Below, one piece after another: positions 1-64,000 of a stretch of DNA of 64,000 nucleotides. Made by a program: the position numbers and the translations under genes. The notes below the pieces were generated by a model, which worked only from the letters and a program-made list of their open reading frames with translations, was not told where the DNA came from and made no database searches. The stretch is from contig JBBAAP010000002.1 in the NCBI GenBank assembly GCA_041658285.1, forward strand, positions 44,252 to 108,251, given 5' to 3'. This stretch comes from Candidatus Brocadiia bacterium (GTDB lineage Bacteria > Planctomycetota > MHYJ01 > JACQXL01). Position 1 is the first letter of the stretch. The number at the start of each line of letters is the position of its first letter.

Positions 1-167
1 ATATTTCCGAAAGCCGAAGATATTACCAAGAAGATATCATCGATCCGCCGGTAGTCCTGGAGAAAAAAGGATTGATAAAGGTACCAGATAGCATCGGGCT
101 GGGCGCTCAGGTTATAAAATCTCGCCTGAATAAATACGTGGTGAACAAACTGACTAAAAAGCTCTAA
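1..167 (+). CDS. 3' fragment of an enolase-superfamily (mandelate racemase / muconate-lactonizing enzyme-like) gene, truncated by the window edge
   Basis: Frame 3 is open from the window edge to TAA at 165-167. It translates to ...YYQEDIIDPPVVLEKKGLIKVPDSIGLGAQVIKSRLNKYVVNKLTKKL, and the VPDxxGLG C-terminal tail is typical of MR/MLE enzymes. Confidence 0.4.
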   Translation, partial: ISESRRYYQEDIIDPPVVLEKKGLIKVPDSIGLGAQVIKSRLNKYVVNKLTKKL

Positions 168-178
168 GGTCGCCCTGA

Positions 179-1735
179 TTATTTATCGTCAGACTCATCT
201 GCTTTACCGATCTCACCCTTGGTTGGATGGAGATACCAAATATCATTTACCAAAACCCATAATTGCTTTTGAGGTGCCTGTTGTACGGCATTAGCCTGAT
301 CCGATTTAATTAAAAGTATAATATTGACTTCGGCCCATCGGGTATTTCCCGGCATCATTTCTTTTATCCCCGGGTGCCAGTCTTTGGGCATAATAACAGA
401 CTTATCTTGTTTAAACCCCACCAGTTTTACCCCCTGCACTTCGGCCCAGGTAAATTGGAGTTGGAGCAACTTCTTTAAACGCTGTTTTAAGGCGTCTTCG
501 GATAATCGCGCCCTCAAGGCCTTTTTTAGTCCGTCAAATATAATGGGATTAAAATACGGAATTGCATCATCATAACGCCGATCTATCAAAATACCGCAGA
601 ATTCCGACACGCGTTTATCAAGAGCTTCCTTCGTTTGGTCAATTTCCATAGCCGGTTCTTTGGGTTTTACGGTAACAGTCGATAACTCGGTTAAACCTTT
701 CCCTTTTGGATTAATGCCCTTGCGCGTTTCCATGTAAGCCAGCATTAATCCAATGATAACAGCCGTAATTGCGGCTCCGACCATATACCAAACCATACCA
801 CGCGATTTATTTTTCGGTGCGGGTTTATCGATATCAGAAGCCGCCAATAAAGTCTTGCTCGAAAAACTGTTATCCGTCGCGATCCCCGAGCCAATAATCA
901 TATCAAGATCTGACATCAGTTCATTACAATTCTGGTAACGCTTATCAGGGTTTTTAGCCATCATTTTATTTATAATCAGACAAACCTCTTCGGGCAATTC
1001 CGGAGCCAGCTTACGCGGGTCAACGTGCTGTTTATTGATGTGCTGCATTATAACCGCCACCGGGGTATCACCTTCAAAAGGCCTCTGCCCTGTTAGTGCA
1101 TAATAATATGTAACGCCCAAAGAGTATATATCCGCCCGGCCGTCAACTGACATGCTCTGAGCCTGTTCGGGCGCCAAATAATGCGGTGTCCCCAGGATGT
1201 CGCCCGGCTGGGAAAGGTGGCTGGCCACGTCCAAAACCCGGGCCAAGCCGAAATCCATAAGCTTAACCTCGCCGTCATAATTAACCATGATATTTTCCGG
1301 CTTGACATCCCGATGTATTATACCTTTATGGTGAGCAACCCCCAAAGCCTTGGCCATATCACGAATAATCCTGGTTGCCTCAAGTACAGGCAATTTACCG
1401 CAGCCGCGAAGTATTTTAGCCATAGTCTCGCCCTGGGCAAATTGCATGATGATGAAATATATCTCTGGCTCGCCGGCCTGTTCGGCCGGGGCTTTTCCGA
1501 CATTGAGTATCTGAACAATATTGGAATGCTCCAGCTGGGCCGCGGCCCGGGCTTCGCGGACAAAGCGCTTTACCCGTTCCGGTTCGCGGGCAAACGAAGG
1601 CGGAAGTATTTTAACCGCTACTGTTTTATTAAGTCCCAGATGATGAGCTTTATAAACCGTGCCCATACCGCCGGCCCCGACCTTGACAATCAGCCGGCAG
1701 CCGCCGACGACCTTATTAATGATAGCATCTTCCAT
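179..1735 (-). CDS. Hanks-type serine/threonine protein kinase with one TM helix and a C-terminal extracytoplasmic domain
   Basis: It has a glycine loop GAGGMGTVYKA, the catalytic loop HRDVKPENIM, DFGLAR and the APE motif. A hydrophobic segment WYMVGAAITAVIIGLMLAY is followed by about 180 aa of soluble C-terminus. Confidence 0.85.
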   Translation of the reverse strand: MEDAIINKVVGGCRLIVKVGAGGMGTVYKAHHLGLNKTVAVKILPPSFAREPERVKRFVREARAAAQLEHSNIVQILNVGKAPAEQAGEPEIYFIIMQFAQGETMAKILRGCGKLPVLEATRIIRDMAKALGVAHHKGIIHRDVKPENIMVNYDGEVKLMDFGLARVLDVASHLSQPGDILGTPHYLAPEQAQSMSVDGRADIYSLGVTYYYALTGQRPFEGDTPVAVIMQHINKQHVDPRKLAPELPEEVCLIINKMMAKNPDKRYQNCNELMSDLDMIIGSGIATDNSFSSKTLLAASDIDKPAPKNKSRGMVWYMVGAAITAVIIGLMLAYMETRKGINPKGKGLTELSTVTVKPKEPAMEIDQTKEALDKRVSEFCGILIDRRYDDAIPYFNPIIFDGLKKALRARLSEDALKQRLKKLLQLQFTWAEVQGVKLVGFKQDKSVIMPKDWHPGIKEMMPGNTRWAEVNIILLIKSDQANAVQQAPQKQLWVLVNDIWYLHPTKGEIGKADESDDK

Positions 1736-1762
1736 TGTCTAATATAACGCTCTAAGCCATGA

Positions 1763-2128
1763 CTATATTTTATTAGCAGTAAATACTTTTTCGAAATCGA
1801 ACCCGTTCTTAAAATCTTCCCGAGAATCCTTCTCGGTTTTACCCAGCAGCCCGTTTTCGACCAAGTTAAATACTATCTCACCGAAATCCTCTGATGTGCG
1901 AACACCCCAGGTGTAAAAAACGGTCTTGCCCATCGGGCCGAATTGCTCCAACGCATAATCACGTATACCTTCCAGTAATTCCTGGCCGGTCACATGCCGG
2001 CGTTCGCCGATGCGTTTTATGGTGTATTCTAACGCCTCATAGACAAAAGCATATGCCTCTCGAGCATAGCGGGCGTCCTTTTTCAGAATTGAGGCCAGTT
2101 CTTCAGATTTGTCTTCCATTAAAGGCAA
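1763..2128 (-). CDS. Conserved hypothetical protein (121 aa, acidic)
   Basis: This is a clean ORF lying between the kinase and metG. I recognise no catalytic motif. Confidence 0.35.
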   Translation of the reverse strand: MPLMEDKSEELASILKKDARYAREAYAFVYEALEYTIKRIGERRHVTGQELLEGIRDYALEQFGPMGKTVFYTWGVRTSEDFGEIVFNLVENGLLGKTEKDSREDFKNGFDFEKVFTANKI

Positions 2129-2171
2129 GTATATTCCGAAACAGATTAAATGTCAAAATAAATCCATCCGC

Positions 2172-3728
2172 TTAAACAATGGCTTCGCCGGCATCTTCAA
2201 TCCGCGGGAATAACGCCACGCCCTTACTGGTCTTCAGGCCTTCCGATAAACCGCCCCACTGTAAATCCTGAGGCATCTTGGGTACCGCACCGGCCAGACC
2301 CAGCTGCAGAATGATTGACTTAGCCGTATCCGGCATAAACGGCGCTATCAAAACTGCGACAATCCTGATAGTTTCGGCAAGCGTATACATTACCTGCGGT
2401 AATTCCGGAGATTTATTTTTAGCCATCGTCCACGGCTTGGCCACATCTATAAATTTATTGCTTTCCCTGATTATGGACCATATCTCTTCCAACGCCAGGT
2501 GAAATTCTAACCTGTCCAGATGCTCCATGACCATTTCCGCCTTGAGCACATCACCGTGTTTGTGCACGCCGCAGGAACCAACCCTGGCCGTGAATTTAGG
2601 GTCTGATTTGGTGGGAATCTTGCCGTCAAAGTATTTTTCCAGCATGGTCAGCGTCCTAAGAAGCAGATTACCCAGATCATTCCCGAGTTCATTATTATAC
2701 CGGCTGTAAAGCGCCGGATATGAAAAATCACCGTCCAGCCCGAAAGGAATCTCTTTCATTAAAAAATACCGTAAACCATCAATGCCCACCTTGGCAATCA
2801 CATCCGCCGGATAAATCACGTTGCCTTTTGACTTGGAAATCTTGTCGCGGTTCATGGTCCACCATCCGTGAGCAAAAACCTTTTTAGGAAGCGGTAATCC
2901 GGCTGACATCAGCAGGCATGGCCATATCACCGAATGAAACCACAGGATATCTTTGGCAATAAGATGAACATCAGCCGGCCAAAATTCCCGATACTTACCC
3001 TGCTCGTTTGGATAACCCAATGCCGAAATGTAGTTTATCAAAGCGTCAAACCAGACCCAAATAACCTGCGACGGGTCATTAGGCAACGGGATACCCCATT
3101 CCAACTCCGCCCGGCTGACGCTGACGTCCTCCATGCCTGATTCTACCCTGTTGAATATCTCGTTATACCGGTACGATGGCTCGATAAACTGGGGATTATT
3201 CTTCAAGTGCTCAAGCAGTTTGCCCTGATATTTGCTGAGTTTGAAGAAATAGTTCTCCTCTTCAAAGTATTCGCCTTCGCGCTGGCAAACCGGGCATTTC
3301 TTGTCCGGAGATTCCTTCAGAGAAATATATCTTTCGCACGGTGAGCAATACCAGCCGGAATATTTGCCCTTATAGATATCACCGTTCTGGTGTATCTTCT
3401 GAAACAAAGCCTTAACCGCACTCTCATGCGCCGGGTCAGTCGTCCGGATAAAAAAGTCGTATGAAAGGTTAAGCCTCTTCCAGGCCTCCTTGAATTTAGG
3501 CGCTAATCTATCGGTAAATTCTTTTGGACTCAAACCGGTCTGCTGGGCCGCCCGGGCTATCTTCTGTCCATGCTCATCTGTACCGGTCAGAAAAAACACA
3601 TCGTCCCCGCACATACGCCTGTATCGGGCCATCACGTCTGCCGCAATGGTAGTATATGCCGTGCCTATGTGCGGCTCGGCATTCAAGTAATATATCGGAG
3701 TGGTAATGTAAAATTTCTTATTTGACAT
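2172..3728 (-). CDS. metG: Methionine--tRNA ligase
   Basis: It has the class I HIGH motif (PHIGTAYT), KISKSKGN (KMSKS) and a zinc knuckle CSPCERY...CPVCQ, in a length typical for a MetRS core. Confidence 0.9.
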   Translation of the reverse strand: MSNKKFYITTPIYYLNAEPHIGTAYTTIAADVMARYRRMCGDDVFFLTGTDEHGQKIARAAQQTGLSPKEFTDRLAPKFKEAWKRLNLSYDFFIRTTDPAHESAVKALFQKIHQNGDIYKGKYSGWYCSPCERYISLKESPDKKCPVCQREGEYFEEENYFFKLSKYQGKLLEHLKNNPQFIEPSYRYNEIFNRVESGMEDVSVSRAELEWGIPLPNDPSQVIWVWFDALINYISALGYPNEQGKYREFWPADVHLIAKDILWFHSVIWPCLLMSAGLPLPKKVFAHGWWTMNRDKISKSKGNVIYPADVIAKVGIDGLRYFLMKEIPFGLDGDFSYPALYSRYNNELGNDLGNLLLRTLTMLEKYFDGKIPTKSDPKFTARVGSCGVHKHGDVLKAEMVMEHLDRLEFHLALEEIWSIIRESNKFIDVAKPWTMAKNKSPELPQVMYTLAETIRIVAVLIAPFMPDTAKSIILQLGLAGAVPKMPQDLQWGGLSEGLKTSKGVALFPRIEDAGEAIV

Positions 3729-4659
3729 TGGTATCGTTCTTCCCGGGTTCTTTTTCCTGAACCTTAAGGGTCGGCTGCTTCATAATCTCAAGTATCTCAT
3801 CAGCTGTAACCTTTATTTTATCGCCGTTAGCAATCTCAACAAGAACGGATTGACTGAGCAAGTCTACGTTGATTATCTCTCCCGTTCCTTTGGGGGTCCT
3901 GACAACAGCGCCTTTTCTGGGCAACTGGGTTTTAAGCTCGTTATAGAAAGCGTCCTCGAATCGCAGGCAACACATCAAACGACCACAATAACCTGAAATC
4001 TTGGTCGGATCCAGCGTCGTCTTCTGGGTTTTAGCCATCCTCATAGTCACGGGCTCAAGTTCCTTAACACAAGTCTTGCAACAAAGTTCATGCCCGCAAT
4101 GACCGACATCACCCAGCAGACGCGCCTCATCACGCACGCCGACCTGGTGCATCTCAATCCGCGTGCGGTATTCCTTGGCCAGTTCCTTGACAAGTTCCCT
4201 AAAATCAATACGGCCTTCGGCCATAAAATAGAATACTATCTTCTCCCCGCCCAGCAGGTATTCTACATAAACAATATTTATAGGCAGGTTAAATGCCTTG
4301 GCTTTTTCGGCGCAAAACTTTAATGCGGCCGGTTTTTTTTCCTTCTCTATCTTCTTAAGCTCTTCTAAATCCTGTACCGACAGCTTGCGCAAAATCTCAC
4401 CCATCCGGATCTGTGTCGACTGAGGCGCCGGCGAAGGTTGTGACGGAGCGGCCGAATTTACTGCCGGTTGCGCCTGCTGATTTGGAATGCCTGCCGACTG
4501 GAGCGGCTGCACCAGCTCCGGCTGGGACATGACCGTGCCGATTTCAGTACCCCGGTCGGTCCTGATAACACACTTGTCGCCCAGCTTCAGTCCCGGGACA
4601 TTCCCGTTAAAATTAGAAATCAGCTGTTCCGCGCCATAACGAATCGTTATTAACCACAT
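3718..4659 (-). CDS. yaaT: PSP1 domain protein (RicT/YaaT family)
   Basis: It has the PSP1 signature GYCGRLMCCLRFE and HCGHELCCKTC. It sits at the conserved position next to holB and tmk. Confidence 0.7.
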   Translation of the reverse strand: MWLITIRYGAEQLISNFNGNVPGLKLGDKCVIRTDRGTEIGTVMSQPELVQPLQSAGIPNQQAQPAVNSAAPSQPSPAPQSTQIRMGEILRKLSVQDLEELKKIEKEKKPAALKFCAEKAKAFNLPINIVYVEYLLGGEKIVFYFMAEGRIDFRELVKELAKEYRTRIEMHQVGVRDEARLLGDVGHCGHELCCKTCVKELEPVTMRMAKTQKTTLDPTKISGYCGRLMCCLRFEDAFYNELKTQLPRKGAVVRTPKGTGEIINVDLLSQSVLVEIANGDKIKVTADEILEIMKQPTLKVQEKEPGKNDTNVK

Positions 4660-4664
4660 ATTTA

Positions 4665-5705
4665 TTATGAAGCCTTTCTTAACAGCCTGCTGACATTAAG
4701 CAGGATGTTTTCCGTCACTAAAGTTATGTTGGCATTAAGCCTGATATATTGCTCGCCGGCCAGTATCTGCTCTATGGCCAAGCGCACTGAATCAGTATTA
4801 ACCGCCTTGTACCATTTCTTGATCTCTCCAGCCTTATCCTGATTAATTACAAATATATCTTTTATATAACCGGATAGCAATATATCTCGGAGAAAAAGTC
4901 CTATCATTTTGAATTGCTGGATAATCTTTTCCCTCTGTTTTTCCATCGAGGCATTTCCGGACTTGGCATAATCCATCATCCCAAATGAAATATCCTGAAA
5001 CGGGTTATCAGCGCACAGGCTGTCTATCAGCCATTTGCGCTGGTCCAGAATGTTACTTGAATGTATCCTCATACCGCTGCCGATGCTGCCATCCGAAAGA
5101 TAAGCCAGCAGCCTGGCTTCGGGCTGGGTCACTTTAAGGTTGTCCGTAAAAAACTTCTCCAATATTACCTGCTTTATCGGGTAAAAATGAATCGTCTGGC
5201 ATCTCGATACCACCGTGGGAAGAATTGATTCCGGATGCGCCGTAACCAGTATGAAAATACAATCCTTGGGCGGCTCCTCCAGTGATTTTAACAGCGCGTT
5301 GGCTGCGTCCTGATCCATCCGGTCGGCATCGTTGAATATGAATATCCGGCTGCCGGTGATAAACGGCCTCATGGCGATTTCATCCTCCACCTGGCGTACC
5401 GTATCTATAGATATGGTCTGTTTGTCTTCAGGAACTTCGTTTACGTGCAGGTTGGGATGAGCCCCTTTTTCCGCCCAGTTGCATGACCGGCATTGGCCAA
5501 CCGCCCGGCTGGCCCGTTCGGACGGGCATCCCGTGCCTTTGTCGCATAACAATACCCTGGCCAGCGCCAGGGCGAAATGAAGCTTGCCCACGCCCTCCGG
5601 CCCGGCGAAAAGATACGTATGCCCCAAACGCTTTGAATCTATCGCCTTGCTAAATATCTCCGCGGCCGGTTCCTGTCCAATAACACCGCTGAATCCTTTA
5701 TTCAT
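4665..5705 (-). CDS. holB: DNA polymerase III subunit delta'
   Basis: It has an AAA+ clamp-loader fold with GPEGVGK, a zinc module CPSERASRAVGQCRSC and SRC. It sits in tmk-holB synteny. Confidence 0.8.
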   Translation of the reverse strand: MNKGFSGVIGQEPAAEIFSKAIDSKRLGHTYLFAGPEGVGKLHFALALARVLLCDKGTGCPSERASRAVGQCRSCNWAEKGAHPNLHVNEVPEDKQTISIDTVRQVEDEIAMRPFITGSRIFIFNDADRMDQDAANALLKSLEEPPKDCIFILVTAHPESILPTVVSRCQTIHFYPIKQVILEKFFTDNLKVTQPEARLLAYLSDGSIGSGMRIHSSNILDQRKWLIDSLCADNPFQDISFGMMDYAKSGNASMEKQREKIIQQFKMIGLFLRDILLSGYIKDIFVINQDKAGEIKKWYKAVNTDSVRLAIEQILAGEQYIRLNANITLVTENILLNVSRLLRKAS

Positions 5706-5710
5706 ATATA

Positions 5711-6352
5711 TTATTTTAACCGCAGTTTCCTAGCCACGATATTTACCAGCTCTTTATGGACCTGGCTGACCGGCCGGTCCGCGTCAATCAGCGCCGAATT
5801 TGCGCCCGAACGGCCCAGCGCCCTGAAACCCAGCCGGACCTTGCGGTGGAAAGCCAGTTTTTTCCTCTCCATCCGGTCAAACGAGCTCCTGACGCCTTTC
5901 TTGATCCGGTTCAATCCAGCATCAGACTTGATATCCAAAATAACCAGGGCGTCCGGCTTCAGTCCGCACGTGGCGATCTCGCACATTTGCATTATGCTGT
6001 TGCGGTTGATTCCTCCGCCGTAACCCTGATAAGCGATGGTTGATGACAGGAACCTGTCCGCGATAACGGTTTTGCCCAGCCGTAATGCCGGTATGATGAC
6101 ATCGGCCACCAGTTGCGCCCGGCTGGCCATATACAGGAAAAGCTCCGTTTCCGGAGTCATCCGCTTATTGCGCGTATCCAGCAGTATCCGCCTGATCTGT
6201 TCGCTGATGGCGGTCGAGCCCGGTTCGCGCACCACACAAACATTATGGCCGCGGCGCTTCAGGTAACCGGCCAGCAGCTTCACCTGGGTCGATTTACCTG
6301 AACCATCCGGGCCGTCTATGACAATAAACTTTCCCTGTTTCATATTAATCAA
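5711..6352 (-). CDS. tmk: Thymidylate kinase
   Basis: It has the P-loop IVIDGPDGSGKST, a DR motif and a LID region. Confidence 0.9.
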   Translation of the reverse strand: MINMKQGKFIVIDGPDGSGKSTQVKLLAGYLKRRGHNVCVVREPGSTAISEQIRRILLDTRNKRMTPETELFLYMASRAQLVADVIIPALRLGKTVIADRFLSSTIAYQGYGGGINRNSIMQMCEIATCGLKPDALVILDIKSDAGLNRIKKGVRSSFDRMERKKLAFHRKVRLGFRALGRSGANSALIDADRPVSQVHKELVNIVARKLRLK

Positions 6353-6393
6353 TAAAAATTACTTACAACACCCATAAAGTCAAGTATTTTCTC

Positions 6394-6421
6394 TTGACGC
6401 CGGTTGCAAAAAGAATAAAAT
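6394..6421 (+). promoter_or_regulatory. Sigma70-like promoter upstream of ruvC (TTGACG-N16-TAAAAT), with a very short leader
   Basis: TTGACG lies at 6394-6399 and TAAAAT at 6416-6421. The ATG is at 6431, which suggests a near-leaderless transcript. Confidence 0.35.
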
Positions 6422-6430
6422 AGCGCGGAA

Positions 6431-6919
6431 ATGAATCAAAGAATACTCGGCATTGACCCGGGCACGCTGGTAGTCGGATACTGCATCCTTGATATAACCG
6501 GCATTAATAACAAATCCCGGATTGTCGAATACGGCATAGTCAAAGCCTCCACTAAAGATAACAAAGATTTAGGAAGCCGGCTTAACAAGATATACCAGGA
6601 ACTAACCGAGATAATCAAGCTCCACAAACCGACCGCGATGGCGCTGGAAAACGTCTTCTACGCCAAGGACGTCCAGGCAATGGTCAAGCTGGGCGAAGGC
6701 CGGGCCATCGCTATCCTGGCCGCGGCGCAAGCCGGTATCCCCCTCTTTGAATACTCGCCGGCCGAGGTCAAGAAGTCCGTCACCGGCAACGGCCGGGCCG
6801 ATAAGACCCAGGTGGCCGAGATGGTCAAGCACATCCTGGGATTATCCGAAATTCCCAAACCGGCTGACGCCTCCGACGCCATCGCCATCGCTCTCTGCCA
6901 TACCCATCGAACTCTCTAA
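6431..6919 (+). CDS. ruvC: Crossover junction endodeoxyribonuclease RuvC
   Basis: ILGIDPGTLVVGYCIL is the RNase H-like fold with the catalytic Asp. The 162 aa length is typical. Confidence 0.85.
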   Translation: MNQRILGIDPGTLVVGYCILDITGINNKSRIVEYGIVKASTKDNKDLGSRLNKIYQELTEIIKLHKPTAMALENVFYAKDVQAMVKLGEGRAIAILAAAQAGIPLFEYSPAEVKKSVTGNGRADKTQVAEMVKHILGLSEIPKPADASDAIAIALCHTHRTL

Positions 6920-7045
6920 CCACTGAAGGCACTGAAATCACTGAATTCAATCTTGATCTGTGGCTCCGTGGTTATCTTCCTTCCCCTAAAAAATAATTAT
7001 TCGCGCTTTCGTGTAGATTCGTGTTCATTCGTGGTTAAATTTGGC

Positions 7046-7816
7046 TCAGCGGCGTTGCCGCATCACCTCGGCCAGCACGATGGCCGTAGAATGGCTCAAT
7101 GACAGGGACGGCACTTCTTTTGGATTTGCGTGTTTATCCGGATTAAGCGGCATGGGAATGGTGAAAAATCCGCTGCATAATTCCCTGAGCGCACCGGACA
7201 ACCCGCGTTTTTCGCCACCCAACGCCATTACCACCGGCCCGGTGAAATCGATGTCATACATCGTCCGCCGTACCCGGGGCATCGCACCGAAAACCTTGAG
7301 ACCGGATTTCTTCAGTTCGGGCAGGATATCGGATTCCCTTTCCACCTTGACTAACGGCATCCATTCATAAACGCCGGCCGAGGCGCGCGAAACGGCCAGC
7401 TGGTCGAAATTCCAGATATGCTTCTTCAGCAAGACCGCGTCCACGCCTATCGCCCCGGCCGTGCGGAGGATGAATCCCAGGTTCTGCTCGTCTTCAACGC
7501 CTTCCAATAACAGCAGGAACGGAGACACTTTTGACTTCTTTACCAAAGTCAGCAATTCCTCCGGCTTGGTCAGCGGCCTGTTTGAAGCAAGCGCAATCAG
7601 GCCGGCGTGAGTGCCGCCCTTGCTCATCTTGTCCAGCTCTTCCGGCGAACAGGTCTTGACCGGCACGCCCTGCTGTTCGGCCAAAGCAATGACATCCTGC
7701 GTCTTCTCGCGATGAGCGCTCCAGGACACCAGAATCAATTCAAACCTTCTCTGGCGCGCCTGTAACGCCGAAAGAATACACTGTCTGCCTTCAAGTTGTT
7801 CTGACATATCAATCAA
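7046..7816 (-). CDS. TrmH/SpoU-family RNA 2'-O-methyltransferase (RlmB-like)
   Basis: The SPOUT motifs are LLLLEGVEDEQNLGFILRTAGAIGVDAVLL and ALGGEKRGL. Confidence 0.75.
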   Translation of the reverse strand: MIDMSEQLEGRQCILSALQARQRRFELILVSWSAHREKTQDVIALAEQQGVPVKTCSPEELDKMSKGGTHAGLIALASNRPLTKPEELLTLVKKSKVSPFLLLLEGVEDEQNLGFILRTAGAIGVDAVLLKKHIWNFDQLAVSRASAGVYEWMPLVKVERESDILPELKKSGLKVFGAMPRVRRTMYDIDFTGPVVMALGGEKRGLSGALRELCSGFFTIPMPLNPDKHANPKEVPSLSLSHSTAIVLAEVMRQRR

Positions 7817-7993
7817 TCATCGCATTCTTTTATCCGGCTGTCAAGCTTAGCCACGGATTAACACGGATGAATTACAAACACTAATGCACTCGAATAGACA
7901 CAAATAATTTATTATTTTCACTATTTCGGTCTTTCGTGGTCGAAATTAATCTTAATCAATGGCCTCCGTGTCCTCTGTGGCTGAATTGAGCAG

Positions 7994-8947
7994 CTATTTG
8001 GACTTGCCCGACCTGGGATGTGCTTTGTCGTAGACCTCTTTGAGCCGGGTAGTGGTGACGTGGGTATATATCTGGGTGGTAGAGATGCTCCGATGGCCAA
8101 GCAATTCCTGGACGCCGCGCAAATCGGCGCCGTGGTCCAACAGGTGCGTGGCAAACGTATGGCGTAAAGTATGCGGCGATATCTTGCGGTTATTCAGGCC
8201 GCTCAACCCGGCATAAAGCGTGATATTACGCCGGATGCTCCGGTCCGTCAGGTGTGCCGATTTGTGCCGGCTGTGGCTGACGAACAGAAACGAATTCAGT
8301 TCGACCGATTCGCCGCTGATTTGTTTGCGCTCGCTTAGATATTTCTCAATGGCCTTGACGGCGTAACTGCCGATGGGCACCAGCCGTTCCTTTTTCCCCT
8401 TGCCCAGCACATGAGCCACCGAGCTGGACAAATCCACATCCTTGATGCGCAGGTTGGCTATCTCGCTGACCCGCACCCCGCTGCTGTAAAGGAACTCCAT
8501 AATCGCCTCGTCCCGCAGTCCGATGATGCCCGTAGCATAAGCCTTTTTGCCCCTGATGACAGCCAGAGGCTCGAGCAGCATCTTGTTCATCTCCTGCTCG
8601 CTCAGGAACTCCGGTATCTTTTTGTCCAACCGCGGCTGGCGTATCAGAACCATCGGGTTACTTTCGATAAAACGGTTCTGAAGCAAGTACTTAAAAAACG
8701 ATTTAAGCGCGGCAATCTTGCGGGCGATGGACGCCTTCTGCAGGTTCACCTCCCGCATATGGAGCAGATAACTCCGAAGGGTCAGGTTGTCAATGGCCTT
8801 GGGGTCAGGGAAAACTTTGGCGTTACTGCTTTTGGCCACGAAGGTGATGAATTGGTCCAAGTCCTTGGCGTAAGCCCGGAGCGTTTCCGGCGAGTAATTC
8901 CGGTTGTATTGCAGGTGTTCCAGGAAATTCTTAACGTAATCGGCCAT
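7994..8947 (-). CDS. xerC: Tyrosine recombinase XerC/XerD
   Basis: The N-terminal core-binding region is LRAYAKDL. The C-terminal catalytic region is HTLRHTFATHLL...LLGHRSISTTQIYTHV with the catalytic Tyr. Confidence 0.8.
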   Translation of the reverse strand: MADYVKNFLEHLQYNRNYSPETLRAYAKDLDQFITFVAKSSNAKVFPDPKAIDNLTLRSYLLHMREVNLQKASIARKIAALKSFFKYLLQNRFIESNPMVLIRQPRLDKKIPEFLSEQEMNKMLLEPLAVIRGKKAYATGIIGLRDEAIMEFLYSSGVRVSEIANLRIKDVDLSSSVAHVLGKGKKERLVPIGSYAVKAIEKYLSERKQISGESVELNSFLFVSHSRHKSAHLTDRSIRRNITLYAGLSGLNNRKISPHTLRHTFATHLLDHGADLRGVQELLGHRSISTTQIYTHVTTTRLKEVYDKAHPRSGKSK

Positions 8948-9111
8948 AAATATTCTTACTGCCGGTCTTCGATTCTCAGTTATCTTATCGGCAAAAACAG
9001 CCGGTCCGGCTCAGGAATTAGCCGTAAACCAAAATCCGCCGGAACGGCCCGGCGCCATTCCTGCATTAAACGCGCTTTCGCAGAGATATCGGCAATAACC
9101 GGTATTTTTGC

Positions 9112-9140
9112 TTGACAAATTTAATAATATTAGCATTATG
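9112..9140 (+). promoter_or_regulatory. Sigma70-like promoter (TTGACA-N17-ATTATG) for the 9146 gene
   Basis: TTGACA lies at 9112-9117 and a -10-like hexamer about 17 nt downstream. The start codon follows about 5 nt after that. Confidence 0.3.
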
Positions 9141-9145
9141 CAACT

Positions 9146-10225
9146 ATGCGCAGGAAAATAATACTCGCCTTAGGATTGATTGCCTTAATCTCAACCAATA
9201 TAATCTTATCATCGGCCGATGATGCCGAGCTGGCCGGAGCCGTCTACCAATCCGGCCTGAACGCCTTTAAGCAAAACAAGTTCGATGATGCCGCCCAAAA
9301 ATTCGCCCGGGCGCTGGAATACAAAAGCGATTATACCGAGGCTATGTTCAAGCTGGCCGAGTGCCACGAAAAACTCCGTAATAGCCAGCAGGCCGTCCGG
9401 TATTACCGCCAATCGGCCCGGCAGGTTGCCTCCAAAACCGACTCCTCCACGGAAGAACGCAACATCCTCCAGCAATCGCGTAAAGTGCTTGAAAAACTCG
9501 ATGTCCGCGGCACCCAGTTCAATACCGCCAAATCCAAGCAAATTGACATCCTGCTCAAGATGGCCAACGACTGCGCCGGACGAAAGTACTTTGGCTTCGC
9601 CCGCAGGATTTACGAACAGATACTGATTATCGACCCCGGCAACAAAACCGCCGCCGACGCCATGGAAAAACTGGCCGCCGGCCAACCGGTCGAAAGCCCG
9701 GATTCCAAAACCGCCGGCAAGGCCAAATCAGTATTCAACGGCAAAAACCTGGACGGCTGGCAGTTCGACAGCAACATCTGGCTTAACCTCTGGTCTATCG
9801 AGGAAGGCTGCCTGGCATTCAACAAAAAACCCTTGTCGCCCAAGGCCGGACCCAGCCTCGAGCCCAGCGCCCTGAAACTCGCCGGACAACTGCCGGACAA
9901 CTACGTCATGTCAATGGAAATGTTCATCGAAAAGCGCCTGCCGTCCGCGCGCGAATGCTGTATCAGCTTCCTTTACGGCGAATCCAAAATACCACAGGGC
10001 CAGGCCAATATCATCACCATGCAACGGGCCAAGATAAACTTCGAAAAGACCGGCATCTGGGAAAAGATAAAATTTACCAAGAAAGGCAACGAATACGCCA
10101 TCGAAGGCGCCAACACCAAGAAATTCAACGGCGTCTTCGAACCCTACAATACCCAATGCATCGGCTTTTACATCCACGGCTTCGTCGTCAAAATCCGCAA
10201 TATCACCGTCAAGGAAACTCAATAG
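9146..10225 (+). CDS. Secreted protein with an N-terminal TPR-like helical region and a C-terminal DUF1080 (LamG-like jelly-roll / 3-keto-disaccharide hydrolase family) domain
   Basis: It has a signal peptide MRRKIILALGLIALIST, and KSVFNGKNLDGWQF...WSIEEGCLAF matches DUF1080-type proteins. Confidence 0.5.
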   Translation: MRRKIILALGLIALISTNIILSSADDAELAGAVYQSGLNAFKQNKFDDAAQKFARALEYKSDYTEAMFKLAECHEKLRNSQQAVRYYRQSARQVASKTDSSTEERNILQQSRKVLEKLDVRGTQFNTAKSKQIDILLKMANDCAGRKYFGFARRIYEQILIIDPGNKTAADAMEKLAAGQPVESPDSKTAGKAKSVFNGKNLDGWQFDSNIWLNLWSIEEGCLAFNKKPLSPKAGPSLEPSALKLAGQLPDNYVMSMEMFIEKRLPSARECCISFLYGESKIPQGQANIITMQRAKINFEKTGIWEKIKFTKKGNEYAIEGANTKKFNGVFEPYNTQCIGFYIHGFVVKIRNITVKETQ

Positions 10226-10351
10226 GATACTACCCACCAATAGAGTTTCCATCTTTTTTCATCCCTTCGTGCTTTCGTGGTAAAAAAAGGCTGGACTAAA
10301 AATAGTATTCTCTGTGTTCTCCGTGTCCTCAGTGGTTAAATAGCGGCACTC

Positions 10352-10993
10352 TTATCTTAAAAACCTACTCGCCTTGGCGAAAAGATGCACCCAGAGCGGG
10401 CTGGTCCGCCTAATAAGGTGGGCCGATGACAGGTTGTGTTTGAACTCCTGGGCTGATGTAAACGGCTCGATTTCCACGCAGGCCGCCCCGTATTCGGACC
10501 GGGTATGCGCGTCACTGCCGGCCGTAATGACCTTGTTATGAAGTTGTGCAAATCGTCTGGCCTCGTCGTTATCGGCGCTGAAAAGGTTGCGCGCATTGAA
10601 TCCCTCGATGATGTCCACCTGCCCGGCTATCCGTTTCAGGGCCTCGAAACTGAGTCGCGACTTGCGTAGGCGGCAGAACGGGTGCGGCACGCCCACCAGA
10701 CCGCCCTGGGCCTTTATCCGGTTGATGGTTTCCTCCGGAGACAGCCCGGCCGAAATGGGCTGAGTCAGGAAGAATCCGATAATCTCGCCCTCGGCCGTAT
10801 GGATTTCTTCGGACACGATGACCGTAAACCCGGCCGGAGCCATGGCTTTGAGTGCCAGCGCGCCGGTGATGGTATTATGGTCGGTCACGGCCAGGCCGTC
10901 CAGGTGCTTTTGCCGGGCCACCCTAAGGACGTTAGCCAGGGACAGCGTCCCGTCCGGTGAATAATTGGTATGGACATGGCAATCAATCCTCAT
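10352..10993 (-). CDS. PHP-domain metal-dependent phosphoesterase
   Basis: MRIDCHVHTNYSPDG...VTDHNTI is the PHP signature. The start is moved from the table's GTG at 11020 to the ATG at 10993, because that GTG lies inside the conserved intergenic CACGAAT motif. Confidence 0.75.
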   Translation of the reverse strand: MRIDCHVHTNYSPDGTLSLANVLRVARQKHLDGLAVTDHNTITGALALKAMAPAGFTVIVSEEIHTAEGEIIGFFLTQPISAGLSPEETINRIKAQGGLVGVPHPFCRLRKSRLSFEALKRIAGQVDIIEGFNARNLFSADNDEARRFAQLHNKVITAGSDAHTRSEYGAACVEIEPFTSAQEFKHNLSSAHLIRRTSPLWVHLFAKASRFLR

Positions 10994-11317
10994 CGTCCAT
11001 AGATTAACACGAATAAACACGAATGACTACTAATTTAGATATTTAATTTAAGTAAGCGGACCCGCCTGACTGACGCCCACCCGGATGAATATCCGTTCGG
11101 ACGGGTAGTCGGACAGGTTTAGCAGATATTGCAGATAAGTATAAATAATAAGGGCGCTGGGATTAGCCCAGCGCCCACCTTCGTGTCAATTCGAATTTAT
11201 TCGTGCATATTCGTGTTTATTCTAGGTATCCGCGTAACCAAATATTTATCGAAGTGAACACGCCATTCTTTCTTAGTGCTACTAGGAACAACGTGACGTA
11301 GAGGCAGTGCGTAGCCT

Positions 11318-11345
11318 CCTGGAAGGACTTAGATCCAGATGTACC
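11318..11345 (+). terminator. Candidate intrinsic terminator on the plus strand (CCCCGC-cttg-GCGGGG followed by a T-rich tract)
   Basis: A hairpin with a 6-7 bp GC stem is followed by TTAATCTTTTA. Both flanking genes are on the minus strand, so it would terminate an unannotated plus-strand transcript. Confidence 0.3.
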
Positions 11346-11447
11346 CCGCCTTGGCGGGGTTAATCTTTTATCATCTGAACAGAGCCTATTAGGAACAGTT
11401 CGACCAACGGGAGTTACTGTCCCTTATCCCGAGCGTAGTCTCGGGGT

Positions 11448-12572
11448 CTATTCAATGTATCCCTTAACCCATATGTTCGTAGATGTGAACACACCCGATT
11501 TGGTTATCAGCACCTTAATCATCCGTGTCCCATCAGTGGCAAGAGTGGCTTCCTTATACGCATTATTATTCACCCCTACCGTGTTCTGCCATATAAAATG
11601 TATAGTACTTGACCCATAATCCGCACCGGACCGTCTGCCAAGAACCGTGAGTATCTGCTCCATCCCGACCGGGACGCTCATTGCGTTCAACTGCATCTCC
11701 AATATTACAGCAGTCGCCGTAACCGGAATCACCGCCGACAGGTCTATGAGCTGGTCCACATCCGTCATCGAGTTCTCGGAGAACACCAAGGTTTGAGACG
11801 GCAACAGGGTCAACTGCATCCCGCCCGCACCGCCGGTAGGCGGAGCTATCCAATTGAATTTACCCGTCGCCGCATCGAAAGACAGAATCTGCCCGTCCGT
11901 AGGCGGAGCCAGGTTATAGAGCAGTTCGTGGTTGATGGATGCCAGCGCAATCTTGACCCAATCAACGGCCCGGTCGGCAATCTTTCCGTTGGTAATACTT
12001 GTCTCTGCCAACTTGTCTCCGGTCACAGCCAGGTCTGCTATCTCGTCCGTCGCCACTGGCGGAACGAGCGGCCTCGTGACACCGCCAGCCATCGGTTTCC
12101 ATTCCAGCTTGAGTTGTGCCGCATTGTATGTAGGAACCTCACCGTCTGCCGGAGAATCTATCGCCGCTAATTTGGTCGGGGTGACTTCGCCCGCGCCGAT
12201 TTTGGATGAAGTAACCGCGCCTTCGTTGAGTTTGATGGATGTAACCGAGTGGGTGTCCAATTTATCAGGGGTTATGGCGCCATCGGCGATTTTCTGAGCC
12301 ACTATCGCCCCATCGGCTATCTTAGCCGTACCAACGGCATTATCGGGCAAAGGCGTAAGGGTAATGTCCGGACCGAGCTTAGCCGCGGTCACGGCACCGT
12401 CGGAGATATCATCGGTCTGGACCTGCCCGGCTCCGATATCGGCTCCGGTAATGGTCTCATCCTTAATCTTAGCCGTGGTCACGGAATTATCGGCAATCTT
12501 ATCTTCCGTGACTGCCTGTTCCGAAATCTGGGGCGAGGTCACCTCGCCATTTGCGTATCTGTGTCTGAACAT
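11448..12572 (-). CDS. Phage tail-fibre-like repeat protein: about 12 tandem ~11 aa repeats (consensus I-x-D-G-A-V-T-x-x-K-I/L) with a C-terminal globular head domain
   Basis: The repeats run ...AVTAAKLGPD...AVGTAKIADGAIVAQKIADGAITPDKLDTHSVTSIKLNEGAVTSSKIGAGEVTPTKL. The start is set at the ATG at 12572, preceded by the Shine-Dalgarno sequence AAGGGGG. The ORF-table start at 12662 covers the motif region. Confidence 0.5.
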   Translation of the reverse strand: MFRHRYANGEVTSPQISEQAVTEDKIADNSVTTAKIKDETITGADIGAGQVQTDDISDGAVTAAKLGPDITLTPLPDNAVGTAKIADGAIVAQKIADGAITPDKLDTHSVTSIKLNEGAVTSSKIGAGEVTPTKLAAIDSPADGEVPTYNAAQLKLEWKPMAGGVTRPLVPPVATDEIADLAVTGDKLAETSITNGKIADRAVDWVKIALASINHELLYNLAPPTDGQILSFDAATGKFNWIAPPTGGAGGMQLTLLPSQTLVFSENSMTDVDQLIDLSAVIPVTATAVILEMQLNAMSVPVGMEQILTVLGRRSGADYGSSTIHFIWQNTVGVNNNAYKEATLATDGTRMIKVLITKSGVFTSTNIWVKGYIE

Positions 12573-12730
12573 ATAGTTAACCCCCTTTTTAACACGAATT
12601 ACACGAATAGGACTAATCCCGCTAATATTTTTTATTCGTGCCCTTCGTATTATTAGTAACATTCGAGTTCTAATTAAAGTGCGGTCGGGGACGCCCCGCC
12701 CGTGCGAAGCGTCCCACTCGCACTGCCATA

Positions 12731-13531
12731 CTAAATCAGCACTATCCTTGCCCTGAGTTTGAGCGCGCCGCTGTTGACGTCGCTTTCATACTGGAGCACA
12801 GAATCAGTGGCCGTACCTCCAACCACGAACGGTTTTACCGTTGCAGCCTTGAAGGAATTAGCCAGGTCAGTCAGCCTGGTGTTCTGGGCGGCCAGTTCGG
12901 TCGCTTCCATATCCGCCTTAATAATTGAGATGCCGGTAATAACCAGCAAACTCGTTACGGCTGACTTGAACTGCTGTCTCAATCCAGTTTTGGTGAAGTC
13001 GTAAGGCCCGCCGTTGACAACCTCCATATGGTTGGTCATCCGGTTGGCCCGGGCATCACCGGTCATCCAATAGGTAACCTGCGGGACAATCAAACCCCTG
13101 ATTCGGTCCCCGGTAATCCTAAGGAGTCCCTTAGCCACGCCATTGGCCCAACGGTCCTTGGCCGCGTTTACCTTACCTTTAAAGAGCTTAGCCACTACAC
13201 CATCAATGGTCTCGAAAGCCTGGTCCAGGTGCTCCCGAAACTTGGCATAGGCGTTGGTCAAGCCCTTGTAATGGGCCTGACGGATGTTAGATGCGCTCCG
13301 ACCCGACTTAGCCACGAACCCCGGCGCAACCATAGGTCCCCATTTCTGGTTGCCAGGTTCCGCGACCTTTGACTGGTATTCCCCGTCATCGGGCAGAATC
13401 TCCACTATCCGATCGTGCATACGCTGGGCGTTGTTAGTCAAACCCTCAACCCACCGGTCCGGCATATCGCCCGACGGCTCAATGCTCGGAGGTATCGTTA
13501 CCAAAATATCCAGTTTAATTTCGTCTGCCAT
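12731..13531 (-). CDS. Hypothetical protein co-oriented with the fibre-like gene, possibly structural
   Basis: This 266 aa ORF has the RBS GTGAGG. I recognise no motifs. Confidence 0.35.
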   Translation of the reverse strand: MADEIKLDILVTIPPSIEPSGDMPDRWVEGLTNNAQRMHDRIVEILPDDGEYQSKVAEPGNQKWGPMVAPGFVAKSGRSASNIRQAHYKGLTNAYAKFREHLDQAFETIDGVVAKLFKGKVNAAKDRWANGVAKGLLRITGDRIRGLIVPQVTYWMTGDARANRMTNHMEVVNGGPYDFTKTGLRQQFKSAVTSLLVITGISIIKADMEATELAAQNTRLTDLANSFKAATVKPFVVGGTATDSVLQYESDVNSGALKLRARIVLI

Positions 13532-13726
13532 AAAAACCTCACTACCGAAGATATATCATAATCAGCCCAGCCGAGCCGCCGCGCCTTGCTCACCGCTCAC
13601 AGTGCGGCGTGGCGCCGATGACGGCCTCGGCTGAACTGTGGATTCACTTACGGTTCTTCTTTCCTTCAAGGTAATCCAAAATAATCCCAATGACTACCTG
13701 GATTATCCTCCTCCAGAAACCTGACA

Positions 13727-14470
13727 TCATTTGAAACATATATTGTTCTCCTCCAGAAAATCATAGATTTCCTGTATAGGTACAATTCCGCCCATAGTAG
13801 TTATAAGTTGGTCTTTATAAACCCTGACCCAAACAGAAATACCGATGACCTCATAGGTAGAGGCGTTCCCGTCATTCGACGGGACTAACGCGAACACCGG
13901 ACCGCCTGAGTTACCCGGTAAAATAGGAGCCGATATTTCGCAATAACCCGGCTCGATTATTGAGATGATGCCGTATGAAGGTCGCACCTTTAAGCCAAGC
14001 GAGCATCCAACGGCATAAACCGGGGTAAATATGTAAGGGGTATAATTCCGCGGAGCCAGAGTAGCGGAATAATTACAAATTCCAGATTTCAGATTACAGA
14101 TTTTAATTAAAGCCAGGTCTTTGGCGGTATCGGTCACCAATACCGTGGCATCAATCTCAATGTATTCGGGGTAAAACAACTCTACGGTTACGATCGATTC
14201 GTTATCAACCACGTGAGCGGCCGTTATTATGTAACCGTTAATAATAACGCCTGAACCGCAAGAAAACCCGGCCTTTATCCTGACGGTGGTATAGAGCATA
14301 GACTCGTAAAGCCCCTCAAACGGATTAACCGGCCCAACCTGCACCGGAACCTCCTTAGACAGGTCAATAACAAAGGTCTCGCCTTCAGGCGGCTCAAAGA
14401 CGCACCCGCCGACCATCGCAATTGACAAAAACCAATAAATTAATATCCTTCTCACTTGTGGTGTAACCAT
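13727..14470 (-). CDS. Trypsin-like (S1, HtrA/DegS-like catalytic core) serine protease, probable lipoprotein, with no PDZ domain
   Basis: The signal peptide has a lipobox-like VGGC. The catalytic His is in ITAAHVV and the catalytic Ser in GNSGGPVF. Confidence 0.7.
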   Translation of the reverse strand: MVTPQVRRILIYWFLSIAMVGGCVFEPPEGETFVIDLSKEVPVQVGPVNPFEGLYESMLYTTVRIKAGFSCGSGVIINGYIITAAHVVDNESIVTVELFYPEYIEIDATVLVTDTAKDLALIKICNLKSGICNYSATLAPRNYTPYIFTPVYAVGCSLGLKVRPSYGIISIIEPGYCEISAPILPGNSGGPVFALVPSNDGNASTYEVIGISVWVRVYKDQLITTMGGIVPIQEIYDFLEENNICFK

Positions 14471-14473
14471 AAA

Positions 14474-14701
14474 TCACCTATCCTCTCCGAAAAAGTTATC
14501 CAGCCATTCCCAGCGCGAGGTATTGGCGCAGTCCATCGGTTCGCTTATTTTAGGCGTAACCGTCACCGGTCCAGCCTCGTTTTCCGGGAATAAGGCGTCA
14601 TAGCAATACCGGCACAGCCGGACCCGCCGACAGGCGAAGGATATGATATCCCATTCCCGGGGTAGCTCCTTACCGCATTCTTTACACATCTTTCTTTCCA
14701 T
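14474..14701 (-). CDS. Small zinc-ribbon protein (CxxC...CxxC)
   Basis: MCKECGKEL...CRYC. It is the first gene of the protease operon. Confidence 0.4.
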   Translation of the reverse strand: MERKMCKECGKELPREWDIISFACRRVRLCRYCYDALFPENEAGPVTVTPKISEPMDCANTSRWEWLDNFFGEDR

Positions 14702-15047
14702 ATATACCTACCTTTTTAGTGGCTGTTAGCAACTCCGATGACCATCGGAGTGGCGTTATCTGCCACTTATCCCGACTATTCCGTCGGGGCCGGGGGGCTC
14801 TTCACTCTCTCCCCCATATATACACCCGTCGAGAACCACGAATGTCACAGGAAAAATGAGAATTTTGTAAAAATAATTCAGAAAGTTTTATGCCAAAGGC
14901 ACCATGCCCGAGGCAGGCGGAGACGAAGATTAAGCCGATTTAGCCGACAGGGTAGATTCCTTGACATAACCGGTTCAATCCTGTATAGATTCACGCCTTA
15001 CCCCGCTCTATCCGTCTTCATCCAAGAGCGGGAGACAGTTTATTGTT

Positions 15048-15077
15048 GCGGGATAACCCGCCGTAAGGCTCTCGTGG
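15048..15077 (+). promoter_or_regulatory. Candidate ECF-sigma-type promoter (GGGATAAC-N15-CGTG) 57 nt upstream of the sigma gene. The element has a second copy at 59124-59152.
   Basis: AAC and CGT lie 15 nt apart. The 30-mer recurs with 28/30 identity at 59124. Confidence 0.3.
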
Positions 15078-15134
15078 CTCCTTTAGCGCCACTGCGAAAC
15101 TAACGGACATCCCGCTTTCAGCAGGATTCGGCTT

Positions 15135-15755
15135 ATGCAGCAAGACACAAGAAGCGATGAGCAGTTGGCACGGGCATTTAAACTGGGCGAGGACCGGGCT
15201 TTCGACGAGCTCTACCGCAGGTATCTCAACCGTCTGCGTTTTTATATTTTAAAAATCAGCTGGTTCAAGGACGACATCTACCTCGAAGAAGTACTCCAGC
15301 AAATATTTATCGTCGTCTGCCAGGGGATAAAAATCGGCAAATTCGCGCCCTGGGATTATGTGCCGTCCGAAAAGATGAGCGGTACCTTCCGACGCTGGAT
15401 TTTTACGGTGGCACGGATTGAATGCTACAAACAGGACGAAAAACGCTCCTCCGGGCCGGTGCTGATGCCCAAACAGATCGCCGACGCCCTGCCGGACATG
15501 TTGGCCGATATGCGGCCGGATGCGGTTGAAGAGGTGGAGTCGCATCAGCACTTGACAAAAAAATTGGAAATGATACTATCGCACCTGACGGCGGATGACC
15601 AAAAGCTCTTCGAGCTGAAAAACAAAGGCGTAAAATACCAGGATATACTAAACGAGCCGGAGTTCAAAAACATACGCCTGGGCCCGCTCAGGATGCGATA
15701 CTGCCGAATACTGGACTTGATAAAAGAGTTATTAAAGAAAGACGAACAAGAATGA
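15135..15755 (+). CDS. ECF-type RNA polymerase sigma factor
   Basis: Region 2 is FDELYRRYLNRLRFY...FRRWIFTVARIECYKQDEKR and matches the FxxWLxxIARN...D..R pattern. The C-terminal region-4-like HTH is GVKYQDIL...RMRYCRILDLIKELL. Confidence 0.6.
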   Translation: MQQDTRSDEQLARAFKLGEDRAFDELYRRYLNRLRFYILKISWFKDDIYLEEVLQQIFIVVCQGIKIGKFAPWDYVPSEKMSGTFRRWIFTVARIECYKQDEKRSSGPVLMPKQIADALPDMLADMRPDAVEEVESHQHLTKKLEMILSHLTADDQKLFELKNKGVKYQDILNEPEFKNIRLGPLRMRYCRILDLIKELLKKDEQE

Positions 15756-16087
15756 AAAAAGAAAAGCCCGTCAAAAAGACCGTCCGCCGGGACAGTTGCG
15801 CCAAATACAAAATGGACATCCTGGACTACGTCACCGGAGATATGACTTTCATAACCGCGCAAAAACAGAAAGCACTGCTTATACACGTCCGGAAATGCCC
15901 CAGATGCCAGCAGGCATATTTTGAGTATGAAAACATCCACGCCGCGGCCCGAACCATAGGACGGGCCAAAAACCCGGCCTTCAAGGCGAAAATGGACGCT
16001 ATGCTCGAAACCATCAAGAAAAAATGCGCCAACAAAGGCGACAAGCCGCCAAGCTGTTCCGATGACAAGCCCGACAATAAAAAATAG
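15752..16087 (+). CDS. Zinc-binding anti-sigma factor (ZAS family, RsrA-like)
   Basis: C16...H46-x3-C49-x2-C52 (HVRKCPRC) matches the ZAS motif. It overlaps the sigma gene by 4 nt, has no TM helix, and carries extra Cys at 82 and 92. Confidence 0.55.
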   Translation: MKKEKPVKKTVRRDSCAKYKMDILDYVTGDMTFITAQKQKALLIHVRKCPRCQQAYFEYENIHAAARTIGRAKNPAFKAKMDAMLETIKKKCANKGDKPPSCSDDKPDNKK

Positions 16088-16576
16088 GGGTTATAGGGGT
16101 ACTCCATACCCCTAATCCCGGTTATCGACACAACCTATAAGGATTATCAACATCTACAGTCCCGGTTATTGACACCCCTAATACCGGTTATCAATATTCC
16201 TAATCCCGGTTATCGATACCCCCAATCCCGGTTATCGATACCCCTAATCCCGGTTATCAACATCCCTAATCCCGGTTTTCGATACTCCCTGCCTAAGTAA
16301 CGGTTATCTCCTATACCTGTTATCGATATCCCCTGTCCGGGTTTATCACACCTCCTATATAAATGGCCTACATCCCCTATCCGGGTTTATCACTCATCCG
16401 ATATAAATGGCCTACATCCCCTATCCCAGTTATCGATACCCACTACCCGAGCAGTAACCATCTCCTATACCGGTTTTCGATACACCCTATGCCCGTTTTC
16501 GATACACCCAATCCCGATTTACGATACAGGGATTAGGGGTTAGGGGGGAGGGGGGTAGGTATCTCCCCCCCCTCCA
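16088..16576. repeat. Degenerate tandem array of about 19 units of a 22 bp repeat (consensus CCTAATCCCGGTTATCGATACC, palindromic core TATCGATA), ending in a G-rich inverted repeat (GGGATTAGGGGTTAGGGGGGAGGGGGG...CTCCCCCCCCTCC)
   Basis: Direct reading shows units adjacent with no spacers. The central units are near-identical and the flanks degenerate. The array lies between the convergent anti-sigma and GT2 genes. Confidence 0.9.
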
Positions 16577-16769
16577 AATATGCATGAGCAAAGCCTCCTA
16601 ATCAAATAATTAACTCTATAAGATTAGGATATATTAGAATTTGGGAGCGGGGAAAAGCTGATTTACCAAAAATGACGCCAGGAAATGGGCATAAATAGTG
16701 AATTATCCGGCTGGGGAAGTGTCCCTCTAGACCCACGAGAATATTATCTTTTAGCGGGCATCCTGCTTT

Positions 16770-17705
16770 TTAGATATCGAAATTGATTCTTTCCTTTTCG
16801 ATAACCAAAGGCCTTTTGAATATCTGGGTATGAATAGCCCCGATATACTCGCCTAATATACCAAGGAAGAACAGTTGGACCGAAGCGAAAAAGAATAATC
16901 CGATGACTATAGGCGCAATACCTAATGAAAAACTCTGCCAGAAAATGATTTTATAGACTAAATAAGTAAAAGCCGTTAAGAAACTTATTGTACCCAGGAC
17001 AAAACCCACTATCGTCGCAAGCCTCAACGGTATCTTGGAATAACTGGTTATACCCACCATCGCCAGGTTATATAAGTAATAGAGATTTGTAGTGGTCCGG
17101 CCTTTATGGCGCGCCGGCTGGACGTATTCTATTCTGGCGGTCTCAAAACCTATTTCGGCAATAATACCCCTCAAGTAAGGATACATATCATTGATTTGCC
17201 TGAGGCTTTCTACCACCTTTTTATCGTACAGGCCAAAACCGGTAAAATGCTTTATCAACTCTGTGTTTGATAATTTGCCTAAAATCTTGTAGTATAAATT
17301 GCGCATAAATACCATGGGGAATGATTCTTTACGCCCTTTTATTATCCCTATCACTACTTTATAGCCCGATTCCCATTTCTTGATAAGTTCAGGTATCATC
17401 GATGGCGGGTCTTGCAAATCAGCCACGATTGAAATGGCCGCATCGCCTTTAGACTGCAACAATCCATAATAATGAGACCTCATGGCCTCAAAATTCCTGG
17501 AATTCACGATGATTTTAACATTTTTATCGTTTTGGGCGATTCCTTTTAATATTTCCACTGTCTTATCCTTGGACGCATTATCAATGAATATATGCTCGTA
17601 CTGGTAGTCTTTTAAATCAGCGAATACCTGCTTTACCTGTTTATAGACCTCGGCTACGTTTTCTTCCTCGTTATAGGTCGGCGTAACGATGCTTATTAGC
17701 TTCAT
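16770..17705 (-). CDS. GT2-family polyprenyl-phosphate glycosyltransferase (ArnC/GtrB/DPM1-like) with a C-terminal membrane anchor
   Basis: ISIVTPTYNEEENV carries the DxD-type GT-A motifs, and two C-terminal TM helices are present. It overlaps the GtrA-like gene by 4 nt. Confidence 0.8.
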   Translation of the reverse strand: MKLISIVTPTYNEEENVAEVYKQVKQVFADLKDYQYEHIFIDNASKDKTVEILKGIAQNDKNVKIIVNSRNFEAMRSHYYGLLQSKGDAAISIVADLQDPPSMIPELIKKWESGYKVVIGIIKGRKESFPMVFMRNLYYKILGKLSNTELIKHFTGFGLYDKKVVESLRQINDMYPYLRGIIAEIGFETARIEYVQPARHKGRTTTNLYYLYNLAMVGITSYSKIPLRLATIVGFVLGTISFLTAFTYLVYKIIFWQSFSLGIAPIVIGLFFFASVQLFFLGILGEYIGAIHTQIFKRPLVIEKERINFDI

Positions 17706-18070
17706 TTCTGCTCCTTGAATACGTATTTTTTATTAAGGATGAATGACAATACGGCCAGCGGCAATATCAATATCGCCCCGGCTAAATACATATTAACCTC
17801 TAACATATTGAATATTTTAAGGCAAGCTATATTCAACAGGTAAATAACCGCATAAACGCCTATGAATTTAAAAAGAAGGCTGTTACGGTTGCTTTTGAAT
17901 ACGAATATGCCGGTGGTCTTAAAATTGAAGAGCACGCCCAGAATGGTGGATGCCAAAGCGGCGATGGTATAATGCAGGCCGATATAAATAAATAATGCGT
18001 ATATGGAATATCCGAAAACGGTATTGACGCCGCCGACAATCAGAAAGCGTATGAATTGATGGTTCAGCAC
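17702..18070 (-). CDS. GtrA-family small membrane protein (polyprenyl-P-sugar flippase component-like)
   Basis: It has four TM helices, FIRFLIVGGVNTVFGY, and is 122 aa long. Confidence 0.7.
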   Translation of the reverse strand: MLNHQFIRFLIVGGVNTVFGYSIYALFIYIGLHYTIAALASTILGVLFNFKTTGIFVFKSNRNSLLFKFIGVYAVIYLLNIACLKIFNMLEVNMYLAGAILILPLAVLSFILNKKYVFKEQK

Positions 18071-18109
18071 AATTTATATTGTTTTATTGCATGCCTTATT
18101 CACTAATCT

Positions 18110-19225
18110 CTATTTCTTGGATATTATCTTAACCAACGATTCGCATACAAAATCAACATCTTCTTCGGTCAGATTAGCGGCTGAGGCCAGGGAAATACCT
18201 CTTTTCTCTACTTTTTCCGCCTCCGGATTGGGAAATCTTGGCGGGCCGAAAAAAGGAAATAAACTCATTCTTGGGAATGCCGGCCGGCAATGGATGTTAA
18301 GTTCTTTCAGTCGCTTGACAACCTCATCCCTCGACACTGAAATATTATCCTGGAGCAGTATGGACGGATAACAGTAATTGCTTTTGCAGTCTTTTTTCTC
18401 CTTGATGATTTTGAGACCTTTTATATCTTTCAACCTTTGATAATACCAATCAAATATCTGCCGTTTTTTGGCAACCAGCTCGTTGATTCTTTCTACTTGA
18501 GCCAGCGCAATGGCCGCGGTCAAGTTGGCAATGGTATATTGATATCCGAGCATATCTGACCAAAAAACGGCCTTTGAGTCAGTCCGACCCATCGAAGCCA
18601 ACAAGCAAGCTTTTTCATATAGTTTATCATCATTCGTAACAAATACTCCGCCTTCGCCGCTGGCCGCTATTTTAGCCCCCTGAAAGCTGAAACAGGCAAT
18701 ATCTCCAAAAGTCCCTGTTTTTTGTCCTTTGAACTCCGCGCCTAATGATGGGGCGGCATCTTCTATAACTTTCAGGTTATGCTCTTTGGCTATGGCCATT
18801 ATTTCATCCATTTGCGCCGGATAACCGAATGTATGAACCAGCATTATCGCCTTAGTTTTATTGGTAATAGCTTTCTTTATGGCTTTAGGATCGATGCACC
18901 AGGAATCAGAGTCAATATCGACGAATACCACCTTAGCCCCGGTGTAAGCGATAGAGTACGATGTCGCCACCCAGCTGAAATCAGTGCAGATGACCTCGTC
19001 GCCCTCTTGAAGCCCCAGCGATGCGTTGGCCAGGTGAAGAGCCACAGTACAGCAATGCGTAGCCAAGGCGTGTTTCATCCCCAAATAATCGCAGACAGCC
19101 TTTTCTAGCTTTTTTGTATGCATGTCAAATGTCTCATACCAACCGTTCTTGGCGGCATCAACCACATAATCTATTTCTTTCTGCGTAATCCACGGTCCGG
19201 CAAAACTTATTTTTTTCCTTTGCAT
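18110..19225 (-). CDS. DegT/DnrJ/EryC1/StrS-family PLP-dependent sugar aminotransferase (ArnB-like)
   Basis: It is 371 aa and has the conserved Lys region and fold-type I AAT motifs, in a context with GT2 and GtrA genes. Confidence 0.85.
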   Translation of the reverse strand: MQRKKISFAGPWITQKEIDYVVDAAKNGWYETFDMHTKKLEKAVCDYLGMKHALATHCCTVALHLANASLGLQEGDEVICTDFSWVATSYSIAYTGAKVVFVDIDSDSWCIDPKAIKKAITNKTKAIMLVHTFGYPAQMDEIMAIAKEHNLKVIEDAAPSLGAEFKGQKTGTFGDIACFSFQGAKIAASGEGGVFVTNDDKLYEKACLLASMGRTDSKAVFWSDMLGYQYTIANLTAAIALAQVERINELVAKKRQIFDWYYQRLKDIKGLKIIKEKKDCKSNYCYPSILLQDNISVSRDEVVKRLKELNIHCRPAFPRMSLFPFFGPPRFPNPEAEKVEKRGISLASAANLTEEDVDFVCESLVKIISKK

Positions 19226-19241
19226 AGAAGATACTCCTTTT

Positions 19242-20396
19242 TTATAACTTGAGCAATCTTATGCTCGCCTCTGCCAACTCCTGCTCGCTTTTGGCGAAGC
19301 AAAACCTGACTATATTCTCACCGCCCTTTGAGTGATAAAATGCTTCTCCCGGCACTGTGGCCACGCCGGTTTTTTTCAACAAATACATGGACTTATCCTT
19401 GCTGGTCTTACCCGGCAATATATCGACATCGGCCAGGATGTAATACGCCCCTTTCGGGGCAAACGGCGTTAAGCCTATCCGGGAAAGAATATTGCAGATT
19501 TCGTTTCTTTTCAAATAGTATTTACGGCAAAGATTCTGGTAAAAGCTATCCGGCAATTTCATTATGCCGTTAGCCACGCCCATTTGAAGCGGCGTCGGGC
19601 CGCAGACATAGACCAAATCGTTGATATAACCTATCATCTTAGCCCATTTAGAGTCACAAACGCAATATCCTATGCGCCATCCGGTTATGCTGAATGCCTT
19701 GGAATAGCCGGAGATAGTAATTGTCCGGTTTTTTATTTCACTTAATGACCCGGGGCTTATGTGCTTCAGGCCGTCATAAACAAAATATTCGTATATCTCA
19801 TCGGTAAACACAAAAAAGTCGTGTTTTATCGCTAATCTGGCTATATCCTTCAATTCGGCCAAAGAAAAAACCTTACCGGCCGGATTTGACGGGGTGTTTA
19901 TCATTATGCCCTTGGTGCGCGGGCCGATAGCCTTAGCCAGGTCTTTCAAGTCAAACGACCAATCCGGCGGAGACAACTTCACATAAACCGGTTTTGCCCC
20001 GGCCGCAATCAAAGTATTGATATGGTATTCGTAATACGGCTCAAAAATAATGACTTCGTCTCCGGGGTTAAGCAAAGCTAGGCAGGCGCAATAAAATGCA
20101 CCGGTAGAGCCGGCAGAAACCACCACATCTGTTTCAGGGTTCGCATATATTCCATTATGCCGTTTCATCTTGGCCGCGATGGCATTACGCAATTCAGGCA
20201 GACCGTCATGCCGACTATAATAATTCAAGCCGTCATCCATGGCCTTTACGGCTCCCTTCTTAACAGCCGTTGGCAAGGGCATATTACATACGCCCTGCGA
20301 CATATTGATGCCACCCGCTTTTTCGCATTCCACTGACATATTGCGGATCTCTGAACGCACCAGTCTGGATGAACGCTTGCTTACTGACAACTTCAT
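19242..20396 (-). CDS. Class I/II PLP-dependent aminotransferase
   Basis: It is 384 aa and has an SGYSKAFS-type Lys motif and aspartate-aminotransferase-like organisation. Confidence 0.7.
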   Translation of the reverse strand: MKLSVSKRSSRLVRSEIRNMSVECEKAGGINMSQGVCNMPLPTAVKKGAVKAMDDGLNYYSRHDGLPELRNAIAAKMKRHNGIYANPETDVVVSAGSTGAFYCACLALLNPGDEVIIFEPYYEYHINTLIAAGAKPVYVKLSPPDWSFDLKDLAKAIGPRTKGIMINTPSNPAGKVFSLAELKDIARLAIKHDFFVFTDEIYEYFVYDGLKHISPGSLSEIKNRTITISGYSKAFSITGWRIGYCVCDSKWAKMIGYINDLVYVCGPTPLQMGVANGIMKLPDSFYQNLCRKYYLKRNEICNILSRIGLTPFAPKGAYYILADVDILPGKTSKDKSMYLLKKTGVATVPGEAFYHSKGGENIVRFCFAKSEQELAEASIRLLKL

Positions 20397-20397
20397 A

Positions 20398-21027
20398 TTA
20401 TTTCACTTTCAGGGACAGAAGCATTTCAACATAATATCGTTTTATCGCGCCGGTGTAATTTGCGGGCGCCTCAACCCATTCGATTCTATCCTCTTTTTCG
20501 ATTCTTATCAAAGGTATCCGTCCTTTTTCCATGAAACCAAGCCTATCATAAAGGTTTAATGCCTTGGCATTGTCTGACATGACTTTCAGGGAATAATTTC
20601 CAAGATTCAAATTCTTTTGCCCCCATTCCATCATGTTTTTTATTGCATCGCCAATCAAGCCGGGACAACCCGGCTCGCCGCGGACAATATTATCGATTTC
20701 ACATATATTCTTATCATAATCAAACCTGAATAAACCTATATGCCCGATGTACTTATTTTTTACTTTTATTACAAACAACAACCTATCAGGCGTTTCAATC
20801 ACACCTTTTTGAAACCATTTTGTCGTGCCTTCTACCGTGACCTTGAATTGGGCCGGGAACCACATTTCATGTTGTTTCCGCCAGTTGGCAAGCAAACCCA
20901 TTAAAACTTGGTCTTGTGCGCATTCATCAGTCATCAGAATAAGGTCATATTCGCAGCCATTCAAATTACCCTTGATAATATCATCACCGAAATGGCTGTA
21001 TTTTAATTTTTTGATTCTTTCGAGCAT
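20398..21027 (-). CDS. GNAT-like N-acetyltransferase (PseH-like sugar N-acetyltransferase); weak call
   Basis: It is 209 aa, has the GNAT motif-A-like RGEPGCPGLIGDAI, and sits in a sugar-modification context. Confidence 0.4.
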   Translation of the reverse strand: MLERIKKLKYSHFGDDIIKGNLNGCEYDLILMTDECAQDQVLMGLLANWRKQHEMWFPAQFKVTVEGTTKWFQKGVIETPDRLLFVIKVKNKYIGHIGLFRFDYDKNICEIDNIVRGEPGCPGLIGDAIKNMMEWGQKNLNLGNYSLKVMSDNAKALNLYDRLGFMEKGRIPLIRIEKEDRIEWVEAPANYTGAIKRYYVEMLLSLKVK

Positions 21028-21052
21028 GCTTATGAATTGTAAAGGATTCCTA

Positions 21053-22849
21053 TTATTCTTTAATAGGTTTTATCACCATTTCACTGTTAAATTCCGCCCT
21101 GCTTAAAAATGGGTACATATCTTCAAGCGGCTTAGAAATCATAACGCCATCTGATTTTTTATATGAAGCGACCGTAGGCACAATCTCCTGGTTTCTTAAA
21201 CACATAACCTCGCATATTACGGCTTTGGAATAGGCTAATACTTTCTTTAATACCACATCAAGGTCTTTGCTGCGCGGCACCTTGAAATACTTGATGCCGT
21301 ACGCGGCAGCAATCTTTTGCACGCTGGGAAATGACACGCCGGAAGTCGAATCCGTTCCGATAAAACGCTTATCAAAAAACTTACCCTGGGTCGCCCTTAT
21401 GGACAGATAACCGTCATTGTTCCACACAAAAAGCTTGATGGGAAGTTTATAATGCACTACGGTTTGCAACTCCTGGATATTCATCTGGAATGAACCGTCC
21501 CCGGTAATACCGATAGTTTCCTTTTTATTCCTGGCGACGCAGACGCCGATGGCCGCCGGCAAGGTATATCCCATTTCCGCCTGTCCGCCGGATGTAATAT
21601 ACCGTTGTCCGTTTTTCAGCTGGATACCCTGGGAGGTAGCATAAAATGACGAGCCGGCATCTGAAACGACGGCCGAATCGGATTTCAGCTGTCTTGAAAG
21701 CCGGTCAACAAAATAGTAAAGATTTACGCCTTTTTTTTCTGATGCATATTCAGGCAAACAAACCGGATACTTTTTTTTCCATTCAAAGCATTTAGCCGCC
21801 CATCTTTGAGTATCTGGTTTTGGCTGACCCCTCATAGCCGTTATGAATTTACCGGCATCGGCATTAATGAATAGATTTATCTTTATAGTCTTTTTACGGT
21901 GCTCTTCCGGATCAATATCAATCACGGCTATCTTTGCCTGCCGGGCAAAGGTGTCATAAGCATGGCCGGTAGAACTTACGCTTAACCGGCTGCCGATGGC
22001 TATGACCAGGTCTGCATTCTGTACGGCAAGATTTCCGGCCCTATCCCCTTTGTTGCCTATGCGCCCTATGAATAAGGGGTGCGCGCTGGGCAGGATATTT
22101 ATCCCCAGCCGTGAAGCAACAACCGGAATACGGTAATTTTCGATGAATTTCCGGAACTTATCTATGGATTTTGACAGGCGAACACCCTGCCCCGCTATTA
22201 TGACCGGCCTTTGGGCCCGAGTAAGCCATTTGCTTATTGTATTTATTTCATCTTTGGTAGGTTCTTCTTTATATTTTTTAGCTAATTTTTTAGCGTCAAA
22301 TTTTTTAAGCTTTGACTCATCAATAATAGAGCTCTGCACATCAAGCGGTATATCAAGCCAGACCGGACCGGGACGCCCTGTTTTGGCAAGATAAGTTGCT
22401 TTATCCAGGTAATATTTTATTTCATATGGGTCATTGACCATAACCGCATATTTAGTCAGAGGCTCAACTATCGCGATTATGTCTGCTTCCTGGACCCCGA
22501 ATTGCCTTAATTTCAGGCCGGAATTGCGGACGGTCTCGCTGCGCTTAGATTGTCCTGAAATAAACATGCAAGGCACATTATCCTGCCAGGCGTTCAAAAG
22601 TCCGGTAATAGCGTTAGTCCCGCCGCACCCTGTCGTAACATAAGCGACTCCAAAATTTTCGTTATATTTAGCGTAGGACACGGCGGCCATTGCTGAGGCT
22701 TGTTCATGATGATTGCAAATAGCTTTGAGCTTGGGATGTTGCACAATGCCATCCGAGAGAAACATCATCCCTCCGCCGGAGACCATAAATACGTCCTTAA
22801 CCCCTAATTTATAAACGTAATCGGCAATATAATCAGCTATTCTTATCAT
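21053..22849 (-). CDS. Thiamine-pyrophosphate-dependent enzyme of the acetolactate synthase large-subunit family (YerE-like branched-sugar synthase candidate)
   Basis: It has the N-terminal TPP-Pyr domain, a central domain and the C-terminal TPP-binding GDGxF-N motif (ITGDGSFQMNIQEL). It sits adjacent to ddhABC. Confidence 0.8.
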   Translation of the reverse strand: MIRIADYIADYVYKLGVKDVFMVSGGGMMFLSDGIVQHPKLKAICNHHEQASAMAAVSYAKYNENFGVAYVTTGCGGTNAITGLLNAWQDNVPCMFISGQSKRSETVRNSGLKLRQFGVQEADIIAIVEPLTKYAVMVNDPYEIKYYLDKATYLAKTGRPGPVWLDIPLDVQSSIIDESKLKKFDAKKLAKKYKEEPTKDEINTISKWLTRAQRPVIIAGQGVRLSKSIDKFRKFIENYRIPVVASRLGINILPSAHPLFIGRIGNKGDRAGNLAVQNADLVIAIGSRLSVSSTGHAYDTFARQAKIAVIDIDPEEHRKKTIKINLFINADAGKFITAMRGQPKPDTQRWAAKCFEWKKKYPVCLPEYASEKKGVNLYYFVDRLSRQLKSDSAVVSDAGSSFYATSQGIQLKNGQRYITSGGQAEMGYTLPAAIGVCVARNKKETIGITGDGSFQMNIQELQTVVHYKLPIKLFVWNNDGYLSIRATQGKFFDKRFIGTDSTSGVSFPSVQKIAAAYGIKYFKVPRSKDLDVVLKKVLAYSKAVICEVMCLRNQEIVPTVASYKKSDGVMISKPLEDMYPFLSRAEFNSEMVIKPIKE

Positions 22850-22876
22850 AAATTAAGTTATTACTAAACTATATTA

Positions 22877-23626
22877 TTATATCGTAATAATCTTATCGTC
22901 TACTGCAACAAATGATTGCTTAAAAACCTTCTGTGCGTGTGATTGTGCTAATTTCCGGTCTTTTAACGATGTGTAAACGCTGGCGTCGAAATGGGTCAGA
23001 TATAATTTCGCGACTTTGGATTCCTTAGCAATCCCGGCGGCTGATTCCGGGTTTAAATGCGGCCATTCGGGGTTTACCTGCCCGCTTCTGAAAGCACATT
23101 CAGTTATCAGGATATCGGCGTTTTTGGCTATTTTTACGGCGTTTGGACAATATCCAGTATCCGGACAATAGCTGATAACCCTGGAATCGGTTTCTATCCG
23201 GCATCCTATCGTCATATCAGAGTGCTTGAGCCTGCTGACGGATATCTTGAACGGCAGCCTGGGCCGATCTTTCGGCAGTTCAAAAATGTCAACCTTAAAC
23301 GGCAGTTTACTAAAATCAATGGTATAAGGAGACTTGATAATTCTCCCTAGTGCACTTTTAGCGCCAACCGAGCTCAATATTGTAAGTTTTTTTAAAAACC
23401 GCAGTTTTGCCAGGGTATGCATGCCTTCTATATGGTCTAAATGGAAGTGGCTCAGAAAAAGGTATGCGGGCTTGGGATTATTTGAATCTATGTACCGGCC
23501 TAATTTATGAATTCCGTTGCCGGCATCCAGAACGATAAGGAATTGTTCGGTATTGATAAGAGTGCATATGGTGTTGCCTGTATTGGTGTCATACCAACCG
23601 TTGGTCCCTAAAAAAACGATTTGCAT
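22877..23626 (-). CDS. MBL-fold metallo-hydrolase
   Basis: The metallo-beta-lactamase motif is LSHFHLDHIEG. Confidence 0.7.
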   Translation of the reverse strand: MQIVFLGTNGWYDTNTGNTICTLINTEQFLIVLDAGNGIHKLGRYIDSNNPKPAYLFLSHFHLDHIEGMHTLAKLRFLKKLTILSSVGAKSALGRIIKSPYTIDFSKLPFKVDIFELPKDRPRLPFKISVSRLKHSDMTIGCRIETDSRVISYCPDTGYCPNAVKIAKNADILITECAFRSGQVNPEWPHLNPESAAGIAKESKVAKLYLTHFDASVYTSLKDRKLAQSHAQKVFKQSFVAVDDKIITI

Positions 23627-23627
23627 C

Positions 23628-24968
23628 TTATTCCCCGGTAAAATCCTTTATGCTCTTTATTATGTATTCTATCATCCCTTTTTTCATGCCCGGATAGACG
23701 CCCAGCCAGAATGACTGGTTCATTATCATATCGGTATTTTCCAGGCTCCCGATTGTTCTGTAACCCTTTTTGGATTTACGCATCTCGTCAAAACAGGGAT
23801 GTTTTATGATATTACCGCTAAAAAGCATCCGGGTCTGGATATTCCGGCCTTCCAGGTAGTTGACCAGTTCTTCCCTGCTAAAACCGGCATCTTCCTTTAC
23901 CGTTAGCATGAATCCGAACCAGCTGGGGTCCGTATTGCGCGATATCTCGGGAAGGATAAATTTATGGCTCAGGCCGAATAACCCATTCTTAAGTGATTGC
24001 CAGTTATTTTTCCTATCTTTTATGAAAGCAGGAAGCTTCTTCAATTGGGCGCAACCGATGGCCGCCTGCATATCAGTGGCCTTAAGGTTATACCCCAGAT
24101 GCGAATAGACATATTTATGGTCATAGCCGAACGGCAGTTCCCCGAATTTCTGGGTGAACCTGCTCCGGCAGGTGTTATCTTTACCGGACGGGCAAACGCA
24201 ATCACGCCCCCAATCCCTGAACGATTCAATCAGTTTCTTTAATAACGGATCATTGGTGTAAACCGCCCCGCCTTCCCCCATGGTCATATGATGCGGCGGA
24301 TAAAAGCTTGATGTCCCGATATGGCCGACGGTGCCGGTATACCGCCATTTGCCTTTATATAAATACCTGGAGCCCAACGAATCGCAGTTGTCTTCTATCA
24401 GCCATAAACCGTGCTTATTGCAGAATTCTTTTACTTTGGTTATGTCAAAGGGGTTGCCCAAAGTATGCGCAAAAATAACCGCTTTTGTTTTAGATGACAG
24501 CGCTTTTTCAAGCAAAGAACAATCAACGTTGTATGACGGCAGGCTGACATCAACAAACACAGGCACGGCGCCATATTGGATTATCGGCACGACCGTGGTC
24601 GGGAACCCGGCCGCCACGGTTATGACCTCATCACCTCTTTTTATCCGGCGCGGCCCGAGCCTGGGCGAGGTCAGGGCCATAAAGGCCAGCAGATTTGCCG
24701 AAGAACCGGAATTTACCAAGGAACAATACCTAACACCCAGGAATTCAGCCAGATTTTTTTCGAATTCGGCGGCGTATTTTCCGGTGGTCAACCAGAAGTC
24801 AAGCGCCGAATCGATTAAAGCGCTGATTTCCCGCTCGTCAAAGACACGCCCGGCATACGAGATACGATCACCAGGCTTGAATGCCCCGGTCTTCCTGTGG
24901 ACCAGCCGGTAATAACGGCCAGCTAAACTCATTATCTGTTTTTTAACACTGTCTCCGGAATCATTCAT
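23628..24968 (-). CDS. ddhC: CDP-6-deoxy-D-xylo-4-hexulose-3-dehydrase (E1, RfbH/DdhC)
   Basis: It is near-collinear with Yersinia DdhC: WLTTGKY, SGSSANLLA, VITVAAGFPTTV, FRDWGRDC, FGYDHKYVYSHLGYNLK.TDMQAA and DPSWFGF. The start is set at the MNDSG methionine to avoid overlap with ddhB. Confidence 0.85.
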   Translation of the reverse strand: MNDSGDSVKKQIMSLAGRYYRLVHRKTGAFKPGDRISYAGRVFDEREISALIDSALDFWLTTGKYAAEFEKNLAEFLGVRYCSLVNSGSSANLLAFMALTSPRLGPRRIKRGDEVITVAAGFPTTVVPIIQYGAVPVFVDVSLPSYNVDCSLLEKALSSKTKAVIFAHTLGNPFDITKVKEFCNKHGLWLIEDNCDSLGSRYLYKGKWRYTGTVGHIGTSSFYPPHHMTMGEGGAVYTNDPLLKKLIESFRDWGRDCVCPSGKDNTCRSRFTQKFGELPFGYDHKYVYSHLGYNLKATDMQAAIGCAQLKKLPAFIKDRKNNWQSLKNGLFGLSHKFILPEISRNTDPSWFGFMLTVKEDAGFSREELVNYLEGRNIQTRMLFSGNIIKHPCFDEMRKSKKGYRTIGSLENTDMIMNQSFWLGVYPGMKKGMIEYIIKSIKDFTGE

Positions 24969-24969
24969 A

Positions 24970-26055
24970 TCACACCTTTTGATTACCTGAGGAATATTCT
25001 TTAATCTGTTCCAGGCAAACATTCCTGAGGTTTGCCTTGTGCTTATAAGCCAAGGACCACTGGACCACCTTATCCAGGGCGTAAGAAAGATTCCAGCGCG
25101 GTTTCCAGCCCAGTAAAGCCCTGGCCTTGAAACAATTAAGCTTCAGGTAACCGGCTTCGTGGAGATGCTGTCTCTTGTCCACCACGTAAAAAGCATCTTT
25201 ACCCCATTTTTGGCAGAGTGTTTTAACAACCCATTCCACCGGTTGGGCATCTTTTTCGTCCGGCCCGAAATTCCATGCCTGGGCGTATCGGGGACCATTT
25301 TTGTAAAGTTTTTGGGCCAGGATAAGGTAACCGGCCAAAGGTTCCAGCACATACTGCCACGGTCTGATTGCCTTGGGATTCCTTATGATGATTTTTTTTC
25401 CTTTTAATAAAAAGTTTACGCAATCCGGAATAAGCCGGTCTCGCGCCCAGTCGCCGCCTCCGATGACATTCCCGGCCCGGGCGGTGGCCACAGCAACTCC
25501 GTGGGCGCGGTATTTATCCGGGTTGAAATAAGAATTGCGGTAAGCAGATGTCACCAGCTCCGAGCAAGCCTTACTGCTGGAATACGGGTCATAACCGCCC
25601 AGCGGGTCATTTTCCTTATACCCTTTAAGTACTTCCAGATTCTCATAGCATTTATCGGTAGTAACATTTATGATTGCCTTTACGCCTTTGCATTGCCTGA
25701 CGGACTCAAGGAGATTAACCGTGCCCATAATGTTTATGGCATAGGTCTCTACCGGCAGTTTATATGAATCGCGCACCAACGGCTGGGCCGCCATATGTAT
25801 GACGATTTCCGGCCGGGCCGACAAAATGGATTTTATCAACGACCGCAAATCACGGACATCCGCGATATTAGATTTGACCAATTTGTTTATCCGACACAAA
25901 TCGTACAAGCTTGGCTTTGTCGGCGGGTTTAAGGCATAACCGATAACCTTAGCGCCGAGAGAATGGAGCCAAAGACATAACCAGGAACCTTTGAAGCCGG
26001 TATGGCCGGTTATGAAAACCCTTTTATTGCGCCAAAAATTATTATCAACTGTCAT
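24970..26055 (-). CDS. ddhB: CDP-glucose 4,6-dehydratase
   Basis: It has the Rossmann motif GHTGFKGSWL and the SDR YxxxK, and is 361 aa as RfbG. Confidence 0.85.
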   Translation of the reverse strand: MTVDNNFWRNKRVFITGHTGFKGSWLCLWLHSLGAKVIGYALNPPTKPSLYDLCRINKLVKSNIADVRDLRSLIKSILSARPEIVIHMAAQPLVRDSYKLPVETYAINIMGTVNLLESVRQCKGVKAIINVTTDKCYENLEVLKGYKENDPLGGYDPYSSSKACSELVTSAYRNSYFNPDKYRAHGVAVATARAGNVIGGGDWARDRLIPDCVNFLLKGKKIIIRNPKAIRPWQYVLEPLAGYLILAQKLYKNGPRYAQAWNFGPDEKDAQPVEWVVKTLCQKWGKDAFYVVDKRQHLHEAGYLKLNCFKARALLGWKPRWNLSYALDKVVQWSLAYKHKANLRNVCLEQIKEYSSGNQKV

Positions 26056-26832
26056 TTAACGCCAGACCTTCCACGGCGCCTTATCGGCCGCCCAAAGGTT
26101 TTCTAAATAGTTCTTGTCCCTTAACGTATCCATCGGCTGGAAAAATCCTTTATGTTTAAACGCCTTTAGCTGACCTCTTTTTGCCAATGCCTCCAGCGGC
26201 TGTCTCTCCAAAATAGTGCTGTCATCTTTCAGGTAATCAAATATGGCCGGCTCAAATACGAAAAATCCGGCGTTTATCCAGCCGCCCTCACCCTTAGGCT
26301 TTTCCTGAAATCCTTTTACTGAATCATTTTGAGACAAATCAAGAACCCCGAACCTGCCTACAGGTTGGGATGCCGTAACAGTCGCTGTCTTGCCGTGCGC
26401 TTTATGGAATTTAACGGCCGCTTTGATATCCACATCGGCCACGCCATCGCCGTAAGTAAGCATAAATGAAGCTTTGCCCACATAGTCTTTAATCCTTTTC
26501 AGCCGACCGCCGGTCATCGTTTCAAGCCCGGTATTTACCAGGGTAACCTTCCACGGTTCGGCCGTATGGGTATGAATTATCTTTTTATTTTGGTTCTTAA
26601 AATCAAAGGTGACATTAGATTCGTGCAGGAAGTAGTTGGCAAAATACTCTTTTATGACATACCCCTTGTATCCCAGGCAGATGATAAAATCGTTGAATCC
26701 GTAATGCGAATAGATTTTCATGATGTGCCAAAGAACAGGTTTTTCGCCGATTTCAATCATCGGCTTGGGTTTAAGCTGAGATTCCTCGCTTATTCTGGAG
26801 CCCAAACCACCGGCAAGTATAACGACTTTCAT
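26056..26832 (-). CDS. ddhA: Glucose-1-phosphate cytidylyltransferase
   Basis: MKVVILAGGLGSRISEE...KPMIEIGEKPVLWHIM is typical of RfbF/DdhA. The length is 258 aa. Confidence 0.85.
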   Translation of the reverse strand: MKVVILAGGLGSRISEESQLKPKPMIEIGEKPVLWHIMKIYSHYGFNDFIICLGYKGYVIKEYFANYFLHESNVTFDFKNQNKKIIHTHTAEPWKVTLVNTGLETMTGGRLKRIKDYVGKASFMLTYGDGVADVDIKAAVKFHKAHGKTATVTASQPVGRFGVLDLSQNDSVKGFQEKPKGEGGWINAGFFVFEPAIFDYLKDDSTILERQPLEALAKRGQLKAFKHKGFFQPMDTLRDKNYLENLWAADKAPWKVWR

Positions 26833-26855
26833 AAAAAGCTCCTTATGTGAAAATT

Positions 26856-28682
26856 TTATTTCAGGTAAATACTAGAAATCATTAATGATAAAGGCCTATC
26901 ATCTTCACTCCAACCCTTTTCCTTGGGAACCACCGCATAGTTAGATTGTATTTTCAAATTAATCAAACTATTTCGTTCAACATCAAGTTCAACTCTAAAA
27001 CTCTCACCCGGCTTAATGACTTTTGTAACAGATAATTTACCATCTATAAAAATCTCTACTTCATTAGGTTCAAAATTACCCGGAAGATAACCGTCAAGTA
27101 CCAGCTTGCCTTCTCCACCGCTTTTAAAAATCGCTTTGGCATTTTTGCCGACCCATTTATCCTGATACCAGCCATCCATCAGCATAGCTGTTTGCAAAGT
27201 ATTTCCAATCTTTTTACCTGCTTCATAATATACATTCAAATTATATTTTTCCATAATTTTCAAGCCATTAATAGTAGTATTCAAATCTGTTATAAATGGC
27301 GTCACGCCCCGTTCATCAACGGGCATTTCATCCGCAGAGACAAAGGCATACGGCACCATCACGGCAAAGTATTTTTTTACATACGGGGCGCGTTTCCAAT
27401 CGTAAATCTCTGAATATATAAGCGCTGAAACAATATAAAATATTATGGCGCTCATTATTAAAATAGGCTTATTTCCAAGCACTCTTTTCATTATATTTTC
27501 ACTCCCCGCATTCCCAGAGCCTCTCAGTAGCTGGGCCTTTTGCTGTATACTATAAATCAATATCCAAATTATGCCTACTATGCCAAACTTATAATGAACG
27601 GTATACCAACGGTCCGTGCCGCCAACCCAATCCCAGGGCCGGCCTATCAATACAAGAATTATTATGCCAAAAGTATACATTATCAATGCTATCGGGAGAA
27701 AAGTTTTCGTCCACATTTTTGAGGAAATGTATAATTTCAAGGAGTATAAATAAATAAGCATTAAAAAGAAACCGTTCAAGAGCAATACAGCAGAACTCGT
27801 ATGGACGTATTCGTGAATGGTCCTGCTGATTATGCCGTTACTGAGGGATGCCAGGATGAATTTAATCACGTGTAGCGGCTGCGAGATTATGCTTATTATT
27901 TTATTCGAAATCCCATTTACAGCCGGATCATTTTGTACTGAGATATGGCCTTTCAAGTAAATTATATAATATAGAAATAGCGAAATCATTAATAGAAGGG
28001 TATTAACAAAAAAACTTTTATCAATTTTTTTGGCAGTAACGAATTTTAATAAATAGAAAATAAAAACCGCCGGTATCCAGGCAAAAGAATACGCTGTCCC
28101 GAATATCAAGATTGACATCAATATCATTACTCCAAGTATTGTATATTTGATTTTAGAGGCCTTTTCCTCAAACATAATTTGGTCCAATAATGCAATTGTT
28201 ATCAAAAAGCAGGCTATGCTCATCCTCACCTGGATGTCCATCCCCCCCCCGATTCCCTGTGACACATTAAACATGACAAAGACAATGAGAATGAAAGATA
28301 TCGGTATGAATAATAAGGCATTAAAATGAAACAAGCTTTTCCTATACCTCAAATAAATGGCGATTGAACTTAATAATATCAAGCTCAAATTTATATAAGC
28401 GTCGAAAAACGCGTTCAGGTGGAAAAAGATTACATTTACAAGAAAAAGTACGTTGTAGCCAAACAAACCGTGTTCGCCGAAAGGAAACCATAAATCCTTG
28501 AATCCCAGAATGCCTTGGTGAAACTTCTCGACTAAAGGCAAATGAACAAACCAGGCCTGCCATATGACATTAACGATGCTGCTATGGATAAAAATAAAAT
28601 AATAAGCGCAAAAAGACAGCAATATTAGTATTATTAAATACTTTTCCCAAATTGAAGTTTTGTTATTCTCAAATGTTTCCAT
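26856..28682 (-). CDS. Polytopic membrane protein (more than 12 TM helices) with a ~180 aa C-terminal soluble domain; candidate GT-C-type (ArnT/PMT-like) glycosyltransferase or polymerase
   Basis: The call rests on hydrophobicity pattern only. I recognise no catalytic motif. Confidence 0.4.
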   Translation of the reverse strand: METFENNKTSIWEKYLIILILLSFCAYYFIFIHSSIVNVIWQAWFVHLPLVEKFHQGILGFKDLWFPFGEHGLFGYNVLFLVNVIFFHLNAFFDAYINLSLILLSSIAIYLRYRKSLFHFNALLFIPISFILIVFVMFNVSQGIGGGMDIQVRMSIACFLITIALLDQIMFEEKASKIKYTILGVMILMSILIFGTAYSFAWIPAVFIFYLLKFVTAKKIDKSFFVNTLLLMISLFLYYIIYLKGHISVQNDPAVNGISNKIISIISQPLHVIKFILASLSNGIISRTIHEYVHTSSAVLLLNGFFLMLIYLYSLKLYISSKMWTKTFLPIALIMYTFGIIILVLIGRPWDWVGGTDRWYTVHYKFGIVGIIWILIYSIQQKAQLLRGSGNAGSENIMKRVLGNKPILIMSAIIFYIVSALIYSEIYDWKRAPYVKKYFAVMVPYAFVSADEMPVDERGVTPFITDLNTTINGLKIMEKYNLNVYYEAGKKIGNTLQTAMLMDGWYQDKWVGKNAKAIFKSGGEGKLVLDGYLPGNFEPNEVEIFIDGKLSVTKVIKPGESFRVELDVERNSLINLKIQSNYAVVPKEKGWSEDDRPLSLMISSIYLK

Positions 28683-28776
28683 AAATCCAAATATTTATTT
28701 CTATCAATAATCTATCGTTTTACCGAACTAACAACTTATTACCTTGTTAATGTATTATCCTTTATACTAAATCGCC

Positions 28777-29469
28777 TTAAGGGAAAATTTGTTTTATTGC
28801 CTTATGATAATCTTCGGGTACGCCTATGTCTATGAAGTAATTCCTACTGGCAAAACCTATTATATTATTATCGGCTATTATCCCGGGAAGGAAATCTATT
28901 TCAAAGCTGAATTTGCCCGGGGAACCGGACATTTTTCTCTTCAGGAATCCTGTTCCCGCCAGATATACCCCGCCGTTTATATGCGCTTTTTTATAAAACG
29001 CCTTTTCCTTAAAACATATTATTTTATTATTCCCGTCTAATTCGACTATGCCGTACCGATCGGAATCCGTTATTTCCTTAACAGCTATGGTCATATCCGC
29101 TTTTTTGTCGTTATGAAACTGTTTCAAGCCATTGATATCACACTTAAAAATAGTATCACCGTTCAGGATAAGAACCTGTTCTCCTGAACACAAGGTCAAC
29201 GCCTTCTTTATGGCTCCGCCGGTGCCCAAAGGCTCGGTTTCCTCGGAGTATTTCAGCTTTATCCCATGCCAGATGTCCCCGAAACGTTCTTTTATCAACT
29301 CGCGCCTGTACCCTACCGCCAGGATGACGGTATCCGCGTAATTTTTGATGTCCGCAAATAGGTATTCCAGGAATGGCCGGCCGTTTATGTCTATCAACGG
29401 CTTGGGGATATCTTTGGAGATTTCTTTGAGGCGTGTGCCCTTACCGCCCGCTAAAATAATCGCTTGCAT
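28777..29469 (-). CDS. Sugar-1-phosphate nucleotidyltransferase (HddC-like D-glycero-D-manno-heptose-1-phosphate guanylyltransferase)
   Basis: MQAIILAGGKGTRLKEIS..PKPLIDINGRPFLEYLF is the NTP-transferase fold. It is 230 aa. Confidence 0.7.
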   Translation of the reverse strand: MQAIILAGGKGTRLKEISKDIPKPLIDINGRPFLEYLFADIKNYADTVILAVGYRRELIKERFGDIWHGIKLKYSEETEPLGTGGAIKKALTLCSGEQVLILNGDTIFKCDINGLKQFHNDKKADMTIAVKEITDSDRYGIVELDGNNKIICFKEKAFYKKAHINGGVYLAGTGFLKRKMSGSPGKFSFEIDFLPGIIADNNIIGFASRNYFIDIGVPEDYHKAIKQIFP

Positions 29470-29613
29470 ATTTTACTAAGTTTCAACCACGAATGTACAC
29501 GAATAAACACTAATATTATTTTTATTTTAACCGCGGATTATACTAATTTTACTGATTATTATTAATTTGTAATGTTACAAGTCTCTTTAAAGTCACTGTT
29601 ATATTCAATCTGA

Positions 29614-30651
29614 TTACTTTGAAGTCCAGGCGGTCAGGCCGTGCTTGGTGAACTGGAACCTGCGGAACTCGCCGCCCAGCTTCTGGAGCGCCTGAATGAC
29701 CTTATACCGGGTATTCCTGGGGCAATAGAGCATCATAAACCCGCCGCCGCCGGCGCCTGACACCTTGCCGCCGGCCGCCCCGGCCTTTTTGGCGGTCTCA
29801 TATATCTCTTCTATCCGGGAATTGGTGATATTGCCGGCCGTCTTCTTCTTGTGATGCCAGCCATAATCGAGGATTTCTCCGATTTTGTTCAGCTCGTTTC
29901 TAAGCAAAGCTTCCTTAAGCATAACCGCCTGGGTTTTCAAGTGGTGCATGGCTTCCAGCGGCGCCTTCTTTTTATGGGTCACGTTCTTCACCTGCGATTC
30001 CACCACGGACGATGAGGTCCGGCTGGCGCCTGTATAGTAAAGCAGGGTGTTAAATTCCAGTTCGGCGATGGATTGCGATTTTATCCTGAGCGGATTGACG
30101 ATGACCTTGTCGCCCTGGTAGAACTCTATGAAATTGAACCCGCCGAAGGTGGCCGCATACTGGTCCTGCTTTCCGCCGGGAAGTTTCAGGTCCCGGCGCT
30201 CTATCTCGTAAGCCAGATGGGCTATATCGTATTCGCCCAACGGCAGGTTGAGCCATTCAACAAAAGCGCCCAAGATGGCCACGGTCAGCGTGGATGACGA
30301 ACCCAGGCCCGAGCCGGGCGGTGCGTCGACATAGGTGGTGATTTTGAACGATAGCGGACGGCCGTTATTGTAGTCCTTTACCACCCGGTTATAGACGCCC
30401 TTTATCAGGTCAAGATTGCCGTCCGGCCTGAGGTATCTGGCAGCCTTAAAAGTCAGAAACTTACCGCGGTCGACGGAATCTATGATTATTTGCTTGTCCT
30501 GATGCGGCTCTATTACGGCGTAGGCGTACATCGAGATGGTGGCGTTGAGTATCTGCCCGCCGTAAAGGTCGGAATAAGGCGAGACATCGGTTCCGCCACC
30601 GGCAAACCCGAGCCGCAAAGGCGCTTTGGCACGAATGATTCGGTTAGGCAT
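29614..30651 (-). CDS. GHMP sugar kinase (HddA-like heptose-7-phosphate kinase)
   Basis: RAKAPLRLGFAGGGTDVSPY plus the GHMP motif PPGSGLGSSS. Confidence 0.7.
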   Translation of the reverse strand: MPNRIIRAKAPLRLGFAGGGTDVSPYSDLYGGQILNATISMYAYAVIEPHQDKQIIIDSVDRGKFLTFKAARYLRPDGNLDLIKGVYNRVVKDYNNGRPLSFKITTYVDAPPGSGLGSSSTLTVAILGAFVEWLNLPLGEYDIAHLAYEIERRDLKLPGGKQDQYAATFGGFNFIEFYQGDKVIVNPLRIKSQSIAELEFNTLLYYTGASRTSSSVVESQVKNVTHKKKAPLEAMHHLKTQAVMLKEALLRNELNKIGEILDYGWHHKKKTAGNITNSRIEEIYETAKKAGAAGGKVSGAGGGGFMMLYCPRNTRYKVIQALQKLGGEFRRFQFTKHGLTAWTSK

Positions 30652-31677
30652 TTATCTCCTCAGGAATAATCTTCCCTTGCTGACATTGGCCCGCCAGTAC
30701 TCAAGCAGGTCCTGCATGGTGGTTTCAAATGGTATCTCCGGTTTCCAGCCGGTGTGTTTCTGGAATTTCCTGGTATCGGGTATCTGCAGGTCGGCGTCTA
30801 TCGGCCTTAATCTTTCCTTATCAACCTCTATTTTGATGTTTTTCACCTTGGCCAAGCTCAGCAAGTATTTGAGCATATCCCCGATAGTGCAGGAATAAGT
30901 GCCGCCGATGTTGTAATATTCGCCCGGAACAGGATTGACCGTAACCAGCATATAATAGGCCCGGACGGCGTCACGCACGTCGGCCCAGGTCCTCATTGAA
31001 TCCAGGTTGCCGACCTGGACCACCGGCGGAAGCAGTTTTGATTCTATCATAGCTATCTGCTTGGCAAAGGTGGATTCGGCGAAGACATCGCCCCGTCTGG
31101 GGCCGGTATGAGTAAACATCCGGGTGGACATGGCTTTAAGGCCATAGGCCTGGGCGTAGAAACGGCCGACCAGATCGGTGCCAACCTTGGATATGGCGTA
31201 AGGCGACGCCGGATGGAAGGACACTTCCTCGTTGATAGGCACTTTTTCCTTGGGCACCCGCCCGAACACCTCGGAAGACGAGCAGACGTGGATGAACGGG
31301 TCGATTGCCCCGGCATCCTTTGATTCCTTGATGGCCTCCATCAGCCGGGTGGTCCCGTTGATATTGGTATCCAGCGTGTCTATGGGCGAATCAAAGCTGG
31401 TCTTGGGATAGCTCTGGGCGGCCAGGTGAAAGACGTAATCAGGCAGAGATTTCTTGATGACCTCGCGCAGGGAGACATAGTCGCGCAGGTCGCCGTAGAG
31501 CAGGTAAACGCGGTCGTTTTTGTTGGCCCTGGGCAGGAGATGCTCGATGTTATCCAGCGGACTGCGCCAGCGGCACATGCCGTAAACGTCCCAATCGGTC
31601 TTGGCAAGCAGGAAGTCAGCCAGGTGAGACCCAACCATGCCGGTAACGCCCGTGATTAAAGCCTTCTTTTTACCCAT
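30652..31677 (-). CDS. GDP-mannose 4,6-dehydratase family (Gmd/DmhA-like)
   Basis: KKALITGVTGMVGSHLADFLL, SPYAISK (YxxxK) and FTHTGPRRG are collinear with Gmd. Confidence 0.8.
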   Translation of the reverse strand: MGKKKALITGVTGMVGSHLADFLLAKTDWDVYGMCRWRSPLDNIEHLLPRANKNDRVYLLYGDLRDYVSLREVIKKSLPDYVFHLAAQSYPKTSFDSPIDTLDTNINGTTRLMEAIKESKDAGAIDPFIHVCSSSEVFGRVPKEKVPINEEVSFHPASPYAISKVGTDLVGRFYAQAYGLKAMSTRMFTHTGPRRGDVFAESTFAKQIAMIESKLLPPVVQVGNLDSMRTWADVRDAVRAYYMLVTVNPVPGEYYNIGGTYSCTIGDMLKYLLSLAKVKNIKIEVDKERLRPIDADLQIPDTRKFQKHTGWKPEIPFETTMQDLLEYWRANVSKGRLFLRR

Positions 31678-31688
31678 AAACGCACCTC

Positions 31689-32543
31689 TTACTTGTTGAA
31701 CTCCTGCTTCATCGCCTCGGCCAAACTTATTGGTCTGCGGCCGAGCAGTTTTTCAAGATAAAGCGATTTCAGGTTGATAATTTTCGGCCGCGCCCGGTAA
31801 AATTCTTTACCAGGTTCCGCTATTTTCATCTGCAGGCTATTATCCACGACCCTTTTATATATTTCGGTAATATCCAGCTTGGAAACCAGATTATCACCGC
31901 AGATATTGAATACCGGGTTTTTTAATTTATCCCAGTTATTTTTTAGGGCGATAATCGCATCCAGCAGGTCATTGAGATAGATAACATTACGGGAAACCGG
32001 ATGATATATCTCGGCCGTCTGCTTTGTTTGAGAGCATTTTTGCAAGTAGGTGGTCATTTTATCGGCCTTGGAAAATATATAGGACATCCGAAATACCTTG
32101 AATTGCTTTTCGGGCAGGAACTGGCGTTCTATTTCGTTTTTCATCTGGGCGTATCTGCCGTGCGGGTTAGCAAGTGAATTCTCATCCACCTGATTTTGTG
32201 ACTCGCCGTAAACCGTATCCGAGGAAAAGAACAGCACCCGGGCCCGGCGTTCCAGGCATTTCCTGATGAAATAGGCCGTTCCGGTAACGTTTATCCGGTA
32301 TGCCATTTCGTATTGCTGTTCGCAGACATCAGGCAGGGAGATGGCCGCCAGGTGGGCGACGAAATCATCGGGGCTGATAAAACTGTAATCGAAATCGGCC
32401 GGCTTGTTCAGGTCCAAGCGCCGGCAATCAGGATTAAGAGGCACATTAAGAGCGGTGTACTTGATATCTTCCGTCCGGGTAAACCTTTCGATAAAGGCAT
32501 TTCCGATAAACCCCTCTTTACCGCCGACGACTAAAATACTCAT
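31689..32543 (-). CDS. Extended-SDR NAD(P)-dependent sugar epimerase/reductase (DmhB- or RfbD-like)
   Basis: It has a Rossmann N-terminus and YAQMK (YxxxK), and is 284 aa. Confidence 0.6.
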   Translation of the reverse strand: MSILVVGGKEGFIGNAFIERFTRTEDIKYTALNVPLNPDCRRLDLNKPADFDYSFISPDDFVAHLAAISLPDVCEQQYEMAYRINVTGTAYFIRKCLERRARVLFFSSDTVYGESQNQVDENSLANPHGRYAQMKNEIERQFLPEKQFKVFRMSYIFSKADKMTTYLQKCSQTKQTAEIYHPVSRNVIYLNDLLDAIIALKNNWDKLKNPVFNICGDNLVSKLDITEIYKRVVDNSLQMKIAEPGKEFYRARPKIINLKSLYLEKLLGRRPISLAEAMKQEFNK

Positions 32544-32549
32544 GTTCGC

Positions 32550-35500
32550 TTATTCCATCACGATGCCGATATCGCTAAAAATCTTCCTGAAAGTTTTATC
32601 AGCGTAATCCATTGAATTATTGTTTTTGACGTATTGTATAGATTGCTTGGAAATCTTATCCCATAAAAGATTATTCTTATAAAGCGATATCACCTTTCGG
32701 GCAAAATCATCGGCCTTATCGGTAATCATGGCCGTTTGGCCGTCCATCAAATTCAACCCCTCAGCCCCGATAGAAGTTGTGACCATAGGCAGGCCGAAAC
32801 TCATAGTCTGGATATTCTTGCCTTTTATGCCGGCGCCGTAACGAAGCGGCGAGACAAACACCCGGGCGTTCTCGAAATACGGCGCCACATCCTTGGCATA
32901 ACCAACCACCTTTACGCCCTTTTCGGGCGAATCCAAGGCCAGCACCTCCGGCGTCGGCTTACTGCCCACAATGGTCAATGTCACATCCGGTATGCCTGAT
33001 TTCACCAGCGGATAAACCTCCTTGATGAACCATTTGATGCCGTCGGCATTAGGCGGATGCTGGAACCCGCCCAAGAAGAATAATCCGTTTCTTTTGTTAA
33101 AACCGGCCTTGGAAAGGCTTATCTCCTGGATATAAGGGACAACCACTGTTTTCGCCTTGGGAAGCTCCTTGGCTACAATCTCTTTTTCCACCGGGCTCAG
33201 GGTCAGGGCAACGTCGCTCTTGGCTATCAGGTATAATTCCTTGGATTTATATTCTTTCGACCGCTTGAGCGCTTCCTTGTCGTTTTCGAGCAGGCCTTTC
33301 CGCTCCTCCCTGAGGAAATACAAGTCAACCAGGTCATACAAGACCTTGATGTTAGCCACGGATTTTATGGTATCAATATACGGCATCGCCACGTCCGGCC
33401 GGGTCAGGAAGGCAACATCTATATGCTTGCCGTAATTCTTGATGTATTTATTAAAATCATTAGGCCCGTAAACCAGTTCTATACCCATCTGCTCCAGTTC
33501 CGGTCCGTAAGGCTCGTAGCGGTAAAGGTTATGGGGCCAGAATATAATTTTAAAACCCATATTAAGGAATATCTTAAGGTACTCATACATCCTGACCGAG
33601 CCGGCATCCTGGTCCCAAGTGGGCACATTATTATCCATAAACAGCATTATCTTCTTATTGCGCGACCGGTCACGGGCTAGGAAGACGTTTTCGCCGTTCT
33701 TGAAATGCTCCTTTTCCAAAACTGTCTGCCACTTGCGGTAGAATTTTTGAGTATTAATGACCTGGTATTTTTTCATTCCCTGGGCGGTGTCGGTACCGGC
33801 GGTAACGCCTTCGAAATGGATTATTTCGGCTTTTGGCTGATACATCACCTTGTATCCTTTTTGCCTGACCCGGAACGCCAGGTCGGTATCCTCGCAATAG
33901 GCCGGGGCGTAGTATGTATCAAACAGGTCTTCGCCCTTGAGAACGCTTTTCCTGACCAGCAGGCAGGCGCCGGAACAATAATCCACCTCCTTGACATAGT
34001 TATATTCCCATTTCTTGGGGTCGTCGAGCCGGCCATAGTTCCAGGCAATGTTGATTGGGTCGTTCCAGATGATGCCGCCGGCCTCCTGGAGCCGGCCGTC
34101 GGGATAGACCAGCTTGGTCCCGACCAGGCCGATTTTATCATCCCTCTGGGCCAGGTCCGTCATCGCCTTAAGCCAACCTTTGGTTACCTTGGTATCGTTA
34201 TTCAAAAGGAGTATGTATTTGCCTTTGGACAGCTCCGCGCCCTTGTTGCAAGCACCGACGAATCCAAGATTAGTTTCGTTCCTAATGACCTTGATATTCT
34301 TTATCTTTGCCAACATTTGAGGCGTTTCGTCTTCCGATGCGTTATCTACGACAATCACCTCGTAAGGCGCGCCATCGGTATTTTCAACCAACGATTCCAG
34401 GCATTTATGGGTATATTCACACTTGTTCCAAACCGGGATGATGATAGAAACATCCGGTTTACTAACAGCCGGGAATTCTATGGCTTTCCATTCCCGGGAC
34501 TGGCCCGGTTCCGATTTGGGAAGTTCTTGAACAGGCGCAGTTTGCCGGACCGGCGGCGTCCAGACCTTGGATGTTTCATTCTTCCTCAACCATCTGAACG
34601 TAACCGCATTCCAGCAAAACCGCCAGGTTGCCTTGGCCATCCGCCGGCGCCGGCTGTCCAAGGGCAGGATAAAATTGCGAAACCTGTAATATACGGATAT
34701 AACCCGCCAGCCGTGCGAGTTATGGATTTCCTCGAGGTCATAGGCCATATGCCGGTTTTCCATCTGCAGGTTTGCGATATGGGTATTATTTTCATCTATC
34801 TCCTTTTGTAGTCTATTACCCCACTGCCCGCGCCTGACGCATTCAGCGTCCAATTCATCCACTTGTTTTTGCAGGCGCACGCCCCATTCACCTCGCTTAA
34901 CAATTTCATTATCCATATCCTTGATTTTAGCAGCATTATTATTTAGCTGTTTTTGAAGTGTCAGAATTTGCTCATCCTTATTAATGATTGTACCCTGCAA
35001 TTCTGACATTTTAAAATGACCGCTTGATAACTCGGCCTCTAACTTAACTATTTTTATGCGATTGACAGACAGATCTTTTTCTAATTCCACATTCCGTGCC
35101 TTCAACGCAGTAAACTCAACCCCCAGCTCCTTAAGCTGAACCTTATTATCGTTCAGGACAGCAACCATCTCCTCGAGATGTTTCTGGCGCTTATCAAGTT
35201 CAACCTCTAATTTAGAGATATGGTCCTTGATAAAGGTCTGGAGCAGGTTGATATTGGTGGTAACGGTGGTTTCCAGGGACTTGATGATACGTTCCTTATC
35301 GGAGATGGACTGATTAAGCCCGACAATAACCTGATTTTTCTGCCTGACCTCGGCATCCAAGCCCTGGCCCCACTTGCCCAGTTTTTCCGCCTCCTGCTGG
35401 AGCTCTGATATGCGCCGCCCCTGCCTGGTTAATTCCGCGTCCAGGCTTTTGCCCCAATCGCTCAGTTTTTTTATTTCTGCCTGGCGTTCGACCAATAAGC

Positions 35501-36689
35501 TATCACGTTCCTTATTGCCAGCATCTAATTCTTGACCCCATTTGCTAAGATTTTCTATTTCTTTCTGTAATTCGATGATTCTTTGGTTTCCTTGATTCAA
35601 CTCGGCATCTAATTGAATACTATGATTACTGAGCTTTTCTATTTCCGCTTGGCGTTCGACCAATAACTTATCCCGCTCTTTGCTGCCGGCATCTAATTCC
35701 TGTCCCCATTTGCCAAGCTTTTCTATTTCCACCTGTTGCGCTGCTAATAAGGTATCTTTTTCTTCGCCTTCTGATTCCAACGATTTTCCCCATTTACCAA
35801 TTTTTTGCACTTCATTTTGAAGCTCTACAATCCGTTTCTCGTATTGTTTTATCTGTTCATCCAGTGATTTACCCCATTTTGACAACTCTTCGATTTGGCT
35901 ATTTTGCGAAGAAATTAAATTATCCTTTTCCGCAAACAGTCTGAATGAAGTGTCCACAAGGTAGGAATTATATTTAATGTCAACCTTGCCGTTAGACGCA
36001 ACTGCAATGAAATAGAAAGGCTCTTTTCTCTTCACGCTCGCGTATTTAAGTTCCTTGCCTGAGCTTTTTAGGCTCAATTCCTGCCAGTCCCGATATGAAC
36101 CCTTTAAATCCCATATATTGGACGACGGAAATATCCTTTGCCCGAGAAATGAAGCGTTCTTGAAATACTTTTTCATCAAGCCGGAAAACTCGTTGATATC
36201 AAGCTCTTTTTTATGGAATGAATTTCGATAATTGCGTTTATTCGAATAAACTGGCTTATTTGGCGTAGAAACAATAAATAAACCATCATCCTTAAGCAGT
36301 CTTTTGACCTCTTTTAACAGCTTGGCCTGCTCTTTTATGTGCTCAAGGACCTCATAACATACTATGACATCGAATAAATTCTTACCTTTTAACGGAATGT
36401 CCCTGACATCGCCAATCTTGAATTTCAAGTTTTCCTGACGATACTTTTTTAAAGCGTGATTAATTGCGGCCTTATCAATATCAATGCCTATTACCGATTT
36501 AGCTGTTTGGGCCAAAAAAAACGACCCATACCCTTCGCCGCATCCTACATCTAGGACTTTTTTGTCTTTAACGAATTCCCCAGCGAACCCATAGCGATGC
36601 AGGTGCTCATAATGGGTATCCGCGGTCGGACCAACAGGAACGAACCGCTCCCCGGTCCATTCAAGATTTGTTGTTTTTTTTACTATCAT
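32550..36689 (-). CDS. Giant multidomain glycan-synthesis enzyme: class I SAM methyltransferase, ~350 aa coiled-coil with tandem KWG(K/Q)xLD repeats, a GT2 domain and a GT4 domain
   Basis: The MTase motif is VLDVGCGEGYGSF. The ~37 aa repeats read L(S/G)KWGxxLD. The GT2 domain is VSIIIPVWN...VVDNASED, and the GT4 C-terminus has the E-x7-E-type motifs. Confidence 0.75.
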   Translation of the reverse strand: MIVKKTTNLEWTGERFVPVGPTADTHYEHLHRYGFAGEFVKDKKVLDVGCGEGYGSFFLAQTAKSVIGIDIDKAAINHALKKYRQENLKFKIGDVRDIPLKGKNLFDVIVCYEVLEHIKEQAKLLKEVKRLLKDDGLFIVSTPNKPVYSNKRNYRNSFHKKELDINEFSGLMKKYFKNASFLGQRIFPSSNIWDLKGSYRDWQELSLKSSGKELKYASVKRKEPFYFIAVASNGKVDIKYNSYLVDTSFRLFAEKDNLISSQNSQIEELSKWGKSLDEQIKQYEKRIVELQNEVQKIGKWGKSLESEGEEKDTLLAAQQVEIEKLGKWGQELDAGSKERDKLLVERQAEIEKLSNHSIQLDAELNQGNQRIIELQKEIENLSKWGQELDAGNKERDSLLVERQAEIKKLSDWGKSLDAELTRQGRRISELQQEAEKLGKWGQGLDAEVRQKNQVIVGLNQSISDKERIIKSLETTVTTNINLLQTFIKDHISKLEVELDKRQKHLEEMVAVLNDNKVQLKELGVEFTALKARNVELEKDLSVNRIKIVKLEAELSSGHFKMSELQGTIINKDEQILTLQKQLNNNAAKIKDMDNEIVKRGEWGVRLQKQVDELDAECVRRGQWGNRLQKEIDENNTHIANLQMENRHMAYDLEEIHNSHGWRVISVYYRFRNFILPLDSRRRRMAKATWRFCWNAVTFRWLRKNETSKVWTPPVRQTAPVQELPKSEPGQSREWKAIEFPAVSKPDVSIIIPVWNKCEYTHKCLESLVENTDGAPYEVIVVDNASEDETPQMLAKIKNIKVIRNETNLGFVGACNKGAELSKGKYILLLNNDTKVTKGWLKAMTDLAQRDDKIGLVGTKLVYPDGRLQEAGGIIWNDPINIAWNYGRLDDPKKWEYNYVKEVDYCSGACLLVRKSVLKGEDLFDTYYAPAYCEDTDLAFRVRQKGYKVMYQPKAEIIHFEGVTAGTDTAQGMKKYQVINTQKFYRKWQTVLEKEHFKNGENVFLARDRSRNKKIMLFMDNNVPTWDQDAGSVRMYEYLKIFLNMGFKIIFWPHNLYRYEPYGPELEQMGIELVYGPNDFNKYIKNYGKHIDVAFLTRPDVAMPYIDTIKSVANIKVLYDLVDLYFLREERKGLLENDKEALKRSKEYKSKELYLIAKSDVALTLSPVEKEIVAKELPKAKTVVVPYIQEISLSKAGFNKRNGLFFLGGFQHPPNADGIKWFIKEVYPLVKSGIPDVTLTIVGSKPTPEVLALDSPEKGVKVVGYAKDVAPYFENARVFVSPLRYGAGIKGKNIQTMSFGLPMVTTSIGAEGLNLMDGQTAMITDKADDFARKVISLYKNNLLWDKISKQSIQYVKNNNSMDYADKTFRKIFSDIGIVME

Positions 36690-36703
36690 AACTAGATTAC
36701 GTT

Positions 36704-36934
36704 TTATTTAGTTTTAAAGTTAATATCGGCTGATTTCAAGCGCGGGTGTTTTTTATCCTTATCCGATACCAGAGGGTTCTGAACCGGCCAGGCGATGGCG
36801 ATATCCGGGTCGTTCCAAATAATTCCCCGGTCGTTCCCAAGCCAATCTTTGGTTGATTTTACACTCTTCATATAACAACAGGATAAGTAAACTATAAACC
36901 TGCCAATTGTCAATAAAACAGGACTACTATACAA
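36704..36934 (-). pseudogene. Orphan duplicate of the last ~25 codons of rfbC fused to unrelated upstream sequence; a remnant of the recombination that inserted the abiE cassette
   Basis: The 74 bp at 36762-36835 are identical to 38595-38668 inside rfbC. The encoded C-terminus GIIWNDPDIAIAWPVQNPLVSDKDKKHP matches RfbC. Confidence 0.7.
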
Positions 36935-37070
36935 ATCCGGTTATTTCCATCAAAGCCATTCTTAGCCCCGATTATTCATATCCACCCCGCTGGCGGGGCG
37001 GACCACATTAAAGTACTCGGGATTCCTCGGCCGTAAGTCTCTCGGTCACCCGTACGGGTGTCCTGCGAGG

Positions 37071-37745
37071 CTAACGGAAATTATTCACGCTAAACTCGTA
37101 AATAATCCGGGTTAATACCTTAAAATTGGCGGTTTTATAGTATCTGCGCTGGTCGGACTCCAGCAGTGAACCCAGCTTGACGGCGTAATCGTTCGGTTTT
37201 AGCGCGCTTATGACTTCTAATATCTGCCCGGCGGTTTCCCGGCTGGTTTGCGGCTTGACCCCTTTTTTCAGCAGGAACTCGATGTCAAAGGCATCACGGA
37301 TTTCCTTGCGGTCGAGAAACGCCTCTATTTTAGCCTGCATCATGTCGTCAAGCGATACGGCCCGGACCGGCACCTGGATGTCGGCATAACGGCTGTAGGC
37401 TATGGCCGATTCGGTCTTGATGTCTTTTTTCTCTTTGCGCACTTCTATTTTCAAACTGCGCGGAAAGTCCTTTGATTTGAGCTCCAGCAGAATGGTGTAG
37501 AATTTGTTCCGGCTGTCTTTCAGGGTGTACGCTCCGGACAAGCATTCTTTCAGGTTTTTGTATAACCCGGCCCGGTCAAGGTCATTGGTAATCCAGAAAT
37601 CAAGGTCTACGGAAAATCGGTTTAACCCGAAACACAGCCTGAGCATGGTCCCGCCGCCAAAGGTCAGGTTGCCCAACAACCGGGCGCTGTTGAGTTTGTC
37701 CAGAACCTCCATCTCAAACCGTTCCTGCTTGATCAAGTCTTGCAT
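37071..37745 (-). CDS. abiEii: AbiEii/AbiGii-family nucleotidyltransferase toxin (type IV TA)
   Basis: FGGGTMLRLCFGLNRFSVDLDFW matches the AbiEii GGTAL...R.S.DIDF nucleotidyltransferase motif. It is 224 aa and sits 4 nt downstream of the partner gene. Confidence 0.75.
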   Translation of the reverse strand: MQDLIKQERFEMEVLDKLNSARLLGNLTFGGGTMLRLCFGLNRFSVDLDFWITNDLDRAGLYKNLKECLSGAYTLKDSRNKFYTILLELKSKDFPRSLKIEVRKEKKDIKTESAIAYSRYADIQVPVRAVSLDDMMQAKIEAFLDRKEIRDAFDIEFLLKKGVKPQTSRETAGQILEVISALKPNDYAVKLGSLLESDQRRYYKTANFKVLTRIIYEFSVNNFR

Positions 37746-37748
37746 ATT

Positions 37749-38366
37749 TTATCCCTTGCGCACCATCAATAACTTATTAATCGCCGATTGCGTCCGGAGC
37801 GGGAATCTCCCGGCAATCCGCCTTAGTTCTTTCCTGTCCAGCCGGCCTAACGACAGCGAATTTAAATCCGGACGATATTTGCCGATGGAATAGAGATAGA
37901 GCGTATCTGCCAGAGCCTTTTCCGGCGTAGCGATAAAAATGCCGTCTTTTTTGACAAACCCGAAGTAAAGCCGTTTTTTCAGTTTGTAGTAGTTAAAGGC
38001 AACGCCTTTGATGTCATATTTGATGGAACGCTTAAGCGCGGCGCTTTCCGTAAAATTGCGCTGGACCTGGGTGGTCATGTCATAAATCCCCAGGGCGGTC
38101 ATAAATGAAATATAAGACGGCACCTGGAGAAAATTGGCGGCCTTTAAAAGCTCTTCAGACGATACATCAGCCCATTTCTGGGAAAAAGCGTAGACATTAT
38201 TTTTTAGCCGGGTGAATATGCCGTTTTTTACGTACCGGCTGCAGAGAACCCTGATTGATGCCGGCTTTATGCCCAGGACTCTTTGGAGTTCGACCGGGGT
38301 AAAATACATTTTTGACTGCAATGACGACAATTTGGGATAATTCATATTAACCCGCTTCTTCCGCAT
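37749..38366 (-). CDS. abiEi: AbiEi-family antitoxin / transcriptional regulator
   Basis: It is about 200 aa and sits immediately upstream of abiEii. It has an N-terminal winged-helix-like region. Confidence 0.55.
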   Translation of the reverse strand: MRKKRVNMNYPKLSSLQSKMYFTPVELQRVLGIKPASIRVLCSRYVKNGIFTRLKNNVYAFSQKWADVSSEELLKAANFLQVPSYISFMTALGIYDMTTQVQRNFTESAALKRSIKYDIKGVAFNYYKLKKRLYFGFVKKDGIFIATPEKALADTLYLYSIGKYRPDLNSLSLGRLDRKELRRIAGRFPLRTQSAINKLLMVRKG

Positions 38367-38554
38367 CTCATACTATGTATGAAAAAACAGCCATTCGTAA
38401 TCCCGGACCCAGGTGCCGGCATAGCGGCCATAACCATATTTATGGCAATTATGGTAAACATACTTAATTAACGTTTTTGTTAACTATATATTCTTAGTAA
38501 AATATGTCAATAAAAACTGAATTATGCGGAGAACCTTAATTTTACCACGAATTG

Positions 38555-39094
38555 TCACGAATGTTGCTTAAATGAAGGATGCTTCTTGTCCTTCTCCGAT
38601 ACCAGAGGGTTCTGAACCGGCCAGGCGATGGCGATATCCGGGTCGTTCCAAATAATTCCCCGGTCGTTGGCGGGCGAGTATTCTTCCGTACACTTATATA
38701 TCACGTCTGCCTGGTCGCTCAGCACCACGAACCCGTGCGCAAACCCGGCCGGCACATAGAGCATCATCTTGTTCAGCTCGGACAATTCGGCGCTGACCCA
38801 TTTGCCGTAGGTCGCGGACTTCCTGCGGATATCCACGGCCACGTCCCAGATCGCCCCCTTGACGCACCTGACCAGCTTGCCCTGCGCCTTGGGCGATTTC
38901 TGGTAATGCAAACCCCTTAATACGTTCCTGATTGAGTAAGAATGATTGTCCTGCAGGAAGTGCTCGGGTATGCCCATCGCGGTAAACTCGCTGTGCTTGT
39001 AGGTCTCGATGAAGAACCCGCGGGAGTCGGCAAAGACCTTGGGCTCGATGAGCACGACCTCGGGGATGGATAGTTTGGTAAAATTAAAACTCAT
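38555..39094 (-). CDS. rfbC: dTDP-4-dehydrorhamnose 3,5-epimerase
   Basis: It has the cupin fold motifs RGLHYQ, GKLVRCVKGAIWDVAVDIR and GFAHGFVVLSD. It is 179 aa. Confidence 0.9.
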   Translation of the reverse strand: MSFNFTKLSIPEVVLIEPKVFADSRGFFIETYKHSEFTAMGIPEHFLQDNHSYSIRNVLRGLHYQKSPKAQGKLVRCVKGAIWDVAVDIRRKSATYGKWVSAELSELNKMMLYVPAGFAHGFVVLSDQADVIYKCTEEYSPANDRGIIWNDPDIAIAWPVQNPLVSEKDKKHPSFKQHS

Positions 39095-39245
39095 AGTTAC
39101 CTTTCACCACAAAGGACACTAAGGACACAAAGAATACTTTTACATTTTCCCCATTCGCTAAGTTTACCCTGAGTATTATCGAAGGGCTCAGTGAGACTAC
39201 GCTCTCTATGATATATAGTCTATCGTCTTTTGTCTTTTTCCGAAA

Positions 39246-39443
39246 TCACATCTTCATCAGCCGGTCGACCATTTTCCTGAACGGTTTAGCCCGGTGGTTG
39301 ATAAATTCGTTATATTGGGTAACAAATTCCAGGTAGCTATCAACCCCGGTTTTACGGTTTTTGAAGGGATTATGCCGGTTTTTTGCTACCGCCCGCATGT
39401 CACGGGAAATAGCCGTTTGCTCAATCGTTTTAAGGGAAATCAT
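39246..39443 (-). CDS. Small basic protein (65 aa), downstream partner of the nucleotidyltransferase
   Basis: It overlaps the upstream gene by 4 nt (ATGA). I recognise no motifs. Confidence 0.3.
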   Translation of the reverse strand: MISLKTIEQTAISRDMRAVAKNRHNPFKNRKTGVDSYLEFVTQYNEFINHRAKPFRKMVDRLMKM

Positions 39444-40009
39444 AGCCCGTAACTCCGGTATAGTTTATTATATACATTGGCCATTTCAAACATGCTAAAA
39501 TACTTCTTTAACAACTTCCAGTCAAGCTTATTTCTATGGAGCGACATCAGCGCTTCGATATCGGGCAGGTCCTGCTTTTGGCGGACGGGGTCGTTATTGA
39601 TGGCCTGAAGTTTCAGGCCGATGATGTCTTCGGGCTTCAATACCCTGATTTTAAGCGCTCCGTTGAATATCTCTTTCTTACCGGCCCGTTTGAGCATCCC
39701 CAGGCTGACCGGGCGAAAGGCATACAAAAAGTCCACCTCGCCAAAAACATTCAAGTCTGAAACATATTGCCCCACGTTCTCGGTCTGGAAACGGCATTGA
39801 TAGCCGAGTTTCTTCATAATGACGTCAATTTGGTCGATATCGTCCCGGTCGGCCAGGAAATCTATATCCACGGTAGACCTCCCGGCGCCCCACAGCCCCA
39901 TGGCAAAACCGCCTATCAGCGCGTATTTGACACCTGACCGATCAAAGGCGACCAGCAGTTTCTGAAGCACTAATTTGAAGTCCATATATTTAGCCCTATT
40001 TTTAACCAC
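39440..40009 (-). CDS. Nucleotidyltransferase-fold protein sharing the AbiEii-like GG..A..L....R.S.DIDF motif
   Basis: IGGFAMGLWGAGRSTVDIDFLADRDD. The length is 189 aa. Confidence 0.55.
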   Translation of the reverse strand: MVKNRAKYMDFKLVLQKLLVAFDRSGVKYALIGGFAMGLWGAGRSTVDIDFLADRDDIDQIDVIMKKLGYQCRFQTENVGQYVSDLNVFGEVDFLYAFRPVSLGMLKRAGKKEIFNGALKIRVLKPEDIIGLKLQAINNDPVRQKQDLPDIEALMSLHRNKLDWKLLKKYFSMFEMANVYNKLYRSYGL

Positions 40010-40138
40010 GAAAGCCCGAAAAACTAAAAATTACTTTTATTCAACAGGGACTGAACGAGACCTTACTTTTTACAAGTCTCTTTATAGTCTATTTAAGTCC
40101 ATGTTAACACTATTCAGTGGCTTCAGTGCTCTCAGCGG

Positions 40139-41020
40139 TTATATTCCTTTGTTAAGAAATTTCTCCAGATATTGGCCGTAGGAGCTCTTTTTCAACGGTT
40201 CTATCAGTTTCTTAAACTGTTCTTTATCTATATAGCCCAATTCATAAGCCAGTTCTTCGACGCAGGCAATCTTCTGTCCCTGCCTCTTTTCGATAATAGC
40301 AATGAACTCGCTGGCCTCCAAGAGGTTCTCGCAGGAGCCGGTGTCCAGCCAGGCCGTTCCGCGGCCCAATAATTCCACCCTCAAAGCATTCTTCTTGAGG
40401 TATTCGCGGTTGACGTCGGTTATTTCCAGCTCGCCCCGGGCCGAGGGCTTGATGGACTTGGCTACCTTGACCACATTGTTATCGTAATAATACAGGCCGG
40501 TGACGGCGTAGTTTGATTTAGGATGCGCGGGCTTTTCCTCTATTGACAGCGCCTTGCCGGACTTGTCAAAATCGACCACGCCGTAGGCGACCGGGTTCTG
40601 GACGTAATAGCCGAATACCGTGGCGCCACGCTGAGCTTTGACATCGGCCACCACCCGCTTCATCAGGTTGGTCAGCCCGTGCCCGTAAAAGATGTTGTCG
40701 CCCAGCACCAGGCAGACGTCGTCCTTGCCGATGAACTCTTCACCGATGAGAAACGATTCGGCCAGACCCTTGGGCTGGAGCTGTTCTTTGTAGCTGAGCT
40801 TCAGGCCCAGGTGCGCGCCGTCGCCGAAGATAGCCTTGAACCGGGGCAGGTCCTGGGGTGTGGAGATTATCAGGATTTCCCGGATGCCGGATATCATCAG
40901 GATAGACAAGGGGTAGTATATCATCGGCTTGTCGTAAACGGGCAATAACTGCTTGCAGACGGCCTGAGTGATGGGATAGAGCCGGGTGCCGCTACCGCCG
41001 GCTAAGATGATACCTTTCAT
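40139..41020 (-). CDS. rfbA: Glucose-1-phosphate thymidylyltransferase
   Basis: [18 protein letters not shown]...[17 protein letters not shown] is canonical RmlA. It is 293 aa. Confidence 0.9.
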
Positions 41021-41095
41021 TTTATGCTCCTAACTTTTAGTACACAGATTAACCTGATTTAGCTGATAGTTTATTTCCCAGTTAAATCAACCCTG

Positions 41096-41371
41096 CTAAA
41101 TCCTTTGTGAAACTATTTTATAAACTACGGAGCGGTGCAAAATAGCCAAAACCCATACCTCGTTTTTGTTTACCTTATAAACAACCCGGTAGTCCCCGAC
41201 GCGCAGTTTCCAGTATCCACTCAAGGGCTTGCGCAGGGGGTGCCCGTATTTTTCTGGTTCAATGGTCAGCCGCGTTTCTATGGCGGTTGATATCCTGACA
41301 CGGGCGGTCTTGTCAATCGCCGGGATGTCGCTTTCCTTAACCTTATGGTGGTATAAAATTGTATAGGCCAT
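41096..41371 (-). CDS. RelE/ParE-family type II toxin
   Basis: It is 91 aa and has the RelE/StbE-like core GYWKLRVGDYRVVYKVNKNEVWVLAILHR. Confidence 0.75.
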   Translation of the reverse strand: MAYTILYHHKVKESDIPAIDKTARVRISTAIETRLTIEPEKYGHPLRKPLSGYWKLRVGDYRVVYKVNKNEVWVLAILHRSVVYKIVSQRI

Positions 41372-41378
41372 ATAGCCG

Positions 41379-41609
41379 TTATTTGGGAAATACCTGCCGG
41401 TGGGTCAGGGCTTTCTTGCGGTTAAATGTCCGCTCGCGCTCTTCGGCAACGCCGGTCAAGACTACGTCCTCGAAGTATTCAAGGCTCATACTGACCAGGT
41501 CCCGGACTTTATAAGAAAGCGAGACTCCGTCGTCATGGGCTAATTTTCTTATGGCCTGGTAAATGGGACGGTCTAAGACTACATTTATTCTGGGGTTCTT
41601 GGCTGACAT
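41379..41609 (-). CDS. Ribbon-helix-helix (CopG/ParD-like) antitoxin
   Basis: MSAKNPRINVVLDRPIYQAIRKLA is the RHH beta-strand and helix. The start is at the ATG at 41609, preceded by the Shine-Dalgarno sequence AAGGAG. The ORF-table N-terminal extension is unlikely to be real. Confidence 0.6.
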   Translation of the reverse strand: MSAKNPRINVVLDRPIYQAIRKLAHDDGVSLSYKVRDLVSMSLEYFEDVVLTGVAEERERTFNRKKALTHRQVFPK

Positions 41610-41748
41610 ATTAATGACTCCTTTCAACTGTAGTGTTACACTTCTGTAACACCTTGTCAAGAAATATTCAGTCATAGATTAGCATATATTTAACCACAGA
41701 TTAACACGAATAATAACGACTCCCGAAATAAATCTGTGTAATCTGTGG

Positions 41749-43314
41749 CTACGCGTATTTTCCTCGAAGTTCACGGTAGAGCGTTTTGCCGCTGGCCGTC
41801 CGGGGAATATCAACAGACTTGATAAAAACGACGCTCTTGGGCTTTTTATAGGCCGCCATCTTGTCGCGGCAGTAATCGATTATCTCTCTCTCGGTAGAGG
41901 TCTGACCTTCTTTGAGAACTATAAACGCCTTGACCGATTCACCCCATTTGTCGTCGGGCACGCCGATGACGGCGGATTCGAAAACCTTGGGATTGAGGGC
42001 CAGCGCCTCTTCGACCTCGGAGGGATAGACGTGCTCGCCACCGGTGATGATCATATTGTCCTTGCGGTCGACCAGGTAGTAATAGCCGTCGGCATCCTTT
42101 TTGGCCATATCGCCGGCGCTGAACCATTGGCCTTTGAAAACGGACTTGGTCTTGTCGGGCAGTTTGTAGTAGCCGTCAAAGAGCATCGGGCCGCGGGAAT
42201 AGAGCTCGCCCACCTGCCCGGCCGGCAGTTCCTTACCGGCGGAGTCGAGTATCTTGATGCGGTCGGTGCCGATGGATTCCTTGCCGATAGAGCCGGCCTT
42301 GCTGAGCTGTTCTTCAGGCCTGAGGATGGTGACAATACCGGCCTCGGTGGAGCCGTAGCCTTCGTAGAGCCGGGCGTTGGTGAAATATTCCATCACCCGC
42401 TTCTTGATTTCGCCCCGGGCCGGCGCCGAGGAGCACAACAGCTTGTTTATGGAGGACACGTCGTATTTAGCCCGGACATCGGCCGGCAGGCCGAGTATCA
42501 GGTTGTAATGGGTGGGGATGAGCGAGATAAAGGTGGCCTTTTCCCGGGCGACGATACCCAGGATTTCTTCGGGGTTGAAGTTCCGGGCCGGATGGACGTA
42601 GATACCGCCGCCGATATAGGTGAAGGTGAACGAGAAATAGGTGGTGTTAACGTGGCAGAGCGGCATAACGTTGAGGCAGATATCGTCCGGCCGGAAACTG
42701 AAATCACCGGCGTTTATGAGGTAGAATGCAATATATGATTCGTGCGACCGGAGCACGCCCTTGGGCTTGCCGGTGGTGCCCGAGGTATAGAGCAGAACCC
42801 AGGTGTCTTTGGGGTCGACCCGAATGCCGGGGTCCTTGTCCGGCGCGCTGTTCAGCCAGGATTCGTAATCAGATAAATTAGAGATTTGAGATTTGGAATG
42901 CGGGATATGGGATTTTATCTCAATGTAATGTTTTATTTGCGGCAGCTGCGGCTTTATTTGTTCAATCAGCGGAATGAATTCATCGTGGACGAAGAAGGCC
43001 TTGCTGTCGGCGTCGGCGGCGATGTAGGCGACGTCGGCCGGGCTAAGCCGGAAGTTTATGGGGTTGATGACGATACCGGTCCGGGCGCAGGCCAGATAGA
43101 GCTCGATGATTTCCAGGCAGTTTTCCAGCAGGCAGGAGACCTTGTCGCCCTTCTTGAGCCCCAACCCGAGCATGGCGTTGGATAATTTATCAATACGGGT
43201 GTTAAGCTGACTGAAGGTCAACAGCCGGGACTTGTCCTTAAGCGCCATCCGGTCCGCATACTTGGCGGCGTTGACCCGGAGCGTCTCGGCTAAGTTAAGC
43301 CATAATGCTGACAT
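41749..43314 (-). CDS. AMP-dependent synthetase/ligase (acyl-CoA or acyl-carrier ligase)
   Basis: It has the AMP-binding motif LYTSGTTGKPKGV, plus the GYGSTE and GEL motifs. Confidence 0.8.
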   Translation of the reverse strand: MSALWLNLAETLRVNAAKYADRMALKDKSRLLTFSQLNTRIDKLSNAMLGLGLKKGDKVSCLLENCLEIIELYLACARTGIVINPINFRLSPADVAYIAADADSKAFFVHDEFIPLIEQIKPQLPQIKHYIEIKSHIPHSKSQISNLSDYESWLNSAPDKDPGIRVDPKDTWVLLYTSGTTGKPKGVLRSHESYIAFYLINAGDFSFRPDDICLNVMPLCHVNTTYFSFTFTYIGGGIYVHPARNFNPEEILGIVAREKATFISLIPTHYNLILGLPADVRAKYDVSSINKLLCSSAPARGEIKKRVMEYFTNARLYEGYGSTEAGIVTILRPEEQLSKAGSIGKESIGTDRIKILDSAGKELPAGQVGELYSRGPMLFDGYYKLPDKTKSVFKGQWFSAGDMAKKDADGYYYLVDRKDNMIITGGEHVYPSEVEEALALNPKVFESAVIGVPDDKWGESVKAFIVLKEGQTSTEREIIDYCRDKMAAYKKPKSVVFIKSVDIPRTASGKTLYRELRGKYA

Positions 43315-43400
43315 CAGAAATACCTTTTTAGTAAGCGGATTAAGCTGATTTCACGGATAATTCTCAATCTGCAATTTGAAATCTGTAATCTCCCGTCCTC

Positions 43401-44729
43401 CTAGGCCTTAACTATCCTGCTTCTATTCTTGGTAACATTCTTGGTGGCGTTACGGCTGTCTATGACCAGCCGGCTGTTGTTGACTATCAACTGATAGTCG
43501 TAGGCGGTGTGGTCGGTAGCGATGACCACAGCGTCGTATTTCCTGAGCATCGGCACGGTCAGCTTTTGGGACTTGAACGGCGGCAGTTTGTAGTGCCTGA
43601 GTTCGGGCAGAGCCGGTATGTGCGGGTCGTTATACTGGACCCGGGCGCCCTTTTCCATAAAGAGCTCTATCAGCTTCAGGGCCGGCGATTCGCGCATATC
43701 GTCGACGTCTTTCTTGTAGGCCACGCCAAGGATGAGAATGCTGGAACCCTTGAGCGATTTGCCCAGATTGTTGAATTTCTCGGCGGTCTTGTTAACGACA
43801 TAATAAGGCATAGCCAGATTGACCTCACCGGCCAGCTCGATGAACCTGGTGGGCGTCTCGTACTGGCGCGCCTTCCAAGACAGGTAAAACGGGTCGATGG
43901 GGATGCAGTGCCCGCCCAAGCCGGGGCCGGGATAGAACGGCTGGAATCCGAATGGCTTGCTGGAGGCGGCGTTGATGACCTCCCAAACGTCGATGCCCAT
44001 CTTGTCAAAAAGCACCTTGAGCTCGTTGACCATAGCTATATTGATGCAGCGGTAGATATTTTCCAGCAGTTTGGTCGATTCAGCGGCCCGGGTCGATGAG
44101 ACGGGTACGACCTTCATAACCACCGCACCGTAGAGCGCCTGGGCCAGGACGCGGCTGTCCGGGTCGTCGGCGCCGACCACCTTGGGTATCTTTTCGGTAG
44201 AGTATTTAGCGTTGCCAGGGTCTTCGCGTTCAGGCGAAAAGGCCAGGAAGAAATCCTTAGCCGCCTTGAGCCCGGTCTGCTCCAGTATGGGCAGGCAGAC
44301 TTCGTCGGTGGTGCCGGGATAGGTGGTGCTTTCCAGGACGACCAGCTGTCCCTTGCGCAGGGTCCGGCGGATGGTCTGGGTGGTGTTGACGATGTATGAC
44401 ATATCCGGGTCGCGCATAATGGTCAACGGCGTGGGCACGCAGATGATGATGGCGTCCATATTCTTGAGCTGGCCGAAATCAGTCACGGCCTTGAACCCGC
44501 GCTTGAGCCTGATATCGTTGATGCTTTCAGCGGTAATATGCTTGATGTAAGACTTGCCGGCGTTCAGAGCGGACACCTTTTTATGATCGATATCAAACCC
44601 GGTCACGGGGAATCCGCGCAGTGCGAAGAGCCGGGCCAGCGGCAGGCCAACATAGCCCATGCCGATAATGCCGACTTTGGCTTTGCGTGTCTTTATCCGA
44701 TTCATCAGGTTGGCGGCTAACGGTTTCAT
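43401..44729 (-). CDS. UDP-sugar 6-dehydrogenase family (UDP-N-acetyl-D-mannosamine/glucosamine dehydrogenase-like)
   Basis: It has the N-terminal Rossmann VGIIGMGYVGLPLA and the catalytic Cys region GGHCIPIDP. The start is set at MKPLAAN. The ORF-table start at 44792 adds 21 aa that are probably spurious. Confidence 0.8.
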   Translation of the reverse strand: MKPLAANLMNRIKTRKAKVGIIGMGYVGLPLARLFALRGFPVTGFDIDHKKVSALNAGKSYIKHITAESINDIRLKRGFKAVTDFGQLKNMDAIIICVPTPLTIMRDPDMSYIVNTTQTIRRTLRKGQLVVLESTTYPGTTDEVCLPILEQTGLKAAKDFFLAFSPEREDPGNAKYSTEKIPKVVGADDPDSRVLAQALYGAVVMKVVPVSSTRAAESTKLLENIYRCINIAMVNELKVLFDKMGIDVWEVINAASSKPFGFQPFYPGPGLGGHCIPIDPFYLSWKARQYETPTRFIELAGEVNLAMPYYVVNKTAEKFNNLGKSLKGSSILILGVAYKKDVDDMRESPALKLIELFMEKGARVQYNDPHIPALPELRHYKLPPFKSQKLTVPMLRKYDAVVIATDHTAYDYQLIVNNSRLVIDSRNATKNVTKNRSRIVKA

Positions 44730-44792
44730 AATGGTACTCTTCTTTCTAATCGCCGTTAATCGGCGAGCCGGAGCTTGGGCTCCAGACTTCAT

Positions 44793-45215
44793 TTATCCGG
44801 GTTTATTATTAAACAATTTAGGGTCAATATTGTCCTGCCCGCCGCATTCGGGCGTGTAGCAGGTAACATTGGTAAAATCGCATTTGGCATTGCAGTTGGG
44901 ACAGGGAGCCGGCGGCGTTCGGGCTTCAAGCGTGTAGCCACATTCGGAACAACGCCACTTGGGTAGAATAGAATCTTTATAAGACGTGTTATCCAGCGCC
45001 AGGAACAGACGGGCAGGGTCAAAACCCGTCAAGACCTCGTTACCGACAACAATTACCGGGACAAAACGCTGGCCGGAGACCTTGACCACCTCGGTCCGGT
45101 CCGGGTCACCGGAGACATCTATATTCTCAAAGCTTATCTGCCGGCCCTTGAGGTAGGCCTTGAGCCTGATGCACTCCAGGCAGGACGGGATGGAATAAAC
45201 CTTAACCTTTTTCAT
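44793..45215 (-). CDS. Glutaredoxin-like domain (CLEC) fused to a C-terminal rubredoxin-like zinc ribbon
   Basis: The N-terminus has the thioredoxin-fold VYSIPSCLECIRLK. The C-terminus has WRCSECGY...CPNC. Confidence 0.6.
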   Translation of the reverse strand: MKKVKVYSIPSCLECIRLKAYLKGRQISFENIDVSGDPDRTEVVKVSGQRFVPVIVVGNEVLTGFDPARLFLALDNTSYKDSILPKWRCSECGYTLEARTPPAPCPNCNAKCDFTNVTCYTPECGGQDNIDPKLFNNKPG

Positions 45216-45216
45216 A

Positions 45217-45450
45217 TCATTCCTTGAGCAGTTCTTCTATCCGAATCGGGTCAAAGCCGATGACTATCTGGTCATCCATGGTAATGACCGGCACGCCGTA
45301 CTGGCCTGAGACCTCAAGCAATTCCTTGGCGTTGTCCGGGTCCTTGGAAACGTCGATATCCTCGAACAAAATATTGCGGCGGCTGAGGAAGTCCTTGACC
45401 TTTACGCACCAGGGACAGGTAGGCGTGCTGTAAACCTTTACCGTTTTCAT
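45217..45450 (-). CDS. Glutaredoxin-like protein (NrdH/YruB family, CPWC)
   Basis: VKVYSTPTCPWCVKVKDFL. It is 77 aa. Confidence 0.7.
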   Translation of the reverse strand: MKTVKVYSTPTCPWCVKVKDFLSRRNILFEDIDVSKDPDNAKELLEVSGQYGVPVITMDDQIVIGFDPIRIEELLKE

Positions 45451-46850
45451 GACTGCTCCTTGGCCGGTTGGCCCTTATCAGCTGGTTGGCCGATTAAATC
45501 GCGCACCAGAACGTTAAGATAATTATAACTGCGAATATCAAAATCACCTTCTTTTTTCAATCTTTTCGCGCTGTTGCCGGGCACGATAATCTTATTGAAG
45601 CCGAGCCGGACGGTTTCCTGCAACCTGCGGTCGATATGGCTGACCGGCCGGATTTCGCCGGCTAGTCCGACCTCACCGACAGCGACGATATCGGAAATGG
45701 GCCGGTTACGATAGCTGGAAACGATGGCCAGGGCGATGCCCAAATCCGCGGCCGGTTCATCTATCTTGACACCGCCAACGACGTTGACGAAGACGTCCTG
45801 CGAACCGAGCGGTATGGCCAGCCGGCGCTCGAGCACGGCCAGTATCATGGTGGTGCGATTGAAATCAACGCCGCTGACCCGGCGCGACGGCGCAGCGTAA
45901 TAAGAACGCGAGGTAAGAGCCTGGATTTCCAAGAGCAGCGGGCGGCTGCCGACCATGGACGGCACGATGACCGTGCCGGCCGTGTCTTTGTCACGCTGTG
46001 AGATAAACATATCGGACGGGTTGGTGACTTCAATCAAGCCGTCTTCCTGCATCTCGAATATGCCGATTTCGTTGGTCGAGCCAAAACGGTTCTTGACAGC
46101 CCGGAGCATGCGGAAAGACTGGAAACGGTCGCCTTCGAAATAAAGGACGCTGTCAACCAGGTGTTCGAGCGAGCGCGGCCCGGCCAACGAGCCATCCTTG
46201 GTGACGTGTCCGATAAGGAAAAGCGAAACGCCCAGCCGCTTACAGAGATAGACCATGGCCATGGCTGATTCGCGAACCTGAGTCAGGGTGCCGGGCGCAG
46301 TAGGTATTTCCGGACGGTAGACCATCTGGATGGAATCCACTACCACCAGGTCGGGTTTGTATTCCTCTATGTAAGAGCCGATAACATCGATATTGGTCTC
46401 GGAAGCCAGGAGCAGGTTATCCGAATCAACGCCCAGCCGCTCGGCCCGGAGCTTGGTCTGGAGAACCGATTCCTCGGCGCTGACATAGAGAACCTTCATG
46501 CCTTCCTTTGTAAGTTTGTGCGAGACCTGCAGAAGTAAGGTTGACTTGCCGATGCCCGGGTCGCCGCCGATAAGCGTGACCGAACCGATAACGATACCAC
46601 CGCCCAGGATGCGATCGAATTCCTTGATGTTGCTGATCAGGCGCGGCGCATCGGATAATTTGACTTGGCTAATAGGCTTGGGTCTCTCTCCGCCCAGCGA
46701 GGTTTTATTTTTCTGCTGGGACTGCGGCGCCATTATTTCTTCGGCCAGACTGCCCCACTCGCCGCACTCGGCGCAACGGCCGACCCACTTGGGCGCGGAG
46801 GAGCCGCATTTCTGGCAGACGTAAACGGTCTTAGGCCTTTTTAACTGCAT
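45447..46850 (-). CDS. radA: DNA repair protein RadA (Sms)
   Basis: It has the N-terminal zinc finger CQKCGS...CAECGEW, the Walker A motif GDPGIGKST, KNRFG and a Lon-like C-terminus. Confidence 0.9.
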   Translation of the reverse strand: MQLKRPKTVYVCQKCGSSAPKWVGRCAECGEWGSLAEEIMAPQSQQKNKTSLGGERPKPISQVKLSDAPRLISNIKEFDRILGGGIVIGSVTLIGGDPGIGKSTLLLQVSHKLTKEGMKVLYVSAEESVLQTKLRAERLGVDSDNLLLASETNIDVIGSYIEEYKPDLVVVDSIQMVYRPEIPTAPGTLTQVRESAMAMVYLCKRLGVSLFLIGHVTKDGSLAGPRSLEHLVDSVLYFEGDRFQSFRMLRAVKNRFGSTNEIGIFEMQEDGLIEVTNPSDMFISQRDKDTAGTVIVPSMVGSRPLLLEIQALTSRSYYAAPSRRVSGVDFNRTTMILAVLERRLAIPLGSQDVFVNVVGGVKIDEPAADLGIALAIVSSYRNRPISDIVAVGEVGLAGEIRPVSHIDRRLQETVRLGFNKIIVPGNSAKRLKKEGDFDIRSYNYLNVLVRDLIGQPADKGQPAKEQS

Positions 46851-47562
46851 AAAAAATCATGGCTAACAAGGCTATGGCAGCGGTTTCTACCCGCAAGATA
46901 GATGTTACCGGCAATCGCGCTTCTTTAAAACCGGCTTTAACCGCCTGTTCAATCTCTTCAGGCGTAAAATCGCCTTCCGGTCCGATAAGATACAATATCC
47001 GCCGGGTATTTCCACTTTTTTGCATCATTTCTTCCAACGAACCGTCCGGCGCGGACGGTACGGCAATCAGGGCTAAATCGTAATTAGCTATTTGGCCGAC
47101 CACATCTGTAAAATCCATGGGCGGGTGGATATGGAGCAGTGTATTCTGGCCGGTCTGTTTGGCCGCGGCCACGGCCAGGTTCTGCCAACGCCGGAGCTTG
47201 CGGTCGGCGTCGCGAACAATGCTGCGACGGGTAATGACCGGGATGAGTTCGGAAGCGCCCAGTTCAGCGGTTTTTTCGACCAGCCAATCCATGCGCGAGC
47301 CCTTGGGCATAGCCGAGGCCACGGTGATGTGCAGTTGCGCCGCCTGGACGTGCCGGGTTTCCATAATATCAAGCACCACCCGGTCCTTTTCCAAGACAGC
47401 CACCCGGGCCAGATAAGAATCACCCCGGCTGTTAAAAACCTCGACGTCACTGCCCTGTTTAAGGCGAAGAACATCTTTAAGGTGGTGAGACTGCACCTGG
47501 TCCAGGATGATTTTATCAGCCTGGGGCTGGCCGTAGAAATAGAATCTCTTTAAATGATTCAT
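46831..47562 (-). CDS. rsmE: 16S rRNA (uracil1498-N3)-methyltransferase
   Basis: MNHLKRFYFYGQ parallels the E. coli RsmE N-terminus. It has the PUA-like and SPOUT C-terminus GPEGDFTPEE. The start is chosen at MNHL. Confidence 0.7.
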   Translation of the reverse strand: MNHLKRFYFYGQPQADKIILDQVQSHHLKDVLRLKQGSDVEVFNSRGDSYLARVAVLEKDRVVLDIMETRHVQAAQLHITVASAMPKGSRMDWLVEKTAELGASELIPVITRRSIVRDADRKLRRWQNLAVAAAKQTGQNTLLHIHPPMDFTDVVGQIANYDLALIAVPSAPDGSLEEMMQKSGNTRRILYLIGPEGDFTPEEIEQAVKAGFKEARLPVTSILRVETAAIALLAMIFYAVKKA

Positions 47563-47644
47563 GAGGCATAGAATATAAGGCCAAACGACCGGAGTCAATT
47601 ATTTTATATACAGATATTGACAGGTATACCGCAATATGTAGGAT

Positions 47645-48649
47645 ATGAAGATTATGGAAAATCTAAATAGCTTGGATTTCGAGGTGCCTATAGTGGCGCT
47701 GGAAAAGAAGATTGCCGAGCTGGAGAAGTTTTCGTCCTTGGCTGACGTGGACCTGACGGACGAGATAAGCAAGCTCAGGCAGCGGGCCGACCGCTTAAAG
47801 CTGGATATCTACAAAAACCTGACGCCTTGGCGGCGGGTGCTGCTAGCCCGGCATCCCCAGCGGCCACTGGCTACGGATTTCATAGATTTGATATTCAAGG
47901 ATTTCATAGAACTCTACGGCGATCGCTCGTTCCGCGATGACAAAGCCATCGTCTGCGGGCTGGCCAAGCTGGATAACTTCAAAGTCATGGTAGTCGGCAC
48001 CCGGAAAGGTAAAAATACCATGGAACGGATGGAATCCAATTTCGGCTGTCCGCATCCGGAAGGCTACCGCAAATCGCTGTTAAAGATGCAGTTGGCCGAG
48101 AAATTCAAGCTACCGATTATCACGCTGATAAACACGCCGGGCGCGTATCCGGGCATCGGCGCCGAGGAACGCGGACAGGCGCTGGTCATTGCCAAGAACC
48201 TTTTTGAGATGTCGCGGATGCGGACGCCGATAATCTGCATCATCACCGGTGAAGGCGGCAGCGGCGGCGCGCTGGCCCTGGCCGTGGGCGACAAACTGGC
48301 CATAATGGAAAATGCCTACTTCTCGGTCATATCACCAGAAGGCTGCGCGGCCCTGCTCTGGCGCGACAGCAGTAAAGCGCCGGACGCGGCTAAAGCCCTG
48401 AAATTCACAGCCAAAGACCTGCTGGAGCTGGGCATTGTGGACGAGATCATACCTGAACCGCTGGGCGGCGCGCACCGGGATCATAAAACAACCGCGGAAA
48501 ACGTCAAAAAAGTAATTCTGCGCTACCTGAACGAACTGACCCAGATGCCGACCGAAGTGCTGCTTCAGAAGCGCTACGAGAAATTCAGAGCCATCGGCAA
48601 GTTTGTGGAGTTGCAGGAAAAAACCGCGGCGGAATTAAAAACCAAGTAA
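47645..48649 (+). CDS. accA: Acetyl-CoA carboxylase carboxyltransferase subunit alpha
   Basis: LDFEVPI..LE.KI.EL and GEGGSGGALA are collinear with AccA. Confidence 0.9.
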   Translation: MKIMENLNSLDFEVPIVALEKKIAELEKFSSLADVDLTDEISKLRQRADRLKLDIYKNLTPWRRVLLARHPQRPLATDFIDLIFKDFIELYGDRSFRDDKAIVCGLAKLDNFKVMVVGTRKGKNTMERMESNFGCPHPEGYRKSLLKMQLAEKFKLPIITLINTPGAYPGIGAEERGQALVIAKNLFEMSRMRTPIICIITGEGGSGGALALAVGDKLAIMENAYFSVISPEGCAALLWRDSSKAPDAAKALKFTAKDLLELGIVDEIIPEPLGGAHRDHKTTAENVKKVILRYLNELTQMPTEVLLQKRYEKFRAIGKFVELQEKTAAELKTK

Positions 48650-48652
48650 TTA

Positions 48653-48934
48653 TCAGATCTTAGCCAGCTTTTTCTTGATGTGATGCCCGGACTTAAAAAC
48701 AATAACCTTTTTAGCCGGTGCCATAAGCTTTTCACCGGTCTTAGGGTTACGAGCCTTGCGGGCCTTGCGCTGTTTTATCATGAACACCCCGAAGTTGCGC
48801 AATTCCAAACGCCCTTTCTTGATGACCGTATCTATTATCGTGTCCAGAGTGGTCTGGATGATTTTGATAACCGTGCTTTCGGACATGTTATGCTTAACCG
48901 CTACCTGGCGGGCAATATCTTTTTTGTGAATCAT
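48653..48934 (-). CDS. HU/IHF-family DNA-binding protein
   Basis: It is 93 aa and has the beta-arm region RNPKTGEKLMAPAKKVIVFKSG. Confidence 0.8.
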   Translation of the reverse strand: MIHKKDIARQVAVKHNMSESTVIKIIQTTLDTIIDTVIKKGRLELRNFGVFMIKQRKARKARNPKTGEKLMAPAKKVIVFKSGHHIKKKLAKI

Positions 48935-48939
48935 ATATG

Positions 48940-50244
48940 CTAATCGCGCTTTACCAGTTCCAGCGTCAAGGCAAGCTTTTTGGTATCTTTACCCCGAACA
49001 ACCGTGACTTCGACCTTGTCATTCTCCTTTTTGTTAAGCATGGCGAATTTAAGGTCTAACATATCGGCTATCGGCTGATTGTCAACAAAAATAATAATAT
49101 CATCCTTCTGAATCCCGGCTTTTGATGCGGCGCTGTTTGGAGCAATGTCCTTAACAGGCATTCCCTTCTTATCAGCCAGAGGCTGATCCAAAATTACTCC
49201 AAGCATCGGGCGAATCTGGTCAATCTTTAACACCTTGGTAAAGAACAAGTAATCAGCCGGGCTATTTTTGTGTTCTTCCAATATTTCCAATACTCCGCTG
49301 TTACCGTCCTCTGATTTATTCATAGGTTCCTTGTTTTCGGATATTTCAACGCCCAGAATAGTCCGGTAATCGAACTGGGTACGCCATTTGGCCCGCTCCG
49401 GAATACCGAAACGGAACATAATATGGCCGCCGCCCACGAAGACGACCATCTGGCCCGAAGCCGCGTCTTTGTCCAACCCGCGGAAGAAGCTGGCCACCGA
49501 ATCAGCCATGGTATCTTCCCAAACGCACTGCGATTCGTAAAAACTCTGGAAATTCTCCTCGGTAAACATACCCATCTGGATATGCGGGCGGAATCGCTCA
49601 TAGATGTAAAAACGATGTTCCTTATCGTTGATGTCTATCTTTTCGGGCAGAGATTTACGCTCTTCCGGGGTAAGCACCTTGAGTCCGCTACGGGCGACTT
49701 TCTTGCTAATCTCGGCCGGAGCGTTAAGGGCTACGACTTTTAAACCTTTTTCATACGAGAACGTGACCATAGGCTGGTACATCATCCACTCGAAACTCCA
49801 GCGGCTGTAATAATCAGTTTTGCGAAGCATTTCTTTCTCGTCTATCTTCTTGGCGATGTAATCGTCCAGAAATGACTGGTACGGGCGCTGGAACATTTCC
49901 ATGCCGATGGAAATTTTCCTGGTTTTGGAATTGCGCTCATAGACGGCCTTGAGAACCTTTTCCTGCATCTGGTGATGAGGCACACTGTCATGCGTTTCGC
50001 CCACGTAAACGACATTGGCCTTAGCCGCGTCGTCCATCATCTCGTCGAATGATACAAACTTCTTATTGCGTAAGTCATAAATCTTGCCAATCAGTTCAGC
50101 CGGGGGTATATTTTTAATGTCCTTAATCTCTATGACTTTGGGTGCTTCAGCCACCTTGGGAGTAACCGGCGTTTCGGCTGAGATAAAAGTCACCAGAGTA
50201 ACACAAATCAGGAACCATCCCAACAGATAAACTATTTTTTTCAT
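48940..50244 (-). CDS. ChaN-family (haem-binding uptake/Tiki-like) protein with a C-terminal PDZ domain
   Basis: It has a signal peptide, and ANVVYVGETHDSVPHH is the ChaN signature. The C-terminal PDZ reads GVILDQP...GMPVKDIAPNSAASKAGIQKDDIII. Confidence 0.6.
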   Translation of the reverse strand: MKKIVYLLGWFLICVTLVTFISAETPVTPKVAEAPKVIEIKDIKNIPPAELIGKIYDLRNKKFVSFDEMMDDAAKANVVYVGETHDSVPHHQMQEKVLKAVYERNSKTRKISIGMEMFQRPYQSFLDDYIAKKIDEKEMLRKTDYYSRWSFEWMMYQPMVTFSYEKGLKVVALNAPAEISKKVARSGLKVLTPEERKSLPEKIDINDKEHRFYIYERFRPHIQMGMFTEENFQSFYESQCVWEDTMADSVASFFRGLDKDAASGQMVVFVGGGHIMFRFGIPERAKWRTQFDYRTILGVEISENKEPMNKSEDGNSGVLEILEEHKNSPADYLFFTKVLKIDQIRPMLGVILDQPLADKKGMPVKDIAPNSAASKAGIQKDDIIIFVDNQPIADMLDLKFAMLNKKENDKVEVTVVRGKDTKKLALTLELVKRD

Positions 50245-50259
50245 ATCACGCCTTTCTTA

Positions 50260-50991
50260 TTATTTCAGAATATCGGACATACTGTACAGTCCGGGTTTGG
50301 CATTAGCAAGGAATTTAGCGGCATAAATGGCGCCCCGAGCGAATATGTCGCGGTTGTTGACCCGATGAGTCAGCTCGATGCGCTCCCCCAGGTTGCTGAA
50401 AACAACGGTATGGTCGCCGACCACGTCGCCTATCCGGAGTGAGTGTATGGGAATATTCTTATTGGACGCCTTGGCCACACATTCGGCCAACCGTTTGGCT
50501 GTACCGCTGGGGGCGTCTTTCTTAAACCGGTGATGGGTCTCAATTATCTCAGCGTCATAGTCCGGACCAAGCGTCCGGGCCGCCTCGGCACCCAGCCTGA
50601 AAAGCAGATTGGCGCCCAGGCTCATGTTCGGGCTCAACAGGCAGGGAATCACTTTTGACGCGGCCTTGATCTTATTGAGCTGTGTCTTATCGAAACCGGT
50701 GGTACCGATAACCAGCGGTATTTTATGCTTGCGACAGGCATCCAGACAACCCATAGCTCCGGCCGGGAGTGAAAAATCGATAGCTACATCAGCCTTTTTA
50801 TCGATGGCCGCGGATAACGTGACCCCGAGCGGTTTGCCCAGGCCGACCATCAGACCTACATCCTTACCTGATTGAGGATGCCCCGGGCGGTCAACGGCCA
50901 GAACCAGTTTAAATATTTTGGAATCGGTTGCCAGCCTGATTATAGACAAACCCATCCGTCCGGCCGCACCGTTGACTGCTAATGTAATCAT
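50260..50991 (-). CDS. dapB: 4-hydroxy-tetrahydrodipicolinate reductase
   Basis: MITLAVNGAAGRMG is the Rossmann N-terminus. It is about 243 aa. The start is chosen at MITLAV. Confidence 0.8.
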   Translation of the reverse strand: MITLAVNGAAGRMGLSIIRLATDSKIFKLVLAVDRPGHPQSGKDVGLMVGLGKPLGVTLSAAIDKKADVAIDFSLPAGAMGCLDACRKHKIPLVIGTTGFDKTQLNKIKAASKVIPCLLSPNMSLGANLLFRLGAEAARTLGPDYDAEIIETHHRFKKDAPSGTAKRLAECVAKASNKNIPIHSLRIGDVVGDHTVVFSNLGERIELTHRVNNRDIFARGAIYAAKFLANAKPGLYSMSDILK

Positions 50992-51079
50992 AATGATTTT
51001 GGAATTTGACCATATCTTCATATTTTAGTCAAAGAATTTATATACTTGATTTTATCTCTTTGCTATATATAATTCCGCT

Positions 51080-51922
51080 ATGCGACATTATTCCGCGATA
51101 TTTTTATTGATCCTATGCCTGTCCTTGATCGGATATGCGGCAACCCATGAAACCAACCAGTCGGGCGCCAATTCCGGTATAGCTGTCGGCCAATGGGTGC
51201 AATACCACATCAACCGTTACGATATCGACAAGTCCGAAACGAACAAGGACAACCTGTCATCCACGTCCGAGGCCGACATCAAAATGTCCATTACCGGCCG
51301 ACAGACGTTATACGAACAGGAGCTTTTCTGGGTCGAACTGGCAGTCAACCATGGCAAAGAATCACAACGCATCGTCAGGTTCCTGGCTGATTCCAAGGGA
51401 ACTCCTCAGCCGGAGAAAATAATCGTCAAGCACGGGCAACTGCCGGCCGTAGAAATGAACCTGCGGATATGGGAGATAAAAACCCGGATTACCCGGGAAA
51501 AACTGCTGGCCGAGATGCTGGGCAAGTTAAACCTGATACCGCTGACCCGGCTGGAGATACTGGATAAACCCATCGTTCCTGATAAGACTTCTAACGAGGC
51601 AAACCCCAAAGCAGAAAATAAGACTTCAGTCGCGGGAGAACCTGAAATATCTGGCGGCAAGACAATTTCAATAACAATCACATCCCAACCGGATATCAAG
51701 TCGCTGGCCTGCACCAAGCTGGTTACCAACCAGCCGGAAATCGGCCTATCAAGCGAAAGTCTTTATTCAAAAATAATACCCCTATCCGGGCTGGCCCGGC
51801 TTGAGATGATGCAGGATTCAACCAGGAAAAAGACCCAGACCATTATAACAATAACCGATTTCGGCCTGGCCGGAGCCGAGTCGCTGATTAACGAAAAAAC
51901 CAGGCAACTGGATTTCAAGTAG
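51080..51922 (+). CDS. Secreted hypothetical protein
   Basis: It has a signal peptide MRHYSAIFLLILCLSLIGYAA and no recognised domains. Confidence 0.35.
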   Translation: MRHYSAIFLLILCLSLIGYAATHETNQSGANSGIAVGQWVQYHINRYDIDKSETNKDNLSSTSEADIKMSITGRQTLYEQELFWVELAVNHGKESQRIVRFLADSKGTPQPEKIIVKHGQLPAVEMNLRIWEIKTRITREKLLAEMLGKLNLIPLTRLEILDKPIVPDKTSNEANPKAENKTSVAGEPEISGGKTISITITSQPDIKSLACTKLVTNQPEIGLSSESLYSKIIPLSGLARLEMMQDSTRKKTQTIITITDFGLAGAESLINEKTRQLDFK

Positions 51923-51934
51923 CCATATGAAAGT

Positions 51935-54900
51935 ATGCATATAGAGTATAGACCGTACAAAATTGCAATCCTATTCTTTACATTGTATTACATATTCACG
52001 CCTGCCATTTCAGCCGAGCCTGCCGTCAACGCGCCGCTGGTCGAGGTCATCTACACCTGGAACCAACCCAAAAACCCATTTGACGATATAATTTACCGGC
52101 GCCTGTCCAGAACGCTGGATAAAGAAGAAGCCGTTTATTATTACGCCATGTATGCCCGGTGCAAGGACGAAATACTGATTACCGGCGAGGACGATGTCCC
52201 TTTGCAGGAATGGCTGCCCGACCGGGTAATAGTCAACGGCAAAGCGCTTCAGTCAAACGATTACACCGGATACATCGGTAAAAGCCGGATTATCCTTTAT
52301 CAGCAATCGCCTTACGGACTGCTGGAACTGGGAGAGATGGACAAAAACGGGGTTTATGCTGAATCAATCGAATTCGTCAATACCACCGCGTCCCAGATAG
52401 GCCAAGAATCTCCGCCCAGCCTGTGGTATATCGGCGGTTCCATCCTGGGCGCGGCCAGCATTCTCGACTACGTCAAGAATGACAAGGAACCAACCAACCA
52501 CGCGCCTACAGCCTTATTTAATGTAATCCCTGAAACCGGTTCAACCAACACGGTGTTTTGGTTCGATGCCGGCACGTCATCCGATATCGACGAGCCAGTA
52601 CAAAACTTAATGGTGCGTTGGGACTGGGAAAACGACGGCGTCTGGGACACATCTTTCTCTATTGCCAAAACGATTACCCGGACATTCACCGCCGGCGCAC
52701 ATACGATAGCCATGCAGATGCGCGACAGCGCCGGCGCGTTTGTAACCGCGACCAAGACTATCACGGTCATAGCGCCGGGCGGACCGCTGGCCGCAACGCC
52801 TCAGCCGATATTCCATACCAACTTGCAACGAACCGGTCTGACCGCGATGGCCGGACCGGTTACAGACACCGTCAAGCGGCAATACGCCACCGGCGGCGTC
52901 ATCCAGTCATCGCCGGTGATTGCCGCTGACAACACCATTTATGCCGGCTCATTCGACGGCAAGGTCTATGCGCTCAACCCCAACGGCACGCTCAAATGGG
53001 CATCTCAGATTCTGGGACAGATATATTCCACTCCGGCCATCGGCTCAGACGGCACTCTATACATCGGCGCCGGCACGGCGCTATACGCCCTGAACAATAC
53101 CACCGGCGCGGTGAACTGGTCTTATAACACCGGCAACACAGTGCGTTCATCACCGGCCATCGGCGCGGACGGCACCATATATTTCGGCTCGGGCAACGGC
53201 AATATCTACGCCGTCAACTACGACGGTTCGTTCAAATGGCTATATCCGACCGGTGGCGCGGTTGATTCAGCTCCGGCTATTGCCGCGGACGGCACGCTCT
53301 ATATCGGGTCCAACGATAATTATTTATACGCCCTGGATACAAACCCTCTGTCATTGAGATGGAGATACCAAGCCGGCGGCGCGATTGTCGGAGTTCCGGC
53401 TGTCGGTGCGGACGGAACCGTTTATGCCGGCGCAACCAACGGAATTATCTATGCCATCAATCCCAACGGCACGCTCAAATGGACCGCCGCTACTGCCGGG
53501 CCGGTATATTCATCACCGGCCGTAAACGCCACCACGCTTCATGTCGGTTCTGACGATTTCAGTTTATATTCCATTGCCCTGGCTACCGGCGGCATCAACT
53601 GGTCTTTTCCAACCACGGCAACGATACGCTCTTCTCCGGCGATAGATACTACCGGCAATATCTATTTCGGCTCGGATGACGGCAGGGTTTATTGCCTCAA
53701 TTCAGCCGGGACTGTGGTCTGGAGCCGCGATATCGGCTCGGCGGTGCGTTCATCGCCGGCCATAAACAACAGCAATGTCGGCGCATCACCGGCGGTGGTT
53801 TATATCGGAGCCGATAACGGCAGCCTCTATACCATCGGCTCAGGCCCGGCTGACCCGGCTAATATCGTCCTGTCCAAAAAGGCCAATAAACAATACATCA
53901 CCATCGGGGAAATCATTACATATAATATTACCGTCAGCAATTTCACCTCCACCACCGATACATCTAATAATAATATCGTCATCGATACCATTCCGGCCGG
54001 GTTCAGGTATATCCCGGGCTCAAGCGTGATTGATGGGGTCAACTTGGCCGACCCGGTCATCACCGGCACGGCGCTGACATTCCCGGATTTAGACGCGATA
54101 GCGCCCGGCCAGACCAAGACGCTGTCGTATCAACTAATAGCCGGCAGCGGCCTGGCCAAAGGCCGATATGTCAACAGCGCCTATTGCGACTATTTTGACG
54201 TAATCTGGAAAACCTCGAACACGGCCAGCGAAGAAGTGATGGTCATTGACGACCCTCTTTTCGACCTGGGCACGATAATGGGCCGGGTATTCATAGATAC
54301 CAACGCCAACGGCGTATTTGACCAAGGCGAAAAGGGCGTGGCATCCGCAACAATAATAATGGAGAATGGCGTATTAGCAATAACTGATAAAGAGGGTATG
54401 TATCATATTCCGGCGGTCAAACCCGGCACACACCATTTAAAAATAGGCAGTTATGCCGAAGATTATTCGGTCGGGTTATCTCAAATAGTTCGGGTTACCG
54501 AAGGCCTGCTCCTAAAGGTTAATTTTGCAATCAACCCTAAATACTCAGACAATATATATAAAAATGGGTACGGCGGCGTTATGCTAGGCAGCGGCGAGAT
54601 AGGCTATTCATCTGTCAAAGGCAATACCGACCTGGCCAATCGTGATAAGCGTTTACAGAAAAGACTCTATACTGACGGCAGGCTGGCGTTTTATACAAAT
54701 TTTGTCATGCATCCCGAAGCCCACGTTATTGTTTCCTATGATACCGATAGAATCTCAAATAAAAATACTGATTTATTCAAATATACAGACCCGGACAAAT
54801 ATTACCCAACTTATGGCGATAATTCCAGGGTTTCTTATGAAGGCGCTAATACGCAGGGACCACTATATTTATTGGCGGAAATGGGCGACGGAAACACTCA

Positions 54901-57391
54901 CAAACTTGGTATAATAGTCGGCAACTATCAGACTAATATTAACAAAACTGAATTAATCAACTATAACCGCGCGCTGTATGGAGCAAATGTATATTTGGAT
55001 GTCCCGGTGCCAAAAGGATTTGACAGATTTGTGCTATTCCCCAATAATATTTCGCTTTTTACCAGCCAGTCGCGTCAGGTGCCGGCCGTGAATGAATTCC
55101 AATCAACCGGCGGCTCGTTCTACTACCTCAAGAACCAAAGCATAGTCACCGGTTCTGAAAAGGTTACCATAGAAACACGGGATAAGCTGTCAAACCTTAC
55201 ATTATCATCTGTCACCAAGGCGCGGGATATTGACTACGAGATAGATTATGGTAACGGCCGGATTATCTTCTTCCAACCGGTTGGAATGGTTCAGGAATCC
55301 AGCACCATAATATCCAGCAATATCCTTAACGGTAACCCGGTCTATATTAAAGTGGCTTACGAATACGAAACAGACGCACTTGATTATTCCAAAGGCGTTT
55401 ACGGCGGACGGATTGCCACGCCTAATATCGGGTTAACCTATATTCAGTCCCGAAATAATCGGGACGGAGTTTATCCCGCCTTCAGCGGGACTGCGGCTTC
55501 GCAAACTGATACGAATGATTATACGATCGGCGGAGCTGATGTGAACCTCAGTTTCCCGATTAGCGGAACCGGTTCCATTGACATCAAAGCCGAATACGCC
55601 CAGTCCGAGTCAACCGGAATACCGGACTACTTTTCGCTGGACGGCGGTTCCGGTTTCAGCCCGATCAGCACGACCAAGACCGACGGCAACGCCTATCTCT
55701 TAAAGACCAGGGCCGACATCACCAAGGATATCCAGACCAGCCTGGTTTACCAACGCACCGGTGAAGGATTCGAATCCACCGCTACTTCAGCCAACCAAGG
55801 CACACAGAAATACGGCATGAATACGACCATCAAAACCAGCGACAGGTTAAAATTCATGGTCGGTTATGACGCACAGGAAACGCTGGAACCCAATCCGGCC
55901 ACTATTGCCGGCACGCTCATAGGCGCGCAGAAAAACCAGACCGCTTTCCTGCAGGCAAATTGGGCGCTGGAGCCGGGGAAACTCAACCTAACCGGCGAAT
56001 ACCGGTATCAGGATGTAGAAATTCCGTCTACTGCCCTGTCTGATAACAACTCAGGGACAGATATCCTGGCCGCCCGGCTGGATTACCAATACACCAAACA
56101 AACCCGACTCTTTGTCGCCCAACAGTTTGCAATTCAGGATACCCCCACTAACCAATATTCCAACACCCAGACAACCTTGGGCGGCTCGACCATATTCTCG
56201 GATAAATCACAGCTATCGGTCCAGGGCTCGGTGGCCACAGACGCTTATTCGGTCCTGAGCGGTTTCTCGTATCCGGTCAGCTCCAGAACCAATATGTATA
56301 CCAATTACGGATTAGGCGCCTCTGATACCGAAGGCCAGACGATGACCTCGGCCATCGGCGGCCGAAGCCAGGTCACAAATAAAACATCCGTTTACGCACA
56401 GGAAGAATACAAGACCTCGGACAAGGAACAGATGGTTTCCAACAACCAAAAGGTGGGCGAGGAAACACAGCTAACATCAGAGTGGACCGTAAGGAACTCA
56501 TTTGAGACCGGCCTGGTCAATTACTTCGACGAAACACAGACCACAAGACAGGTCGTGTCAGTTAATGCACAATATAGCCACAAACCCGCCCGAACGACTG
56601 TTCAGTCGGGCGGGGACACAAAGGACACAAAGAATACGGAAGATCTAAAATCAGGCTTAACGACATTAAGCACCAAGTTAGAATTCCGGGCCGACAACGG
56701 TATTCAAAACAAGAAGCAATACCTGACCGCCAATAACCTCAAATATCAGTTGACCGAAGACCTATCCGGAATGTTGAGGTTGAACTGGGCTCGGACAGAC
56801 AACACCACTACCGATAAGGTCGAAAGCCTGTTCCGTGAATACGGCATCGGCACGGCGCTCCGGCCGGTCAAATGGGACAAATGGCTCCTTATTGCCAAGT
56901 ACACCTATCTGGAAGACATAAGGAACCAATCAAACAGCCAGATAAAAGCCAACATCTACGCCCTGGAAACGGCCTATGATATTTTACCCCCATTGCAAGT
57001 GGTTGAAAAATACGCGCACCGCCGGATGTCTGAGGAAATCGGCTATATCCCCGAGACCCACAGTAATACCGACTTATGGATAAACCGCATTAACTACACG
57101 TTTGGCGCTACAGCGCCATGGCGCTCTGCGAACACAAACCACCTGAAAAGCTTTATAGTCGGCGGCGAGTATCGTATCCTCAGAACCGAGGCAAAGAATT
57201 CACTGACAGACCAACTGACCGGAGGCACGACGGACAAAAAGACCGGCTATCTGGCGGAAATAGGATACAAGTTCGATAAGACCATGCATTTCGGCATCGG
57301 CTACAACTTCACCGACTTCACCGATAACCTGGAACATACCTATGACTATTCGGTGCGCGGATTCTTTATCCGGATGAATATTGCATATTAG
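51935..57391 (+). CDS. 1818 aa surface protein: signal peptide, about 10 PQQ-like beta-propeller repeats, a DUF11 conserved-repeat domain, an SdrD-B/Cna-B-like domain, and ~1000 aa of predicted outer-membrane beta-barrel region
   Basis: The repeats are TxYALNxNGTLKW(S/T)... The DUF11-like region is NIVLSKKANKQYITIGEIITYNITVSN. The Cna-B-like region is GRVFIDTNANGVFDQGE. The C-terminal half has alternating hydrophobic residues and ends in an aromatic residue (Y). Confidence 0.6.
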   Translation: MHIEYRPYKIAILFFTLYYIFTPAISAEPAVNAPLVEVIYTWNQPKNPFDDIIYRRLSRTLDKEEAVYYYAMYARCKDEILITGEDDVPLQEWLPDRVIVNGKALQSNDYTGYIGKSRIILYQQSPYGLLELGEMDKNGVYAESIEFVNTTASQIGQESPPSLWYIGGSILGAASILDYVKNDKEPTNHAPTALFNVIPETGSTNTVFWFDAGTSSDIDEPVQNLMVRWDWENDGVWDTSFSIAKTITRTFTAGAHTIAMQMRDSAGAFVTATKTITVIAPGGPLAATPQPIFHTNLQRTGLTAMAGPVTDTVKRQYATGGVIQSSPVIAADNTIYAGSFDGKVYALNPNGTLKWASQILGQIYSTPAIGSDGTLYIGAGTALYALNNTTGAVNWSYNTGNTVRSSPAIGADGTIYFGSGNGNIYAVNYDGSFKWLYPTGGAVDSAPAIAADGTLYIGSNDNYLYALDTNPLSLRWRYQAGGAIVGVPAVGADGTVYAGATNGIIYAINPNGTLKWTAATAGPVYSSPAVNATTLHVGSDDFSLYSIALATGGINWSFPTTATIRSSPAIDTTGNIYFGSDDGRVYCLNSAGTVVWSRDIGSAVRSSPAINNSNVGASPAVVYIGADNGSLYTIGSGPADPANIVLSKKANKQYITIGEIITYNITVSNFTSTTDTSNNNIVIDTIPAGFRYIPGSSVIDGVNLADPVITGTALTFPDLDAIAPGQTKTLSYQLIAGSGLAKGRYVNSAYCDYFDVIWKTSNTASEEVMVIDDPLFDLGTIMGRVFIDTNANGVFDQGEKGVASATIIMENGVLAITDKEGMYHIPAVKPGTHHLKIGSYAEDYSVGLSQIVRVTEGLLLKVNFAINPKYSDNIYKNGYGGVMLGSGEIGYSSVKGNTDLANRDKRLQKRLYTDGRLAFYTNFVMHPEAHVIVSYDTDRISNKNTDLFKYTDPDKYYPTYGDNSRVSYEGANTQGPLYLLAEMGDGNTHKLGIIVGNYQTNINKTELINYNRALYGANVYLDVPVPKGFDRFVLFPNNISLFTSQSRQVPAVNEFQSTGGSFYYLKNQSIVTGSEKVTIETRDKLSNLTLSSVTKARDIDYEIDYGNGRIIFFQPVGMVQESSTIISSNILNGNPVYIKVAYEYETDALDYSKGVYGGRIATPNIGLTYIQSRNNRDGVYPAFSGTAASQTDTNDYTIGGADVNLSFPISGTGSIDIKAEYAQSESTGIPDYFSLDGGSGFSPISTTKTDGNAYLLKTRADITKDIQTSLVYQRTGEGFESTATSANQGTQKYGMNTTIKTSDRLKFMVGYDAQETLEPNPATIAGTLIGAQKNQTAFLQANWALEPGKLNLTGEYRYQDVEIPSTALSDNNSGTDILAARLDYQYTKQTRLFVAQQFAIQDTPTNQYSNTQTTLGGSTIFSDKSQLSVQGSVATDAYSVLSGFSYPVSSRTNMYTNYGLGASDTEGQTMTSAIGGRSQVTNKTSVYAQEEYKTSDKEQMVSNNQKVGEETQLTSEWTVRNSFETGLVNYFDETQTTRQVVSVNAQYSHKPARTTVQSGGDTKDTKNTEDLKSGLTTLSTKLEFRADNGIQNKKQYLTANNLKYQLTEDLSGMLRLNWARTDNTTTDKVESLFREYGIGTALRPVKWDKWLLIAKYTYLEDIRNQSNSQIKANIYALETAYDILPPLQVVEKYAHRRMSEEIGYIPETHSNTDLWINRINYTFGATAPWRSANTNHLKSFIVGGEYRILRTEAKNSLTDQLTGGTTDKKTGYLAEIGYKFDKTMHFGIGYNFTDFTDNLEHTYDYSVRGFFIRMNIAY

Positions 57392-57567
57392 TGCCGGTTC
57401 GAGTGTAACGAGTTACCGGCACTTATCCCCGAGCATAGCGAGTGGGATTAGTGACACTTGGAGCCCTGCCCAAAGGCGGGACAGCGCAGCATCCTGTAAG
57501 GATAAACTCCGCGAATTATCCCTAGACCCTGAGAGGTCTTGGGCCAAGAACCCGTACGGGCTGCCAG

Positions 57568-58437
57568 CTATAATTGCAGATGTCTGAGTTGATTATCCGG
57601 CACGCGGAATCCCGACCAGTGCACGTATTCCTCGGTAGGCAGATTTTCGTATTGTTTCGGCGTGAGCGCCAGTATGAAACCGCCCTGAACGCTTATCTTG
57701 CGGTAATGCAGTTCGGCAAAGAACTTGTCATTGGGCATATCGGCGTGAATGCTCTTTAGCGTCTTAAAATCGTGGTAATCCTGGTTACTTCCGACGAAGC
57801 CGTCATAGGCGCTGTCTTTGACGTAATAAAGGTCTTTCCTCTTGTAATATTTATCCAACGCCTGGCTCCAAAAAAATATGCCTTTGACGCCGGTGGTGCC
57901 GTAGGAATATTTATGATCCAGCATATAACGGCTGACCTCGGTACGGATAAAGCGCCAGACTCCGGCAATCTTGGTAGCCGGCAGTTTGCCTTCCCTGACC
58001 AGCCGGTAAATCGTCCGGCGGTTGACGCCTAGCGCCTGGGCCACCTGATTCAAGGTCATCACCCCGCCCTCAAAGTTCATCCCTAAAACATGGCCGGGCA
58101 CATCGCGGCTATGAGTCAGGAATTGACGAACCTCTGACTGAAGAAACTGCCACCTGCCGCCTAACTTTACAGCGGGCAACTTCTTCACATTAATTAACCG
58201 ATAAATGGTAAACCGGCTTAGGCCCAGATATTCGCAGACCTCTTTCAGGGTCATCAGGCCGGGTTTAATAATGTATTTGGTTGGCGTTTTGTATACAAGC
58301 AGTTTCTCAACGTCCTTCTGTTCAAAACGCCACTGTCCGCCGATGCGCTTGGCAGGCAATTTCCCTGATTTGAGCAACCGGTAAACCGTGCGGGTAGAGA
58401 TACCCAGTTGTTTACAGACGTCATTTACAGTTAGCAT
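57568..58437 (-). CDS. DNA-binding protein with three tandem excisionase/MerR-type HTH domains and a ~140 aa uncharacterised C-terminal domain
   Basis: Three tandem copies of the LT(V/L)xxVxxxLG(I/L/V)SxxT(V/I)YRL(L/I)xxGKLPAxK(I/L)GGxWRF pattern. Confidence 0.6.
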   Translation of the reverse strand: MLTVNDVCKQLGISTRTVYRLLKSGKLPAKRIGGQWRFEQKDVEKLLVYKTPTKYIIKPGLMTLKEVCEYLGLSRFTIYRLINVKKLPAVKLGGRWQFLQSEVRQFLTHSRDVPGHVLGMNFEGGVMTLNQVAQALGVNRRTIYRLVREGKLPATKIAGVWRFIRTEVSRYMLDHKYSYGTTGVKGIFFWSQALDKYYKRKDLYYVKDSAYDGFVGSNQDYHDFKTLKSIHADMPNDKFFAELHYRKISVQGGFILALTPKQYENLPTEEYVHWSGFRVPDNQLRHLQL

Positions 58438-58582
58438 ATAAGTTATGTAAGCGGATTTAGCTGATTTATCAGATTTAGAACCATCGGCTTAATCTGCTTA
58501 ATCAGCTTACTAAACAGGACAAAATATGACAAGAAATGTAGTGCAATGTTGCAGGATAGGACAGGCTATGGCACTGACCAGT

Positions 58583-58936
58583 ACCTACACTACTACTACC
58601 CCCTGCCTACACCTCTACCACCCCTGGCCTACACCTCTACTACCTCTGGCCTGCACCTCTACTACCTCCGGCCTGCACCTCTACTACCTCCGGCCTACAC
58701 CTCTACTACCTCCAGCCTACACCTCTACTACCTCCAGCCTGCACCTCTACTACCTCCAGCCTACACCTCTACTACCCCCGGCCTACACCTCTACTACCTC
58801 CGGCCTTCACCTCTACTACCTCCGGCCTACACCTCTACTACCTCTGGCCTACACCTCTACTACCCCCGACCTACATCTATACTACCCCTGACTTACACCC
58901 ATATTACCTCCGGCTTACAGTCCTACCACTATCGGC
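58583..58936. repeat. Degenerate tandem array of about 16 units of a 22 bp pyrimidine-rich repeat (consensus CCTACACCTCTACTACCTCCGG)
   Basis: Direct reading shows near-identical central units and degenerate flanks, with no spacers. The six-frame ORFs here (58526..58891, 58546..58980) are translation artefacts of the repeat. Confidence 0.9.
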
Positions 58937-58957
58937 TTTCACATAGGGGTAGGCAGG

Positions 58958-59010
58958 AATGTGTGACGTCGCACATTTGAGAGCAGGTATAATGTTAGAC
59001 GTCTAACATT
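58958..59010. promoter_or_regulatory. Two 20 bp palindromes centred on GACGTC (AATGTGTGACGTCGCACATT and AATGTTAGACGTCTAACATT) spaced 33 bp centre-to-centre; candidate tandem operator for a dimeric regulator
   Basis: One is a perfect 20 bp palindrome and the other near-perfect (19/20). They lie immediately right of the 22 bp array. Confidence 0.4.
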
Positions 59011-59177
59011 TTACCAAGAAGGGTATTAAAAAAATGTTGGCCGGCAAACATTTACCAGATATGGTTATTGCGCTTCTATCCCGCTTTATTCATAAATGCC
59101 TTGCGGCGTTTGCATTCTGCGGTAGCGGGATAAACCGCCGTAAGGCTCTCGGGACCATCAAACTGCCAGAGTATAAT

Positions 59178-59600
59178 TTATGAATTATTCGGGTCTATCA
59201 GCTTGAGCCATTCATCCGGCGGGTCTATTTGCAGTCCCTTGAGGATTTTCTTGATGTAATCCGGTTCACGGGAATCAAACTGGTTGTGAGATGGAATACG
59301 ACAAAGAAATTGCAGGCTGGGAATATTTGTAACCAGGAGCGGTTCTATATGGAAATAAGTGTTGTGCTCGTCATAACTCATATCAATAATCTTCAAGAAT
59401 ACGAAAGGAAGATTGGTTGGGTCAGCGCTTTTGCCCTGAATCATTCCCCGGCTATACACCCCTAAGCCGGGCAGTGGACAGGAGCCTTTGAGGGCATCCC
59501 AATCCTCTAATTTGGTATGCCTGATACTGACATACTCGGCCTGCCTGGCCCTTTCCCAGTAAGGGCTTTGCGGGGTGTAAAGGACAATAATCTTTTTCAT
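59178..59600 (-). CDS. Hypothetical protein (140 aa) in a low-GC islet
   Basis: It is a clean ORF with local GC clearly below the window average. I recognise no motifs. Confidence 0.35.
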   Translation of the reverse strand: MKKIIVLYTPQSPYWERARQAEYVSIRHTKLEDWDALKGSCPLPGLGVYSRGMIQGKSADPTNLPFVFLKIIDMSYDEHNTYFHIEPLLVTNIPSLQFLCRIPSHNQFDSREPDYIKKILKGLQIDPPDEWLKLIDPNNS

Positions 59601-59709
59601 TATAAAAATAACCTCTGGCGCCGAAGCGCCATGGCGCCCTTATGGCGCCACTTTTCATTTCAGAAACATTTTCTGGTATCGCGTCCCCTAAATTTCCCTT
59701 ACTTATTTA

Positions 59710-60474
59710 TTAGGTGTTGCCCCCATTTTCGTTAATATCCTTAGAACTAACATATACTGTTACTGGAATCTTATGACCCTTCTCATATTCATATTTAAGT
59801 GCACCCAAAAATAGAATTTCAATAACACCTTCAGCCCTTTTGACCGCCGTTTTATAACTAATCCCATGAATGCCTATTATAACTAAGGCTAAAATAAAGA
59901 CTGGAATAATATTCCAAGGAATAGACGTAGTTCCATTTTTAAAAAGCAAAATTAGCCAAAAACATAGAGCAAAAACAGAACCGATTAATGCAGTTCCAAA
60001 ACCATGAACAATGTCTGAAAGACTATCTGTGCGTTCATTCGCTCCCTTAATTATACAGGATGTTTCTCTTCCAGCATGCCAAGTACCTGATACTACATGC
60101 CAAGCACCTGCTCTGCTTAATGCATTAGCTTTAACCTCCGTATCATCATTTTGACGACGTAATTCCAACCACTTCATTTTTTCGGCGCTTATAATTACTT
60201 CCTGATGATTAACACCGCAATAATCAAATCTTTTTGTCCAATACAATACGTGATAAATCATTCCTAAAAGATACCCTATTCCGGTCGCAGCAAAAATCAA
60301 AAGAGTTGTGGCCGAAATGTCAGATCCTGTTTTGGTTGCATCGGCTACAGCGTTCCTTATTGAGGGTGTGTGACACAGGAACAAATAAAAACCTAACTCA
60401 ATAAATAGTGCGGCACTTGGAAATATATAACGTAGGATACGTCTGGCTTCATTCATAGTGTTCTCCTTTTTCAA
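59710..60474 (-). CDS. Membrane protein with a 2 TM + ~85 aa soluble loop + 2 TM architecture, in a low-GC islet (~35-38% GC)
   Basis: Four clear hydrophobic helices are present, and the sequence is AT-rich. I recognise no motifs. Confidence 0.45.
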   Translation of the reverse strand: MKKENTMNEARRILRYIFPSAALFIELGFYLFLCHTPSIRNAVADATKTGSDISATTLLIFAATGIGYLLGMIYHVLYWTKRFDYCGVNHQEVIISAEKMKWLELRRQNDDTEVKANALSRAGAWHVVSGTWHAGRETSCIIKGANERTDSLSDIVHGFGTALIGSVFALCFWLILLFKNGTTSIPWNIIPVFILALVIIGIHGISYKTAVKRAEGVIEILFLGALKYEYEKGHKIPVTVYVSSKDINENGGNT

Positions 60475-60523
60475 ATTCCGGGGACGCCTTACTTATCTAT
60501 TCAGTATGCTGTCCCTCGAATTA

Positions 60524-63040
60524 TTACTGCCCCGCCTGCGTTGGGGTATTCCTCTGAGTAGTCGTCCCATCTCCTAATTGACCATTGTCGTTGAGTCCCC
60601 AAGCCCAGAATGAGCCGTCGGTTTTTAATGCACTGGTGTGAGCGCCACCAGCGGCGATGGCTGACCAGCCCGTGCCAATAAGCGTCGGGGTGTTCTTATT
60701 AATTGTTGTCCCGTCCCCTAATCGACCAAAGCCATTAGATCCCCATGCCCAGAGTGTGCCGTCGGTCTTTAAGGCAATGGCGTGCTCCTCACCAGCGGCG
60801 ATGGCAGAGAAGCCCGTGCCAATCAGTGTTGGGGTCAAGTTAGCATATATTGTTCCATCGGCTAATGCACCATACCCGTTCGAGCCCCAAGTATGAAGCG
60901 AGCCATCTGACTTTAAGGCAATGGTGTGATACCAACCAGCGGCGATGGCTGACCAACCCGTGCCAATAAGCGTCGGGATCAATTTATTAGTCCCGTATCC
61001 ACTTGTCCCATCGCCTAATTGACCAGACCTATTCCAGCCCCAAGTATAGAGCGAGCCATCTGATTTTAAGGCAACGGTGTGCTCGTAACCAGCGGCAATG
61101 ACTGACCAGTTGTTCTCAGTGCCAATCCGGGTTGGGGTAGTCTTACTTATCGTTGTCCCATCACCTAATTGACCATATTCGTTATATCCCCAAGTCCAAA
61201 GTGAGCCGTTTGCTTTCAAGGCGATGGTGTGCCAGCCTCCAGCAGCAATAGCTAACCAGTCAGTATCAGTACCAATACGAGTTGGGGTATTTTTATTAGT
61301 ACCAATTGTCCCATCACCCAATTGACCGTAGGCATTATCTCCCCAGGCCCAGAGTGTGCCATCGATCTTGAGGGCAATGTTGTACCCGACGCCAGCGTCA
61401 ATGGCTGACCAGTTGGTATCCGTGCCAATCCGGGTCGGGGTCAATCTATTAGTTGTTGTCCCATCGCCTAATTCACCATAGAAGTTCTGTCCCCAGGCAT
61501 AGAGCGAGCCATCGATCTTTAAGGCAATGGTGTGCCCGCTACCAGCCGCAATGACCGACCAATCTCTTGCCCTAACATATACTTCGTTAGAATAGGCGCT
61601 GGCGGCTACGTTGTTATAAGCCCGAACACGATAATAATAGGTCGAAGAAAGAGAAAGATTTGTATCTGTGTAGACGGAGGTATTTGCCGTTACTGTAATA
61701 AGGAGTGAATAGGCGGTATTTGTTACGCCCCGTTCTATCTCGTATCCGTCTTCATTATCAGTAGTATCAATCCAGTAAAGCGCTATTGCGGTACGTGAAA
61801 TGATTGTAAGAAGTCCTAAAGGCGCGATAAGTAGTGTGGTGGCTGATGCCTCGTTGGTGTAGGTGCTATCACCGTTTGAATTATAAGCCATGATGCGGTA
61901 AGAGTAGACCGTTCCATCTGTCAGTCCGGTATTGGAATAAGTAGTTAGATTGGCACTAACTGTAGTAATCTGTGTCCATATTCCACCTGCACCGGTCTTG
62001 CACTCTATCTTAAATCCGTCTTCATTACTGGAATTATCGGTCCAGGTGAGGTTAATCTGTGATGTTGACACGGTATTAGCCGACAGGATAGTCGGCGCAT
62101 TGAGAGCAATTGCATCAGATGCCTCGTTGGAATAGGCGGAATTAGTGGTTGCATTATACGCCCTGACCCGATAATAATAGATGGCACCATCTACCAAGCC
62201 GGTATTGGAATATGTGATGATATTTGCGCCTATGTCGGCAATCTGGCTATAGGTTCCGCCGGAGCCGGTTTTACGCTCTATTTTATAGCCGGTTTCATTA
62301 TCGGTATTATCCGTCCAGGTCAAATCAATCTGCGAAGAGGAAATAACCGCAACATTCAGCGATAACGGCGGCGCTATCTGAGTAGTAAAACTCCAGACCG
62401 TGCCAGTAGTCGTGCCGGTAGCATTCTTTGAGTCAATCCGCCAGTAATAAGTAGTGCTATATGTAAACGTGCCGGGATTATAACTCGTGCCGGACTGATT
62501 GATAATAAATGTTCCCGGCGAGGTCGTACCGAAATAAACATCATAAGAAGTAGCCCCGCTGGCTGATGCCCAACCTAACTGTTGATTAATAGACGCATTA
62601 ATTGTATTATTAGCCGGGCTTGGCGAGGTTACCTGTGCAGACGGTGCTATTTGCGTGATAAAGGTCCAGACATTACCGGTAGTTGTCCCAACACTATTTT
62701 TGGAATCTATCCGCCAGTAATAGGTGGTGCTATATGTAAGTGTATCAGGATTATAACTCGTGCCGGACTGATTGCCGACAAATGTCCCAGGTGCAGTTGT
62801 GCCGAAAAAGACATCATAAGAAGTTGCGCCACTGACAGAAGCCCAAGAGACTTGAGTAGTTGTTATCACATTAGTTGCGCTATTAGACGGTGTCGGTGAG
62901 GTTACTTGGGCAGTTGCGGTTGGTGTTCCGCTACTGCCACTTGAGCCACCAATGTCTCCACAACCGCCATAATTAAATGCGGTGATATAAGCAATAAACA
63001 TAATAACTGTGGCTGTTTTTAATATGGATTTACTGTGCAT
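60524..63040 (-). CDS. Secreted protein with ~5 N-terminal FN3-like repeats and a C-terminal seven-bladed RCC1-like beta-propeller
   Basis: It has a signal peptide. The repeated ~85 aa modules read ...SWASVSGATSYDV(F/Y)FGTT.PGTF..NQSGTSYNP.T.TYSTTYYWRIDSKN and YYYRVRAYN. Seven blade repeats follow the H(T/A)IALK.DGSL..WG.N..GQLGDGT pattern. Confidence 0.65.
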   Translation of the reverse strand: MHSKSILKTATVIMFIAYITAFNYGGCGDIGGSSGSSGTPTATAQVTSPTPSNSATNVITTTQVSWASVSGATSYDVFFGTTAPGTFVGNQSGTSYNPDTLTYSTTYYWRIDSKNSVGTTTGNVWTFITQIAPSAQVTSPSPANNTINASINQQLGWASASGATSYDVYFGTTSPGTFIINQSGTSYNPGTFTYSTTYYWRIDSKNATGTTTGTVWSFTTQIAPPLSLNVAVISSSQIDLTWTDNTDNETGYKIERKTGSGGTYSQIADIGANIITYSNTGLVDGAIYYYRVRAYNATTNSAYSNEASDAIALNAPTILSANTVSTSQINLTWTDNSSNEDGFKIECKTGAGGIWTQITTVSANLTTYSNTGLTDGTVYSYRIMAYNSNGDSTYTNEASATTLLIAPLGLLTIISRTAIALYWIDTTDNEDGYEIERGVTNTAYSLLITVTANTSVYTDTNLSLSSTYYYRVRAYNNVAASAYSNEVYVRARDWSVIAAGSGHTIALKIDGSLYAWGQNFYGELGDGTTTNRLTPTRIGTDTNWSAIDAGVGYNIALKIDGTLWAWGDNAYGQLGDGTIGTNKNTPTRIGTDTDWLAIAAGGWHTIALKANGSLWTWGYNEYGQLGDGTTISKTTPTRIGTENNWSVIAAGYEHTVALKSDGSLYTWGWNRSGQLGDGTSGYGTNKLIPTLIGTGWSAIAAGWYHTIALKSDGSLHTWGSNGYGALADGTIYANLTPTLIGTGFSAIAAGEEHAIALKTDGTLWAWGSNGFGRLGDGTTINKNTPTLIGTGWSAIAAGGAHTSALKTDGSFWAWGLNDNGQLGDGTTTQRNTPTQAGQ

Positions 63041-63226
63041 ACCGTCCTCCTTTTATCGGAGTTATTTCAGGAAAGAATATATCATATTTTATGCATATTA
63101 GTGAATTTTGTCAAGGGAATATATTGTTTTCGGGCAAGATTGCTTATCCCTTACTCTTAAGGAGGCTTCGCTTAGGCTACAGATTTTCCGGGCATAGTTT
63201 AGCCACATAAGAATCTGCGGCTACCC

Positions 63227-63886
63227 TTACAATATTTTGGTGCCGTTGATGACCAGTTTGAACTCGCATCCCAACAGCTTAGCCGCTTTTTGGCAGACCA
63301 CCATCCGGGTCAGGAATATCTCGAAGTATTCCATCACCTTGGATATGCGGTTGTCAATGGACAGTTCCAGGGTTATGGTCTTGTCCTTGGGATTGACCTG
63401 AATACGCGATTTCTTGACGGCGTAGTTGACCCGGTCGTGGATGTCAAAGTCTATCTCCTTGGCGGAACGGACTCGCGAGGAATGAACGTCAGCCTTGTCG
63501 GCTATGACCACCGCAGCCGAGATGGGGTTGACCGGCTCGCCACGCTCTTCGTCGTGGTTGCCGATGGCGCTGATTATCCGAGCGATGTCCTCATAATCAA
63601 CCCTGAGGTCTTTGAGTATGTGATAGGCCAGGAAGGCACTGGATATGCCATGGTCGTTGCGGTTGATAGTGTTGCCGATGTCATGCAGGTATCCGGCGAT
63701 AGCGCCGATGGTCTGGTCTTTGTCATCGTAGCCCAGCTTGGACAGGATGTTCTGGGTCATTCCGGCCACCAGTTTGGCGTGCCGCACGCCGTGCTCGGTA
63801 TATCCCATAGTGGCCAGATTGGCGTCGGCCATGGCCATAAAAGCTTTGGCCTGCTCGTTGTTCTTGACCTGTTCTAATGTTATCAT
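63227..63886 (-). CDS. HD-domain metal-dependent phosphohydrolase
   Basis: It has H..H (HGVRHAKLV), HDIG and a later D, the classic HD superfamily motifs. Confidence 0.7.
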   Translation of the reverse strand: MITLEQVKNNEQAKAFMAMADANLATMGYTEHGVRHAKLVAGMTQNILSKLGYDDKDQTIGAIAGYLHDIGNTINRNDHGISSAFLAYHILKDLRVDYEDIARIISAIGNHDEERGEPVNPISAAVVIADKADVHSSRVRSAKEIDFDIHDRVNYAVKKSRIQVNPKDKTITLELSIDNRISKVMEYFEIFLTRMVVCQKAAKLLGCEFKLVINGTKIL

Positions 63887-64000
63887 GCAAACTCCTTATA
63901 AGTAAGCGGATTCAGCCGATAGTGTGGCAGTTTGAACGTAGTGAATTACTGCCAACTATACTGGGCTGTAACTCGCTTTGCTCTAACAGCCCAAGTATTA

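What the first reader, a model, noticed from the sequence alone, without database searches (positions are those of the whole stretch)
58583..58936. A second, unrelated 22 bp tandem array (about 16 units, pyrimidine-rich) upstream of the triple-HTH gene
The units CCTACACCTCTACTACCTCCGG repeat head-to-tail with the same 22 bp period as the array at 16.1 kb but a different sequence. The top strand is about 73% pyrimidine. The six-frame ORFs across it are artefacts, since 3 x 22 = 66 nt gives the 22 aa periodicity. The array starts about 150 bp upstream of the start codon of the three-HTH DNA-binding protein. Immediately right of it lie two GACGTC palindromes. Two independent 22 bp arrays in one 64 kb window suggest a genome-wide class of minisatellites. 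Alternatively each is a dedicated binding array. Copy-number change here could tune expression of the adjacent regulator.
Basis: seen in the sequence. Interest (0 to 1): 0.7.

Follow-up and report, generated by a model that had tools for sequence, protein, structure and literature searches.

The report
Conserved 22-bp array before regulator gene
The 22-bp tandem repeat is real and non-coding, and it is one part of an undescribed upstream region (22-bp array, G-run, ten-bp operator-like repeats) found in front of almost every member of a rare DNA-binding protein family in Planctomycetota, most likely as a phased protein-binding platform.

Summary
TRF finds a period-22 array at 58584-58919 (15.3 copies, 89% match), 146 bp upstream of the 3xHTH_17 gene (57568-58437, minus strand).

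The array is non-coding. In relatives the equivalent arrays have stop codons in all six frames.

The main result comes from comparison. Every homologous locus with enough upstream DNA has a period-22 array at the same place, usually with a different unit sequence. This holds for 12 distinct triple-HTH loci and 5 of 6 distant single-HTH relatives that share the same novel C-terminal domain.

In the triple-HTH loci the array abuts, in register, a short G-rich junction. It then meets a 72-nt block that aligns without gaps across 16 loci. The block holds six direct repeats (TGyMAyATTT) about 10 bp apart, ending in a promoter-like site.

In 264 kb examined, 23 of 24 non-coding minisatellites have period 22. 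Two near-identical relatives differ by exactly six units.

The HTH domains superpose on BldC and Xis, which bind direct repeats as head-to-tail multimers.

My best reading is an iteron-like, helically phased protein-loading or titration array within an autoregulatory region. It is not a replication origin, a plasmid centromere or a coding repeat. Who binds the units is unresolved.

The parts
58584..58935 (-). 22-bp tandem array. It has 16 units in register, and TRF reports 58584-58919. The unit in gene orientation is AGGTAGTAGAGGTGTAGGCCGG.
58922..58953 (.). Distal cap of the array. An inverted half-unit (ATAGGGGTAGG) forms an 11-nt, 91% complementary hairpin with the last unit. Similar inverted caps occur in L008 and L011.
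   Evidence: I4
58580..58605 (-). Proximal degenerate unit with a G5 run in gene orientation (GGGGGTAGTAGTAGTGTAGGTACT). This is the G-rich junction. It is weaker here than in relatives, many of which have GGGGGTC or runs of G5-6.
58508..58579 (-). Conserved 72-nt block that aligns without gaps in 16 loci. It holds six direct repeats TGyMAyATTT spaced 10, 10, 10, 12 and 10 bp apart (58573-64, 58563-54, 58553-44, 58543-34, 58531-22, 58521-12). I take these as the presumed operator sites.
58504..58532 (-). Putative promoter: TTGTCA, 17 nt, TAAGCT. Relatives have TTGTCA or TTGCAA, 17 nt, then TATTAG, TAATAT or TAAAAT at the same position. This is inferred; the consensus scanner did not call it.
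   Evidence: sequence
58443..58511 (-). Leader with an imperfect palindrome built from 9-bp TAAGCNGATT repeats. This motif is generic to the genome.
57568..58437 (-). Gene for a 289-aa protein. It has three BldC/Xis-like winged HTH_17 domains plus a 114-aa C-terminal domain of unknown fold.
16106..16581 (+). Second array of the same class. It has about 19 degenerate 22-bp units, a G-run junction at 16528-16560 and a C8 run. There is no operator block and no family gene beside it.
59025..59053 (-). Intrinsic terminator of the upstream gene 59178-59600, formed by the palindrome 59032-59053 followed by a T-run when read on the minus strand. It is not part of the module.
   Evidence: I5
58958..59010 (.). 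Two 20-bp palindromes centred on GACGTC. They are not conserved in relatives and their role is unknown.
   Evidence: I6, I2, I3

Best explanation
The array is the outermost part of a conserved, self-contained upstream control region of an uncharacterised protein family, which has one or three HTH_17 winged helices plus a novel C-terminal domain. Read towards the gene, the order is as follows: a 22-bp tandem array of 4 to 18 units, a G-run junction, five or six direct repeats about 10 bp apart that overlap a promoter-like site, a leader, and then the gene.

I propose that the 10-bp repeats are operators bound head-to-tail by the BldC/Xis-like domains, giving autoregulation. I also propose that the 22-bp array, at one unit per two helical turns, is a phased multi-site platform. 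On it the same protein (or its C-terminal domain, or a partner) would load cooperatively along one face of the DNA. In this way it would work like plasmid iterons or centromere arrays, titrating the regulator and building an extended nucleoprotein structure next to its promoter. Gain or loss of units would then tune the system.

What is shown: the architecture, its conservation, the fixed period and phase, the rapid concerted divergence of the units, the non-coding status and the copy-number polymorphism. What is inferred: protein binding, who binds, and the regulatory outcome.
For: Seventeen distinct homologous loci carry a period-22 array upstream of the gene. Twelve are triple-HTH loci and five are single-HTH-plus-CTD loci whose CTD is only 33-44% identical to this one.

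In 264 kb examined, 23 of 24 non-coding arrays with period 12 or more have period 22, and one has period 21.

In the triple-HTH loci the arrays abut the conserved block in register. In-phase, same-strand unit matches average 8.2 of 22, against 5.4 for all other rotations and the opposite strand. Unit similarity tracks protein identity (Spearman 0.65). Even so, syntenic loci with 88% identical proteins share only 12 of 22 unit positions.

The 72-nt block aligns without gaps in 16 loci and contains six TGyMAyATTT repeats.

Each HTH superposes on BldC at 1.2 A with 35% identity, and also on Xis, RdfS, RacA and the pSK1 Par DNA-binding domain. BldC binds 9-bp direct repeats as head-to-tail multimers (PMC5859096).

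In some loci the unit itself contains an operator-like site. L080 has TTTGACATAAT against its own operator TTTGATATAAT. L021 scores 8.5 bits (p=0.013) and L017 scores 6.3 bits (p=0.03).

L086 and L087 differ by exactly 6 units. Iterons of 22 bp, and the dependence of cooperative binding on helical phase, are established for R6K and pPS10 (PMC4980987).
Against: The window's own unit has no operator-like site. Its best PWM score is -0.8, the same as shuffled units.

No motif is universal across units. A weak TAGAGG core occurs in 9 of 19.

The recognition helices are conserved and do not co-vary with unit sequence. Sequence-specific reading of the variable units by the HTH domains is therefore unlikely.

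The 16.1-kb array and L022 show that an array plus junction can exist without the operator block. L088 has a family gene but no array.

There is no binding or expression data. The promoter assignment rests on weak hexamers that the scanner did not call.
Confidence: 0.5

Rival explanations
1. The array acts through DNA structure rather than as specific binding sites. Examples are a helically phased bent or stiff segment, a G-quadruplex-prone junction, or a barrier that insulates the regulator's promoter from read-through of the co-directional upstream gene.
For: The period and phase are conserved while the sequence is not. G-runs sit at the junction in most loci, and a canonical G4 motif occurs in 5 of 13. 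The upstream gene is co-directional in the window, L008, L011, L080, L085 and L086.
Against: Composition and strand bias vary widely, with purine fraction 0.47-0.74 and GC 0.30-0.60. The G4 motif is absent in most loci, including the window. There is no consistent 11-bp sub-period. The upstream gene already has its own terminator in the window.
Confidence: 0.2
2. The array is a contingency or VNTR locus. It has no binding function of its own, and slippage changes promoter context, giving heritable expression variants of the regulator.
For: L086 and L087 differ by 6 units with 99% identical flanks. Higher-order 44- and 66-bp repeats and unit homogenisation indicate frequent unequal exchange.
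Against: The sequence distal to the array is not conserved, so there is no fixed upstream element whose distance could be tuned. Steps of 22 bp keep the helical face and should change little by spacing alone. Two assemblies of this organism show the same copy number.
Confidence: 0.12
3. The array is transcribed and acts as a repeat RNA, for example as a protein sponge or an antisense regulator.
For: The strand asymmetry in the window would give a largely unstructured purine-rich or pyrimidine-rich RNA. This has not been tested directly.
Against: There is no Rfam match. Folding z-scores are -1.3 and -0.3. No promoter-like site faces the array. Strand bias and unit orientation differ between loci: L022 and array 1 are inverted relative to the junction.
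Confidence: 0.08
4. The array is the iteron origin or partition centromere of an integrated plasmid-like or phage-like element.
For: The 22-bp period equals that of R6K and pPS10 iterons. The array lies upstream of the gene for a wHTH protein, as in the pSK1 par system. Genomes carry two or three copies of the gene.
Against: The locus is on a 433-kb contig among housekeeping genes. Synteny is stable in L008 and L011. There is no Rep, ParA, ParM, TubZ or integrase nearby. There is no DnaA box or AT-rich unwinding element at the array. The C-terminal domain is absent from 72,556 plasmids, 50,697 phages and IMG/VR.
Confidence: 0.04
5. The array is a neutral minisatellite, or a coding low-complexity repeat.
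For: An open frame spans the window's array on the plus strand.
Against: The array is present at the same position and phase in 17 loci, across protein divergence down to 33% identity. The period stayed at 22 while the sequence turned over. Relatives have stops in all six frames. The period of 22 is not a multiple of 3.
Confidence: 0.04

Closest known systems
Plasmid iterons (R6K gamma origin and pPS10, 22-bp units; P1 incC/incA control arrays)
   Same: They are tandem direct repeats of 22 bp, equal to two helical turns. They lie next to the gene of the protein presumed to bind them. There are separate operator repeats in that gene's promoter. Cooperative binding depends on helical phase, and the arrays also titrate the protein (PMC4980987).
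   Different: The protein here is not a WH1-WH2 Rep. There is no DnaA box or unwinding element. The location is chromosomal, with two or three copies per genome. Arrays reach 18 units, and the unit sequence turns over while the protein's recognition helices stay constant.
BldC (Streptomyces) and Xis/RdfS-type winged-helix architectural proteins
   Same: Each HTH domain superposes on BldC at 1.2 A with 35% identity. BldC binds variable numbers of about 9-bp direct repeats head-to-tail and distorts the DNA. The six 10-bp direct repeats in the block fit that binding mode.
   Different: This protein has three covalently linked domains plus a novel 114-aa C-terminal domain. Its NCBIfam BldC score is below the cutoff (53 against 77). 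BldC has no associated 22-bp array.
Centromere arrays bound by winged-helix or RHH proteins (pSK1 par, R1 parC, TubR/tubC)
   Same: These are arrays of direct repeats directly upstream of the gene for the binding protein, which also autoregulates its gene. The pSK1 Par DNA-binding domain is a structural match (8csh).
   Different: There is no motor NTPase, no plasmid and no coiled coil. The C-terminal domain is absent from plasmid and phage collections.
Bacterial VNTRs and contingency repeats upstream of genes
   Same: Copy number is polymorphic between close relatives, and the units are homogenised.
   Different: The unit is much longer than typical contingency repeats of 1-7 bp. The period is strictly conserved, and the array keeps its position across a whole protein family rather than in a single species.

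Membership tests
Iteron-type replication origin | Tandem direct repeats of 17-22 bp in helical phase | tested here: met
   The array has period 22 and 15.3 copies.
Iteron-type replication origin | Adjacent gene encodes a Rep initiator with the WH1-WH2 (Rep_3 or pi) fold | tested here: not met
   Pfam gives only HTH_17 three times. The fold matches BldC, Xis and RacA. The NCBIfam plasmid replication DNA-binding model scores 32 against a cutoff of 85.
Iteron-type replication origin | DnaA boxes and an AT-rich unwinding element beside the repeats | tested here: not met
   No TTATCCACA with one mismatch or fewer occurs within 58300-59300. The lowest GC in a 100-nt window is 0.35, in the leader.
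Iteron-type replication origin | Located on an autonomous replicon | tested here: not met
   The contig is 433 kb and carries dapB and other housekeeping genes. Relatives lie on contigs of 80-132 kb.
Plasmid partition centromere (parC, tubC or pSK1 par type) | Repeat array upstream of the gene for the centromere-binding protein | tested here: met
Plasmid partition centromere (parC, tubC or pSK1 par type) | Partner NTPase (ParA, ParM or TubZ), or a coiled-coil Par protein, on a plasmid | tested here: not met
   The neighbours have no such domains. The C-terminal domain is an alpha/beta fold, not a coiled coil. There are no plasmid homologues.
BldC family regulators | MerR-like winged HTH without a dimerisation or effector domain, scoring above the NCBIfam HTH_BldC cutoff | tested here: not met
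   The fold matches. However, NF033787 scores 53.2 against a cutoff of 77, and the protein has three domains plus a C-terminal domain.
BldC family regulators | Binds direct repeats head-to-tail as cooperative multimers | not testable with these tools
   Six 10-bp direct repeats are present in the conserved block. Binding itself has not been tested.
Coding tandem repeat (low-complexity protein) | Reading frame conserved across the repeat in relatives | tested here: not met
   There are stops in all six frames in L008, L011, L021, L003, L022 and L002.
CRISPR array | Repeats separated by unique spacers | tested here: not met
   The units are arranged head-to-tail with no spacers.
VNTR or contingency locus | Copy number polymorphic between close relatives | tested here: inconclusive
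   The feature is met in L086 against L087, which differ by 6 units. Two assemblies of the window's organism are identical.

The most novel reading that the evidence does not exclude
The array, G-run, operator repeats and HTH_17-CTD gene together form a previously unrecognised chromosomal iteron-like system. In this reading the protein polymerises along a helically phased 22-bp array into a long nucleoprotein filament. The array's length, set by unequal exchange, would provide a heritable and tunable set-point. It might alternatively act as a chromosome-organising or locus-pairing site. The strict 22-bp period would then be imposed by the geometry of the filament rather than by base-specific recognition.
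Probability: 0.25. Interest if true: 0.8.

Novelty: new variant of a known kind. Interest (0 to 1): 0.62.

Why it matters
If the array is a binding platform, this would be a chromosomal, non-replicative counterpart of plasmid iterons or centromeres. It would be tied to a new domain architecture and restricted to poorly studied groundwater Planctomycetota.

It would also be a clear natural case in which selection holds the period and phase of a repeat fixed while its sequence turns over. That pattern says something about how architectural DNA-binding proteins read DNA.

There is also a practical point. These arrays break short-read assemblies just upstream of the gene in most metagenomic contigs.

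Tried and rejected
- **Rfam:** the whole window gave no match.
- **Coding hypothesis:** rejected on frame analysis in relatives.
- **Co-variation of HTH1 helix residues with unit sequence:** none found.
- **Operator PWM in the window's unit:** no site found.
- **11-bp sub-periodicity of units:** inconsistent between loci.
- **Universal unit motif:** only a weak TAGAGG core.
- **G-quadruplex junction as a universal feature:** seen in only 5 of 13 loci.
- **Orthologues of the 111-aa ORF next to array 1:** none exist, so the conservation of array 1 could not be tested.
- **Window unit elsewhere in the window:** one chance 11-mer only.
- **Viral contigs, plasmids and phages:** no relatives found.
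- **Literature searches:** nothing on 22-bp repeats in Planctomycetes or anammox bacteria. One paper gives a bare count of 260 tandem repeats in Kuenenia.

Full report
**The observation**

TRF finds a period-22 array at 58584-58919. It has 15.3 copies, 89% matches, no indels and the consensus CCTACACCTCTACTACCTCCGG. Printed in 22-nt rows, 16 units run from 58584 to 58935, and the three distal units are degenerate. The top strand is 72% pyrimidine.

The array ends 146 bp from the ATG of the minus-strand gene 57568-58437. That gene's product has three PF12728 HTH_17 domains. Two 20-bp palindromes centred on GACGTC follow at 58958-77 and 58991-59010.

A second assembly of the same organism has the identical array. 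A third assembly breaks inside it.

**Context**

The window is chromosomal DNA of a Candidatus Brocadiia (Planctomycetota) MAG. The identical protein lies on a 433-kb NCBI contig, and the neighbouring genes are ordinary, including dapB, a large beta-propeller protein and an RCC1-repeat protein.

The protein family is small. There are 31 hits among 5.8 billion clusters, and every named hit is from Planctomycetes or Brocadiia. Some genomes carry two or three copies.

**The array is conserved as a feature, not as a sequence**

I fetched loci of homologues from genome and metagenome collections and by exact protein look-up. Every triple-HTH locus with enough upstream DNA has a period-22 array upstream of the gene. 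These are L002, L003, L008, L010, L011/12, L013, L014/17, L018, L020, L021 and L022. They have 4 to 18 units, and the unit sequences are mostly different. Many contigs simply end within about 300 bp upstream of the gene or inside the array, which is consistent with assembly failing on the repeat.

A search with the C-terminal 114 residues against 1.84 billion representative proteins found only 19 relatives. Nearly all are proteins of 157-205 aa with one HTH_17 domain followed by the same C-terminal domain. Five of the six such loci I could read also have a 22-bp array upstream: L080, L081, L082, L085 and L086/87. L088 does not.

Across 264 kb (the window plus all family loci), TRF finds 23 non-coding arrays of period 22 and one of period 21. 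It finds none of any other period of 12 or more. The only other arrays are the 150-bp coding repeats of the RCC1 gene.

**Anatomy of the upstream region**

I anchored the triple-HTH loci on a conserved motif and printed the upstream DNA in 22-nt rows. The arrays run in register right up to a G-rich junction of one or two degenerate units.

They then meet a 72-nt block that aligns without a single gap in 16 loci. The block holds six direct repeats with the consensus TGyMAyATTT, spaced 10, 10, 10, 12 and 10 bp apart. The last two repeats overlap a sequence resembling a sigma-70 promoter: TTGTCA or TTGCAA, 17 nt, then TAnnnN. This promoter is an inference, because the consensus scanner does not call it in the window.

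The single-HTH loci show the same layout of array, G-run and three to five 10-bp direct repeats before the start codon.

In the window the block is 58508-58579. A leader follows, made of TAAGCNGATT repeats that occur upstream of other genes too.

At the distal end, an inverted half-unit forms a hairpin with the last unit. L008 and L011 have similar caps.

**How the units evolve**

Consensus units compared in the anchored register, on the same strand, share 8.2 of 22 positions on average. All other rotations and the opposite strand average 5.4. Clear relatives exist:

| Loci compared | Shared unit positions (of 22) |
|---|---|
| Window and L013 | 16 |
| Window and L017 | 12 |
| L008, L010 and L018 | 18-21 |

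Unit similarity rises with protein identity (Spearman 0.65). However, the syntenic pair L008 and L011, whose proteins are 88% identical, share only 12 of 22 positions.

The arrays therefore descend from a common ancestor and are homogenised within each locus. They diverge much faster than the gene, yet they never lose the 22-bp period or the phase. L086 and L087 encode the same protein, have flanks 98.7-99.5% identical, and differ by exactly 132 bp, which is six units.

**The array is not coding**

Arrays in L008, L011, L021, L003, L022 and L002 have stop codons in all six frames. The open frames across the window's array follow from its low purine content on the top strand. Strand bias itself is not conserved, with purine fraction ranging from 0.47 to 0.74.

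**The protein**

AlphaFold models give three winged-helix domains. Each superposes on BldC (6ama and 6amk, 1.2 A, 35% identity). Each also matches Pukovnik Xis, RacA, RdfS, TraN and the pSK1 Par DNA-binding domain. The best PDB sequence match is RacA.

BldC binds variable numbers of about 9-bp direct repeats as head-to-tail multimers (PMC5859096). This fits the six 10-bp repeats in the block.

The recognition helices of domains 2 and 3 are almost invariant across the family. The two variable residues in helix 1 do not track the unit sequence.

**Who binds the units?**

This is unresolved. A PWM built from the 96 block repeats finds good sites only in the units of L021 and L017. L080's unit carries a near-copy of its own operator. 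The window's unit does not score. About half of the units share a weak TAGAGG core.

Conserved helices alongside variable units argue against base-specific reading of the whole unit. Recognition may involve a short core, DNA shape, the C-terminal domain or another factor.

**The 16.1-kb array**

Its units are not similar in sequence to this array. It has the same period, though, and its right end is the G-run GGGGGGAGGGGGGTAG. That sequence is identical to the array-operator junction of L080. It has no operator block and no family gene beside it, and its units are more degenerate (70-79% match).

I read it as a solo or relic member of the same class. L022 shows a related layout, with the array inverted relative to the junction. 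No further array lies within 10 kb either side of the window.

**Comparison with known systems**

The closest functional analogues are plasmid iterons and centromere arrays bound by small DNA-binding proteins that autoregulate their own genes. Iterons of R6K and pPS10 are 22 bp, and their cooperative binding is phase-dependent (PMC4980987).

Membership of those families fails on tested features:

- There is no Rep fold, no DnaA box and no unwinding element.
- There is no partition NTPase.
- The location is chromosomal and syntenic.
- The C-terminal domain has no homologue in plasmid, phage or viral collections.

The protein is BldC-like in fold but is not a BldC family member by score or architecture. 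I found no description of these arrays in the searchable literature.

**Verdict**

The array is one element of a conserved three-part region found across a whole protein family. The pyrimidine bias and the GACGTC palindromes are local accidents. The class is gene-linked rather than dispersed genome-wide.

The mechanism I favour is a phased protein-loading and titration platform within an autoregulatory region. It rests on analogy and architecture, and binding has not been demonstrated.

Noticed in passing
window 58448-58509, 43332-43350, 63903-63912, 14931-14940; L001, L005, L008, L013, L016, L018 just after the family gene's stop codon: The 9-10-bp motif TAAGCNGATT has 7 exact hits against 0.77 expected. 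It occurs in short tandem or palindromic clusters immediately upstream of the start of several minus-strand genes. The related motif TAATCTGTG occurs in triplets after genes in relatives. This looks like a genome-wide intergenic element of unknown function.
   Followed up: partly
window 16106-16528: Units of the 16.1-kb array contain TTATCGACA or TTATCAACA, which is one mismatch from the DnaA box TTATCCACA. About 19 near-boxes are spaced 22 bp apart.
   Followed up: no
window 16543-16581: The G-run GGGGGGAGGGGGGTAG is identical to the junction in the distant locus L080. It is followed by a C8 run that can pair with it in a strong G/C hairpin.
   Followed up: partly
window 15135-16087: A weak ECF sigma-factor-like ORF (15135-15755) is followed by a 111-aa ORF whose only database hit is itself. 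Both lie directly left of the 16.1-kb array.
   Followed up: partly
L008 4538-4996, L010 417-860, L016 297-746, L022 2545-2985: In one sub-clade, a gene of about 150 aa lies between the array or block and the family gene. It resembles the N-terminal HTH of IS630 transposases and has its own 22-23-bp repeats (2.7 copies). In L022 it is followed by an ORF encoding the C-terminal domain alone.
   Followed up: partly
L082 1-2435: An IS element with a DDE_Tnp_1 transposase is inserted between two different 22-bp arrays (11 and 12 units) and the single-HTH family gene.
   Followed up: no
L086 3564-3800 and L087 3429-3800: The same 205-aa protein and near-identical flanks occur in two metagenomes, but the array differs by 132 bp (six units, or three 44-bp higher-order repeats).
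   Followed up: yes
window 58958-59053: There are three palindromes of about 20 bp with AATGT...ACATT arms. The third (59032-59053), together with the adjacent T-run read on the minus strand, is the terminator of gene 59178-59600. The two centred on GACGTC have no counterpart in relatives.
   Followed up: partly
window 60524-63040: The RCC1-repeat and fibronectin type III gene accounts for the 144/150-bp tandem repeats reported by TRF. One short-read assembly breaks inside it (L076).
   Followed up: yes
L003 3540-3565: A single copy of the window-type unit (GGGGTAGTAGAGG) lies upstream of L003's current, different array. It looks like a relic of an earlier unit type, which suggests array turnover.
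   Followed up: no

Follow-up and report, generated by a model that had tools for sequence, protein, structure and literature searches.

Three clustered, putatively protein-binding palindromes beside a 22-bp repeat array and a triple-HTH gene in Candidatus Brocadiia

A cluster of three related 20-bp dyads, designated D1 to D3, is situated between a 22-bp tandem array and a small gene in a 64-kb (64,000 nt) stretch of DNA, hereafter the window, which is part of a 433-kb MAG contig of Candidatus Brocadiia (Planctomycetota). The cluster is real, its members are related to each other, and it is non-random and specific to this locus. Judging from the way in which their sequence has changed, the dyads are most likely duplex-DNA palindromes that evolution has held symmetric, that is, putative protein-binding sites. 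We consider it quite possible, if somewhat short of probable, that these palindromes are protein-bound, most likely read by the winged-HTH (wHTH) protein associated with the array, and that they act at a distance.

The surroundings of the dyads are ordinary chromosomal DNA, with dapB, accA, radA, ruvC, tmk, the gene for the DNA polymerase III delta' subunit and genes for sugar-nucleotide enzymes. All of the local genes are on the minus strand, in the order: a 254-aa gene of the BA5345 family (59710–60474), a 140-aa gene (59178–59600), an insertion of ca. 115 bp, D3, D2, D1, the array, a conserved block and a gene for a protein with three HTH domains (57568–58437), the triple-HTH gene. An earlier, sequence-only reading had placed the dyads beside the array, ca. 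520 bp upstream of the triple-HTH gene and next to the end of a low-GC gene. The first two points are correct, the start of D1 being 521 bp from the triple-HTH ATG (58437); however, the gene that adjoins the dyads is the 140-aa ORF, with a local GC content of about 0.43–0.47, and the truly low-GC gene is the next one (0.36–0.40). The insertion (59080–59193) is MITE-like, with 18-nt terminal inverted repeats, and separates D3, which is 27 bp away, from the 3′ end of the 140-aa ORF. It corresponds to an alignment gap in contig L139, the relative described below, and has a second copy in locus L082 and a fragment at 15045–15074 of the window.

The 140-aa gene is the one immediately upstream of the dyads, and its product has a single close homologue. 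An exhaustive HMMER search recovered 43 relatives, most of them of ca. 300 aa and with the module followed by a PDG...VYDCK (PD-(D/E)xK) nuclease domain. Its AlphaFold model (pLDDT 95.6) matches YTH m6A readers, PUA-like Lon N-terminal domains and the m5C-binding N-terminal domain of Thermococcus McrB; as modeled, the protein looks like a stand-alone modified-base reader. Because of this YTH/PUA-like fold and of the homologues fused to nucleases, it is unlikely to be a palindrome-specific repressor, and we discarded it as a binder of the dyads.

D1 (58958–58977; AATGTGTGACGTCGCACATT) has the center GACGTC and a single mismatch, T7/G14, which reads T·G on the plus strand and C·A on the other; it occurs only in the lineage of the window and adjoins the degenerate distal end of the array. 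D2 (58991–59010; AATGTTAGACGTCTAACATT) is a perfect 20-bp palindrome that can be extended to one of 30 bp, GGTAtAATGT...ACATTtTACC (58986–59015). D3 (59033–59052; AATGTTGGCCGGCAAACATT) has the arms of D1 and D2 and, like D1, a single mismatch at arm position 7/14; its center, GCCGGC, differs yet is also self-complementary. Start to start, D1 and D2 are 33 bp apart, and D2 and D3 42 bp. The sequence-only reading had described D1 and D2 as twin dyads at a distance of 33 bp, the second of them perfect, which the sequence confirms, although it overlooked D3, so that there are three dyads and not two. A search of the 64-kb window for AATGTNNGACGTCNNACATT with up to two mismatches returned three matches against 0.01 expected, and one for AATGT-N10-ACATT three against 0.07. 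The looser pattern TGT-N10-ACA, with at least four of the five inner pairs complementary, also occurred three times, against 0.17 in Markov simulations, with all of the matches inside 95 bp. Looking for other sites, as that reading had advised, yielded none in the 64-kb window beyond D1, D2 and D3, and only the two orthologues in L139 in 114 kb of related Planctomycete DNA; the dyads therefore do not show the scatter of REP- or BIME-like elements. A BLAST comparison of the dyad region with plasmids and phages gave no match.

Several other features were noted around the dyads. On the plus strand of the window, a weak TATAAT overlaps the left arm of D2, and on the minus strand a weak TTGGTA-N17-CATTAT brackets this dyad; a scan with promoter consensus sequences called no promoter at the dyads. 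A 49-aa ORF that starts within D3 (59034–59183) has no family match and was set aside; it is not conserved, because ca. 108 bp of it are missing from L139. In a pattern scan of viral contigs, AATGTAAGACGTCTTACATT was common to two of them, and was discarded since its count did not exceed a rough chance estimate.

The only relative that keeps the dyads is L139, a JGI contig of 2.7 kb. Its homologue of the 140-aa gene, of 151 aa, is 85 % identical to that of the window at the DNA level, and its array is ca. 71 % identical. The orthologue of D2 reads AATGTCTGACGTCAGACAT (ATGTCTGACGTCAGACAT) and that of D3 reads TGTTTGCCGGCAAACA, with a perfect core, whereas D1 is missing from the alignment of L139 with the window. 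The sequence between the dyads cannot be aligned, but D2 and D3 are still at orthologous positions, starting 126 nt (window) or 22 nt (L139) past the stop codon of the 140/151-aa gene, and dyads were seen only where this gene is present. From center to center, D3 and D2 are 42 bp apart in the window, as against 29 bp in L139. Hence, the in-phase spacing claimed by the sequence-only reading is not conserved; as to its three helical turns between D1 and D2, the figure holds at 11 bp per turn, but at 10.5 bp per turn 33 bp make 3.14 turns. The window and L139 form a mosaic whose breakpoints fall not at the dyads but upstream of the 140-aa gene and at the end of the array nearest the promoter. No comparable palindromes exist in the loci that extend past the array (L005, L006, L010, L083, L140 and L143). 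Since the array and the HTH gene occur in distant orthologous loci without dyads, these are not an obligatory part of the module: they are a lineage-specific conserved element, not one of its constant components.

Sequence variation among the dyads follows their symmetry. From the window to L139, the TA..TA of D2 became CT..AG, four substitutions that are an exact mirror between the arms. Considering the five dyads of the window and L139, the variable arm positions are symmetric in 13 of 15 cases, a value reached by 128 of 100,000 shuffles (p≈0.001). All copies have a self-complementary central tetranucleotide, either ACGT or CCGG, the center of D3 differing from that of D1 and D2 by a symmetric pair of changes, A to C and T to G, and the arms AATGT/ACAT are invariant across both types of center. 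The preservation of arm symmetry through sequence change, together with the self-complementary centers, favors recognition of the duplex by a symmetric protein over an RNA hairpin. In particular, the center would be the loop of a hairpin and is nevertheless palindromic in every copy, which points to a duplex palindrome, because loops are not so constrained.

An RNA hairpin pair was the alternative offered by the sequence-only reading and, more generally, the dyads could be RNA or single-stranded DNA hairpins in the 3′ UTR of the 140-aa transcript, serving as terminators or stabilizing stem-loops. We regard this as unlikely. The dyads follow the stop codon of the 140/151-aa gene at a short distance and are seen only where this gene is present, which would suit such a role, as would the compensatory changes, which hairpins also show; additionally, D3 is followed in the window by seven T on the minus strand, the sense strand of the 140-aa gene, and the dyad region folds better than shuffled sequences (z −2.4 for the sense strand and −3.8 for the antisense). 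However, the stems on the sense strand are A+U-rich and weak (−2.7, −4.9 and −11.4 kcal/mol for D3, D1 and D2, respectively), and the mismatch of D1 is C·A on this strand, being a G·U wobble only on the antisense. The U-tract is found in the window behind D3 only, and behind neither of the L139 dyads; a terminator scan flagged no dyad, and Rfam gave no match (E ≤ 1) in positions 57000–61000 of either strand. The dyads thus do not show the stable G+C-rich stem-loop and conserved U-tract of intrinsic (Rho-independent) terminators. Moreover, the would-be tetraloop is self-complementary in all copies and its sole change is symmetric, neither of which a hairpin needs.

Other explanations retain the duplex but dispense with the neighboring HTH protein. 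The dyads might be sites for an unlinked dimeric regulator encoded elsewhere, of the CRP/FNR, ParB/Noc or LacI type, for control of a local promoter or for DNA organization. Their outer arms, AAATGT...ACATTT, are those of the 22-bp CRP consensus, AAATGTGA-N6-TCACATTT, with the same N6 geometry, and D1 reads TGTGC-N6-ACACA; the core of D2, TGTTAGACGTCTAACA, differs from the parS consensus TGTTNCACGTGNAACA solely by a symmetric C6G/G11C swap; and the TATAAT and TTGGTA-N17-CATTAT sequences at D2 could be the promoters so controlled. Nevertheless, these candidate promoters are weak, escape the scan and have no counterpart in L139, the CRP half-site has at position 7 a key G that varies among the dyads, and neither the 64-kb window nor 114 kb of related DNA outside L139 has any more sites. 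No gene of the CRP/FNR, ParA/ParB or LacI type was found in the window either (motif scan for ParA/ParB; Pfam on 46 window ORFs), and we consider this explanation improbable. Still less probable, in our opinion, is that the dyads have no function and arose by local duplication, with their symmetry produced by mutational correction of quasi-palindromes through template switching. Symmetric double changes are a signature of templated correction, and those of the dyads would fit it without selection; likewise, the lineage-specific D1 resembles a local duplicate of D2, and most loci with the array module have no dyads. Against it, two dyads have been kept at orthologous positions while the flanking intergenic DNA became unalignable and changed in length, the AATGT/ACAT arms are invariant and common to two types of center, and related half-sites recur non-randomly at the L139 promoter, as described below. 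We attach a similarly low probability to the dyads being sites for recombination or for a mobile element, like res, dif or attC, or the boundary of an inserted islet. A resolvase res site has three dyad subsites at unequal spacing, which the three unequally spaced dyads recall; HTH_17 is the fold of excisionases, the window/L139 locus is a mosaic and a MITE-like element is inserted next to D3. Yet the only recombinase gene in the window, for an Xer-like integrase (7994–8947), is 50 kb away, and the spacing of half-sites is equal in all three dyads, unlike in res subsites. By eye, the geometry of arms and center does not fit the 11-6-11 of dif, and attC needs separated R''/R' boxes; recombination sites thus fail because their geometry is wrong and because the mosaic breakpoints are away from the dyads. 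Zur/Fur-type boxes were also rejected: the dyads share the AAATGTTA arms, but these boxes have an odd 7-1-7 geometry.

The array (58584–58919) consists of 15.3 copies of the unit CCTACACCTCTACTACCTCCGG, and degenerate copies extend to about 58518–58957. Arrays with a period of 22 precede orthologous genes in 13 loci, with 3 to 18 copies, and exist in every locus that retains enough DNA; the sequence of the unit varies from locus to locus while the period is kept, although in L083 it is 21 or 22. Most short-read contigs end within the array. A 144-aa ORF that spans the array was not retained, as every frame is open there and the period of 22 is not divisible by 3. On the promoter side, an alignment of 16 loci identified an almost invariant block (58504–58580, minus strand) in which six direct repeats follow each other in phase, 10–12 bp apart; they belong to the TGNCATAT and TGCAACATTT types and lead to a sigma-70-like promoter. 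This promoter is TTGtCA-N17-TAttAg across the aligned loci and, as read from the alignment, has in the window the hexamers TTGTCA (−35, 58527–58532) and TAAGCT (−10, 58504–58509) on the minus strand. A 33-nt inverted repeat (58442–58515), formed by 3+3 copies of the 9-bp unit TAAGCNGAT, overlaps the −10 and the 5′ leader of the triple-HTH gene, and also occurs in L004, L007, L079, L081 and L083. The promoter block plausibly carries autoregulatory sites. It is ca. 450 bp from the dyads, separated from them by the array; as the triple-HTH gene has its own conserved promoter at this distance, the dyads are not its operator in the usual sense.

The triple-HTH gene codes for a protein of 289 aa, with three BldC/RacA-like HTH_17 domains and a C-terminal domain of ca. 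110 residues that has no match in Pfam or among PDB sequences. Its family comprises ca. 30 proteins, exclusively from Planctomycetes, and several paralogues are possible per MAG. The three HTH_17 domains superpose on the BldC-DNA and RacA-DNA structures, on Pukovnik Xis and on the DNA-binding domain of pSK1 Par (rmsd 1.0–3.3 Å, 22–38 % identity). The base-reading residues K15/R19 of RacA and R30 of BldC align with R16/R20 of the triple-HTH protein, and in the T[VI]YRL motif two of the domains have an invariant arginine (R20 and R145) and the other a nearly invariant one (R80). The protein associated with the array in L139 (309 aa) is a paralogue that combines a Zn-ribbon with a single HTH_17 domain and the C-terminal domain of the triple-HTH protein; over the part that the two proteins have in common, the identity is 40 %. 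Since the array, the 140-aa gene and the dyads of L139 are close to those of the window while its HTH protein is only a 40 % paralogue, the dyads travel with the 140-aa gene and the array, and not with a particular HTH protein.

In the reading that we favor, a DNA-binding protein or assembly with two-fold symmetry would bind the dyads, and selection would keep their symmetry. The likeliest candidates are the MerR-like winged-HTH proteins (HTH_17; BldC/RacA/Xis class) encoded beside the 22-bp arrays. The TG/CA step of each outer AATGT/ACATT arm would be read by one HTH, the G+C-rich center lying between the two arms; these steps are invariant in the dyads, the centers being GACGTC or GCCGGC. 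The lack of a conserved promoter overlap and the ca. 450 bp to the HTH promoter imply that any effect of the dyads would be exerted from some distance: a nucleoprotein complex could be marked or nucleated by them at the distal array edge, they could loop to related half-sites at the promoter of the HTH gene, or they could block read-through from the upstream 140-aa gene. The sequence-only reading had proposed operators for a cooperative repressor. Protein binding is a reasonable part of this proposal, given the maintained symmetry, the self-complementary centers and the RacA/BldC/Xis class of the neighboring HTH domains, but the distance to the promoter of the HTH gene, the absence of a conserved promoter overlap and the distant loci without dyads do not fit an operator.

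The identity of the binder is the weakest step, and we infer its link to the dyads with moderate support from the half-sites. Around the TTGACT-N17-TAATTG promoter of the L139 HTH_17 gene associated with the array there are three further copies of the D3-type half-site AATTGTTT(GC) (simulated p≈0.001), one of which has the D2-type sequence AATGTCT directly beside it. In the window, the D3 arm AATGTTG is the reverse complement of the conserved promoter repeat TGCAACATT. With a weight matrix made from the promoter repeats of other loci, the six dyad half-sites scored only at the 96th to 99.9th percentile, a weak match, and they do not have the invariant TG of the conserved promoter repeats. Should one protein bind both the dyads and the promoter half-sites, this locus would lend itself to in-vitro study of how fused MerR-like winged-HTH domains read inverted versus direct repeats, and of the purpose of the arrays.

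A more ambitious possibility, which we think rather unlikely, is that the dyads are the distal anchors of a new chromosomal nucleoprotein module with several copies per genome in Brocadiia-related Planctomycetes. This module would comprise the array, with its strict 22-bp period (about two helical turns) and fast-evolving unit, the six phased direct repeats over the promoter, the 3+3 inverted 9-bp repeats that overlap the −10 and the 5′ leader, and a gene whose product has a new C-terminal domain and from one to three fused winged-HTH domains of the BldC/RacA type; this protein would coat or loop the array between the dyads and the promoter-proximal half-sites. Were this true, we would be dealing with a RacA- or Par-like centromere or architectural element, or with an autoregulatory switch that senses copy number. 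The dyads alone, of modest interest by themselves, are one more probable cluster of protein-binding palindromes, and mainly a handle on the neighboring module. More unusual than the dyads is the combination of array and multi-HTH gene, of which an uncultured Planctomycete lineage has several copies per genome, and at which short-read assemblies systematically break.

Compared with known systems, the dyads are of a known general kind and exactly match the site of no known regulator. Dimeric repressors use cooperative pairs or triplets of operators, such as lambda OR1–3, lac O1/O3 and the NrdR box pairs. Like these, the locus has several related sites of two-fold symmetry within 100 bp, namely three 20-bp dyads with shared arms whose symmetry is kept in the orthologues, and the spacings in the window, of 33 and 42 bp, are near integral numbers of helical turns. 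Unlike them, the spacing is not conserved (29 bp in L139), and the dyads lie downstream of one gene and ca. 450 bp upstream of the next promoter; no conserved −35/−10 sequence overlaps them, since the scan called none and the window candidates are absent from L139. The outer arms and the half-site geometry are identical to those of the CRP consensus; however, the inner specificity positions differ or vary, including the G at core position 4 of TGTGA, and the dyads are not at −41.5 or −61.5 from a recognizable promoter. With respect to ParB, D2 is two symmetric substitutions away from parS, and we rejected its identity as such because matches to parS are no more numerous in the window than expected by chance and there are no ParA/ParB genes in it. 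The pSK1 Par system is plasmid-borne, with 12-bp repeats and a protein with a single wHTH plus a coiled coil. In both pSK1 par (PDB 8csh) and our locus a repeat array precedes a wHTH gene, with an inverted repeat near direct repeats, whereas the module described here is chromosomal and multi-copy, with a period of 22 bp and unit sequences that vary between loci.

The closest parallels are with proteins of the same domain class as the triple-HTH protein. BldC, Xis and D29 Gp36 bind clustered repeats in cooperative assemblies, which on direct repeats are head-to-tail (PMC5859096, PMC12266134). The dyads are inverted, and the resemblance to BldC, to lambda or Pukovnik Xis and to Gp36 therefore applies to the promoter block, whose six phased direct repeats, of the CATTT-N4 type and ca. 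10–12 bp, recall the AATTxxxx(C) units of BldC. RacA from Bacillus subtilis binds clustered, spacer-less 14-bp palindromes, ram (TGACGCCGGCGTCA), with a G+C-rich center, and reads their terminal TG/CA steps with a conserved arginine (PMC4914108). The dyads, of 16–20 bp and with A+T-rich AATGT/ACATT arms, do not conform to the ram consensus, which they resemble partially, in the TG/CA ends and the GACG/GCCGGC elements only. Besides, a single cluster was seen here versus ca. 25 origin-proximal regions for RacA, and where RacA has one HTH and a coiled coil, the local protein has three HTH domains in tandem and a C-terminal domain of alpha/beta type. Ram and the dyads are both clustered, spacer-less palindromes with a G+C-rich center and TG/CA ends, and the HTH domains encoded next to the dyads match RacA, their closest solved relative by sequence, in both sequence and fold, with basic residues that align with K15 and R19.

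The triple-HTH gene (57568-58437, minus strand) and the sequences next to it (58504-58957) belong to a conserved module of which Brocadiia-related Planctomycete MAGs carry several copies per genome, and which we found in the window and in related loci L004-L007, L010, L076-L083, L139, L140, L142 and L143. The module starts with a tandem array of strict ca. 22-bp period, whose unit sequence differs in every locus and whose interior is the usual break point of short-read contigs. The array is followed by a near-invariant block, in which a TTGtCA-N17-TAttAg promoter is overlain by six phased direct repeats, and then by a gene encoding one to three BldC/RacA-like HTH_17 domains and an uncharacterised C-terminal domain. 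In the window, a 33-nt inverted repeat composed of 3+3 copies of the 9-bp unit TAAGCNGAT (58442-58515) overlaps both the promoter -10 box of the triple-HTH gene and its 5′ leader. This arrangement of 9-bp units occurs also in L004, where it is interrupted by a ca. 130-bp insert, and in L007, L079, L081 and L083. Additionally, in three of the orthologous loci the triple-HTH gene is separated from the conserved promoter block by a transposase-N-terminal-like ORF of ca. 150 aa (HTH_23/HTH_29/Terminase_5-like; L079, about 300-760; L140, 4538-4996; L142, 417-860), preceded by 23-bp repeats.

Another symmetric variant of the dyad, the 20-mer AATGTAAGACGTCTTACATT, is identical in two viral contigs from IMG/VR sample 3300014059 (L145, 3073-3092; L146, 11075-11094). 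In both, it directly precedes the Shine-Dalgarno sequence and the start codon of an opposite-strand gene. By a rough estimate, this count is compatible with chance, but the homology between the two copies is clear. In L139, a 2.7-kb contig, the start codon of the 309-aa Zn-ribbon/HTH_17 gene is overlapped by the palindrome AAATGTAACATTT (1362-1376), and its promoter is flanked by the inverted pair AATTGTTTGCAC ... GTGCAAACAACT (1262-1360).

The 140-aa ORF adjoining the dyads (59178-59600, minus strand) takes its stop codon from a MITE-like element of ca. 115 bp with 18-nt terminal inverted repeats (59080-59193), inserted at the 3′ end of the ORF; its homologue in L139, without this element, has a length of 151 aa. 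The element occurs a second time, matching at both ends, in another Planctomycete contig (L082, about 3986-4136), and a fragment of 30 bp is found at a different place in the window (15045-15074). On its other side, the 140-aa gene is separated from the 254-aa gene by overlapping, GGCGCC-rich hairpins that have runs of T on both strands, resembling a bidirectional terminator (59616-59650). A hint of strain variation at the boundary of the low-GC islet comes from ENA, where an independently assembled version of this locus stops at about 59644.

The product of this orphan ORF could be modeled confidently as a YTH/PUA-like domain. Around 40 remote homologues were identified, most of them with a C-terminal PD-(D/E)xK nuclease (PDG...VYDCK). 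The domain model and these nuclease fusions suggest that the homologues constitute a family, so far unannotated, of restriction-like enzymes that depend on modification, and that the 140-aa protein is the reader domain of this putative family, here stand-alone.
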